A stretch of 57,111 nucleotides of DNA, filler included, from Sluysia triapertura (lineage: Eukaryota), in NCBI GenBank assembly GCA_046118255.1. It is 4 parts of 4 records of this genome, joined end to end, with 100 filler letters (N's around TTAATTAATTAA, not from the genome) between each part and the next. Parts side by side here need not be neighbours in the genome. Positions count along the whole stretch, not along the records: positions 38,827 to 57,111 come from JBJNIA010160820.1; 3 more parts are not named here. One strand, written 5' to 3'. Positions within the stretch are counted from its first letter, which is position 1; every line of letters starts with the position of its first letter. Below, one piece after another: positions 1 to 57,111 of the stretch. The translations under genes were made by a program, and so were the position numbers. The notes under the pieces are model-generated. The model worked only from the letters and a program-made list of their open reading frames with translations, had not been told where the DNA came from and did not search any database.

Positions 1-134
1 TTATAATTTATAATTATAATTGTTATAATTGTAGTTTTGATAATATAACAAATATATTGAGGTTTTGAGTTTATTTAATTGTTGAAGTTTTGATTTAATA
101 ATTTGGGAAAATAAAAATATTAAAAGACACAACA
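1..134. repeat. 3' part of a solo-LTR-like dispersed repeat (second copy at 12760-12972)
   Basis: Positions 51-134 (aatatattgaggttttgagtttatttaattg...aaagacacaaca) align with about 12890-12972. The copy ends in ACAACA. Confidence 0.55.
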
Positions 135-760
135 TATTTAAAGGTTTAGTATAGGAGATAATAACTGCGGAAGTCATTAGTGCTTCCTCATGATTTCCCT
201 TAATCGATAGATAATCGTAATCATTTACAAAATTATTGGATATTAATTTTATGTCTCTGTTAAAATGTTATAATATGTTAAAATTTTGGTAATTACTAGT
301 TATAATATGTGAATACTTTTTGCTAACTATATTATGATATATAGAAATTATTTTATTTTATTATTTTATAAAACTTTTCTACTTTGATTTGTATATGTTA
401 GGTGAGTTCTCTATGATACTGGACTTACTCACTAAAGGGCCAGCACATAGATTTGCAGCGTCAAAAAGATTATAAAAAAAGTTGGAGGTAATAATGTGTC
501 GTACGTTATTTCTAAATATCTTTGATTTAATAAAGTTTTATCAAATTTTTCTGCAGAATTTTCTAATTAATTGAAATACTTACTCTTAACTCAATAAAAA
601 TAAAAATGAGTTTATTAATCTATTTTTGAATGAAAATTGATAGTATAATTGACTTTAATAAAATTAATTGGTCTCTTGATAAAACAATCTTAATATACTT
701 ATTCTAAACTCGAAAAAAACAAAAATAAGTTTATCAATGAAAAGTTGATAGTATGATTGA

Positions 761-1850
761 TAGGATTTCTAATACCGGGATCCAGTGATACCGGACATAT
801 TTTCAATTTCGTAATATCGGTATTAGCAGATTCAAAAAACCAGTTTTTTGGTATCAGCAGAAAATTTTTAAGGAAATTTTAGTTAAATCGTATAAAACAT
901 TTCGCGTGGTCAAGAAGGAAGAAATATCGCATGTATGTTTTAAGATCGTCATATATGTTTACGACGATCTAAGATCGGCATTATATTTCAATTTCACTGT
1001 TAGATATTTTTATCTGTGTAAAAAAATTGTAGTTATAACGACACAATATATATGTTTAACAAAATATATATGTAATCATAAAAAACTTTAAAAAATTTTT
1101 CAAAAAAATTTTATTTATATTTTCTTATTTGAACATTCCATAGTACAACTCGTCTATACAATACTATCATTATATACTTTTAATCTCATATTTGTTTTAA
1201 TATTAATGATGGAACATTGATGATTCTTTTAATCTTTTTGATAAAGTTTATTTATATAGTTTTTTATTTTTTTATACTTCAATACGATTATAGTTAGATT
1301 TCATTTTCTATTAAAAAATAAAAAAACGTCCTCTGCGGAGATTGAACCTGTACGTAGGACGGGGAATCAACTTTTTTTCATACATAAATAAAAGTATTTA
1401 TCTCCCTTAAATGAATAAGAATAACTTCAAAGAACATAAAAATCGAATAATGCTACTTCTGTTTGGAATCACTATTTATTTGATGAAAAGAATTTGGAAG
1501 CACAATGTATAAAATGCTCAAGAATAATTAAGGTGTGTGGAGGATCTACAAGCGGACTCCATACACATTTAAAGGTCAAACATGATACTGATATGTTGAA
1601 GGTTAAAAGAATTACTTCAACAGAAGATACAAAACCAATTGCTGTTCCAAAACCGGTGTCCTCGGGCATTTTGCATTACGTTGAAAAAAAAGATACCCTC
1701 TATGAAATCATAAGTAAAATGTCAAGTTTGGATGGCATGTCATTTCGGGTGTTTTACACCTCTGAAGAATTAAGAAAATCATTAAATGCAAGAGGATAAA
1801 AAACATCCCAACTTCAGTCAGAACAATAGTAGAAATGGTTCGTAATTTAG
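761..1850 (+). mobile_element. hAT DNA transposon 5' fragment with BED-finger transposase relic
   Basis: A hAT-like terminus TAGGATTTCTAATACCGGGATCC with ATACCGG subterminal repeats starts at 761. ATG at 1411 is followed by a frameshift near 1437, then the BED finger SVWNHY..CIKC..GGSTSGLHTHLKVKH. There is a stop at 1797, and the element is cut near 1850 by the Gypsy element. Confidence 0.8.
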
Positions 1851-1852
1851 TA

Positions 1853-2099
1853 GTAACTCAAAACCACCCCATCAACCCACCTCATAATTATAAAGTTACA
1901 AAACTCTATTGAAGCAACAAATACTCACATATACAATAACGTTACCAAACAACCAACAAACCATACAACATCAACTTCATTTCTCAAAATAAACAATAAA
2001 TCTTCTCAAGACAGTAAAATACAAAGTTCTTTTAAATCAAATAATATATCTTTTGTCTAGACAACCATAACTCATAAAACTAATAAAATTTTGAGTTAC
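1853..2099 (+). repeat. Putative 5' LTR of the Gypsy element
   Basis: A 247-bp segment is bounded by perfect 11-bp inverted ends GTAACTCAAAA (1853-1863) and TTTTGAGTTAC (2089-2099), with AATAAA at 2082. It directly precedes gag. No canonical TGG primer-binding site is seen. Confidence 0.5.
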
Positions 2100-2299
2100 G
2101 GGTTTTTCACCACCTCAGCCACACCTTCAAACAATGCCACAAATATAAACCATTACAATAATAATGTTAAAAACGGGTATATCCAATCTCAACCTACCCA
2201 GGAGCACAATATAAAATTTAATTGGTCCATAAATAAGTATAAAATAAACGGGAAAAAAATCCTTCGCACAAGTCTGTAAAGAAGGCCCCCAAATCAAAC

Positions 2300-4006
2300 G
2301 TGCCATTAGGGCCAATACAAATCAAAGGATCATTAAATCCACTTCTGGAAAACAATAACAACCAACAAACTAACAAAAGCAATTCCAAACAAATTAACAC
2401 GTTCAAGGATGTATTGAAGCAATCATCCAAAAATGCATATCTTAAAAATAATATGCAAGACCAAAAGACCAATAAGTCTAATTTCAAACAAGTCAATGCT
2501 TCTAAGAATACATTCAATCAACCAAGTAAAAACTTAAACAAAATCATTCAACCAAATCAAAAACAATTCAATACTCAAAACAAAGTACAAAAAAATTATT
2601 ATAATAATCAGATCCAGATAATTCAAGTCAAAAAATCAAACAAAACGAAATCTATTATTTCAAACGAAACCATAGATCATAGCAACCATATCAAAATAAT
2701 AACAACCCGCTCAATTCTCAAACAGAAACAAATTTTACCAGGAACAATAATCGACGTAAGTACGTCATTCGAGCGACACGTATGCACTAACATCAACACA
2801 GCCAACAATTCGAAAACCCGAAATAACAAAACAATAAATATAATAAAATGCATAACGTACAGTATAAATTCGCACTTTAACATCAAAAACTCCGATTCTA
2901 TTAATATATTTCACATGCTAAGTAAACACCCTCAAGCATGGTTTATTTATCAGGGGCAACGGTTACGTCCCCACTTAAGATTTAGCGATTACGAAATTCC
3001 ACACGGGGCAATTATATCAGTTAATCACCAACTACCTGTAGGCACCTACGACGACCCTGAAATTCCACCACGTACTGAACAAGATCAATTAACAAATATC
3101 AGTACTTCTTCGTCGTCCCAATTTTTCTTGGATGATACTGGTTCTTCAAACACATGGTTTTTGGATGTTGAAGCCATGTTTAAAACTAGTGCGATTAAAC
3201 ATCAAACTACAAAGTTTAATGACACCTTAGCAATGTTGCCACAGGCACTATTAAGTAAGATTAGCCCAAAAATCCAAGCGTGTATTGCTTCAAAATCTCC
3301 GTATGACGAACTCAAACAAATAATCACACAGTAATACCGCCCAAATTCGGAAAAAATCTTTCAAGACTACTTTAAGGTAAAAACATTAGGTACCCTTCCG
3401 AATTTTTGGCAAAAATAAAAACGGACTTAGCACCCTTCGGTTGTGACATCGACGAAAATCATGATGTCTTAAAAAGATTATTCCTCGATGCTATGCCTCT
3501 TACAGTTCAAGGCATACTCGTAGGAACTCAAAATACTAAAATCAACGAACTGGCTAAGATCGCCGATAACATTATTGTTATATGGAACAAGAATCATCAA
3601 CAACCTCTATACGCAATGAACGATTCTTCTTCCAACAGCCAGAAACACATCACAACAAGTCAAAAATCTCACGAAGCAGGTAGCAGAACTTACAAAAATT
3701 TTATTCTCAAAATCAAGAGAGAGTTCACCAACAAGATCAAGTTCTCCCACATTTTCAACGAGTGCCTCCAACTCAAACAAATCTATTAAAAATAAAAGAC
3801 CCTTTAATGGAATCTGCTACTATCATAACAGATTCCAACAAGAGGCTAAATCTTGCTTATTAGGATGTAGATTGCCAAACAAATCTACAAATCTAACAAT
3901 GAAAAACTTGTGTTTACATCATGCACACTTTCAAAAAAGTTCCAAAAAATGCATGGATGGCTGCATCCACGTTAAACAAAATTTAAAGCCCCCATCAAAA
4001 AACTGA
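2300..4006 (+). pseudogene. gag: gag: N/K/Q-rich N-terminus, ubiquitin-like domain, capsid, tandem zinc knuckles
   Basis: ORFs 2300-3334 and 3406-3789 plus the knuckle region 3815-3964. In-frame TAA at 3332 and frameshifts. The gag frame ends at TGA 4004-4006. Confidence 0.85.
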
Positions 4007-5869
4007 AATTTCCAACTGTCAAAGCGGCTAGACCGAAACAATTGGCAATCAATGGTATCTTTACTGTGTCGCTCATTTTCACTGATTTCAAATATTTCAA
4101 ATTAGATTTTCCAATTGACACTGGAGCTGCTGTGTCTGTAATTCCTCAACATTTTATCAGAAACACACCACAGACACGTTTCTTCCTTACAGCAGCTAAC
4201 GGAATAACCGTTACCTGCTACGGCTCCACAAAATTACAATTCAAATTGCCACATTTCAATAAAACCTTCGAATGGACTTTCCTAATTACCGCAGTTCAGC
4301 AACCGATTTCCTTACCCATTACAAACTCCTAGTCTATTGCCACAACAAAACTTTAACTAAGTCCTTCGAACAGTTAAAAAATATAAAAATTAAATTAGAG
4401 GATCTCAACAGTAACAATATAACTCAATATTTACAACAAATTCATCCCAAATTACTACTGGAACAATTCAACCCAGAATACGTCCCTAAATCTGAACACT
4501 TTATAAAATATACCTCCACCACCTTGCAGACAAAGACGACGAGAACTAGCTCAGAAAATACGTTCTCAGGCAGAGAAAGAATTCCTTGAAATGGAAATAC
4601 AATGAATAGTGCGACGCTCTTCTTCCTCATGGGCCGCACCTCTGCAAATCGTCAAAAAGAAAGATGGAACAATAAGAATATGTTTAAGAATGCTTAATAA
4701 AGTCACTGTTCCAGACGCATATCCTCTGCCACTTATAACAGACATCTTTCACAGATTTACTGGTTGCACAATATTCTCTTCAATAGACCTTGCAAAGGCA
4801 TATCCCAAAAACGGCCGTTTGAGTATCGGTCTGTTTGAGTATCTGCGCATGCCTTTCGGTCCACGAAATGCAGCACAAACCTTCCAGCGTCATATCGATC
4901 AAGTCATTCAAGGCTTAACTTTCACCACAGCCTACATCGATGACATCATAATTGCTTCCAGAGATTTCAAACAACATCAAACATATCTCCACAGTTACTA
5001 AACGAAAGTGAATACGATATCGGTAACAAACACTCGGCAATTGTAAATTTTTCTTTTATCCAAAATTTTTGTAAATTATATCATTTTTTTATTTAGACGA
5101 TCTTTCTGAATTAAAGCTGATTGAAGTACAAAGGAATACAGTGGCAATTTTTACGATTCTTAGTTTAATATCAAATAAAATATTTGTAAATATTCACACT
5201 TTGTTTATTTATTTAAATGTTTAATCTTTATAGAATATGGCTTTGCCAATTTTAATAAAAGTTATATGTTACTTATCTTCAGAATTAAAAGACCTTTTTA
5301 TAGACTGAGAATAAGTCCGACAATTTATGGACAGATATATTCATATCGAGTCAAAATAAATTTTGTAAACTTAAATTTAATTTTTTCAAACTATAACTTA
5401 ACCCCACCAAATTGGTGTCAATACGTTAAGATAACATTATTAAGTTCAAACTTTACCTTACTAAAATGTTACCAGGAATTCGAAATAACCGTATTAAATT
5501 ACAAAATAATCCCATATTTGTAGTTTGAATCCACATGAATTAATTTAAATTTTAAGCTACAGAGTGGCAGTAATGTCAATTTGATTGAAGTTAAAAAAGT
5601 GGGTCTGAAACATTCTTCTCGCAAACATGAAACTGACTAATTTTAATAAATTAAGTAATATAACAGTTATGGGATACTTAGTGATAATTAATATAAAAGC
5701 AAAAACTACAAAAACTAGATTTTGTACTTAAAGCAGCACTTGAATATAATTTTGTTTTATCTAATCATGTGGTTTATTTACTTTTAACATCACTGTTTAA
5801 AAAATACGATGTAGTTGAATTTTTTAGAGTCACTTGATTCCTATTTTAAAAAATATTGACACAAAAGTA

Positions 5870-7925
5870 TGAGATGCAGATCCTACAGGAAAATTCCTTT
5901 GTCTCCTATTTAATAAAATATTGCACATACAAAATATACCCAAGTCATGGAAATCATTCATAACTCTTATCATTAAACCTAATAAATTCCACGCCGCTTA
6001 TGAAGTTGCTTCCTGGCGCCCAATTGCGATCCTTGATTCTACATATAGAATTTTTACCAAAATACTAAATGATCGCCTTTTATCGTGGATTCACTGTGGA
6101 AATCTTATTAGTTCCCATCAAGCAGCACTTCTACGCTCTGATGGCTGCACTGAACATAATTTCCTGCTCCACAGCCTTCAGGAAATTATTGCTTCTTTGA
6201 ATCATAAAAAGACAGTGCAGAAGGAACTTCATATCGTGTTTCTTGATATTACCAACGCCTTTGGGTCTGTGCCTCACACACCCTTAACCTCCTTCGGGAC
6301 ATTTATGATTGCAGTACCACTAGTTACAGCCTTCTCACAGACTCTCTTCCAATTAAGTATGGCGTCAAGTAGGGTTGTCCATTGTCAATGACACTGTTTT
6401 GTATTTCTATTGACTTCTTATTTCGTGCCTTTCGCCCAGAGGACGACGTTTTGATTAGTGGCATTTCATTTCATTATGCAGATGATATTGCCCTAATCCA
6501 TACATCACATGGACAACTACATCAGGTCGTGAATCGTATTGTTGAGCAAGCAAAATCGGCTAACTTAATTTTCAGTCCTACGAAATGCTTTTACTACAAG
6601 TGAACTTTGCCTTAGCATCAACAATGTACCGATACCGAACATGAAACAGACTAAAGAGGAAACAATTATTTACTTAGGGTCCCATTTAGCGAATTGAAGG
6701 AACAAAGCGTTCATAAACTTTTGGAGGAAAATCTTGCATATGTCCGTAAGATACAGACATGTAGTCTCAGTTGTAAGAATAAGTTTCTTATGTATCGAAA
6801 CTTCTTACACTCAAGTCAGCCGTTTCATTTCCGTAACCTCAATATCAATACACAAACTTTGAGTAGTCCCCATTCTAGACAATCCAGAAATCTCCCCAAA
6901 TCGGTAGGTTACGACGAAATGATGCATAAAATATTCAAATTATTTCTTAACTTGAAACAGTTTCCTCTAAATAATTGTTTCTTCTACACTCATAAAAATC
7001 ATGGAGGTCTTAGTTTGATTTCTTCTTATGATGACTATATTTGTTAAAATATAGTCTGCGCGCTCCGTCACATTACTCATCCATAATCTGGCAGTGCCGT
7101 AAATTATGAAGGTTTATCAAATCGCCTAAACCAGGTAACTGAGTTAACCCATGCACTAACTTGGTTAAATGGATGTCGATCTGATAGACTGCAACTCCAA
7201 ACCTAGTGGTCTAAAATTAGAACCTCCATTCTTAGTTAGCAGCGTAAGTACAATATTCAGGTCATCTTCATTCTCGCCGATGATCAAATTAAACTGTCCA
7301 TTAAATCCGACATCATTGGAGACGATGAAGTTACGTTTGGTCGGTTTCATAAAGATAAAGTAGGGAAATATCTGCCCGAACTCTCAATGAGGAAAAATAT
7401 GGAGATCTTGAAGAAAAATTACAAAACAGCTAGACTGTCAGGTTTCCCTTGATACTTTTGTTGTGGGGACCCTCGGTTCTTGGGATCCCGAAAATGAAAT
7501 CTTACTTAAATCTTTGGGTTTCCGAAAAGCGGACACGACGAGTTTGGCGGGGCAATGCATTAGACTATCCATCGAATCATCCTATAATACCTATATGGAA
7601 CATACACTTCAATATCCAGGGTAGGGTTATAATTAATTTCATTTTTTAAATAATTTCTTCCATTCAAATATTATCTATTTATTTATTGTTTATTTTTTTG
7701 TTTCTGTTTCCAAATGACTTCCCTTATTTTATTTATTTTATAAGTATCTTATTCTTTCTGTTTTTTTTCGGTTTAACTTTTCTTATTCCATTATTTTTTG
7801 TTTGTTTGTTTGTTGTTGTGATATTATGTATGTTAATAATTATATTGAATGAATGAGACTTGCAGATAGACTAATATTCTGGCAACAGCAGCAATAAATC
7901 AGTCATTAATAGAGCACTGATTTAT
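5870..7925 (+). mobile_element. Non-LTR retrotransposon of RLE type (Utopia/NeSL-like), decayed and internally deleted
   Basis: RT motifs IPKSWK, WRPIAIL, DGCTEHNFLL, FLDITNAFGSVPH, GV..GCPLSMTLF, YADDIAL and HGGL. The C-terminal RLE motif DTFVVGTLGSWDPENEI is at 7451-7501. A T-rich 3' region follows, with a 10-bp hairpin (7894-7903 pairing with 7916-7925). Confidence 0.85.
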
Positions 7926-8012
7926 ATTTATATATATTATAATTTTTTTAATGTAATATGAAAAATGTTATAAAATAAAAGTTTTGTATTCGTATTCGTC
8001 CACGACTAAAAT

Positions 8013-9870
8013 TTATTGTCCCGGAATATATTCAATGTTGAGATTGAACTGGGAAAGATAATTGATATGCCGTTGTTGCCTAGATGTTGCATTTCTCATA
8101 GCGAAATTGTGCAACAGTGGCTTGTGGTCAGATCCTAGTTTGAACTGAGCTGGAAGCATCAAATATTCAAAATGCTTTACTGATAAGTAGATAGCCATCA
8201 GTTCGCAACCGAAGGTGGAATATCGTGTTTGCTGGGCAGACAATTTGTGTGAGAAGAATTCTACAGGTTTTGAAATCCTTTGCTGAATTTGAGAAAGTAC
8301 CGCGCCTTAGAGGCGTTCGTAGTGAGAATAAAAGGTACTTGTGGCAGAGGGAATGATAAACTTTTCATATCCATAATTGCTTCTTTGTTACGAATTTTGA
8401 TCTCATTGAAATGGCTGCGATTTCTTGTCCGAGGAGCTCTTTTCGACTAGTCCTAAGAAACTCCGCATTTGTGTAACTGTTTGTGGTTGTGGGAAGTCTC
8501 TTATTGCTTCTGTAAGGCTTTCTAATTGTTCAATGCCGTCAGCGGAGATATTGTGACCTGGAAATGTAATTCCCGACTTGAAAAATTGACATTTCATCGG
8601 TTTAATAATTAAACTATTGTCGGCCAATTTCTCCAACACTATATCAAACTGAATTTGGTGTTGTTGGATATATTGGGATGCGACTATGATATCGTCAATA
8701 CAGGCCGTTGAGAATGGCTTTGGTTTGGTCGATATGACGTTGAAAAGTTTGTGCAGCGCTGCATAAGCCGAAAGGCATTCTAATATATTCAAAAAGACCA
8801 AAAGGGCTCGTCACAGCCCTTTTTGGTATATCAGAATCGCGCACTGGTATTTGGTGATAGGCCTTTGCTAGGTCAATTGATGAAAAAACGCTGCATCCGG
8901 GAAACCTATGTAATATATACGTTATAAGAAGCTTCGGATATGAGTCTGGTATAGTTACCTTGTTCAATATTCTGTAATCGCCGCATATTCGAATGTTACC
9001 ATCTTTTCTTTACGATTTACAGAGGTGCGGCCCAAGAGGATGAAGATCGCCGCACTATTCCTTGTTTTTTCGTGTCAAGGAATTCTAGCTCTGCTTGTGA
9101 AAGGATTTTCTGGAATAATGAAATGCCCTAAGCAAGGTACATGACTTGAATTAAATTGTTGATTGAGTAATTCAGGTACACCTGCTCCGCATATGAAATA
9201 ATGTTTGTTTCATTGAGTTACTGAAGTAATATTCTTATGTGGGACACTTGTCCATAAGGTTTTTATTCTACAGTCTACGAGCAGTTTGTAATGACTGAGG
9301 AAATCTGCTCCCAGAATTTTCTGTTGAACTGCAGCTATTAGAAAATTCCATTGGAATACTTCAGTGAACCATGGTATTTTGAATTTAATTTTTAGACAAC
9401 CAAAGCAAGCCATTCCAAAGCAAGTTGTTCCATAGGCTGCTGTATTATTTATTATAATATTGGGAATAACTGATGCAGAGGCTCCAGCATCAATTAGAAA
9501 ATCCAGCTTAGTATACTGAGAATTGATAAAAGTTAGCGGCATTGAGAATATTCTGTTTATCGACAGCCATTGGCATATTGGGCGAATGAACTAAATTGGT
9601 TGCCGCCACCCATGCATATTTCGACCAGCTCTTTAAACTATGCATGGTAGATGCATATATTTTTTGATTCTCAGGGTGTTATTGGGTTTCTGCAACCTAG
9701 TACGCAACATTTGGTCTTCGATGAAACTTATTATGGTAGTAGTAAATACTATTGAATTTCTTGAGGTAAATGGATGATTTGTGCGATATTGAAGAAGACC
9801 TAGAATTTTGAGGTGAGTTGCGTTTGAAAGTTATTTTATTTTCCGAAAAGACTAACTGAGAGCATCTTGG
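8013..9870 (-). mobile_element. Second Mag/CsRn1-type Gypsy fragment (gag C-terminus, protease, RT, RNase H)
   Basis: Knuckle relics YYYHNKF..CCVLGC and CIYHA*F..C. Protease FLIDAGASASVIP. RT motifs IDLAKAYHQIPV, MPFGLCSAAQTFQR and CIDDII. RNase H YSTFGCELMAIY..SDHKPL..RQQRHINYLSQF. Confidence 0.92.
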
Positions 9871-9949
9871 TAATTTCTCTCATTTGGATAGTCAGTACAT
9901 CGATTTGTTGAAACATTGCCTCGAGTGCAAGTTGATGAGGCCTCCATAT

Positions 9950-10136
9950 ATGATGGCCATTGATTACTTGTTTCACAATTTCACCAACTCTAGGGAAGAC
10001 ATCATTTCATTAAGTTGCATGTCATTTCCTCCTTACTGTCTTATACTGATGACATTGTACTACTTACTACCTCACATGGAACTTGCAGCGAATGCTTTAT
10101 TATATAGTTGAGCATGCTAAGTCTGCAAACTTGTTT
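9950..10136 (+). mobile_element. Short RT fragment of the same RLE LINE family as 5870-7925
   Basis: AIDYLF..YTDDIVLLTTSHG..IVEHAKSANLF matches SIDFLF..YADDIALIHTSHG..IVEQAKSANLIF at 6400-6572. Confidence 0.75.
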
Positions 10137-10479
10137 CTATTTTCAAAACATTCCGGACATCACCATTCTTTTTCTTCTCATTGATACTATTCCCGTTATA
10201 CCAATATTCATTTTCTCTATTTATTTTGAACAATTTGGATTGTGATATTTATTTACAATTTATTATTTAATATTTATTGAACAATTTATTATATTTGTTA
10301 TTTAATTTTATAAATGTTATAAATATTATATATAATTTTACAAAATAGGAATAATTCAAAATTTATAAATTACAGAATAATTTAAATCTATTTTAAAGAA
10401 TTTCTGACTTAAAAATATTTTATTTGTTTAAATAAAGTAATGGAATAAAAATAAACATGTATACAAAATGCCTTATTAG

Positions 10480-10980
10480 ACTATAAATAGTTATAAATTC
10501 AATCTATTCAACGCAATATTTCAAGACAATTTATTTGGAGGAATTTAATTACAATGATTGGAATAATTTTAACCATTTGTTGGAAACTCTATGGAATCAA
10601 GTAATTTGTCTAATATCCTTACCATATAAGGAAGGATAAAAAATAAACTTAAAATCATTTAACCATATACAAGACCATAATAAGGCTTGCTCAATTTGAT
10701 TTCTAAACTTTACATAGTCGCTAAGAGAATTCTCTTAAGTGACTATAAATTCTCTATTGTTATTATATAATTATTGTGTATTTTATCGAGTTAAAATGTG
10801 TATATTGACTATTTGTATAATATACTTTTGTTATTTTAATTAAATTATTGATAGATTTACTAGACCTTAATAAGGCTAGGTGAAAGTTTAATATTACTAA
10901 AATATTACTAAAAATACGCTAGACCATCACAGGCCAGCTTAACTGATTCAGAAACTAGACCATAATCTGGCTATTTCAAT
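10480..10980 (+). mobile_element. Probable CR1/L2-clade LINE 3' end with a stem-loop-rich 3' UTR
   Basis: An NDWNN motif near 10553 resembles the CR1/L2 ORF2 C-terminus. It is followed by four related hairpins and one long hairpin (10714-10746). Confidence 0.4.
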
Positions 10981-11129
10981 TTGCTTAACTTGTGTAAGTT
11001 TTTCGAGTTTAATCTTAATTGAGCGAAGTGTAACGCTTCAGCTAGGAAATGCATTTAATATTCTTTTAAATATATTAAAATCCTAACAGACCGCCTTCGG
11101 TCAGATGTAAGTCGTCACTCTTATGTGAA

Positions 11130-11575
11130 CTCCACTTCAGATAAAAAATAAATTTTTGCAAAAGTAATTATAAAATACCAACACATGGTCAATATGAATG
11201 AATAAATATATTGAATACATTATATCTATGAGGCTCCTTCGGTGAACTAAAAAGCGCAACCTAACTGATCTCTTTGGGGAAAATTTAGCGCTGTGAGAGA
11301 GAGTAAAAGATTCCACTCTAAGTCCTCGAAAAAAATGAAAAAAGTTTGCAACAATTATAAATTCATCACTGTACATTGACATTGTGGAGATAATAATGTC
11401 AGCATCACTATCATAGAATAATTTTTAGGCACGTTTTCAATTTGTGTTTCAAATTTTTCGGCGTCAAGCTGTATAACGGATCTGCCATTGGAACGTTCTA
11501 ATATTCGCGTAAGCTTTTTATTAAGCATATCTACATTTTTATTTCTGTATGTAAATGATAAAACACCAAAATCTC
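11130..11575 (-). pseudogene. OST3/OST6 family (TUSC3/MAGT1) N-terminal thioredoxin-like relic
   Basis: LERSNGRSVIQLDAEKFETQIENVPKNYSMIVMLTLLSPQCQCTV, DEFIIVAN and FCKNLFF resemble VIRMNGDKF..PRNYS.IVMFTAL..QC.VC..EEFQILAN..FCNKLFF. Frameshifted. Confidence 0.7.
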
Positions 11576-11589
11576 TATAAAATCAAGTG

Positions 11590-12140
11590 CTGCGAATGAT
11601 TTTGGAGACCGTTCTCTTAATGCATCAGCAATATTTGGTGTAACGCCACTAAACTGAATTAATTAAGAACGCCATAAATGAACAATACCTCCAAGTGAAT
11701 CAGTATCTGGAATAATGCGGTAACTGACTGTAACTAATGATAAATCATATCTCCTCCGGTTAAATTACTTGGATCACCAGCTGTAGTACGGAAATCAAAT
11801 AAACCCGATCTACCTAAAGCACGTTCATGTTTGAAATCTTCTTCGGCTATTAATTTGGTATGATATCGACATATCTGAGCAACTAATTTAATATCTTTAA
11901 CATGCCAAATAAAAATATTGTGGACTAAATTTAACTTCAATAAATGTCTTTCTATTTCTTTAAGCACTATCTTTGAATTAGTTTTTTTACCTGTTTAATT
12001 TCATATTTCAAATTAATAACAACTAATGTTAATTTTTATATTGTTTTACCTAACAATTTCAAATATCTGGTCAAATTCTTTAATTTCGGGGAAACGTTCG
12101 ATGTATTTCCATTCACTTGACAAAAAATTAACCAGCATTT
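11590..12140 (-). pseudogene. EME1: EME1-like (MUS81 partner) C-terminal relic
   Basis: EIERHLLKLNL..HTKLIAEEDFKHER and LWRS*LIQFSGVTPNIADAL..SPKS resemble the EME1 segments TKAVAEAPFK and VWRRQIQQ..VS..MASAV..PSP. GT-AG intron at 12049-11991. In-frame stop and frameshift. Confidence 0.65.
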
Positions 12141-12759
12141 CACCAGTCAGTACCATGACTATTTGAGGCTGAATTTCAAATTTTGATTCAATTTCATATT
12201 ATTTCATACTTTCAAGTTCATTATTATTTCATTAATTTTATCTTTAAATTAAGTTGACAACTTGAGTTATTATTATAAAAGCAATGTAACAATGATTTTA
12301 CATTTTAATTAGATGATATTAAGAAGATAATCCCACAAATCCCATTGTCTTTAGATAATTGGAATGATGATGAAATTTAACATAGACGGATATTGCTGTC
12401 GACATTTAATCGGCGAAATTAGTCGGCTTATTTCCGACTAACGGGAAAATCGACAACTTTAATTATCCGTCTTGTTCGATTTCTGATTTTTAATTTCACT
12501 AATTGCCATAAAACTGCTATATATTTCTGAAATTAAAACAAAGTAAAAACGACGATCGGACAGAGTGAAGATAAATCAAATTAAGCAAACTTTTTAACTG
12601 TATGGAAGCTGGTTTATTTCATCCGTGGATAACGATGAAACTAAAGTCATTTCTTTAGCAATTTACTAAATAAACTATTTTCTTTTTAGGTCAAGGGTTA
12701 GTAATATATTTCTTACTGTTTATATTTTGCATTAATACAGTCGCTAAAATTTAAATAAA

Positions 12760-12972
12760 TTGTGTCATTCCTGGTTGTAATTTGTCTTTAAAGAATAATT
12801 TACATTATTAAAAAGAGTAATTTGTATTGTCATTGTTATAAAGAATAATTTATATATATATTCTGGTTGTAATCTTGTGATAATTAACGAATATATCGAG
12901 ATTTTGAATTTATTTAGTTATTGAGTTTTAATTTGATAATTTGGAAAAATAAAGGTATTAAAAGACACAACA
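12760..12972. repeat. Solo-LTR-like element
   Basis: Inverted ends TTGTGTC and GACACAA(CA), an AATAAA near the 3' end, and homology to 1-134. Confidence 0.55.
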
Positions 12973-13585
12973 TAATCTAACATAAAATACACGAAAACAT
13001 GTTACAAATTTATTGTTATAATAAATTAAACATTTGCATACATTAGATCATTTTAGATCTGATATAAATTGCAAGTCTAATCTCGCTATAAAGCGGATTT
13101 GAATCATAACCATTTGAATATTCGCTTTAATTACCTCCAAAAAGCTTGCAATATTCTCTTACGCTGACATCTCTGAGTTGGCCCTTACATATCGTTAAAG
13201 CCTAAGCAAAGTAAAATTCTCACATTATCATTATACATTTAATTTCCTCTGGTAGACTTAATACTTAAAAACACTTAGCAATGCAATCAAGAAATAATAC
13301 TACTTATACTTTACTTTAATCTTTTTTAGTCATACTTTTCCCATAATTTCATAAAATTTTATTGGCCAAAAATGAACTTATTCTTTTATTTTCAATCCAT
13401 TAAAATATTTGATAAATTAATATTAAATGTATTTTAAGATAGTTTAAAATGTATGTAACCTTTACGCAAATTATATAATTATTTTCTTGAAATGTTTCAT
13501 ATTTAATTAATTTATTAATTTTTTTATCAATGTTTTAATTACTTAGTACACTTTAACAATTATTTAATTGTTGATATATTTTAAA

Positions 13586-14103
13586 ATGTATTTGCTTAAT
13601 TTTTTTAGAAATTTTCATACGACTTCTTCAATTTTATATAAAACTAAAATATCATATTTAGATAGGTATTTATGGTATTATACATATAAGAAACATAAGG
13701 TAAAAGCGAGACATCCATTTATCCCAAGGTAATAAATTTTTAATTAATGAAATATAGGGAACATGCAACAGGATTAAATATGAATTGTGGATCAAAAACT
13801 TTTTTTATAGAAATACCTGAAATGATACCAGAATTTATTGTTCCGAAGGAATTAGAAAAGTTTGCTTTAAAGCCTTACGTTGAATGGAATGCCAGCGTTA
13901 TTGAAAATAAACCACTTACAAGTCAAGAACTGTTTGCTCGTACTTATCAAAAATATTGCAAAAAGTTTAGTCATAAGGAAATGGCAAATTTCATTTCTAA
14001 CTATTCAGACAAACCACTGGAAGATAATAAAATTGATAAACCTAAGAAGACTATAATAAAGCAATTGTCAAAGAAAGCGAAAAAAGCTTTCACGTCACTC
14101 TAG
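13586..14103 (+). CDS. MRPL41: Mitochondrial large ribosomal subunit protein mL41 (exons 13586-13728, 13758-14103)
   Basis: Presequence-like N-terminus MYLLNFFRNFHTTSS. A 29-nt GT-AG intron restores the frame. FIEIPEMIPEFIVP..FALKPYV..PLTSQELF matches mL41 (FVQIKEMVPEFVVP..FKLKPYV..PLTAAQLF). Confidence 0.88.
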
Positions 14104-16469
14104 AAATTAATTCGAATACTTACATATTTTAAAGCAAGTTGTGCTTAATTTTAAATAAAATTTAAAATGTTCACAAAGCATTTGTTTTTCATACAATTAT
14201 AGCTATTTTAGTGAAATTGTGAAGGAAGTATGTGAAGAAAAATAAAATTTTCTGTTGTATATAAACGATATTTTATCAGGTATGTCAAAATACTTAATGC
14301 TAAAAGGTTTGATTGTATATTAGTATAAATTAAATTTTGTACATTTATGTTTTCAAAGGTATTAATTTATTCTAAATTATTTTTGTGATAAGCTTGTTTC
14401 TTAATGCTTAATAATAATCATAAATTTTAATAAAATAACCTAGAAATCATAAGTAAAATATTAATGAAAAATAAGTGTTGTAATATTTCTCTTAATCATA
14501 ATAAATCTACAACTGGTATTAGAAGTAAGATTTGAGATTTAATAATGCAGGAAACAGTGTTACAAATTGATGGATAAGACAATAAAACAGTAAATTGATA
14601 AAACACCTGTAGTCTTTAAGAACTAGAAAATAATTTGGGATTCCGAAGATCCTGGAGGAAATTTGAGATTGGTGTGGTGGGCTAAAACATAACTCAAATT
14701 ATCATATAAAAACATAGTAAAGTAATTTTACACTACACTATTTAACCAAAACATTAAACAAAAATACTATATTTGGAAGTTTCATAATTTCATGTTGATG
14801 TTTTAAATATTTAAATTTAAGTTTTATTAAAAAACTTTCTCTTTATTGACGTAACTTAATTTATAAGTTACTTCCATTATCTTAGTTAAATATCTTTGTG
14901 TAAAATTTATGAGATAAATGTTTCAAATACATTCTGTACATGCAGATGTAACATTTTGTCTTAGGCTAAAAACTTAAAATTAATTCAAAGCGTTCAGAGA
15001 CTGGTAGATATGCCATCGCGTAAGAAAATTATGAAGTAATTGAATTGAACAAATTGAATGAATTGCAGCAAATAAGAAAGTGAGTAAATTGATCGTGTTA
15101 AAATGCTACTGAATCAGTAAATTGTGACATTAGCGTATTTGTTTTCATTACTGAAAGGTCCAAGCAGTAACGAGTAATTTGGTATTTTTGTTCAGGTTGA
15201 AGCTGTTTATGTTTTTTGTATAATAACAAAGAAGCAAATGAAGTAGTGAAATCATTTTGGTCTCGACAAATTAATATCTTAAAAAATAAAATGACAGAAA
15301 TTGATCACCAAACACAACATCAATACGACAGCGGTATAAAATCGATTTAAAATTCGATATTGGTTGTTAAATGAACAATTTATTAATGTATTAATCAATT
15401 ATTATGATGAGAAATGTTGGAAAGAATGGTTTGTTGTTAATATGCTGAATTACCCAGATAGAAAGATTATACTTCTAGTCATGCACAGGACTTACAGATT
15501 TGGGCCATATGGAAGAAACGTAATAATAGATAAAGATTGTGAAGAATATAACGCCGAAGTTCATTGTAATGAAATCACATCAAAATTACAAGCACACAGT
15601 ATCACATGCAAACATTTCCTACATACACAGAACGCTAAGTAAACTACTTGAATTATTCAAAAACAGTCATTGTACATAATTATCATGAATTATAGTTATT
15701 ATAAATCCATTTGTAATAATAATTATAATAATATCACAATATCATTAACGTCATCATATTAAATCATAAATAATTATATTATTGTTATCGTTATGATTTA
15801 TGTGTTCCTGTAATTATACTCAAGAAAATGCAACTTTAATAACAAATTCCTAATAATCTTATTTCAATGTACATTGTAAATAACATCAATTAAAAGCGTA
15901 ATTTTTATTAGTAACTGGTAGCCAATCTTTAATTTAAGATTCAAATTAATTTTTTCCGCAATATCAGATGTTTTAACATTGTACATTTTTTATACCTACC
16001 CAGATCTATTAGAACCTTTTCATACTTTAAAACATTTAAATTCACAATCTTTCAACATCCAAACTATATTTACATTCAAAACCATCAATAGTCATCTATA
16101 TATTCATTTAACACATTTTATTCATTGTCTCATAAACACAATTATATCTTAAATCATCATATATCTACTTCAAAATTAACCCAAAACATTTCAAGTTCAC
16201 AATCTTTTATATAATCGAAAAACATTAAACTCATACTTATTAATTTTTTTCAAACCAACAAAAGCAAGAATAGAATTTAAAATCATAAAAATAATTTGCA
16301 AATGCTTACTTACAGAAGTTGTAAATATAATAATTTAAATAATTTTAAAAATTGGAAACAAAGTTGAATATTTGATTGAGACATGATGATCTACATAGAA
16401 TCCACAGTGATAATAAGTTACCAGAGAGTGTCAAATTACTGGAAGATTGTGAAATAATATAGTGTAGAT

Positions 16470-16721
16470 CAGGGGTCTTCAACCTGGGTTCCGCGGAACC
16501 CTAGGGTTCCCTGGAACGTTGACAGGGGTTCCGCAACTGATTAAGNNNNNNNNNNNNNNNNNNNNNNNNNNNNNNNNNNNNNNNNNNNNTTAATTAATTA
16601 ANNNNNNNNNNNNNNNNNNNNNNNNNNNNNNNNNNNNNNNNNNNNCTTAATCAGTTGCGGAACCCCTGTCAACGTTCCAGGGAACCCTAGGGTTCCGCGG
16701 AACCCAGGTTGAAGACCCCTG
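16470..16721. mobile_element. hAT-type element termini (76 bp, inverted) flanking an assembly gap
   Basis: CAGGGGTCTTCAACCTGGGTTCCGCGG... at 16470-16545 and its exact reverse complement at 16646-16721. The flanking 8-mers (gtgtagat, agttaaat) are not a target-site duplication. Confidence 0.7.
16546..16645. other. Assembly gap spacer N44-TTAATTAATTAA-N44
   Basis: Artificial six-frame-stop linker, identical at three gaps. Confidence 0.97.
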
Positions 16722-16899
16722 AGTTAAATTATTACTTTCATCAACAATTCTAAATCTAAACACGTCTTTTGGTAAATAAATTGGTTGGTCTGTTTAATAA
16801 CCGATGTGGACAGTTTTGATAATATCATTGAATTAAATCTTTATTTATGTATATTTTTTTATTTATTTTTGACATATTAAATGAATAACATTTTTTCAG

Positions 16900-17403
16900 T
16901 AATACGTACTTTGAGTTTTTCTCTGACAAACTAAAAGTTTGCTTTCGGTTCCATCTATAATCTACGATTTAGGATTCTCTGGAACGACGTAGTTATGAGA
17001 TTTTAATATTCAACTTGCGATGAACTTGTGGAATCCATTTCTTTGTTACCAATCTTTTTAACACGTTGAATGCCACCCTCATTTTACATGGCTTGCCCAT
17101 GTAGCCAAAATGAATTTCTCAGTATGTGTTTCTAATAATCTTGGCTTCGCTGGTCACCAGTGATCTCCACCTTGAACCAATGAATCAGCGTCGTTTCTAC
17201 TCTGCTGATTGATTTTCAAGTCACTCTACACACAGTTTATTTTATTTAATAATAGCATATTATTCTTTTTGAAAATCTGTATATTCTCTAATGTTCCTAT
17301 GTTACTATTTTTAGATGTTATTGTTATTAAGGTTATTGTACACAAAAGATAATAAACTATAAAATGTACACAAAATATTTTACAATGTAACGCTAATATT
17401 ACA
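16900..17403 (-). mobile_element. LTR plus primer-binding-site relic of an LTR retrotransposon
   Basis: On the minus strand there is a TGTAAT start near 17403, then AATAAA, then ...GATCAC followed by TGGTGACCAGCG near 17159, which looks like a primer-binding site. Confidence 0.4.
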
Positions 17404-17529
17404 ATACGAATATTTAATAATTAATAATAATAATAATATTATTATTATTATAAACTGTTCAGTACAATAGTAAAAATAAGATTTAGTTCCATTAACTACA
17501 ATATCATAAAACTTTTCGGCACTGTCAGA

Positions 17530-18087
17530 GAATTCATCGATGAAAATAAATGGAGATGATGTTTGATTTTGAAATTTGGGCCAGGAATGATTCTGGGCTT
17601 TCCTTCAGTTTAGGATTATTGACAGCAATGTCGAATCGTTTAACCAAGGTGGTTGCAAATTGAAAAGTCGACCGATACGTATCTGATTAAGCTGGGCTTA
17701 GTAGATTGTGAAGATTTGAATACAAGTGACGGTGATTATTATAATTAGTATTAAAATTCTTACTTATAGGTCTATTTTTGTTAGCAAAATACTTTACATT
17801 AATATTCTCATGATAAACAGAGTTTTCAATAAAATCTTGGAGATTCTCCATTAATGTAATTTTAAATTCGTTCAGTATTTCGTACTCACCAATTACCTCG
17901 TCTTCTTCATTATGATTAAAATTAAATTTCATAGGTGCTGTTAAAATTTTAAATATAAGAAAATCACAATTAACATTTTGCTGTTGTTTTTCTAACACTT
18001 AACCTGAGGCAAAATATTTTTTAGCAGGGTTCGGTTACAGTAAGCGTCTTACAATGTATCGTTGGCACTCCTGTAACTAATAAGCTA
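17530..18087 (-). pseudogene. Decayed gene fragment, weakly RBM48-like
   Basis: LLVTGVPTIHCKTL follows a ttag acceptor, and GEYEILNEF..MENLQ loosely resembles the RBM48 RRM (YLLIQGVPA..EQYNALDEY..FMNLQ). Contains stops. Confidence 0.25.
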
Positions 18088-19100
18088 AAGATCACTTAAA
18101 AATAATGTCTCTATTAAATAAATTAACTTAGCAGGGTCTTACAACTACTAATCAAATTAATTTTCAAACTCAATGATTTACTAATTAATTAACACAAAAA
18201 TCAAATGAGTTTATTAGAAAAATATACAGAAAACGTTGATAAGCTTAAAGATAACAAGTTATAAAGATAAAACAAAATAAATATTATTAGATATTAAAGC
18301 TCCGAGAGCGTTTAATCTAATTCTAATAAAAATTTAAGTTGAATTTACCACTCAGTATATCGGGGAATTACAAAACTTTATAAATTAATATGTAACTTCG
18401 AAAGTTAAAATCCAACCTAACAAATATATAAGTTACCAAATTCCTCAATCGATTTCCAAATTCCCAAATTGTCACAATTATCTCGAAGACATTAATATCC
18501 ATAAGAATAAATTATTGCAAATGGCGACTGATGAATATAACAACTAATAAATATGGCGACTATTAACTATGGCGATTTTCATCATCCAATGAAAATCGAT
18601 GAAATGTTCTAAAATATTCTAGAAGCTTCTAATCTATTGTTAGAAGCTTATTTTCTATTTTCGAAATTTTATTTTCTTTTTTGGAAAATAAATTTCTTTT
18701 TTGGAAAATAATTGTTTCATTATTAATTTTACAAATTATAATTGATTTTAAGATATTTTATATGTTTTTAATTAATTTTTTCATAATTCTAAATATTTTA
18801 AATTAATTTTAAGCTGCTATTTTATCATTTTTAATTCATTTTAGAGGGTTGTGATGACAACCTAACATAAGTTTAAAAAAATTTATGTATTTATGAAATA
18901 TATAAATAAATTACTTACCTTAATTTTCTACGGCAAGTAGCAGATTTGTAATGTTTATTTGTTTAATTAGCTTGTTAGCACGCAGTACGAACACGAAGTG
19001 TATCATCTGAGAGACAAGTACAATGTAACTGGGTAGCAAAAGCAATGTTAGTCGTGGTAGCCCGTTGGATTCATAAATATAAAATTTAACTTAATTCTAA

Positions 19101-19192
19101 AAGTCGGGACTTTTGAAAAACGTCGCGGGACGCGGAACAAATTGTGAAAAATCGGGACTATCCCTCCAAAAGCGGGACGTCATGCCACCTTA
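19101..19192 (+). mobile_element. hAT-Blackjack-like right terminus
   Basis: Repeated CGGGAC subterminal motifs end in GGGACGTCATGCCACCTTA, similar to the ...GGTCACCCTA Blackjack terminus. Confidence 0.65.
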
Positions 19193-19587
19193 ATTTAAAA
19201 TTATTACTCTTGTAAGTTTTACATAACAATCTATTTGAAAGAAACTATTAAAAATTAATTAATAAAATATTAATGTGCTTATTTATAGAACATGTCAATA
19301 ATAATTATATTTAATTATAGCAAACAATTTAAGTACGTAAATTACAATTGTTTAAAGAAATCAGTTTAGTTAAATGATCCATTTTTAATTACATAAATAT
19401 GTAAATAAAACTTAAAATCTATTTTTAGTACTAATAATTTGTTTTAAAAAAAAATTTTGTGGTTTACGATAAATAAAATCTTAAAGTATTTTTACAACTT
19501 TTTTTATATAAGCATACTTATTTTTTAAAAATTACTTATCACATTTTATAAAAATTTTAATTTTTTAATTTCAATTGAAACTATTTC

Positions 19588-22465
19588 ATGTATAATGGTA
19601 TCGGATTAACTACTCCACGTGGAAGTGGAACAAACGGATATGTCCAAAGAAATTTGGCATTAGTTCAAAATAAAAAAGATGATTTTAAAGCTCCTGAATT
19701 AAAACCACCACCAATAAATAGAAAACCAAATAAAGAAATTTTAGAACATGAAAGAAAGCGTAAAGTTGAAGTAAAGTGCATGGAATTACAAGAAAAAATG
19801 GAAGAACAAGGGTAATGTACTTTATTTTTAGTTTATGTTTTCAGGTTTAATGAAATGGAAATTGAAGAAAAAGTTAATCAATATCGAGACACTTTAATGA
19901 TAAAATTTAATGAAGATGCAATTAATGATATGGAAAAGGAACTAGAAAAAGATATTGGAGGTAGAACGAAAGGTAAGGATACTCACGAAAAAGCTATGGC
20001 AGGAAAAATTAAGGATGAAAAATTTCGAAAGGCTCTGAATATTGGAAGTGATGAAGAAAAGTAATTATTCACAATTTAACCTGATAATTTATGGTAATAT
20101 TTTTTGATATTTTTGATTTTTTATGAAAGTTTTCGCATTTATATTTGTAAATTTAAAAATGCAATTATTTTAATGTGTTTTAGTAAGAATTTATAAGTGG
20201 TTTGTCAAAAATTGGTTGAACTACAATGACAGAGTAATCTTAAGTTTGGTGCATTTACAAAATTGAAATCTTTAGGTTCGAAATTTTTATTTTATATTCA
20301 TCGTTTTTTTACCATTTGGTAATAGTTCTTAAGTAAATTGTAGAAATTTGCACTATAAAAGGTTTTTATAATTGATAAAATTGAAATAAAAAAGGCCGCA
20401 TTATACTTATGTTTTCATTACTTAACCCAACGACTAAATTATAATAAATCAAAAATGTCAAAGTATTTTTTAAAGTAAATCTATTTAAATATTTTTTTAA
20501 TTTAGGGATCCGAATGAAGTATTTAATTTTCAGTCGAAAAATATGCCTCTGAAACAGAAACTAGCAAGTGAAATGGATGAAATCAATGATTCAGAGAGTG
20601 ATAAAAATGATGAAGATTCTAAGAAGCATAAGAAAAAGAATAAGAAGAACAAGAAAAAAAAATCAAAGAAGCATAAACACAAGATTAATGAATCAGAAAG
20701 TGAAAATTCAAATGATGAAAATAAACTTAATAAAAAGAAGCGAAAGCACAAAAAGAATAAGAAATCTAAAAAGAAAAGAAAAGGTAATAATGGTTCTGAT
20801 AGTTCAGTAGAATCTGGCCAAATAAGTGAGCATGAAGTTGAAAAAACAAATATGGTTTTATTAAAGGATCGGACTGAGAGTCAAGAAGAACCAAAATATG
20901 AAATAAATAAAGGTGGTTTAAATCCTGAAATAAGCGAAAAATGTAATAAAAATAAAGAAATAAGAAAAATACTTGCTGATGAAAGACGTAAACGTAAATC
21001 TAGTTTTGATAAATCACAAGATGAAAAAAAGTCACGTCGTGATGAAATTTCAGAATATGCTAAGTGGCATGATGTTGATAGTATGTCTGATAAGGAACGT
21101 AAATATTTAGATAATCGCCAAAGCGATGATCGAAAAAGAGATATGGGTCAAGATTATTTAAAATATGGTAATGACCGATTCAGTAAATCTGAAAATTGTA
21201 GAAAAAATTCTGTTGATAAAATTGAAAAGAATAGAGATGTTGGCAGATATAATGATATGAATGATAAAAACAGAAATGATCGTAAGTATCAAAATGATAA
21301 TTCAGAACGACGCTTAGATCATGAAAGAAATCGCTTCGATTCAAATTCGAAGAGTAATCGTGAATTGGAAAATAGAAAATATGACAAAATAGAAAAGTTT
21401 AATCAGGAAGATAAGTCTTTTAAGAGAGATGATAATAATTTTAATAGAGTCTATCTTGAATCTCCACGAAAGAGAGATAATGATAAAAGTTCTAAACGAG
21501 AACGCCATGAATCACCTTATCAGTCGTTCAGTAAAGTGAAAGAATCTGATAAAGATAAACAACCATGCAAAAGATTAAGACGCGATTCACCCAGACCAAA
21601 TTATGATCGAAGTAGAATTGAAAATCGTGAATTAGAAAGTAAAAGATATAAACAAGATTCACCAAAAGAATTTTTGAGGAAACGAGATAATTCAGACGTG
21701 GAAACTCGGAGATATAAGTTGGATAATCAAGAAAAGAAACCTAGAAGAGAATCACCTAGTAAAATTTATGATAAAAGATATTCGAACAAAGATTTAGAAT
21801 CACGTAAAGAAAAAAGAGATAGCAGAGATTTTGATGATAGAAGAAGCAAGCGGGAATCACCTAGTAAAATATATGATCGAAGAAGGGAATTTAATTCAGA
21901 TTCTGAAAATCAACCGAAGAAATTAGTAAAAAGCAATGAAAGAATTAGAAAAGATTCACCTTTTAGAGAAAGCAAACATGTGACAGTAGAAGCGAGAGGT
22001 TCAAAGTGTGATTTAAAATGGGGCTTTGATAAGGATAACGCAAAAGAAAATCGAAAAAACTTTGAAAATGTATCAAAGAAAGACGATAGTTCTAAAGTAG
22101 GGCAACTTAGAAATAAAATGAGTTTTGATACAGATAAGAATAGCAAGTCTAAGCAAGACGCCAGAAAGATTGACGATGAAAATTATGATGAAAAATCGAA
22201 ATCTGAATACTTATCTATTCCGAAAGCATATGAAAAGACTAAGTTCAATACTAATACTTCTAATGAGTTGAATAAAATCGAAAACAAAACGAAATGTGTT
22301 AAATCAAAGGATGATAAACAACTGAGTAATGTTAGAAAAGATATATCCAAAAGTAGTCGAAGTAGCAGTGGTAGTAACAGTAGTAGCAGCTCTAGTAATG
22401 CTACTAGTGATTCTCAGAATAGCAAGAGCAGTGAAACGTCAGATTCAGAATCTAGCTCTGATTAA
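19588..22465 (+). CDS. SRRM2: CWC21/SRRM2-family splicing factor, about 799 aa (exons 19588-19811, 19845-20060, 20506-22465)
   Basis: Invariant N-terminus [22 protein letters not shown] and cwf21 domain [25 protein letters not shown]. Introns of 33 and 445 nt with compatible phases. K-rich and RE/RD-SP low-complexity tail. Confidence 0.93.
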
Positions 22466-22987
22466 GTGATCAATTTGATGTGACTTAAATTATTTAACAT
22501 GTGTAATTAATATATTTGTAAATTAATCTTTGTTTAAATATATTGAGTTAAACTGAAATTTACTCTACAATTAGAATATTTAGTTATACTATTGTATTTT
22601 GTAATATACTTATTGATGCGACTTTGTTTTCAGATTTTGTCGTTTGAAATCATGTTAAAAATTAAATATTAATTTTTTAATATTCAAACTCAACGTTATA
22701 AAAATTTTCTCTTGATAATTCGGTTAATGGAAATATCTCAATTGAATTTTATCGGTAGATTGAATATTTTAAGATAGACCAACTGATATTGTGCAATTGT
22801 TATCAATTTCAAATAACGCTAAAAGATTTGAACGTATTCTGGGAGAGAAATATTTAGTAAATTTTATGCACGCTTTAATGCTTTCGAAGCTTAAATATAC
22901 GCTGAATTCTGGAAGAATACTTAAAATTTTAATAAATTAATCTTCAGAATGTTCTGTCATATGCAAACATTTTTATTGAATATATAA

Positions 22988-23190
22988 TTAAACAAATACA
23001 ACTTTGTAAAGGGTTATTTCTTATTTCTCATTCTTTTGTTTTAATTCAAGTACTTATTTTACCATTACAGTTCAGAATACTTTAATAATTCTTCAATAAC
23101 ATTCATCTGCCCCTTATTTCGACCTATATCCGTCACTAATCCCAACAGAAATATGAAAAAATAACCCTTTACAAAGTTTTATTTGTTTAA
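22988..23190. mobile_element. MITE-like element with about 40-bp imperfect terminal inverted repeats
   Basis: ttaaacaaatacaactttgtaaagggttattt at the left end pairs with aaataaccctttacaaagttttatttgtttaa at the right end. Confidence 0.6.
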
Positions 23191-23240
23191 ATACTACAAT
23201 GAATTTGTTAATTAAATTTTGATAATTAAAATTTGATTAA

Positions 23241-23434
23241 CCCTTTCAATACTGCGGAGATATATAAGTCCCAGAGAATATATATTTATCTCATAATTAA
23301 ACTACTCTAGGGACATATGTGTCCCAAGGCATTTTTTCAAAAACCATATTTTCTAAAAATCTTTACTTATTTACAGCACATTTAGTTCAATTATACAGAA
23401 ATGTCTTCACTGGCCAAAAGTCATTTTGAAAGGG
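23241..23434. mobile_element. piggyBac-type MITE (194 bp)
   Basis: TTAA on both sides (23237-23240 and 23435-23438), terminal inverted repeats CCCTTTCAA/TTGAAAGGG, and an internal palindrome GGGACATATGTGTCCC. Confidence 0.8.
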
Positions 23435-24056
23435 TTAATTTGATAACTCAATAAAGTGTTTGCTCATTATATAATGATATTGGATTTAAAGTCCAGATTA
23501 TTCGGGCTTATTACGGTGAGGGTCGGCACGGATAATCCGCAAAATAATAATAAAAATACTAGTATAACATAAAAACAATAAAAATGCATTCAATTCTTTT
23601 ATAAAAAATCGGTAAATTTGGTTTAGTTAAGTGAATTTCTCAATATTTTTCTTAAACATATTACATCGTTATAGTCGAAGCTCCATTGATCGACGTATTG
23701 TGGTTCGGCTGACGACTACGTTCACATCACTTAAATCATATAACCATAACACACAAACCTTATCACAAAAATACATTGTAATATGTCTTGTCTATATCAT
23801 TCATAGCATTACATTATTTATCGTTCTTTCAATATTATAAAATCACAGACGCCTAATAAGATTCGTTTTATTAACGTTTTAAAACTGAACATCAAATATA
23901 ATGCATTCTGTCGTCCATCGTCATTATAATTCAACACCTTTTCTTCTGCCTCAATCTTCCATTTTTATGTTTTTGTTTAATATTACTAGTAGCAACTAAT
24001 TCAAGTTGTGTTTGTTCATTGTTTGATTTCATTTGTATTATACAATTAATTCAATC

Positions 24057-25233
24057 ATGAATATTGCAAAATATCGTGATAACAGTGAATTATCGGATAT
24101 TATTGTCGAGGTAAATTGTCAAGAATTTAATCTTCACAAGTTCCGTTATCAATATCTTCGGATTATTTCAAAAAAACCGAGTCACATATTAAAATTAGTG
24201 ATTTTCAGGAGATAAAGAAAATTTTGAAAAGATTATTTATCATATTTATGGTAAGGATGTTGAATTAACAATAAATAATGTTGTGATAATATTAGATGGT
24301 GCGGAGTATTAAGAAATGAATGGAAAAAATAATTTAGTTGATAAATGTGAAAAATTCGTTGAACATATTTTTCGTCAAACTGAATATTCTCGTGATATTG
24401 AAAATTTAGTTTGCTTAGTTGAAGACGCATTTGAATGCAATAATCGTCGTAATCAATTAAAAGAAAAGGCTTTGAAATTGATAGTTCAAATTTGGCTACT
24501 TCAATTTACTAGCTACAAAAAATCTCCAAGAGATCAGTATTTAGGAGATAATTTAATGTTTACATCAGTATTAAATTTACATTATACATGGATAATTAAG
24601 TTTATTAAAATAAATGCAAATGATACAAATAAACATTATTATATTGATAGATTAGTGGTGGAATATATTCGTACAACAATTTCAAAAACCTCTGATAATA
24701 AGTCAAGTAAGCGTGACTGTGAAATAGAGAACGCTTATACAAGCTCAAAAGAAAGTATTAATCAAGAAAATGATAATAAAACTGACAATGTAAATGATGA
24801 AATACCTGATTTTGATAAAGCGGCAATCTTTGATAAAGCTTTACCAGATTCAATAAATATAGTAGTCCATATTAATGTAGATTGGTTAAAAGATATAATG
24901 GAATTTTGTAGTGCAAATAATTGTAAGATGAAATCAAAATTATTACAAATATGTGGTGGTATGTTAACTCATGTAACTGCAAAAGAAGTTCAGAAAATGG
25001 ATCAGAAAGATGTGAAAGAATTAATTGATGAAGCAATGAAGTCGGAAAAAATTGATGCAGGATTAATGAAATGGATATGGGATCATCATTTATTGGAAAT
25101 GGCTAAAGAGGATGAAAATATGGATGCTGAGTTGCTTTGCAAAGTAATTCAGAATATGCCTGAAGATCATCAGGTTGATCCTGATGTAGTTTTCGAAATT
25201 GTATTAGCAATTTTAGATAAAAGTAAGCTTTAG
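24057..25233 (+). pseudogene. BTB/POZ protein of NPH3/RPT2-like type, disrupted in this copy
   Basis: The reconstructed N-terminus is SDIIVEVNCQEFNLHKF(P)LSISSDYF..DF(P)GDKENFEKII..IYGKDVELTINNVVIILDGAEY*EM..NLVDKCEKFV. There are 1-bp deletions near 24144 and 24206 and a TAA at 24310. A possible donor lies at 25223. Confidence 0.75.
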
Positions 25234-26139
25234 ATATACATTACTCCTTAAAGCATGTAGCTTTCTTGCTGTATAACTTTAAATTTTAAATTAGATTAAA
25301 CAAAATTTAATTTTAATTTTAATATATTTTGTAATAAAACTTGGTATTAAGTGCTACTCATTGATTCCCATAGAGTGCTCATTAAAATCAAAACAATGTG
25401 TATTTTTAATATTACATTCACTGCAAAGAAAAAGCGAACAAATCAAAAAACTTAATTTCTTAGATTACTTGAAAGTAAATTTATAATACAATGTAATGTA
25501 TTTTTAATAATTTGAAAATTAATTATGTTTTAACGTAAAATTCCAAAACCATCAAATGGATATCGTTGCAGTTAATGGATCAGTAAAATATGTGGTGAAT
25601 AGTAATGATTATTTATTTTTATATACAATTTATTCCATCTACTATTTTCATTACATGTTTTCTTAATTTATACAAGCCGTATAGCAAGTAGCAATCTTTT
25701 CTAAATTAAAATTAATTAAAAACTATTTACCAAAATGATAAAACATTTTATCAAAACATGAACGCAAAACAGGAATACGAACAAGCTCAACCAAATTCAA
25801 ACGAATACATAACAGTTACTAAAGGAATATACATGAAGAAATAAATAATATTATGAACAAACCAATATTACAGGAATTAATTATGTATATATTATTTATA
25901 TTATTTATATTATTTTAGTTATAGAAAGAAATTGTCCACATAATTAAAATTCACTGTAAAAATTATTTTAAAATGGAATTAAATTATTGATCATGGTATA
26001 ATAACAGTGCATAATAATGTATAAAGTGAAACTTCATATAGTTAAGAAAAACTAATAATCCAATACACGATGACTAGTTACAATATAATTTTATTATTAT
26101 GGTTTGAATCATACTTAAAAGAAAGAAGGTAACACGTCT

Positions 26140-26420
26140 TATTGAATAATGTGAAGTATGGAGTTCCTGAGGTATCAAAACTTGGTCCATTATTGTTTAT
26201 AATGTATATCAATGATGTTTCAAGTGTAATCGAATTCGAATCATATAGTTTTAAATACCATATGGATACTGATGATATGCAAATTTACACTGAATTTGAA
26301 ATGAATAACAGAAAATAATATTCAAATAGCAGAAGAACTTTTGATAAAATGGTTTGGAAAAAATACTTGAAAATCAATGAAGAAAAGTCAGCATTTATAA
26401 TCTTCAGTAATGAAAATAGC
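26140..26420 (+). mobile_element. CR1/L2-type LINE reverse transcriptase fragment
   Basis: VKYGVPEVSKLGPLLFIMYINDV..HMDTDDMQIY is a degenerate form of GVPQGSxLGPLLF..YADD. Confidence 0.8.
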
Positions 26421-27629
26421 CGCAATGCTAAAATAAACGAAACAAAATAAAAATAAATAAGGTTAAAGTAAATTTTTGTTACAATTGAAAGTAAAGTAAT
26501 TTGAATAAATCACACAGAATTATTATAACATTATAACTAGTGTCATATAAAATTATTTATTTTAAATAGGAGATATTTATTTCTTTTACTAAAGATTTTA
26601 TTTCGTACTGTGATTAATTTTATGAATATTTGCTTTCTAAAGTTAAAGTTATATATTTAATCTCATGGAAGTTAGTTTTCTTCTTAACCTTGATTAATTT
26701 CTCTAGTTCTACAATATTCAATAAATTAATTTATAAGGTCTATTTTATATCAATATAAAAAATCAGTAGCATAATGATGCAATGAAGAGTAGTCAGGTAT
26801 AAACATTATTAGTAATGTTCAAAATTTGATTTTATAATTCAAGCAAGGTTTTCTAGACAAAATAGATTTGAATATGTCCAAATGATCAACTGGATAATCC
26901 GTGATCCGATAAAATAATTCAAACTAATCATTTAATTTATTTTTTCACTAGTTCTCATAGTGTTTTCTATTGATACTAAGACAAATTTATTGTATAATTG
27001 TTTTATAATTAACTTTGTGACCACTTATGACCAATTTCATCTACATATTTTAATCTTGTATTATAATTCACAAACATTTATATTCGTTTATGTTTTTGTT
27101 TATGTTTATGTTCATATTTTGTTGGCACGAACTCGTCACTCATTACTCAAACCAAATTAGATTAGAACTGACAAGTCTAATCTTCTAGAAATGATTCATT
27201 TGACATGATGAGTTCTTTTATATTTTTGACTAAACACTTCTTAATTTATAATAACATTTTGTAACATACTTTCTTATATAATAATGAACTTAATTTTTTA
27301 TGATTTTGCCTAATTTCAATAACTTTGTCACGAAAATTATTCTCAATCCGTAATACGTCAACTTTACGTTTTTTGATTAAATAATAAATACCAGATTCGA
27401 ATAGTTTCTTCACAAGCATTCGTACTATTTAGTTTATTTAAAATTATTTAAAATAATAATTTCTTGTGCTATCTCCATTAATTTAAATCACAAGACTTTA
27501 ATTTTTCCATTACATTTATATTACATTTACATTCATTGCATAGATTGTCCAAAAATAGCACTTTAATCTAAAGATATTTTAATATATTAATTCAACATAT
27601 ATTAAATTAATAAATTATATATATATATA

Positions 27630-27729
27630 NNNNNNNNNNNNNNNNNNNNNNNNNNNNNNNNNNNNNNNNNNNNTTAATTAATTAANNNNNNNNNNNNNNN
27701 NNNNNNNNNNNNNNNNNNNNNNNNNNNNN
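27630..27729. other. Assembly gap spacer
   Basis: N44-TTAATTAATTAA-N44. Confidence 0.97.
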
Positions 27730-30160
27730 GAACCTTCATTTTTGGAAATATTTTTTATTCATTCTTAATTATGTTAATATAAAAATGAATATTAGTTAAT
27801 ATAAAATTGAATAGTGGTTAATATAAAAATGAATAACCCTATAATAAGCACGTCGACACAGGTAGCGTAAAAATTAGTTTTATAATATGCATACTGTGAA
27901 ATATTTAAAGTAGAATAAAGAGAGAGTCCACCAGCATACTAGGCTTACCAGTTAGGGCTAGCCGTTGAACTTTTATGCAGTTAAAAAGATTAAAAATAGG
28001 ACTTAATACTTGCCCAAGTGCTTGGTGAAGTTAAGTTAAAATTCTGGAGGTATTTCAAATATTAACTGAAAAAATAATAGTTAAATTATTTAAGGAGTAG
28101 TTTTCGTAAATCCTATGAAAAGGATTTGTAATAAAAATATTTAACGTGATCAGAATTAAATTCTGATAAAGCTTTCGATACACGTGTGATTTTCTTATTT
28201 TAAAACTATGTAAATTATTTATTATACAAAATAACAAGACCTTTTTACTCTAGTGTATATTAATCAAAATTATGCAAAAATTCAGTAATTATAATTTAAG
28301 GAATAAAATTGTTACGTGGATTAACTACTAGAGTTAATTCTTTATTTTACAATTAATTTTAAATTGATTTTGCGTTGGAACCCTTAAAAGGTTCCATATA
28401 TCTTTAAAATAGATTTTTAGTCGATTTTGCGTACGACACATAAGTATCAAAACCTTACAAAAATAAACGAACGTGTGATAAATTACTCAATTTTAATAAA
28501 AAAGAATTTTCAATTAGTAGTTGTTCCTTGAAAAGAGATATTGAAGGTTATGATTCCAAACGGAGGAAAGGTTTGTAAATTTTAAATAAGCAAAACACTG
28601 CTGAAACTCTTTTTGATTGTATGACTTGTAAAAATTTTTTAATGTTCTATATGTTTTGTAGTGGCCTTGTAGCCATTTAAAACAAGACTATTAAAATAAT
28701 TTTCTTTTAAAAATAATTTAAAACTATTTAATATTTATATAAATTATTAAACACTTACTTTAGCATTAGTTTATTTTTTATTTAAAAGAGTTATTTCCAA
28801 AATATCAATTTAAAAATCAAATCGATTGTTAATTTCCAAAAATATTATAGTAATTTAAAAATTAAACCATTTGTTAATAATAAATCAATAATTATGTTAA
28901 AAAGTAAATCAATGATTAAAAATATCACAATAATAATATACATATACATCAATAATAATATACATATACACAGCAATTGTAATATCACATCTACGTCATC
29001 AATCAATAATTTTATTATTATTAGTGCGTTACATAATATTATTACTATTAATACGTCACAATACACATTTCTCCTAATTAGTGTAACCGTATAGTATAGA
29101 TAAACTCGCTATAATATTTTGCTTACCAAATTATATTAAGAAAAAAATAGCACAAGTACTTTAATACAATAAAAACATAAAAATATGTTTTGAAAAAATT
29201 GATTTATTTATTTTGGGCATAAATGTTTGCATAATAGTTCAATAATTTTTAGTTGTTGATAAATATTGATATGTTGTTACGGAAATTTTGTTTAATTTTT
29301 ATAAATCAACCGGTAAGGATTTACAATACATGCAAAATTATTTTGTCAATATTTTTCTTTGGTTAATGTATTTTAGTGTTCTTAATTTTTGAAATAAAAT
29401 TTCAAAAGAAATCAAATTTGAAAAATATTTCTAAGTTAATGTTCATTTTCTTATATTTAGTGAAACTTTAATTGTATTCGTCCGTTACAATTTCCTTTGT
29501 AGTTAAAATATAAATTTAACTGTTTATTTTTTAATTAAAGTTGAAAGTATTATATATATGGATTTTCAAGTAAATGTAATGAGAACTTAAACAACTCAAA
29601 TTCTTAGGAAATTTCACGTATATATTATAAATGTACTTGCATAAATCACGATTATAATCAGTACGTAGAGTAAATATTTTTTCTTTATATTCCAAGTACG
29701 TTTGATAAAAAACTAATAATTATACGGTTGTTCAGTAATTAAAATATGATTGTTAATGAGTTTGTTAGTAACTAATTAATGATGAATGCTTGTAACTGAA
29801 GTAAATAATTGAAAGTAATATTTAATTAAAAATAATTTAACTTAGTTTCACATTTTTACATCAGATCTATTTAGTAGGATTAAATTTTAATGTAGCATTA
29901 AATCTAATTTAAATTATTTTATATTTAAATTAGATTTAATGTTATCATTCACGTTATTTATTTTACTTATCGCAAAAACAAATATAAAATTAATTTTTAT
30001 TGTTTGAATAATACTAATATTCGAAGTAATCTAAAATAATTAATATAAATAATTTCTTACTATCTAACATTAATATTACTACATTGTAAAGCAATTTTAA
30101 ACTTACATTATAAATAAAAATTCATGCAAAGTGTATTACAAAATTTTGTTTATATTTATC

Positions 30161-30620
30161 ATGGACGAAAATTTATCAAATGAACTGGGATGTATTTTAT
30201 TTGATTCGTTATCTATTTCTGATGATGATGTAAATTTTTCCATCGTTAAACATATGTTTAGTTAACACAATTGAATGAGTCGGTTGAAAATTACTTAACT
30301 CGTTTAGACGAATATAATGTTTTGATCGAAATAGTGAGATATTATTGAATTTTTTAATCTAAATTTCCAGGCTAGAAGTGATGCTAATCATACATTAGAT
30401 GAAGTATTTCCAAAAATCAAAGAATCATGTGCATCTTTAGTTAATATCTTTGAAAAAATTGATTCACTTGAAGTTTGTTTTCAGACTAAATTTATTTTCA
30501 AAGGTTTTAGTTAGAGCATATGGAAACAATTTAGATCAGTTAGAACAAAATCTAATGAAGGCTGAAAAGGATCTAGGTTTATTAACAGAAATGAAAAAGA
30601 AGATTACTAATCCTTTTAAA
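30161..30620 (+). CDS. BLOC1S4: BLOC-1 subunit 4 (cappuccino); exons 30161-30229, 30262-30333, 30371-30472, 30504-30620; terminal exon uncertain (possibly 33562-33588)
   Basis: The spliced product SVENYLTRLDEY..RSDANHTLDEVFPKI..IFEKIDSLEVLVR..LEQNLMKAEKDLG matches cappuccino (LEDLLTRVDEF..IYSRIDRLEAFVR..EEQVTKAEAELG). Phase-0 introns of 32, 37 and 31 nt. Confidence 0.85.
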
Positions 30621-32589
30621 GTAAGATTTAGATTAAAGTATTTTGTGCTCAATGTAATAATTTATTTTGATTTGTACTTTTATAAAATAGTATATTAATG
30701 CAAAATTATTTTCTAATTTCTTTACTTTGTAAATCAATTATTAGTTCTTAAACGACATTACATTACACTTTTAATATAAATATTGTCAGATTTTTTGTAT
30801 TTGCGGCCAATGTTCAAGTATCAAATTTTAAATTAAATCTTATAAAATTATCTTAGCTAAGAATGTTTGAAATAAAAATGATTAAATGAAATTGATTAAT
30901 GCTTAATATACAAATATAAAATATTAGTCTTATTTTAATATTATTTTACTAATTTTTAATATAATTAATTATTGAGTAATAAATTTTAATTAATTATAAC
31001 TTCATTGACACATTCTATTCGGGTTATTTTACTCCAATCCCATCTAAAAAGCGGACGATTTTTGGACATTTTCGCAAAAAACAAATATTTCAGATTTTTA
31101 TCTTATGATAATTTATTTATAATTACATTTATTTATTAATGTTAATAAATATTTATTTATTAATATTTATTACTATGTGCAGAATGTGTTAACTCGTTTC
31201 TCGTAAAGAATGTGTTAAAATGAGTACTATTATTTTTGAATCGGAGCTAACTTTGAATCCGACTTTTAATAAGTAATTTCGTTATGTGGTATTTGCTTTT
31301 TGTCTTAGTCTAATTCATATAATCAAAATGTTTAACATTAATTTATAGTACAATGCAAATGCAGAATTTTTTGAATTTTACTTCATATATAATAGTTGTT
31401 ATTTTAAGAGTTGTTATTTATATTTACTTTTTCCGTCCAAAAAACGTGTCTGATTTCGATTTTTTGCAAAAAGTAAGAAAACGGCCTTGCATTTAAAAGT
31501 TAATCATCCGTCTACAAAAAAGTATGTATGCATTGCTTACTATACGGATCCATTTGATCCACAAAATAAAATAGTTTAAACAAATCTACTATATCAAAAG
31601 TCAGGAAGTCATGTAACATATTACTAGAAAATAATTAGTGAAATTTACACTCGAATTCATTGGATCCGACTGGTAGGTGAAAGGTTAACTGTCATTTTGA
31701 AAAAACTTTATAGGGGTAGTTTTGGACAGCAACTAAAAACTTTTGTTTTTCGTAGAATAAAAATTTTAAAATTTAAGGTTTTTCTGAATTGAATTCTGAA
31801 TTTCTTGCCAGCAGTATATGATAGAAACCATACTAGTAAACTTCTAATTTCCATAAATTTTGATTTGAGCTTTATCAAGGCATCATCAATTCAGCTTAAG
31901 TGACTCAAATCACTTCTAAGGGTATAAGTTTACTTAATTTATTTTCTTTGTGTGGGACGTATTTTTTATTATAATAGCACACTAGAAGCTTTGTGAACTA
32001 CATTGTTTATCTACTAAGCATAAGTGTCGCATTTCGATAATATGCAATCATTCAAGGCTTTTAAAATGCATAATTTAAAACTAATGTAGCTTTTTGGTTT
32101 TGTCAGCGAATAATTTTTTCGAGTCACTAAATTAAAATGGATTTAAAGTTAATTTAATTGAAAAATATAAGTGAAATATATTAATTTAAAGTTTTATTTA
32201 TATTAAATTTTAACTTTCAAGAAAATAGAATTATGAGCGGGTAACCTAAGAGATCTAACTAGAGTGCGTAGCGGGCAAAAAATATCGCACATAGTAGCCA
32301 ACAGTTACTATTACTTAGACCCGCTTTAAAAAATTACTTTTCATATGATATAAAGACTCACCTCGCTCTTAAGTGACAGTCCCGCTTATAATGTGTTAAT
32401 GTAATATAATGTTAGTGTATTCTGTAAACAGTGCATCCAGCACATCTTTGAAAAAGAGCGTCCAATAAATCCGATTCCACATGTAACCTTTTGCGGTAAT
32501 GTGGAATTTCTCGAATCTTCTAAAAATATGGAACTATTTTTAATAGGTTGATTGTTTACTTACAAATATAAGGATTTATATTGTTTATA

Positions 32590-32880
32590 CACATTTACGT
32601 GGCAGGTTGTTCAGGCCGGTGATATGAAACCCTGGTAGACGAGAGTCAATGAATTCCTGGAAGACCACTTTTACAGCATTGTCAGAATTAAATTGTTTTC
32701 ATATTAAAATGTCGTCCAAATTGCGGAAGAAGTGGTAGTCAGTAGTATGGAAGATGGAGACGTTCCAACTCAAATTCCTGTAGTTTAGCTCTAGTCGTTT
32801 TTTCAGTGTTTAGTTTAGTTTGTTTTCTAACATTAAACTTCAACGATAATTCATAGACACTCTAAGATGGGCCAGACTCA
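32590..32880 (-). mobile_element. Mariner (Hsmar1-like) transposase C-terminal relic
   Basis: TDYHFFRNLDDIL..KQFNSDNAVKVVFQEFIDSR..F..TGLNNL resembles TDYHFFKHLDNFL..AFQEFVESR..GINKL. Confidence 0.8.
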
Positions 32881-34589
32881 ACTTTGATCTTAGTTCGTTA
32901 TTATTGACACTTGATTGATTAATTACTTATCTGTTTATGTACAAAATTTTAATACTACTTGATTATTACTAAAAATAATTTAATTTTAAAAAATATTAAA
33001 AAAATAAATCTTAACGTGTACGTGTTAATTTTTGTGAGTTTCAAATGAAGCGAAAAAATTAATTGTTGATTTTTATCGAATTTGTATCAGCATGCAAGTT
33101 TTAGCAGAAATTGAAATATAAAGTAAAATAATTTATATTTGTAAAATGTATTTTAAAATAATTTTTTTTCCAATTTACAAAAGTAAATTGTTGATCGAAT
33201 TTGTAATTCAAAGTAAGGAAAATGTGGTTTAATATTTTAGACATTATTTCCAATTATGAATATATTTATTTTTGTAGATTTTTGATACATTTTAACACAT
33301 TTCGTGCTATTACATTAATTTTATTGTTATAAAAATACATTATGAAAACAAAATGTAAAGGAAAAAATTAGAAAGGAAAATTTTAATCAACAAAATATTA
33401 ACCTCTATGTGGAGAATATTGTGTACTATACGGTCGTTTAAGCACCACCAATTACTTGACTAACTAAAGTTAATTTGCTCGTACGATGTTTACTGATAAA
33501 CATAATTTATCGTTAATAGTTTGATTTGTGTATATTGTTTATATTTCGTATTATTACCTAGGAGAAAAAAGACAGCAACAAACAATAGTTACCTATATTG
33601 TTTCATTTATATTTCATGTATAACTATATGATCCATGCGAAAAAAGTATTATTACGTGCTATTTTTGATGATTAGGATTATCACTAATATCGAAATTTAT
33701 TTATATAGGAACATAAAGTACAAATATGAATAAAATTTTAAATAGTTTAAACTTGAAAAATCATTGTCTTATTCAAATGAAATTATACATTGTCTTATGA
33801 TTTGCATACAAACCAAATAAATAATTATCATGAGCTATACACATGTTGATTTGACAATTAAACGTTGAATTGTTTTGATACAATGAAACTAATGTTTTTG
33901 AAAATTAATTTTAATTCGTATTTTTTGGAAATCTTAACACGTTGACGGACATGAACACATTGGATTTTAAAATGACTGCTATAGCTGCTTTATCCGTCAT
34001 AATTTTAAATGGTGCACTTTTAATTTTTTATTATGTATTTTCATGTCTTAGTAAAATGATGTAAATTATGAAGATTTGCAAAATTTGGATAACAATATAA
34101 GAAAATTTACTATTTTCAGCCATAATTCTACTTAATCTCTTTCCATTTCTCTCTCTTTCCTTCTTTCTCTATTTCTTTCTCTCATTACAAAATGTTTAGT
34201 TTATAAAGTTTTTGAATTTGAAACTAACAAAAAGACATTTCGAATTCTGTCTCTGCACAGCAAATTATACTGTAGATTGTATTGTATTGAATGCTTTTTT
34301 AAGTGTGGTTGTATGCATTAGCCTTTGAATATCATTAGATACAATTACAATCGTTTAAATCAGAGTTTGTATTTTATCAATTTCATTAAAAGTATACCAA
34401 AAGATACCACCGAATGTGCAGTACATTCATTTTATCATTTTTTATATTAAAATCCGAAATATGCGAATTTTCTTTTTGTTTATATCTGCATCTCCGATGT
34501 AAGTGAATATAGTAATTACAAAAATTATTAGCACTAAACGCACCAAGGTTTGATGTTTATCTATTCATACTATCACAGTCATCAATTTT

Positions 34590-34920
34590 AATAATGTAAG
34601 TTCGTGCGGTTTTTTAAAATTATGAAAATGCATACTGATGAAGAATAAAAACAATGCAAAATATTCCAGATAACAAAATTAATTTATTAAATCATTAGAA
34701 AAAACAAATATCGCAGTCTCACTCGGTGAGATATTCGCCGCCACAATCGATCGCTTCGTTTCACCGTTCTGGCAGTTTGTCAATCCCACGTTTGAAGAAG
34801 CTTGGTGATTTGTGGTCGAAAAATTCTTCAATCCACATTGTTATTACTTCTCCATAAGCGCAACAAATCATTCTGGTGGCTTCTGCAGCGTTTAAATGGT
34901 GATTAAAATAGAAAGTGAAA
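34590..34920 (-). mobile_element. Internally deleted mariner element
   Basis: The N-terminal segment NAAEATRMICCAYGE is joined directly to the C-terminal segment FFKRGIDKLPER*NEAIDCGGEY. A TIR-like AAAACCGCACGAACTT lies near 34598-34613. Confidence 0.75.
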
Positions 34921-35314
34921 GTTAGTCTAAAATGATTTAAATAGATAATGCAGCTGAATGAATATAACTCAAATCAGTTAAAACAAGAAATTAGTGTGTC
35001 TTCTTTGCAGCAAATAAATCTAATTTTAAGTAAATTGTGTATAATGTTTAAAGATACTTTTCCTACATTTTTTTGATTAAATTATGCAAAATATGATTCA
35101 TTAACTAAATTATTAATAGTAATAATATTATTATTTTTAGTTTAAGGAAACTAAGAAAAAATAACGTGTTTTTCTGGATTGTTATTGTTTATGTTTACGA
35201 TTATAAACAAACAAAATAAAAACAAAAAAATCTCACGTTGTTTACTTTACCATCTCTTTATTTACATACTCTTAATTATTCTAATTTTTCTTTATTAAAC
35301 TTCATTTGCATACC

Positions 35315-35333
35315 TGTGTGTGTGTGTGTGTGT
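35315..35333. repeat. (TG)9 microsatellite
   Basis: Read directly from the sequence. Confidence 0.9.
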
Positions 35334-36450
35334 ATTTTTTTGCTTATTCTTTTAGTTTTTATTGTCTGCTTTTCTAATATGATAATTACTTATTAATATA
35401 TCTGCAGTATTAAAACTGGAATATTTGACATTTGAAGTTTTTGATTCTTGGAAATAATTATAATTTTTGTATTTTAGTACCAGTTTTATGGACTGTCTGT
35501 TAGGCTACCCGCTCATAATGTGTTGAGAGTTTTCTTCAGACATCATATAATAATCTTGATTCAGGGGCCGGATACGGTACACGACTTAAAACACGAGTGT
35601 GTCTGAAACTATGAGTATAATGCATGTATCAAATATTACGCAATTCCTAATTGTTGAATTCGAATTCCAGTAAATTCAATTAACCTAATTTATTAGTTAG
35701 TGTCTTATAATTGTAGATTAAGAGTTTGAATTTATCGTAAATTTATTTCTATTAATGATATAAAGTAATATATAGTGATATACTGTCTCAAAATCAGCAG
35801 ACAGTACCATTAAAACAAAATTATAACTGTTTAAAATAGGCTCTGAATCATACTGATACATTGTACACAGTTAATTATCGTCTAAAAACTTTGGTATTGT
35901 TGTGAAACTGCTTTTTCAATCAATTTCGATTGGAATGCTATCTTTGATACAGATCTGTAATTATTTAAAAGTAACATGTTCCATAGTTCAGATGAGTTGA
36001 TACAATGAGCTAATATAATGAATTATTAACAATTTTTTGTCAAGATTAATTTATTTTTGATAAGTTTGGTTGGTATGAGTCAACAGCATTTGTTTTTAAA
36101 ATTGAATTCTTATCTAAATAAAAGATAAACGATGCGTGATAAAATTTATTATTTCTCCCAAGGTACTGAGCTCTTCAATATTCATTTTTGATAAGTTTCT
36201 ATATTCAATCTTATTAAACCAAACACAATTGGATATAATTAAGAAATATTATTTCAGTTAAAATATAGTTTTATAAAACATTGAAATTAATTACTACTTG
36301 TAAATTAATCAGTGATTTCAATTCATTTTAAAATTTATTCGTAAACTTTATAAAATTCTAAATTTTTATAAGATATCGATAAATGACTTTTAAATTATCG
36401 GAATAATTGTATTTATTTCCTTTGAAATATATCAACCAAATTTTGTAACA

Positions 36451-37218
36451 CTATTGTGATGGCCGGGGTATGGTTACGAAATCTTTAATTTTTAAATTTA
36501 TAATTCTAGATAGGGCAAAATAAGACTTAAGGTCTTTCAAAATATTACAATAATTTAAATTGTTTTTTGTCAAAAATTCAAATAAAATGTAACTAAAACT
36601 ATACATATATTCTAATTTACTTTTATTAAAACTATAAAACGTTATCCTAAAAGCATCACATATAAAAATTGACTCCATTTTATTGAAAGTTATCATGCAT
36701 ACGATGAACATAAAAATAACGGGATTTTGATAAATGTTATCACATAATAAAAAGTCTAAGAAAGCTAACAGTTCGCAGGTTATGACAATCAGAAATCTTC
36801 TCTCGTAGTCTTGCGTCGTTGAACAAGGTGCAAGCCAGGCAACCAAGCAGGGTGTGTCGAGATCTTTCCAACTCATTTGAGAGATATCCGTTGGTTTACG
36901 TAATTTTCTGGCAGTAATACTAAAAATATTTCTACAATCGAAAAGAGTTAAATGTACTAAACGTTTTCTCATATTTTTATCAAAGTGGATGCTATCAGTG
37001 TATTCGATGAAGTCCTTTAATGTTCTAGTAAATTCGATAAAATCATTTAATTTCTTAACATATGTCGTTAAGCCACTCAATCTCTCAACATGTGTCTTTA
37101 ATTCATTCAATCTTTGAACATATGTCTTTAAGTCATTTAATCTTTCAACACATGTCTTTAATTCATTTAATCTTCCAACATATGTCTTTAAATCATTTAA
37201 TCTTTCAACATAAGTCAT
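36451..37218 (-). CDS. Hypothetical 255-aa protein with N-terminal 10-aa tandem repeats (LKTYVERLND-like)
   Basis: A long open frame in very AT-rich DNA, with about six 30-bp tandem units at 37040-37222 and a hydrophobic C-terminal half. No recognised family. Confidence 0.4.
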   Translation of the reverse strand: MTYVERLNDLKTYVGRLNELKTCVERLNDLKTYVQRLNELKTHVERLSGLTTYVKKLNDFIEFTRTLKDFIEYTDSIHFDKNMRKRLVHLTLFDCRNIFSITARKLRKPTDISQMSWKDLDTPCLVAWLAPCSTTQDYERRFLIVITCELLAFLDFLLCDNIYQNPVIFMFIVCMITFNKMESIFICDAFRITFYSFNKSKLEYMYSFSYILFEFLTKNNLNYCNILKDLKSYFALSRIINLKIKDFVTIPRPSQ

Positions 37219-38644
37219 TTAATATGTGTTGTGATTGTCAAATGTTGTTTTATGATGTTTGTGATGGTGTAATTCGGAAGTAAAAAGTATGAAAATTGCA
37301 TTTTAATGAATTTGATTTATAGATATTAGGTTTAGTAGTTTGATTGGGTTTGAATTATGAGTGTTGACCACTACAGACTTTACCATGAAACCCTCATAAC
37401 ATAAAAATGCAGAATTGCAAATTCATAAGTGTCATAAATTGGTATTCGATTCTCACTCTAGCACTTTATTCATATATTTGAATTATTTATTCTCATTATG
37501 TGAAATTTCAAGATATGAAATTTGAGATATACCTGAAGAAATGTGATAATCGAAAGATGATACTGTGTTCATCAAATTTATATAAAGTAAAAGAAAGATG
37601 ATGGTAAGTTTTATGTTGATATAGTGCAATAGAAGGATATGTATTTCGATATTTGTAGTTTAATAGTTTACGGTATCTATGTCCAAATGTATATTGTTAC
37701 CTTCAGATTCATAAGTGTAAGATTGTGCGACATGTACTCTTTATAATCAAAGGATTCGTTAGATTGAGAATTTTGGTCAAAATATCTTGTGTGATGTTAA
37801 AAATATCACTGTCATTGTGAAGATTATGAAGGAAGCATGAAATTGTTAGAAGTAGATTCGAATCAATGATCTAGTACATGGATTTTCCTGGCTAAACTCT
37901 ATGACAAAATCAATGCAAAGTTTGCTATGTGATCAAGATGATTTTTGGCACCATAAGTAACCAGTTACTAAATATTTTTCCATTAAAGTATTAAGAAAAT
38001 AAAATTGTTTACAAATCATTAAATTTATATCCTAAGAAAATTCATTTAATTCATACTTTAATTAATACTGTTCTTTCATAACGTTCGTCTAGTTTAGCTC
38101 ATTATTTTTAATATATCATCTCGTTTACCCTCATAATATATTTTAACAAAATTCTTGCAGCCATAAACTTATATTTTTTAAACATTATTTAACTTAATTT
38201 TCCAACTCTGAACTTTTATTAGCTCAACCACCTTATTTTTGACTAATGCTTTATAAATATGGTTTGTCTAATTTTAATTATTTTAATTTTAGCGCAGAGA
38301 ATTATCAAATTCATTTTAGCCAATTAAAACTGCATTAGCATATCTGAAAAAATATACTTGTAATTGTCTTGCAACCAATATTGATTTACACTTTAGTTAT
38401 GAGACCTGGAGGCCATTTTGAATTTTATCTAAATTATTATTATTATTATTATCAAATAATTATTAATAAAATAATTAATAATTAATTAATTCTTAATAGG
38501 CAATTTCTATCAATTTGGCGTCTTGTTTATACTGAGGTTGCTGCTGCTTGTGATCTTCGCGATACTAAGGATTATAATAATTTTTATAGTGCTCTTAACA
38601 GTAAAATAACCCTGCTTTTCATATCTTTTATCTTCTAAAGTAGA

Positions 38645-38726
38645 TGTAATAATATAATAATAATATATTAATTTATATTGCGCTCATATCTACCGCGAAA
38701 GTACTCAAAAGCGCTTAAGGTAAATC
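38645..38726 (-). mobile_element. L2-clade LINE/SINE 3' tail
   Basis: The minus strand reads TAAGCGCTTTTGAG..GATATGAGCGCAATATAAAT..(TAT)n, the typical L2-type terminal stem-loop plus short-repeat tail. It abuts the gap. Confidence 0.6.
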
Positions 38727-38826
38727 NNNNNNNNNNNNNNNNNNNNNNNNNNNNNNNNNNNNNNNNNNNNTTAATTAATTAANNNNNNNNNNNNNNNNNN
38801 NNNNNNNNNNNNNNNNNNNNNNNNNN
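38727..38826. other. Assembly gap spacer
   Basis: N44-TTAATTAATTAA-N44. Confidence 0.97.
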
Positions 38827-38827
38827 A

Positions 38828-40457
38828 CTTAATAGATAAATTTAGAAATTTGATTTCGAGTAGTTTACAATAATCTATGACTTCGTGATTCTTAAGTATC
38901 GTGAATTTGATTAAAGGACTCATATAGTTAATAAAAAGAAAATAATTCATATCTTTTGTACTATTTAACGTTTGATTAAGTGATCGAAGTTTTGGTGTAG
39001 TGTTTGAGTTATGAATCGTCATCATAACGTAAGACAAAGCGGTTGAATGAATGAGAGAATTAATTGCTGTCAGTTTTGGCATTTTGTACATGACATTTAC
39101 TAATGTTACTGTAATTATAGGTTTATGCTTATAATTATCATGGAAACTTTTACATAATATTACTTTATGTTCCCAGATTATTTCTCTCTGCTACTCTTTA
39201 CAAAAGTAAACTAACTTCATCATTGATAACAACAAGTTTAGAGTATTTTTTTATATCATTAAGAAAAATTATATGAAATTTAATTAACACCCTTTTATTA
39301 TATACCACAAAATGTTTATTTTACAAAATAAGTCTTCTATTGACTGGAATTTATCTTGTACTTTGTTGCATTACACTGATCCTAAGTCTAAACACGTTAT
39401 CTGAAATATAAAATGTTAGAAATTCAAAATAAAATCTTACATACAATACCCGATTGTGAACAAACTTCCTAATAAACTTCGATAGCTCTGTTATACATTG
39501 AACTGTTTGAGGAATTTTATTAATAATCAGTAATCTAGATAGTTGTTGGCCAGACATAATTAAATTAATTCTTATAACTCGTATTGTAATCGGACACTTA
39601 AGCATAACTTTTTTTTATCTCTAAGGCTGACCATACACTTGATCTCCAATTAAGACTTTTCAATGAATTCTTCAATACAGGAAACAAGTACATAAAACGA
39701 CTCTCATCTAATAAAATTAACGAAATCGCTAACTCGGCATCGATATATGTGATACTAAAGATAGTTGATAATTCACTTCTTTCTCGCTCACAATGAATAA
39801 ATGATTTCATGATTACAAACAATTTCTTTTCCAGCAATACCACCAAATTGACTTTTTCTTTGTGTAATGATGAACTATGCATAGTTGACAAAGGTCTTTT
39901 AACGCGTTCAATAGTTTCTGTTTAAGTTTTCCATTCATATAAACTAACATATTATTTTTTAGGAATTTACGATATATTTTCAAAGAACGATCGTTTTTAT
40001 ACAGATTTTCGCCAAAAACCACAGAGGCATCAAAATAATTTAATAAAAGGATTATAAACTTTATGATAAAACGATTAATCATAGTATCACTTTCTAATAG
40101 CATATTAACGTGAGATATTAAGCAATTATAACTAAATCATTTAGGTTCACTCTCGTTAATGTTTCAATATCTGTTTGTTGTATTTCATAATGAGAAGTAA
40201 ATGAAACTTTATAATTTTGAAGTACACAGTATTGATTGTAGACAAGACATAGACCATTGAAAAAGTCTTCATTACTATAGATTTCTAAGTCATCTTTAGA
40301 TAGTTTGATTAGTTGAGATTTGATAAGTTTGATCAATTTTCTGTTGAACTCGTTTGTCTGATAACTGTTTTCGTTCAGGTTATGTTGACGACATTGCATA
40401 GCCAGATAACGATACCAAATGTACATCACCTTGTTTAGTATCTAAATTTTTCTCCAT
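38828..40457 (-). pseudogene. Unidentified decayed long coding region
   Basis: A chain of adjacent or overlapping minus-strand ORFs (40118-40429, 39813-40103, 39598-39891, 39351-39605, 38828-39091) is consistent with one frameshifted gene. Confidence 0.4.
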
Positions 40458-40602
40458 TAATTTACCAAGAATAAAATTCAGAATTTTGTTTTAATTTTTA
40501 TTATTGTTATTCACAAAATAATTGGACTAATAATTTTTGAGTTACCAGAAAAAATAATTTTTTGTTAGGTCACAATTTTTATTTTTATGTCTCCTATTAT
40601 TG

Positions 40603-40662
40603 GTCATCCAATTGGGGCCTTTTAAAAGTAATATACATAAAACTAGGTCTCGATTGGATGAT
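40603..40662 (+). ncRNA. Pre-miRNA-like hairpin 1
   Basis: UCAUCCAAUUGGGGCCU (40604-40620) pairs fully with AGGUCUCGAUUGGAUGA (40645-40661): 17 bp with 3 G-U pairs and a 24-nt loop. Confidence 0.5.
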
Positions 40663-40689
40663 GTATGTGATGGCTAAATTATGATTAAA

Positions 40690-40799
40690 AATTAATACGA
40701 CTGATGATTGACCATCATCAGTGTTGGCACTTTAATGAAAAATGTAACATATAATGTTAACACTGGTGATGGTAGCGACCAGGTTGATCGTCATTAATT
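40690..40799 (+). ncRNA. Pre-miRNA-like hairpin 2
   Basis: ACCAUCAUCAGUGUUGGCA (40711-40729) pairs fully with UGUUAACACUGGUGAUGGU (40755-40773): 19 bp with 3 G-U pairs and a 25-nt loop, plus a basal stem. Confidence 0.5.
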
Positions 40800-40994
40800 G
40801 AAAATTTTAGTACTTTAATGAATTGCTAATAATAATAATAACAATAATAATATTGTTATTATTGTTATTATTGACAATAAAACGCATAAATCTTGTCTTT
40901 AATAAAAATTACACAATCTTCTCTTTCAAATCCTTTGTTCCTTCTAACATATTAAATAAAGAGAGAAAAGAAAAATAAAAAACAATTGGTATTA

Positions 40995-41054
40995 TGTGAA
41001 GGAACAACGGTAACATGGTATACTATGCTTAAGTTATCGTTGCTGCCTTCCACA
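40995..41054 (+). ncRNA. Pre-miRNA-like hairpin 3
   Basis: CAACGGUAAC pairs with GUUAUCGUUG (10 bp, 1 G-U), and UGUGAAGG pairs with CCUUC(C)ACA. The loop is 18 nt. Confidence 0.4.
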
Positions 41055-42571
41055 AAAGAAATGAAGTCTTTAAAACGATATTAAATTTATTTTGAATTTT
41101 TGAAGATGAAAATGATTTGAGCTGGAAGTGAAACAAAGAATGTTAGAATAAATTCTTGAGATTTATTTAAAGTTTATAGTTGAAAATAAGGTTTAAGCAT
41201 TGACTGTAATGGAACCTCTTAGTCGAGTTGATTATAAAAATACTCAGAGTTTTTGACATTTAAAGTTATATTTAAAACCAGTTTCGGATTCAATAAATAA
41301 CAAAACATTAAAACGACGTAATAGCTGTAATTCGAGAAAAACATATTTAGGTTCCATACATGGACTTTATTTGTAGATATAATTGCTTAAAGGGATCTGT
41401 TAAATTAAACTGATAGTTATTTAATATTACAAAAATGACGAATATAATTTAGAATTATTGGACGTCGTCTATTGGACACAACAAATGTAAGAATTTGTAC
41501 GAATATTAAGAGACGTAATTTATTAAAGTTGATTGGTACTTATAAATGAAATATTTCAAAGGTTTATAATGTAAGAGTCTAGAGATAAGTTTAAAAAAGA
41601 AATCAAAATCTTTGAACTAGACCACATAACATAAAAATAAACCAGTACAATTACTTATATTGGTGATTAAGGTAAAAGGAATATAAACTATCTTAAGTAG
41701 ATTAAATAACGAATAAGCCCTTCTTATATAATTTAAAAAGTTAAGGCGTCACTGAAGTTATAATTATATAATTGTAAGGAATACAGTCATCTAAAATAAA
41801 GGTTAGATACGAGTAGAGTTTTTAGAATAATTTCGAACCTATAAGTACTATTACCTGCGAATACGTCACCTTAGGCGGACCATTATTTTTTATACAATTT
41901 GCTAAAAGAAAAAATACTAGCAATATGCATTAGAATTTAATTATAGACATCCAATTTTCCGATTATTTCAGTGTCTTAATCATTCTCGCTTTAAATTTTG
42001 CTTTCAGGTAAATATTTTTAAAGTCTTTCTCGTGCAACTTCAAAATACTTTAACTAAAAAATTATCATAAATTATATCAAAAATTTAGAAAAAGTTAAAA
42101 AATTAGTCAAGAAAGCAAATATTTACTGTTAATGATAAGTTTGAAGTTGTAATGGTATCAAAAAAATGACACCGTATGAATTTTATTGTTAAAGAAATTC
42201 TTGTATGATTACAAATATAAAAATAATTTCAGAACCGAATGTGTCATGTTATGCATTACATTTAATTTTGATATTGATATGAAAAACTTAAATAAGATAA
42301 CAATAACTATAATTTAATCATATTTAATTAAAATGTGAACTCTTAGAATTATAAAATGATTATATTTATTTTAAAATAATTGTAAAAGTAATTGAAAATT
42401 AAATGTCACAAAAAATTGAATTTAGCTTTTATTTAAAGAATTAATTTCAACTTTGAATATTGTTTAGTGTCTTAAAACATTAAATAATATATGAAATATA
42501 AATCCTTCTTCCCTTGTTTGTTTAAAATATTTATTAATTTAGATTTTAAGTGTGCGTCACAAAATTGAAGA

Positions 42572-45500
42572 ATGATGAATAAATATGTGAATAATAAAGT
42601 TATTGTTATACAGTTATAAATAATAATATTTTAGAATACTGATGCTGATGAGAAAACTGATTATGCTATTGGTGCAATATGTAGCTTTTTAACTGATAGA
42701 ATAAATTTAAGCCAAGCTGAAATTTCACGTGGTAAAATACATGAATTTTAAACTATTCTTTTGTAATAATATAATACTTTAAAAATGTGAATATTGTGGT
42801 CTATGTTTTAACTTAAATTAAAAAATGAAGTAATGCGTCAAGTTAACTGTTTTATTTAGAATTTCCCTGTCAAGTTTCTAATTTGGATAATTCAGAATGG
42901 AACATGAATGATGAGGATGAGGACGAGGATGAATTAGCAAGGTAATTAAAAGTACAATTTAATATTTTTTGATGGTGTTATAATTTATTCGTAATGAAAT
43001 CTACGTTATCGCAAATATCGCATTTATATTTTAAAATTTATACTTAAAATGATTAATTACTTGCCTCAATTCAAAAATAACAAAAAATTAAATTAACTTT
43101 ACAGTGATATACTAATCAACTGTAATTATTTTATTACTTTATGGACCACATGAGATCTCATTATTTTAAAGTCTATTTTATTTTGAAGTTGCAGTTATTA
43201 AAAAAATGCGACCTTGACGGATAATGTCTTAAATTAAAATATAGTCTAAGTGACTATAAATGTACAACTTATTATTTTTAATTACTTTTAAAAATATCAA
43301 TTTAATTAAAATTTGCAATTTTTGTATTTAGTGATAGTGATGAAGTTGAATATTTGAAGAAATTATGTTTAGAAGAACTAAGAATACTAACAGAAAAGGA
43401 AGAGATGATTAAGAATCATAATGATTTCTATATAAATGATGATTTTTGTTTGTTTAAGCCTAAGTATGCATTAAAAGAAGATTCGGTTGGTATTTTTATT
43501 ATACATTGCATAAAATTATATAATTAAATATAAAAGCAAGAATGATTGAATCTGCAGACTTTCTTGAAAAAATATTGATTAAATTTCAAATTATAATTGA
43601 AAGTTATATTAGCAGAGTTGTAACTTTGTAAGCAAAAATTTTATATTTTTTCTGATTCTATTGCTTTAAATTATTTTAATTTTTTTAAATAAAATTCCTT
43701 TGTATTATTTACCAAGATTTTATCATTTTTCGTTTCAAAATAAATTAAGCTTTTGGATACACTTTACCGTATACCAATTTAAATCAAAAATGTTCATTAT
43801 TTTTGTGCTTGCATTTACAGAATTACGGTTTTTATTTAGTGCACTGGTTATATTAGTCTGTGCACATTGAAATAATACTTTTTAAATGTAGAGCAGCTTC
43901 AAATTACTCATTTAGTATATGTTACATAGCGAGAATCATGTTCGTTTAGAAAATGTTTAAATTTTAAAATTTTAAATTTCTAAATTTTGTAAAATATACA
44001 TTCATACTTTGTTTAATAATAGTATGAATTTATAATGAATAATTCTTGTTTCAGGACAAAAACCAGAACTTATACAATTCTGGTTATAACCATTGTATGC
44101 CAAAATCACATTTATCGAATCTTTTGGCTGTGGCACAAAATAAATTTTCATTTAAATACGCCAACTGCAATAACTTTACAAACGATTCCATAAATGATTA
44201 CAAAAAGATCACTTATCAACAAAAATTCAATCGTCGTGTCAATATTACTAATGATAATGATGTACGTAATCGTGTACAATGCGGAAATAAAATTGAAGAA
44301 TCTAATTTTACGATTTTACCTTTGAAATCGCTTGAATCAGTACAACATTCATTTGAAAACGTCAGAAATGAAACTAAATCGATAATCGATTTTACAGATT
44401 TTGATAAAATCGATGAATCTAATCAAAGAAGCTTTTCATATCAAAATTCTGTATGTGAAAAATCAGTCGAAGATATTCTTTCAACTTCATTGAATGAAAG
44501 CTTTAATAAATCAATGAATATTTTATCGTCTATGGAAAATAATATTCAAATACTAGAGATAAAATTGACGAATAAAAAGCATAAGTTAAAGAGATACGAA
44601 AAAAAAGTAGATGCGGACATAATTTCTGGTAAAATTAGAAATCTTAAAAATATTGTTGATGTTAGTTAAAATTAATTAATTACTTTTATTTACTTTATTT
44701 AAATTAAAATTAGTGAGAGTTCACTTAGAAATAGTGTCATACGATATTAATTTTTCACTTAATTTATCTTAAGAACATAGTCTCTAATTTGCAATAGATG
44801 AAAAACTACTACTGCTTCGCTAAGCTTAAGAATAAAAAAATATTATTAGTATATATTAAAAATTCAAATGTATAAGGTTTATGTGGTGAATTCAACACAA
44901 CAATAAATCATACGTAGCAAACAAATTCAATGGACAATTTACAACCTTTTATAATCACTTTAAATTTTAGACACCAACTAATAAATTATTTCACATTTGC
45001 AACATGCTTACGTATAAACAGGATTTAAATATTTTATGTGCGTTATCACTTTATTATTCCCAGTTATTTTTGTTTTTATTACAGCGTTTATTCCGTTATC
45101 ATTTTATTCTTATCTTATATTTATCGCTACTGTTCTACACCTACTGCTATAATTTTATCATCTTAGCTTAACTTAATGTACTGTATCAACAATTTATTAC
45201 AATCCACGATCTAAGTTAACCAACATTAACCAGAAAGACAACAAGCACGAATTAACAAGTAAATCTCGGTACCGCTACTACGTATCCATTTCAAATTATA
45301 GTAATACTACATTCTTAATAAACAATATAAATATTACCAAAAAGAAAATGTTGATAATTCCAGAGATAAGATAAGTTAGTTCCAATTATTAATACCTCAG
45401 ACAGTGGCATAAGCCATGCAAATATTGGGTTAATCAGAAATGAACAGAAAATAAAAAATTCTTAATGAGGGACGCGCTAGTTTATAACTACATATTTAGC

Positions 45501-48500
45501 TCCATGTCTGAAATGAAGAGGAAGGTAGAAATTTATAACATGAATTATAAAAATTTTATCCAACATGAATATCAACAAAATATTGCTTGAGAATTTCCCC
45601 GAATTTGTACAAGTATTTTTCGACTTAGCAATATTTTCAGGTTTATAGTGGTACTAAATTATAAAATAATATTTTGTATGTTGGTTACAAGTTATTTTCT
45701 ACTCATTTTTAAGCACATGGAAATTAATACAGACTCCAACAGAATTAGAACAGCGTCCATAATTTCTAGAAACTTTGGACAATAACACGGAGTTCACGTG
45801 GTCGTCAGCTCGACCAGACGAAATGAGGTATTCCAAGATTTACTTGTCTGAGTTAATGTGAATTTAGGTTTTAAGTGTTCACACATAGTGTGGGGTAATG
45901 CATTTTGTTATCATTATTTAATCGAAAATATTTTAGGAAAATTTGAACAATTTTATAAAAACGACAAAATTATTGTTAAACTTATTACCGTATTCAATTT
46001 TCATATAGTTATAATTTTTATTAATAACTTCGTGTTTAAGGTACTTAGGAACAATTATATTAGTGCAACTGAATTATATTAGGAGATACAAAACGTAAAC
46101 AAAATCATTCTTGAGGCGCAATCACAGTTTAAAAGGTTAAAAATTAAAGTCTCATGTATATAAAGGCGCATAGGCCGCGTATTCACATTTACCAGATCTG
46201 GAATTTTCACAATGAGTCGAAGTATTGTTTGTTTTGTCATTTTAGATACTGTTCTAACTACATGATCTGTCATCTCAAGAAACCATACAATTTCAATTTG
46301 GTATTCAATTCTCAAATTTGACACTCTTTGAATCCGTTCAGTATTGACACTCTTCAGAAACTTACACATGCAACCATTGGTGGAATTACATATCGCAGCT
46401 TCAGTGCAATCACATTTGGTTTCCATAAACAGTATGACATCCGAATTATAGGTCAATTTTTCAACACAGACTGGTACAGTTATAAATTGTGATCTGCTAA
46501 AACTTTCATTTACAATTTTGTGTATTAAATAAACATTACTCCAAGTATGTCCGCAATGGTCATTGTTAACATTCCATCCTATTGATAAATTAGCCTTCTT
46601 GTTAGAATAAAGTTTTAAAAATACTGATTTATCTACTTTAACAATTTGGCAATAACTGGACTAAATTATATCAGCATTTAAAATCAATAAGTCACTAATC
46701 AAATGTTGAATATCATTTAAAACTGATTCAATTACATCATCTAATTTAATAATTTTACGAGTTTCTTTTATAAGCTCAATAAATTCATAAAGTTAAATCA
46801 GTATTGGACAGATGACAGTGATAAACTAAATTTTTAAACACATTAAACATTAAATCCGTTTCAATTGCATCACTATCACTTAATGTTTTAATTAAACCTT
46901 GCTTTGTATTTACTACATAACACAATTTAGATAAAGCATAGAGAAACATAATTAATCTATATAAATTAATTCTAAATTAATCTAAAATATTAGAAATTTA
47001 AAGTGTTTCAAAAATATTTTCGCTGTCAGTGAACATAAGTTAATAGCCTGATATGTATTAAGTAAGTTATCAAAGCAAATATCAGAGTAAATATTACTAA
47101 ATAATTTTTGTGAATGGATATAAAATATATATAACTATATATTATTTATATTGTTAAAATTCTTCACAAAAAAACAAATTAAAACAAAAAGCTTTTTTAT
47201 GAATTGGTTGAAATCGACTGTCCTCGAAAGAGCTCTTGAATTTATACTCTTTTAAATTTTATACTAAATTGTTTTTTTTTGTAAATTTAAGGAATTGTCA
47301 GTAGCTTGACACATGAATGAACTGTAATTAGATTGTGATACTTTTGAGCTACTTCAATAGATAATAATTGAGACTTGTAAATGTTTTTTGACGATCTGAC
47401 GTGGGTAGAATTTGAAAATCGATTAATGAAAACAAAATTCGAAATACATGATGTTCACCATCTGATCTGTAAAAATCTATTTATTGATTTATTTCACCAA
47501 CAATGTTTTTATATTTTTTCTTGTTTAAAGACTTAACAAGACTGTTAATTTCAGCAGAAGCTACGAAAAAAATTATGTCATTATGAATTTCAACAAATTT
47601 ACCCATCTATAAAATATAAAAATGGCATCCCAGATAAACATTTATATGATACACAAATAATATACACTAAAAGAATGGTGTTCAAGTGATGATGAGATAA
47701 CAACAAACGTTACTTAAATGCTAATAAACAAAATATTAATAAAATGTTAGAGGTTTTGTTATGCGTCTATGTTTTGTTAATGATGAAAGGTGTAATAGTG
47801 TAAGGATTACGGATGAACTTTGTTTTAGTGTGGTTTTTGTGGTTTATGATTAGAGTAAGTATAATGTATGTAATCTAAGAGGCATTACATCTTATAAAGG
47901 CATTAAGTCTATTTGTTAATAAAGTTGAAAAATTAATTTTTCTTAATAGAGTTATAAGATAAAGTTTATTTCAATATTACATACAATTGATTTAATATAC
48001 AACAAAATAAATGGAAGGAAATAGTTAAACTCCTCACAAGAACTATTAGAAAACTTAATTTGATAGTTTTATTATGTTTTAATGTCATTATTTTTTAGAA
48101 AACTGTTCGCGAAATTGAATCTTTAGAAGCAGAAATCAATGCTTACAATTATAAAGCATTAGGATTTGCAGGTGAGTTGGGATGTGAAGCTAGTTATATA
48201 ATCAATAATGAAGTTCTGAAAGGAAATAATAGTAATATTGATAAAGATGAGCACATCAATGCCAATAATACCGCTAAAATTGTCAGTAGTCAAAATAATA
48301 TCAATGAATATATTTGCAGTAATGAAGATTCTGCTAAAAGTCAGAACAAACCTCAATCACATAACACCATATCAAATTCTGATTTTGAACCAATTGATGA
48401 TAATTTAGATAATGATAGTAAAGATGAAGATATTAAAAATCGAAGCAAAGTCCAATTATATAACTCACATATAATGCTATGTAAAGAATTAATAGAAGTA

Positions 48501-51500
48501 AAGGATGAAGAAATATTAGTTTTACTAAAAGCAGCTGTGGAATATTTGTTTAGAATTAGGCAAAATAATAGAGCTATTAATGAAGAAATTCGATTATCTA
48601 CTTGTAAAGCTTTTGAGAAATTTGTAAATTTTTCAGAAATACCTTCTATATTCTTAAAAGATAATGATGAAAAGCAATGCAAATGTTAGTTTTATTTTTA
48701 AAAATATTCTTTGTAATAAATATTTGTTGTGTCATTCCTTAAAGTATTGTCAACGATATATTCTAAAAAGTTATTTAATTAAGACTAAACACACCGTCGG
48801 TCTATCTATACCAATTCTTACCAGCAAAGGTCAAATGACCCATGTCTATAAAATCCTATCCAATTATTTCATTTATATCTAATAATAACTGTTATAGTTT
48901 TTCCTTATTTTGATTTAAGTTTTGGATAAATTTATTCCACACTTCAGGGCAAATTTATCAGTTTCTAGGCGTTTGCTTCATTGGATTTTATTATCAACTC
49001 AGTTCAATTGAATAATCTCAGAAAGCATTTCTGCTCATAATTTTTGCGAAAAATGTAGGTCTCCATTTCTTATTCCACAGAAATGGTATGAACCACATGC
49101 ACAGAGAATACCAATCATTCTCTTGATAAAGTTATCAAATATTTTTTACACTTATCTGGAATTGTTCGTTCACTCGTCGTAGATGGAACGATGGAAGTGC
49201 AAAATTTGATTGCCTAGATTCTAAACACTTAAAAACGTTACAGTTGAGTTGTTTGAACAGCAAATATCTTTAAGTGAATTTAATTAAATTTCATTAGGAA
49301 GAATTTTACTAGCAAAAGTTTTATTAGTAGTTATTATTATTATTATTAGTCGTTATTTATCTTAACGACATTCTTATTTAATTTAGAAGACCTACGAAAT
49401 CCAGACAATCTTTATTAGATTTTATAAAATTACAAAATTTGTGCTTACGGCAAATCAAAACGTTCGTACTCTGCTTGTGAGGGCGAATAAAATAAAAATA
49501 GACCAAAATTGTTTTATTAAAATGTAGAAATTACATCAATATAGTCATTTTTAAAATACGACAGAGAAACATAAGGCTAAAAGAAAAGATCTTACACTTG
49601 TAATATATCCTGTATCCAAGTATTCTCACTCTAATGGCACGACGAATATCTGCGACGCTTGATATGTCCTTAAAGTACGCATACAATTGCACCATGGGTT
49701 TGCCTAAAAGATATCTTAATCATCTTTAAATAATTCAAATGATTGAAATTGGTGTTATAGCTCGGTTGATGACACGAGTATTTGATAACATAAAAGGAAA
49801 AACTGGTAAATACAATTCTTAATTCAAAATTACCGCCGGACTGTATTAAGAAAATTATAATCACTTCAAAACAATTCAAATGTTTCAATTCCATGTCCTT
49901 ATATTGTTTATAATACAAATAGTGCATAACGTAAAAAACATGATCATGAGAGATATTTTGTGCGACTTCGCAATGTTCATTTTTACGACGAACGGTGAGC
50001 TCTAGTAATTTGTAAACGACGTTATTTGATAATATATCAATTATAACATTGCTATACTTATGAATAGATTTAATAGAAATAATCAAAAATGGTAATTTAA
50101 TTAAATCTTCATGAATGTTATCGTATGAAGTATTTATACATTGGTCTAAGTTTTGTTAAACTATTCAAATCGAAGTTAGACTTCAAGCCGGAAATTTCTA
50201 ATTTAAATTCATGACTAGCTTTAGAAGTCGATTTCAAAAGATGTTTAAATTCACTTCTGTGACTCTGTCTGTCTTTTTGTTAGTGCCTGAAGATATAGTT
50301 TATAATTTATAACCTTTTTCAGATATTCAGTCATAAGGGACTTCTTGTGATACTGCATCCTTTAATCGACGATTATTCGATTTGTGCTCATACCTATGCT
50401 TTATATTTAGGTTCATCTTAGCACAATTCAAATTTATAGGCTCCAATTCATCGAAATCAAGTTTCACGCTTTCAATAATTCTTCAAAAACAGTCATCTGA
50501 CTCCTCATCGCCTTTGAAACATTCAACACGTCTGGTACAATTCCTTTTAGTCTTTATTTCAAAATCTTTTTCCGCAACATCAGCCTCATTTAGTAGCATA
50601 ACAATCGTTTTATCAACGGATTTTGAATGCTAACACTCTCTTGCAGTATCCATAATTTTCTCAAAATTGGGTTTTTTATATAACATTTCGATTTAGCATT
50701 AATAAGTTAAAAATTTTCGTACATTCTTTCCTTAAAAAAATTTTTTTAAACTTTTTCCAAAATATTAATATTTAAACATTTAAATATTTAATATTTAAAT
50801 AACATAAATAGACCTTTTCTTTACATATTTTTTTGTTTTCTTTCTTTATAATTTTTTTCTTCTGACTTTCTTTTCCCTTTACAATGAGATAAACCAAACA
50901 ATTCTTCTCTCTCATTCGACAAAACACAAAAGCCTTCTGACATTTAACTTTTAACGAATATTGCATTTATGTTTCGGAAGCCCAGGATTATGTAGTCCTT
51001 GGTGCATTCTAATACTTATCTTAAATCAAATATTTTTTCGCATATATCTCAGTTATATTGATTAAATTTCCAATTTAAAATACATAAAAAGTACAAAAAT
51101 ACCAAATAGTTAGAATAGTAATAAAAGTTATTACAAAGTATAGTTTTAGAATTAGCTCTGTCAGGTGATAAAGAAAGGCGATAATATAATACAATAAAAG
51201 GGTAGTGTTGCAGTGATGATGAGGTGACAACAAGCGTTACGTATTATATAAAAAATCTTAATAAAAAAGATTTTATTATGTATTTATGATTTGCCAATGA
51301 TAAAAGATGTAATAATACAAATATTGTGAATGAATTTTATTTTAATGTGATTTTCATTTGTGATGAGATTTATGTGGTTGATGGTTGTAGTGGATGAGAT
51401 GTGTGTGATATAATAGGCTGTAACACCACATACCTTTCTTTAATTAAGAAAAACGCTGAATTTACACAAAATATATTACACTAAATTGTTAACATCGTAA

Positions 51501-54443
51501 ATAAAATAGTTTATACAAAATACGAAATGCTCGTATTCTAAAATTGAATCAATCAAATATCGTCTATAGTTAATCAGTTAAGTTAATTAATTTTACAATT
51601 GAATACCCTTTTTCTTCGGATTGACTTCTTAAAATAATACTTTTCGGGATATGATAATTGACAATTAACTTTTTTTTCGGAATTGATAAATGACTTATTT
51701 AATAATACCTTTTCGAAATGATTTGTCGGCGAAAATGTATCTCTATTTATATCCATGGAATAAATTATTATTCCATGAAATGCGTTGTAATTACTTTTTT
51801 CCATTAAATTATTTTGTCTAATTACTTATTTGAATGAAAATCCATTAAGTATTTCTTCTTTCTTCAATCCATTAGGTATTAATTACTTTTCTTTATAATC
51901 CATTAAATAATTAACTATTTTTGTTTTCTTTTAAAATTTTGTATTATTTAATAATTAAATTTTATATGTAAAATAATTAATTTAAATTTTATGTAAGGAT
52001 TAATTTAAATTTGAAATGGAGATTAAACTAAATTTGAAATGAGTTTTTATTTTATTTTTTTTTAATTTTAGTTAATATTTTTTTGTTTTTATATATTTTT
52101 ATTTTATTTACATAATAAAATCACGCAACTTTTCCAAAGACAATTTCCATTCAATTACAGTTATCAGAATGCTTCTGCTTCGGTGTATTTTATTATTTTT
52201 TTCAACAAACTGTTATCAATATTCAATGAAAATGCACTTAACTTTTGCTTTCGTAACATTTACTGTTTCCGTGCGAAAGGCAGGCAGGTTGTGAACCACT
52301 GTATCTTTCTTGCCAAATTGTCCCTTCTGCTGCTATATCTAAATCCTCTTCCTGGATATATTTTGAATTCGAATGATTGCTTGTATTTGTCGTCTTTACG
52401 TATTTTCAAAGTATTCAAATCCTCTATCATTTTCGGTGGCCTCAAATTCCTCTGTTGTGTCAAATGAATTATCCACACTTTCTGATAGCTCTGAATCTCT
52501 ACATTTTGAACTCTCTTCATTTATATTCGTAATCTTTTCTAGTAACATGTTATGTCGTATAATGTTGGACATTTTGGGGATAAAAGCAAGGAAACAGTAA
52601 TTGAAAATTTTGTATCCAGATAAATAATGCTGAGTTCTAGACTAAACTGTAAATAATAAAAGATCCAGGACTAGTCTACCGATGACTCAATGTAGCAAAT
52701 AAATTACGCGACAAAATATAATATTACCATTAATGTTAGCAATTATACGTCGTAATAAAAATGAGGTACTACAACAAAAAATAAACAATTGAAAATGTAA
52801 TATTCAAAAGTAATCAACCTTAAAAAGCGTAAAAAACATGACTTCATAGACTTTGTTATTGGGTAGGCACATGAATGGGTGTTATACCTCTACATGTATA
52901 TTTAATAACATTATTTTGTTAACTTTTTTTACATTTATAAACATTATAAGTAACCTGAAAACCTCATATCTACATAGATTTAAGTCACAGTAGTTTATGC
53001 AGGGTTGCATTTTTTCTTGAAAAAGAAGGAATTATTGTTTTAAGAATAGTCATTGCAAAAAAATTAATATAATTGGTGGTTTAGTAAAAAATCATATAAT
53101 AACCCTTAAATGGGTCAATACACCCGCCACGGTATGTTTAGTGTTAAGTGAATAGTAATAAGTTCTTTATTCATTTCAAAAGCTTTTATTATCTAGAAAA
53201 GTAAATATATAAAACCATTATATAATGCCATTATATTGACAGATTTTATATGGTTAATTTATATAGTTTACTTATAATATCAAAATAATTATTAATTGTT
53301 AAATACTGTGTATTCTTCTTTGGGCATTTAATTATTCAATGTATATTTAAGTATTTCATACTGTTTAATAAACCACATTTTGATATTTTACTTTGAGAAT
53401 GGAGTTAATTCACGTTTTTTATGTTTTTCATCACGTACCGTCTTAATAGGTAATAATTTTGCATATATCGTATGTAATTTATATATTTTTATATTTATGG
53501 TAATTGAAAACTATAGTGTATGATGTACGAACCAAGAAAATGAACCATCAAAGTATACAATATAATTGCTTTAATATAATTTAGATTTATACGACAATTT
53601 TATAAGGCCTGAGAAGAGGGAACCAATGAAAATTTATCCTCGAATGCTAGTTTTCAAAATTATACTAGATTTTGTTAAGAATGTCTATGAATTAGAAAGT
53701 AACGTTAGAATTTCGAATGCGGACAGATCTTTAACTGAAATAGTAGGACTTCGTAAAGTATTTTTAACCAAGCCAAAATTTAAAAAGTTCAAATTATGGG
53801 GTAGTATTGATGAGTAAGTTATTTAACATAATTTTTATATAATGTTGAATAAAAAAATTTGAACTAAAATTTTTAAATTCCAAATCAACACATTTATTCT
53901 CCAATTCATTTATGTTAATTCAAATACAAGTGAATGTAAAAATGTTATAACGAACGCTAAAATGTGTCTTATTGAATTAATTAATTTATGTTTTACAGGA
54001 TAATATGGAGGAAATTTTCGATTGACTGTAAACTTCTTCCAAAACAAGGAGTGATCAGAAATTACAACAGTTTATATAAATTTACTTTTATAGAATTTAT
54101 GGTTAATATTTGTGTTGAGATATCGTCTGCATATAAAAACGTCAAATTTAAATTGTTTTTAATTAAATGTAAAATTTTTAATTCATCGAATTTATTTAGA
54201 CCCGATACAATAGAATGTCTTGAACGTTTAGTGCATAATGAATTATGTGATGTGCATTTATTGTCCAGTTATCATGATGGTTCTGAACGAAAAGAAAGAC
54301 CGCAGTTAAGTAAAATTAAAACCTGGTGCTTAAATAAACATAAAAATTTTATTGATGGCCTTATAGTATACGAATTGTTTAGAAAAGACGATACAGGTTA
54401 TCCCGATATAGTTTTAAACGAACTTGAATTTTTAAATGCTTGA
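42572..54443 (+). CDS. Unidentified 8-exon gene, about 737 aa (exons 42572-42586, 42635-42731, 42860-42941, 43332-43485, 44055-44660, 48099-48684, 53585-53813, 53999-54443)
   Basis: All seven GT-AG junctions are phase-compatible and give one open frame. The product has an acidic tract, a predicted coiled-coil stretch and a globular-looking C-terminus. The start exon and a possible extra intron in the last exon are uncertain. Confidence 0.65.
46090..46460 (-). pseudogene. Possible AWS/SET/post-SET methyltransferase relic inside an intron
   Basis: CDCTEAAICNSTNGCMCKFLK..ERIQR (AWS-like), THCEN in an alternate frame (compare NHSCxPN), and NCDCAS (post-SET-like). Heavily deleted. Confidence 0.35.
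48783..53143 (-). mobile_element. piggyBac element with both termini, transposase split by a 3-kb insert
   Basis: TTAA at 48779-48782 and 53144-53147. TIRs GACTAAACACACCGT and CACTAAACATACCGT. Transposase SAFSLNIDNSLLKKIIKYTEAEA..WKLSLEKLRDFI (about 52240-52114) resumes as IGILCACG..FAKIMSRNAF..KRLETDKFA..VWNKFIQN (about 49115-48918). Confidence 0.8.
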
Positions 54444-54949
54444 TTTTTCGTAAATAAAAATTGGTATGCTCTTAATTTAATTTAGTAATAAATATGCAGT
54501 GCTTTATGTATATTACCGTGTTACAAAATTATATATAAAGAAATTTTGCTTGTGGGTGTTTCGATATGATGTAAAAATCAATAACAATAGTAAAATAATG
54601 TAAATAATTAATGATACCATTGAATGTTCAAAAAATGAAGTGCTAATGTTGAAACAGTTAATAATATAATTTTTTTGATAGATCTTTTAATAGATTAATG
54701 TATGATTATTAAATGAAAGTAATTAACAAATGCTTGATTACGAATGAATGAATAAATATTGCTGTTTAAAAGTAGTATTTTAATTGTATTGGAATGATTA
54801 TATGCATCTAAATGTATGACAAATAATACTGAATGTGCTAATATTACATAATTTTCATGTAAATAAGTATTAATATTAATACAAATTATAATATATTCGG
54901 TTCCGGTCAATAATCTTTAATTGGCGTTAAATTCATAAATCAAAAAATT

Positions 54950-55320
54950 AAAAAGCCCTTTCCACACCCCACTATCTGCGCAATTGTCTACATTGGGACA
55001 AATTCTTTCTTGTTATTGATAATAATAGATAATAATACATATTTCTGTGTCAAACTCAATGACATAGAACCTCTGCTTATTCCTCCTCTTTCTAAATATG
55101 TTGATACACCCACTACCATACGACTACTGTTGTATCCCAAATTCCTACTCTTTACTCTTACTACTTTCCTAAAAATAATCTTAGAAAGGCTTTGTGTTAT
55201 AGAAGGCACCACCACTAATTATGAAGCTAATTTATCCTGCACCACGATTGATGAGTGTCTTGCTGTTGAGCTTATACCCAACGAGCATCCTGAAAGTTCT
55301 TATTTGGGATCATAAAAGTA
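54950..55320 (-). mobile_element. Merlin/IS1595-like transposase relic
   Basis: RKVVRV..S..YNSSRMVVG..GGISRG, RFYVIE and ..PN..WKG resemble KIVEIDESKFGKRKYNRGR..GGIERG..SDxWKGY. Many disruptions. Confidence 0.45.
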
Positions 55321-57034
55321 ATATGAATTATAAAAGTAATAATTCTATGATTGGATTTAATTAATTTTTTTATTAAATTAAATTAATAAATCAATTTTGT
55401 TATCATTTTCAACGCGAATATACTGGTACATAGCCTGCAGGCTTAGCCATTTTTTGAGGAAGCTTCGGTTTGTTCGACATCTTTTGCATTATCTAAATGC
55501 CTTCGATAGTCGATACTTTTCATCATCACTTCGATAGTCAACTATTTTGGGCAATGCTTACATTACTTCTTCTGAAGCTTGTGGTAAAAATGCTTCTAAT
55601 TCTGATGGCCGCCATTTCTATTAAATCCCAGTCTTTCGATAAGTGTGTTCTTAACAAACTGTTCGCCTTTATTCTTTTTTTGAAAACTCCGAATGCAAAT
55701 TATATGTATCTGGAGCTGATACCAAATGGTAGTCGATGATTAATAAAAGTTTATATTTAGTTTAGTAAAAGTATCCAAATCTACTCGTGTCTCACAGGCA
55801 CCAGTTTCTAAATTTCAATTCATTAAGCAATTTTTCGATCGTAATTTGTTGATTTCAGAGTGTTAGTTTGTTCCGTTTTTTGTGAACTCTGATTCACGAA
55901 TAATGTCTTTTGTGTGATATAAAGTATTAGGTATTCGAGAATGAATGGGACTATAGAAGAGCTATTCAGAAAATTACCTAGCGTTATCACTGTAAACAAT
56001 ATATACCGAAAAGTTTCACTTTTTCGTATTTCTTTAATTGCAAGATGAACATCTGAGAGTGATTCGAGAATATCTTGTTCTGTAGACTAGAAATGCATTT
56101 GAAATAACTACCCTTCGAGTCAAAATTTAAGAAGATTGATTGATTGAGTTCGTATAAAAATTTTTCCACACCATGACTAAATTCTGAATTCTTCATAGTT
56201 TCATTTATTACTTTTTTGATTTATGATCTTAAATTTTAATTTTATTATCTCCACAAGATAAGAATTTGCCACAAAACTCATCTTTGGATAATTGCTAGAT
56301 AATATTAAGACGGAAATTCGACAGAAATTTATGTTCAATTTTGATAAATAAAACCGACTCAATTGAGTCGAATTCCCGACTTCATAGCAATTATCTAAAC
56401 ACTACATAAAGAACGACATTTTTCTATCATTTAACATAAAATAAAAGAATATTATAACTTTTGCTGTAAGAAGGCTGATTCAACACAGTAGTGGCAAACA
56501 CTGATTGAATCTTAAAATTCTTTAGAAATCGGACTAAATTTTATTTAAAGGCCCAACTTATTGGTGGTTAGTTGAGTTCTGAGCTCTAATATTTATTATA
56601 TTTTGAGTATCGCTGAGATTGAGTATTATAAATGAATTAATTATCATAAAAGACTGTGTATATTACTTAATCATTATGTGATTTTATTGTGATATATTTG
56701 TAATATATTGAGATTGAGACTCATTAAATTGTCTTCTAAAATTTAGAGAGTATTAAAAAAGATAAAAAAAACAATTTTAATATCTCATCAACATACAATC
56801 ACCGAACAAGTCAAAATATTTAACAAAACTTTGAATCATAATCACATATTCTGTTATCAAATATTCCTTTGTAGTTTCTGTGCACAACATCAAGCTTAAA
56901 CATTCCATATTTATATAGTTTTTTTTGTTTACGCAATTCAGTATCATTGCAGACTGAACCTACTCAACTACTCAAAAACACTAGATACACAATCATATTT
57001 AGAAAGAAATAAGCTTTATTTCTATATGCAAAAG

Positions 57035-57036
<2 letters not shown>

Positions 57037-57088
<52 letters not shown>

Positions 57089-57111
57089 CATAATCATAAT
57101 CATAATCATAA
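57037..57111. repeat. Compound microsatellite (TAA)n followed by (TCATAA)n
   Basis: Read directly from the sequence; it runs to the window end. Confidence 0.95.

Follow-up and report, generated by a model that had tools for sequence, protein, structure and literature searches.

Precursors in which a ubiquitin-like domain (Ubl) ending in Gly-Gly is followed directly by another protein are known from ubiquitin-eS31/eL40 and FUBI-eS30, which are cut by deubiquitinases (DUBs), and in the ubiquitin-ribosomal fusions the ubiquitin part aids folding before it is released. In LTR elements, maturation of Gag is normally the task of an aspartic protease that the element itself encodes. Cleavage of Fubi has been attributed to USP16 (cited in PMC13572447), and according to the accessible part of the same paper the N-terminal Ubl of Sde2 is removed by USP5 in human and by Ubp5/Ubp15 in fission yeast. 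That source also states that USP5 handles Ubls less than 20% identical to ubiquitin and that cleavage of human SDE2 is blocked or impaired by mutation of GG, R73 (ubiquitin R72) or L70 and halved by mutation of L74, mutations past the site having no effect (PMC13572447). Among pestiviruses, the ubiquitin inserts of BVDV Osloss, CP1, and CP Rit are cut by host hydrolases, as described in the accessible text of PMC8310069, and Ginger1, Mutator, and Helitron encode OTU/Ulp1 proteases (accessible part of PMC2836005).

In this study, we analysed a window of DNA from Sluysia triapertura (the whole stretch of 57,111 nucleotides, including filler between its parts), in which an original prediction made from the sequence had placed a Ubl within a Gypsy Gag, just upstream of the capsid domain. 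Our analysis of this locus and its relatives indicates that the Ubl-Gly-Gly Gag is a real and conserved variant among Ty3/Gypsy elements, and one that is apparently undescribed. No description of such an architecture was found in the open literature as far as its text was accessible (subscription journals, Repbase, Dfam, and GyDB lay outside this scope), and ubiquitin is not mentioned in the accessible part of PMC3248453.

Organization of the Element

The element in the window is a decayed Ty3/Gypsy copy without LTR, the 5' end of which is gone at about position 1850. Its Gag revealed the order low-complexity leader, Ubl, 26-aa linker, capsid, and two CHCC boxes, followed by the remains of pol:

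1857..2242 (+): probable continuation of the leader farther upstream, read in a different frame, judged by an A-rich, G-poor strand composition as in the leader
2243..2830 (+): open, basic, low-complexity leader (stop-free frame, shuffle test)
2831..3043 (+): Ubl, second half well supported, first half diverged (Pfam, family profile, model)
3029..3043 (+): Ubl tail Q-L-P-V-G, where 12 relatives show x-[LI]-x-G-G
3044..3121 (+): 26-aa unconserved linker without invariant column, predicted capsid N-terminus if cut
3122..3714 (+): capsid, DUF7041 lobe followed by a second lobe (Pfam DUF7041, profile segments, model)
3815-3868 and 3911-3964 (+): two CX2HX9CX3C (CHCC) zinc boxes, beyond a further frame break
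3997..4006 (+): gag stop with an AAAAAAC heptamer, where a -1 frameshift into pol is predicted; L001, the contig of a relative, has this heptamer too
3976..5001 (+): decayed pol with aspartic protease (DTG motif) and the 5' part of a reverse transcriptase (RT)

The Ubl is contained in a stop-free frame on the plus strand (2243-3334), and the capsid reading frame is interrupted by a stop (3332) and, near 3390, by a frame break. Pfam matches in pol were obtained for RVT_1 (E=6e-13) and for the protease (E about 0.1). Neither RNase H, integrase, nor an LTR was found 3' of the decayed pol, and no LTR pair was found in the window; contig L001 is cut off at its ends, as is the window copy, which bears on the LTR, the primer site, and the polypurine tract.

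The leader comprises 196 open codons, while shuffled versions average 13 stops and none out of 5000 was stop-free. It is rich in N, K, S, I, and Q with 35 K+R versus 8 D+E, harbors a single in-frame ATG (2453), and matched no Pfam family at E<=10. The stretch upstream of it, which a frame break near 2250 separates from the leader, revealed only one stop (near 2058) in 129 codons, and at most one stop in the best frame was reached by 16 of 5000 shuffles. The leader probably extended upstream of the break near 2250 formerly.

The copy is flanked by a BED-finger fragment and by a fragment of a non-LTR RT; its host is an AT-rich eukaryote, likely an animal. Several other features were observed in the window. 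The BED zinc-finger fragment (1440-1799, +; Pfam E=3e-7) adjoins the truncated 5' end of the Ubl-Gag element and probably derives from a hAT-type DNA transposon, and decayed RT fragments of non-LTR type are located at 5873-7400 (+; RVT_1 E=4.6e-9). A second decayed, related Gypsy element with about 68% nucleotide identity in RT was identified on the minus strand (8013-9718). It comprises protease, RT, and RNase H as well as a zinc-box region (9587-9718); the part with Ubl and capsid falls outside the window. Further features were an exon-like ORF matching mitoribosomal protein mL41 (13744-14103, +; E about 1e-8), a near-perfect inverted repeat of 137 bp without spacer (16459-16732, 97%), which might represent a foldback element or an artefact of the assembly, a highly charged, R/S/D/K-rich ORF of 654 aa (20501-22465, +), probably a host-gene exon, and a 30-nt tandem repeat opening a 255-aa ORF and thereby encoding a 10-residue repeat (36451-37219, minus strand).

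The Ubiquitin-Like Domain of the Window Copy

Translation of 2831-3043 on the plus strand recovered the same 71 residues that the original prediction had given, including the Val-Gly end, which is read at 3038-3043. The proposed likeness of the C-terminal half to ubiquitin was borne out by Pfam ubiquitin, which matched residues 35-65 with E=5.7e-4 at a score of 20 bits, below the cut-off of 25.4, and Rad60-SLD (Pfam) also matched the segment (E=0.002). A profile made from the Ubls of 11 relatives, with the window excluded, gave it 21.9 bits, a value reached by none of 2000 shuffled controls (the best was 13.5 among the 1993 reported). The profile alignment covers ORF residues 231-264 only, so that the first half is unsupported by itself; this also applies to the SDSI stretch, for which a match to ubiquitin had been claimed.

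With respect to the fold, a single-sequence model of the window Ubl was uninformative (pLDDT 39.9). In a model from 11 sequences, pLDDT was 76-78 over model residues 41-70, corresponding to the second Ubl half, and 86-95 in the capsid, and it was low in the first Ubl half, where the alignment is ambiguous. Foldseek returned ubiquitin or NEDD8 as top rows for this model with modest E values of 0.03-0.2 (best E=0.027). In a wide fold search, 31 of the 50 rows listed fell on model residues 1-78 and were mostly of the ubiquitin fold, with modest Z scores of 5-6. Matches to Ubl families and to the beta-grasp fold, which had been named as support, were thus returned, at modest scores and with low confidence in the first half. 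By profile and model, the window segment is ubiquitin-like, its second half being well supported. It has kept Ile at the Ile44 position and has Gln at P5; the Val-Gly tail is probably a decayed Gly-Gly and would probably be cleaved poorly. A second Ubl upstream, at about 2590-2800, was considered and rejected, as neither Pfam nor the family profile matched there, and a match to HSH49 (E about 1) was taken as chance.

Contigs from a public run, which may be the source sample itself, matched window positions 1800-5200 in 3006 cases at >=80% likeness and covered all 30 bins. Single-position differences inside the Ubl were seen in 13 to 28 contigs each, among the 40 of 718 difference rows listed. 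Since these contigs cover the Ubl, it is not private to the window copy, and the one-off insertion that the original prediction had itself put forward as the opposite outcome is ruled out by them together with the 12 distant relatives that carry a Ubl.

Relatives and Placement of the Lineage

A search with window positions 2741-3331 against 1.84 billion representatives resulted in 10 matches, seven of which revealed a Ubl-like stretch with a Gly-Gly end directly ahead of the capsid. A subsequent profile search gave six matches, including five new ones, namely four with Ubl-Gly-Gly and P0020, which begins 10 residues before the capsid anchor. Altogether, a Ubl with a Gly-Gly end 15-29 aa ahead of the capsid was found in 12 of 15 relative clusters, the remaining three being too short to judge in two cases and without Ubl in one. 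P0004, with 40 residues but no Gly-Gly ahead of the capsid anchor, and P0007, which starts within the capsid, look like ordinary DUF7041 fragments. Both queries contained the Ubl, so that relatives lacking it may be under-sampled; as the first query carried Val-Gly, there was no selection for Gly-Gly among its matches. Fusions of Ubl and DUF7041, proposed as a search target, thus exist in 12 diverged relatives, and the suspected Gly-Gly consensus holds at the level of the lineage, all 12 ending in Gly-Gly.

One relative allowed a blind check. The protein of P0008 begins just past the expected cut site and was retrieved without any Ubl; because of this, the in-frame Ubl half with LLGG that its contig (L001) harbors right before the annotated Met (Pfam ubiquitin E=6.6e-5) could not have influenced its retrieval. 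L001 is the one relative out of 12 for which the architecture was seen in DNA, the other 11 being predicted proteins, and some of these have host exons joined to their front. P0003, the front of which is a host Hsp90 piece, P0009, and P0018 carry host-gene pieces in long N-terminal parts and were left out of the evidence on leaders. Ubl and capsid are contiguous in the DNA of both the window and L001. In L001, Gag is linked to an open pol of 1137 aa with protease, RT, RNase H, and integrase in complete order, of which the window copy has the protease and a partial RT. Apart from the aspartic protease, the L001 pol revealed no OTU, Ulp1, or other cysteine-protease family in Pfam. The profile scan of metagenome contigs led to one locus out of 485 stretches, which was L001. 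No relatives were obtained by a word-based search with the window Gag (155 candidates), none were confirmed in viral contigs or in metagenome contigs scanned with the window protein, and none of 7456 was a longer, fused Gag-Pol form, which is weak evidence.

Regarding the capsid, the match of the window ORF to DUF7041 lies above the Pfam cut-off (E=5.8e-8). In the wide fold search, 19 of the 50 rows listed were capsid domains covering model residues 90-172, and the capsid matches comprised PEG10, Copia, Arc, and Ty3 at modest Z scores of 6-7.7 (top Z 7.7). A capsid was predicted about 35 aa downstream of the Ubl; it does follow shortly downstream, but the linker to the xFLD anchor is 26 aa, 35 aa being the distance from the Ubl end to the start of the Pfam DUF7041 alignment. 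Nearest clusters in the Atlas were DUF7041 proteins of 265-309 aa with no ubiquitin family listed (scores of 0.86, leads only). Of 13 relatives checked, 12 have two CX2HX9CX3C boxes like the window, and the remaining one ends before the region; the AAAAAAC heptamer at the gag/pol overlap was identified in L001 and in the window. The doubled CHCC box represents a second signature of the lineage, usable for finding members independently of the Ubl.

Similarity of the Ubl correlated with that of the capsid (rho 0.71 over 13 rows, 0 of 5000 permutations), also with one row per clade (8 rows; rho 0.61 and 0.66, reached by 1 and 8 of 5000 permutations), as would be expected under long joint inheritance. 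In the mostly unresolved capsid tree, the window grouped at weak support (64/74) with two ordinary DUF7041 fragments, so that a single origin of the lineage is unproven. Based on the members compared, the Ubl-bearing Gag is a feature of a whole Ty3/Gypsy lineage, which we regard as CsRn1-like without filing it as a member of the CsRn1 clade. The layout of leader, Ubl, Gly-Gly, and capsid that had been put forward for this family was, cleavage aside, recovered as a trait of the lineage, with a coding leader in the window copy.

Leaders of the relatives vary in length between about 12 and several hundred residues and are not alignable, and since some of them are joins with host exons, no common leader is established. 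Within the N-terminal parts of P0002, P0003, P0009, P0014, and P0017, we observed the peptide VSEV (MVSEVGF in P0017), that is, in 5 of 11 relatives versus 0.06 expected. VSEV is the peptide that a tRNA-Leu(CAA) primer site would encode, and the probe sequence for this site is given in the accessible part of PMC7997516; according to the accessible text of PMC8905726, Steamer elements have the same site. For CsRn1 elements, a tRNA-Trp primer is described (PMC2582038, accessible part), and VSEV points against such a primer here. That VSEV and the Ubl share one predicted protein hints at an open frame from the primer site onward, with a possible start of translation at the junction of LTR and primer site.

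Conservation of the Tail and Proposed Maturation of Gag

In all 12 relatives with a Ubl, the Gly-Gly end sits 15-29 aa before the capsid anchor, while the remaining 6291 positions contain only two further Gly-Gly. The tail follows [RK]-[LI]-x-G-G with a non-Pro residue behind it, Gly-Gly and Leu/Ile at P4 being present in 12/12 and Arg/Lys at P5 in 9/12, and the window copy deviates with Q-L-P-V-G. Around this tail, conservation is low: median identity among the 12 relatives was 15.5% in the Ubl body and 17.6% in the linker compared with 29.3% in the first 75 capsid residues, and no column is invariant in body or linker. Position P1' is occupied by M, S, A, V, D, Q, or N and never by Pro. With primary destabilising residues classed as generally understood, none of the 12 has such a residue or Pro at P1', for which chance gives 0.002-0.024 depending on background, the rows being related. 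The Ile44 position shows T in five, C in three, S in two, and L in two of the 12 relatives, and Ile in none.

Despite this divergence, family profiles of nine and 15 members aligned with ubiquitin residues 3-76 at E about 1e-7, with ubiquitin, ISG15, and SUMO entries among their top 60 matches; Pfam ubiquitin matched seven of the 15 aligned members at some level and one of them, P0009, above the cut-off. The conserved body and Ile44 patch of a conjugatable modifier are absent from the relatives. A loose fold, a strict tail, a lost binding patch, and nothing invariant after the site form a pattern that is that of a candidate protease substrate.

We therefore favour, as the fairly likely reading of these sequences, that a host DUB cuts Gag past Gly-Gly and frees capsid-nucleocapsid from the leader. 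Gag would be made as leader-Ubl-Gly-Gly-linker-capsid, the Ubl may help folding prior to release, and a host DUB of USP/UCH type would cut the peptide bond after Gly-Gly. The capsid-nucleocapsid released by this cut would start 15-29 residues before the anchor, which is about the position of the Met in an ordinary DUF7041 Gag (17-18 residues before the capsid anchor in P0004, the one example). Since Gly-Gly is present in all 12 relatives with a Ubl, host ubiquitin-removing enzymes likely cut the capsid free, and from the conservation pattern of the tail together with the SDE2 and pestivirus precedents we infer host DUB cleavage. The pestivirus precedent, already cited in the original prediction, agrees with the accessible part of PMC8310069, where host hydrolases cut the ubiquitin inserts and thereby make a viral N-terminus. 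A host isopeptidase had been proposed as the cutter; the bond concerned is of the ordinary peptide type found in ubiquitin precursors and not an isopeptide bond. The USP/UCH type of the enzyme is likewise inferred; the L001 pol shows an aspartic protease only.

Other roles of the Ubl were weighed against this DUB cleavage. The released Ubl, with or without leader, might be the main product, being activated by a host E1 and attached to host proteins, or distracting E1 or DUBs as a decoy and thereby blunting silencing of the element; the invariant Gly-Gly and the mostly basic P5 would also suit E1 recognition. The long, coding leader of the window copy could be read in the same way, as could the OTU/Ulp1 proteases of other transposons, which suggest links between mobility and these pathways (PMC2836005, accessible part). 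Yet Ubl bodies of about 16% identity without an invariant column are unlike a modifier that has to fit conserved E1/E2 surfaces, and leaders cannot be aligned between relatives, so we consider this unlikely. That one ORF yields both a DUB-gated capsid and a leader-Ubl whose free Gly-Gly serves as decoy or modifier of the host system is doubtful, though conceivable.

Alternatively, the Ubl could stay attached and recruit ESCRT, or target Gag to the proteasome and so limit particle number. In engineered ubiquitin-Gag fusions, ubiquitin can indeed substitute for a viral late domain, but the budding activity of ubiquitin requires L8 and I44, and the construct was one without GG (accessible part of PMC2958808). 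Val-Gly and the Ile at the Ile44 position would suit this role in the window copy, whereas in the 12 relatives this position is never Ile and Gly-Gly is kept, which makes permanent attachment quite unlikely.

It is decidedly unlikely, by our estimate, that the Ubl is mainly a co-translational aid to folding or expression which the cut merely removes, or that the cutter is the element's own or another protease, even though both are compatible with all conservation data. The best solved structure for the Ubl half of L001 was a 130-aa ribosome chain named 'Ubiquitin-like domain-containing protein' (E=0.068), which we take to be the FUBI-eS30 precursor. A folding aid overlaps with cleavage by a host DUB and does not exclude it. 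Against the element's own enzyme, the aspartic proteases of retroelements favour cut sites with hydrophobic residues, not Gly-Gly, and the L001 pol lacks any OTU, Ulp1, or other cysteine-protease family. Finally, a neutral relic or gene-calling artefact, that is, a captured piece of ubiquitin decaying without function, is hardly credible and already largely refuted: host exons do front some database proteins and the window copy is decayed, but Ubl and capsid are contiguous in the DNA of the window and L001, they diverge jointly, and Gly-Gly is invariant over body identities of about 16%.

If cleavage by a host DUB holds true, an old lineage of Ty3/Gypsy would have passed the initial step in maturing its Gag to host deubiquitinases via a built-in Ubl signal. 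Such a signal would mean a new route of Gag maturation and would let the ubiquitin system of the host switch particle formation directly, and mobile elements would join the few natural precursors with a fused Ubl (SDE2, FUBI, ribosomal, pestivirus). The twelve natural Ubls at about 16% identity also represent a ready set for studying the minimal needs of DUB recognition.

Comparison with Known Systems

Among the systems compared, Sde2 (PMC13572447, accessible part) is similar in that a very diverged Ubl stands ahead of a working domain, and the tail positions kept in the Gag lineage are the equivalents of ubiquitin R72, L73, and L69, which govern SDE2 cleavage. In contrast to SDE2, a cellular gene with conserved surroundings of the site, the Ubl-Gag belongs to a mobile element and has nothing invariant after the site. 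Descent from SDE2 is not claimed, no SDE2 Pfam family having matched the 15 members. The layout of Ubl, Gly-Gly, and protein is shared with ubiquitin-eS31/eL40 and FUBI-eS30, which rank high against the family profile; while the Ubl is N-terminal and conserved in these ribosomal precursors, that of Gag can be internal, following a leader, and is fast-evolving.

As with the pestivirus inserts (PMC8310069, accessible part), a host hydrolase would form the N-terminus of the downstream element protein. The inserts, however, are sporadic captures of host mRNA in single RNA-virus strains, whereas the Ubl studied here is an old, diverged, and inherited part of Gag. With Ginger1, Mutator, and Helitron (PMC2836005, accessible part), the lineage has in common that a mobile element is tied to the ubiquitin/SUMO system, but these encode a protease and the Ubl-Gag lineage encodes a substrate-like domain.

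With regard to retroelements, the lineage shares the DUF7041 capsid lobe with the DUF7041 Gags of Pfam. Like the CsRn1 clade (CsRn1, PwRn1, and AgCR), it has the CX2HX9CX3C box in place of CCHC, a gag/pol overlap with -1 frameshift, and the order PR-RT-RH-IN, as far as the clade is described in the accessible part of PMC2582038. It differs from CsRn1 and its tRNA-Trp primer by a primer that, judged from the VSEV peptide, is probably tRNA-Leu(CAA), and it differs from the whole CsRn1 clade by two CHCC boxes instead of one and by a leader and Ubl-Gly-Gly ahead of the capsid.

What the first reader, a model, noticed from the sequence alone, without database searches (positions are those of the whole stretch)
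40603..41054. Cluster of three pre-miRNA-like hairpins with strand-specific G-U pairing
Seen: three hairpins of about 60 nt lie within 450 bp (17-bp, 19-bp and interrupted 18-bp stems; loops of 24, 25 and 18 nt). In the two uninterrupted stems all six non-Watson-Crick positions are G-U on the + strand and would be A-C mismatches on the - strand. That pattern suggests selection on a + strand RNA rather than a DNA palindrome. The arms are unrelated to each other and GC-richer than the flanks. Inference: a polycistronic miRNA cluster about 1.5-2 kb upstream of, and co-oriented with, the 42.6-kb gene. An alternative is a structured lncRNA or rDNA-spacer relic.
Basis: partly seen in the sequence, partly recalled or inferred. 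Interest (0 to 1): 0.7.

Follow-up and report, generated by a model that had tools for sequence, protein, structure and literature searches.

The report
Three clustered plus-strand RNA hairpins, unverified miRNAs
Three GC-rich 60-nt hairpins sit within 450 bp of very AT-rich DNA between two genes and look like a species-specific microRNA cluster, but no read data, related genome or known family could be reached to confirm that they are processed.

Summary
H1 (40603-40662) has an 18-bp stem, H2 (40711-40773) a 19-bp stem, and H3 (40995-41054) an interrupted stem.

H1 and H2 are the only uninterrupted stems of 17 bp or more with real G:C content on either strand of the 18.3-kb piece. At -27 and -28 kcal/mol they fold better than any window in 8 dinucleotide shuffles of the piece. 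H3 (-21.7) is not exceptional alone.

Arms are 42-56% GC, loops 12-28% and flanks 22-27%. All seven non-Watson-Crick pairs in the H1 and H2 stems are G-U on the + strand. The 541-nt region folds 27 kcal/mol better on + than on -.

The miRNA reading is plausible but untested (about 0.42). Rfam gave nothing above 19.5 bits. Metagenome and viral contig scans and paper texts gave no match. The one genome hit lies inside an archaeal reductase gene and looks like chance.

A DNA-level reading stays open. H1's arms are inverted CCAAT-box motifs, and the same 9-mer recurs near the downstream gene's probable first exon. If the hairpins are real miRNAs, they are new members of a known kind. Interest is modest.

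The parts
40603..40662 (+). Hairpin H1: 18-bp stem (4 G-U) and 24-nt AT-rich loop. A 7-bp lower stem, 40594-40600 / 40667-40673, has 3 more G-U pairs. The arms hold inverted CCAAT motifs.
   Evidence: MFE is -27.0 on + (z -5.2) and -12.9 on -. MFEI is 1.24.
40711..40773 (+). Hairpin H2: 19-bp stem (3 G-U) and 25-nt AT-rich loop. An alternative 12-bp lower stem, 40702-40713 / 40782-40793, has 3 G-U pairs, with a bulged mini-hairpin at 40771-40780. An upstream 9-mer (40700-40708) can also pair with the 5' arm.
   Evidence: MFE is -27.9 on + (z -3.8) and -20.5 on -. MFEI is 1.28.
40995..41054 (+). Hairpin H3: interrupted stem of about 24 bp with a 10-bp core. It is equally stable on both strands. 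Its 5' arm can also pair with 40932-40944.
   Evidence: (pair I17). MFE is -21.7 on + and -21.4 on -. MFEI is 0.84. This is within the range of the best chance hairpins in shuffles.
40822..40878 (.). (AAT)n/(ATT)n low-complexity palindrome between H2 and H3. It is not counted as a hairpin of interest.
38828..40441 (-). Block of abutting open frames of 87-121 codons in different frames on the - strand. It is an orphan gene or a frameshifted pseudogene. Its upstream end lies about 160 bp from H1, so the hairpins sit in a divergent intergenic region.
   Evidence: No Pfam match and no homologue were found. The codon-position signal is weak.
42635..48686 (+). Downstream + strand multi-exon gene. 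Open frames with AG/GT boundaries occur from 42635, for example 42635-42731, 44055-44666 and 48099-48686. A probable non-coding first exon ends at a CAG|GTAAAT donor near 42008. The exact splicing model was not resolved.
   Evidence: The 48099-48686 frame has a clear coding signal (GC1 0.39, GC3 0.16). No homologues were found.
40170..40235 (+). Weak mir-305-like hairpin 370 nt upstream of H1, inside the - strand open frame. Judged a chance match.
   Evidence: 24 bits against a gathering score of 66, E 0.21. (z -1.7).

Best explanation
The locus is a lineage-specific cluster of microRNA-like precursor hairpins read from the + strand. A Pol II transcript would start in the 160-bp gap after the - strand open-frame block, or further upstream. 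It would carry H1, H2 and probably H3.

Each hairpin would be cropped at the base of its GC-rich stem by the Microprocessor, giving a pre-miRNA of about 60 nt. Dicer would then cut that into a duplex of about 22 nt drawn from the GC-rich arms.

Shown here: the hairpins, their statistical excess, their + strand bias and their composition contrast. Inferred: transcription, processing and any target regulation.
For: 1. H1 and H2 are far beyond chance, and all three are the most stable + strand spots in 18.3 kb.
2. All 7 non-Watson-Crick stem pairs in H1 and H2 are G-U on +. The lower stems add 6 more. The 541-nt region folds at -133.0 kcal/mol on + (z -6.2) and -105.6 on - (z -4.1).
3. A strand-blind scan for imperfect DNA palindromes with GC content found only four loci in the piece. 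The two outside H1/H2 carry transversions and A.C mismatches. So H1 and H2 are not the lucky tail of a large population of decayed palindromes.
4. Arms are 42-56% GC, loops 12-16% and background 26%. This is the pattern expected if the arms are constrained and the loops drift.
5. All three share one geometry (60-63 nt, arms of about 20 nt) with unrelated sequences. That points to a size-measuring process rather than a sequence-specific one.
6. MFEI is 1.24, 1.28 and 0.84. H1 has about 25-30 bp of total helix including its lower stem.
7. Spacings of 108 and 284 nt are typical of polycistronic miRNA clusters (established knowledge).
Against: - There is no expression, processing or conservation evidence at all.
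- No known family matches.
- Stems of 18-19 bp without a single mismatch or bulge are unusual for animal miRNAs.
- H2's lower stem needs a 10-nt bulged side hairpin exactly where Drosha would cut. H3's lower stem is poor, and H3 shows no strand bias and is not statistically exceptional alone.
- The G-U-only pattern within each hairpin is partly a result of how uninterrupted stems are detected.
- H1's arms are inverted CCAAT-box motifs in a divergent promoter region, which offers a DNA-level reading.
- The organism is unidentified, so the presence of Drosha and Dicer is only assumed from the animal-like gene structure.
Confidence: 0.42

Rival explanations
1. These are DNA-level inverted repeats with no processed RNA. 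They would be palindromic promoter or regulatory modules of the divergent gene pair, or relics of small foldback or terminal-inverted-repeat elements. H1 would be a pair of inverted CCAAT boxes.
For: - The cluster lies in a 1.45-kb region between a - strand open-frame block ending at 40441 and a + strand gene.
- H1's arms carry CCAAT on + at 40608-40612 and on - at 40653-40657.
- The 9-mer around it recurs once more at 41948-41956, next to the probable first exon of the + gene.
- H3 is equally stable on both strands.
- The stems are near-perfect, as in young inverted duplications.
Against: - Repeats of 18-19 bp are much longer than a factor-binding half-site.
- All 7 arm differences are transitions giving G-U on the same strand. 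The lower stems exist only on +.
- No other copy of any arm occurs in the 18.3 kb.
- No transposon protein domain occurs anywhere in the piece.
- No target-site duplication is evident at the hairpin borders.
Confidence: 0.3
2. This is a structured + strand RNA that is not a Dicer substrate. It could be part of a long non-coding or promoter-upstream transcript, or of an upstream leader or intron of the downstream gene. The hairpins would serve as protein-binding or stability elements.
For: - The same + strand structural signal applies.
- Both H2 and H3 have an upstream segment that can pair with the 5' arm instead of the 3' arm (40700-40708 for H2, 40932-40944 for H3). That resembles alternative-pairing switches more than simple precursors.
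- The stems are shorter than the roughly 35 bp preferred by the Microprocessor.
Against: - No Rfam family of any type matches, including snoRNA, 7SK, telomerase, RNase P/MRP and SECIS.
- A box C/D reading of H2 fails: there is no CUGA D box and the guide regions are buried in a 19-bp stem.
- A box H/ACA reading of H3 fails: there is no pseudouridylation pocket (sequence inspection).
- Three independent hairpins of about 60 nt are not a known architecture outside miRNA clusters.
Confidence: 0.2
3. These are chance hairpins in AT-rich sequence.
For: - H3 alone lies within the range of the best hairpin in shuffled copies of the piece, -19 to -24 kcal/mol.
- Other spots on the - strand reach -22 to -24 kcal/mol.
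Against: - H1 and H2 exceed every window of 8 shuffles.
- They are unique in the piece for uninterrupted GC-containing stems.
- They lie 48 nt apart.
Confidence: 0.05

Closest known systems
Polycistronic animal miRNA clusters of young, lineage-specific families (for example the Drosophila mir-310 or mir-972 clusters, or C. elegans mir-35-41)
   Same: Several unrelated or loosely related hairpins of about 60 nt lie 100-300 nt apart on one strand in intergenic DNA. Their arms are more constrained than their loops, and they contain G-U pairs.
   Different: No reads, no conservation and no family match are available here. The stems have no mismatches or bulges over 18-19 bp. Lower stems are weak (H1, H3) or interrupted by a side hairpin (H2).
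mir-8 / miR-200 family
   Same: From my memory of the family only: H2's 3' arm contains the 8-mer that begins miR-200a/141. Like that family, the match is on the 3' arm near the loop.
   Different: The Rfam scans, which cover all 4227 families, returned no mir-8 match even at E 10 on 541 nt. A 22-mer starting at that 8-mer would run 6 nt beyond the stem. The rest of the arm aligns only with an indel. This is treated as coincidence.
mir-305 (Rfam RF00732)
   Same: A hairpin at 40170-40235 on the + strand, 370 nt upstream of H1, aligns over the full model. The 3' arm shares 11 identical bases with the consensus.
   Different: It scores 24 bits against a gathering score of 66, with E 0.21. From memory, the seed differs by one base. 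The fold z-score is only -1.7. No mir-275-like partner exists in the window. It lies inside a - strand open frame.
Paired CCAAT boxes (NF-Y sites) of bidirectional promoters
   Same: H1's two arms each contain a CCAAT pentamer in opposite orientation, in a region between divergent genes. The extended 9-mer recurs near the other gene's probable start.
   Different: The repeat extends to 18 bp. Its differences are all + strand wobble pairs. H2 and H3 have no such motif.

Membership tests
miRNA gene (MirGeneDB-type criteria) | At least 16 complementary nucleotides between the two arms of a hairpin | tested here: met
   H1 has 18 bp, H2 19 bp and H3 about 24 bp interrupted.
miRNA gene (MirGeneDB-type criteria) | Loop of at least 8 nt and a precursor size of about 55-70 nt | tested here: met
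   Loops are 24, 25 and 18 nt. Hairpins are 60, 63 and 60 nt.
miRNA gene (MirGeneDB-type criteria) | 20-26-nt reads from both arms with 2-nt 3' overhangs and homogeneous 5' ends | not testable with these tools
miRNA gene (MirGeneDB-type criteria) | Extended pri-miRNA stem of about 33-35 bp, with about 11 bp of lower stem below the cropping site | tested here: inconclusive
   H1 has a 7-bp lower stem after a 2x4 internal loop. H2 has a 12-bp lower stem, but with a 10-nt bulged hairpin at the junction. H3 has no simple extension.
miRNA gene (MirGeneDB-type criteria) | Conservation of the arms over the loop in related species | not testable with these tools
   No relative of this genome is in reach.
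Any described miRNA family in Rfam 15 | Covariance-model score at or above the family's gathering score | tested here: not met
   The best scores in 40560-41100 were 19.5 bits for mir-BART21 (gathering score 70) and for MIR2593 (96.2), and 17.8 bits for mir-789 (100).
Box C/D snoRNA | C box RUGAUGA and D box CUGA brought together by a terminal stem, with single-stranded guide regions | tested here: not met
   A CUGAUGA lies at 40701-40707 with a 4-bp terminal stem. The 3' partner reads UUGA, and the would-be guide is buried in the 19-bp stem. The Rfam C/D hit scores 16.4 bits against a gathering score of 48.
Transposon-derived hairpin (MITE or foldback) | Multiple genomic copies, target-site duplications, or a nearby transposase | tested here: inconclusive
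   There is no second copy of any arm in 18.3 kb, no transposon domain in the 56 ORFs scanned and no obvious duplication at the borders. The rest of the genome could not be searched.
rDNA spacer | Adjacent rRNA genes or spacer repeats | tested here: not met
   There is no rRNA match in the piece at E up to 10. Apart from the low-complexity (AAT)n/(ATT)n palindrome at 40818-40898, no direct or tandem repeats occur at the locus.

The most novel reading that the evidence does not exclude
The hairpins are real Dicer substrates of an unsampled, fast-evolving AT-rich animal lineage. Even a clearly coding 196-codon exon of this lineage has no detectable relative among 1.84 billion protein representatives. 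Their mismatch-free, G-U-only duplexes would mark them as siRNA-like or plant-like precursors rather than classical bulged animal miRNAs. They would be made from a divergent promoter transcript that also carries alternative-pairing segments upstream of H2 and H3, which could gate processing.
Probability: 0.1. Interest if true: 0.5.

Novelty: new member of a known kind. Interest (0 to 1): 0.3.

Why it matters
If confirmed, the locus would add three new miRNA families to a genome that appears to have no sequenced close relatives. It would also illustrate how, in a 26% GC genome, functional RNA stems stand out as GC-rich islands with AT-rich loops, which is a cheap predictor for annotating such genomes. 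This would be routine annotation rather than a new principle. If the hairpins prove to be promoter palindromes, the case warns that G-U strand bias in two hairpins is not enough to call an RNA gene.

Tried and rejected
- **Rfam.** I scanned the 18.3-kb piece and then the 541-nt locus alone at E up to 10. Only generic hairpin matches below 20 bits appeared.
- **mir-305-like hit at 40170-40235.** Rejected: 24 bits against a gathering score of 66, fold z -1.7, and no mir-275-like partner.
- **miR-200a/141 seed in H2's 3' arm.** This was recalled from memory. The scans, which cover all 4227 Rfam families, returned no mir-8 match, and the geometry does not fit.
- **Paralogy among the hairpins.** Rejected: alignment scores are at or below the shuffled mean.
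- **Box C/D, box H/ACA, SECIS and a CRESS-virus origin stem-loop.** H1's loop has a near-nonamer. These were examined by eye and by Rfam, and their defining boxes or pockets are absent. No Rep-like domain occurs in the neighbouring ORFs.
- **tRNA or SINE origin.** No tRNA was found.
- **Relatives through proteins.** These returned nothing: the exon 44046-44666, the ORF 40121-40441(-) and the FH2 exon by word search; the exon 48099-48686 by full HMMER search; and nine ORFs by exact look-up.
- **Relatives through DNA patterns.** The metagenome scans and viral scans returned nothing.
- **The one genome-contig hit.** It lies inside a class II ribonucleotide reductase ORF of a Nitrosopumilus MAG. 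The arms match over 14 and 19/20 nt with the same 29-nt spacing. The loop is unrelated, and there is no flanking DNA or protein similarity. I treat it as a chance match selected by the scan, although the length of the match is somewhat surprising.
- **Paper full-text search for the arm strings.** It found only PCR-primer coincidences.
- Read laying was therefore unusable.
- **Spliced gene model.** I did not build or search a joined model of the downstream gene. My first exon chain is not frame-consistent into the 44055 exon, so the model is left open.

Full report
**Setting**

The usable piece is 38827-57111, at 26% G+C, with no tRNA genes and no significant Rfam match.

It looks like an intron-rich, animal-like eukaryote:
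- Open frames of 100-200 codons are scattered on both strands. That is far more than a 26% GC sequence yields by chance.
- On the + strand from about 42.6 kb they are bounded by AG/GT sites.
- The frame 48099-48686 has a clear codon-position signal.

Only one Pfam domain was found in 56 open frames of 55 aa or more. It is a Formin Homology 2 exon at 55826-56086 on the - strand.

No protein search returned any relative. A full HMMER search of 1.84 billion representatives with the 196-codon exon gave none. The organism could therefore not be named, and no orthologous locus could be fetched.

**The observation**

| Hairpin | Coordinates | Stem | Loop | G-U pairs | MFE + / - (kcal/mol) |
|---|---|---|---|---|---|
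| H1 | 40603-40662 | 18 bp (40603-40620 / 40645-40662) | 24 nt | 4 | -27.0 / -12.9 |
| H2 | 40711-40773 | 19 bp (40711-40729 / 40755-40773) | 25 nt | 3 | -27.9 / -20.5 |
| H3 | 40995-41054 | interrupted, 10-bp core | 18-nt apical part | 3 | -21.7 / -21.4 |

No stem position in H1 or H2 is an A.C opposition on the + strand.

**Is it more than chance?**

- In an 80-nt sliding fold of the whole piece, the three hairpins are the three most stable + strand places. The background mean is -8.2 with sd 3.7.
- An exhaustive search for uninterrupted Watson-Crick/G-U stems of at least 14 bp found only H1 and H2 with real G:C content (7 G:C pairs each). Everything else is AT-only low complexity.
- Eight dinucleotide shuffles of the piece never produced a window at or below -25 kcal/mol. 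They did reach -19 to -24, so H3 alone is ordinary and gains weight only from its position.
- Arms are 42-56% GC, loops 12-28%, and spacers and flanks 22-27%.
- The arms of the three hairpins are unrelated to one another. No arm has a second copy in the piece.

**Strand bias**

In 130-nt contexts, H1 gains a 7-bp lower stem (40594-40600 / 40667-40673). H2 gains a 12-bp lower stem (40702-40713 / 40782-40793). Each contains three further G-U pairs.

The 541-nt locus folds at -133.0 kcal/mol on + (z -6.2) and -105.6 on - (z -4.1).

The G-U-only pattern inside each stem is partly a consequence of how uninterrupted stems are detected. To allow for this, I scanned for imperfect DNA palindromes regardless of strand. 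The scan used 18-nt arms, at least 14 Watson-Crick matches and at least 6 G:C pairs. Only four loci exist. The two outside H1/H2 carry transversions and A.C oppositions. H1 and H2 are therefore not the selected tail of a large population of decaying palindromes. This moderately favours constraint on a + strand RNA.

**What it is**

The most economical RNA-level reading is a cluster of miRNA-like precursors. It rests on:
- a shared size of 60-63 nt and arms of about 20 nt;
- unrelated sequences;
- spacings of 108 and 284 nt;
- MFEI values of 1.24, 1.28 and 0.84;
- arms that resist the genome's AT drift while the loops do not.

Against it:
- The stems have no mismatch or bulge over 18-19 bp.
- H2's lower stem needs a 10-nt side hairpin at the expected cropping site.
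- H3's lower stem is poor.
- Nothing in Rfam matches. The best score is 19.5 bits against gathering scores of 60-100.
- No expression or conservation evidence could be obtained.

**The DNA-level rival**

This rival is real. The cluster lies between a - strand block of open frames ending at 40441 and the + strand gene. H1's arms are inverted CCAAT motifs, and their 9-mer core recurs at 41948-41956, beside the probable first exon of the + gene.

H2 and H3 each also have an upstream segment able to pair with their 5' arm. That could point to a switch-like structured RNA rather than plain precursors.

**Searches elsewhere**

- Pattern scans allowing wobble changes found nothing in the metagenome contigs (H1, H2) or the viral contigs (H1, H2, H3).
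- The bacterial and archaeal genome scan gave one hit for H2, inside a class II ribonucleotide reductase gene of a Nitrosopumilus MAG. It has the same 29-nt spacing, but the loop is unrelated and there is no flanking or protein-level similarity. I regard it as a coincidence picked out by a 596-Gb scan.
- Full-text paper searches for the arm strings returned only PCR-primer coincidences.

**Verdict**

The inference of a + strand structured RNA is reasonably supported. The miRNA label is plausible, at about 0.42, but untested.

The rivals are:
- DNA-level promoter or repeat palindromes, about 0.3;
- a non-Dicer structured RNA, about 0.2;
- chance, about 0.05.

If real, this is a new member of a known kind. 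Small-RNA reads and a genome-wide copy count would settle it.

Noticed in passing
window 55826-56086 (-): This exon matches the Formin Homology 2 domain (Pfam FH2, E 2e-8, profile positions 176-217) and carries the GNxxN motif. PDB phmmer gives only weak similarity to Diaphanous-1. A formin gene therefore runs on the - strand at the far end of the piece. It is the only recognisable protein domain in 18.3 kb.
   Followed up: partly
window 47656-47820 and 51183-51340 (+): Two segments of about 150-165 nt, 3.5 kb apart and in the same orientation, are 80% identical. Both contain GUGAUGAUGAG and AAUGAUGA/AAUGAUAA motifs but no CUGA box. This could be an intronic segmental duplicate, a dispersed repeat or a duplicated micro-exon.
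   Followed up: partly
window 38828-40441 (-): Five abutting or overlapping open frames lie on one strand in different frames. Three are exactly 107 codons long. They have no Pfam or homologue match and only a weak codon-position signal. This looks like a frameshifted orphan gene or pseudogene whose upstream end faces H1.
   Followed up: partly
window 48099-48686 (+): This 196-codon open frame has a strong coding signal (GC1 0.39, GC3 0.16, 71% purine at position 1). It has no hit at E 0.001 among 1.84 billion protein representatives. The lineage appears unsampled, or the exon evolves very fast.
   Followed up: yes
L001 448-501 (Nitrosopumilus MAG OZ250170.1): A class II ribonucleotide reductase coding sequence contains a 14-bp wobble-containing inverted repeat. 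Its arms match H2's arms (14 nt and 19/20 nt) at an identical 29-nt spacing. The loop and flanks are unrelated. I take it as coincidence, but the match is longer than the search pattern required.
   Followed up: yes
window 49052-49131 (-) and 56302-56381 (-): These are the next most stable 80-nt folds in the piece (-23.5 and -22.6 kcal/mol), on the - strand. The second is an imperfect palindrome with transversion mismatches.
   Followed up: no
window 53988-54440 (+): The nearest ESM Atlas neighbours of this 151-aa open frame (score 0.84, a lead only) are short arthropod and fungal hypothetical proteins. Some of them carry the piggyBac-type DDE_Tnp_1_7 domain. Pfam itself finds nothing.
   Followed up: no
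window 57036-57111: An (ATA)n microsatellite of about 25 units degenerates into (ATAATC)n at the edge of the piece.
   Followed up: no
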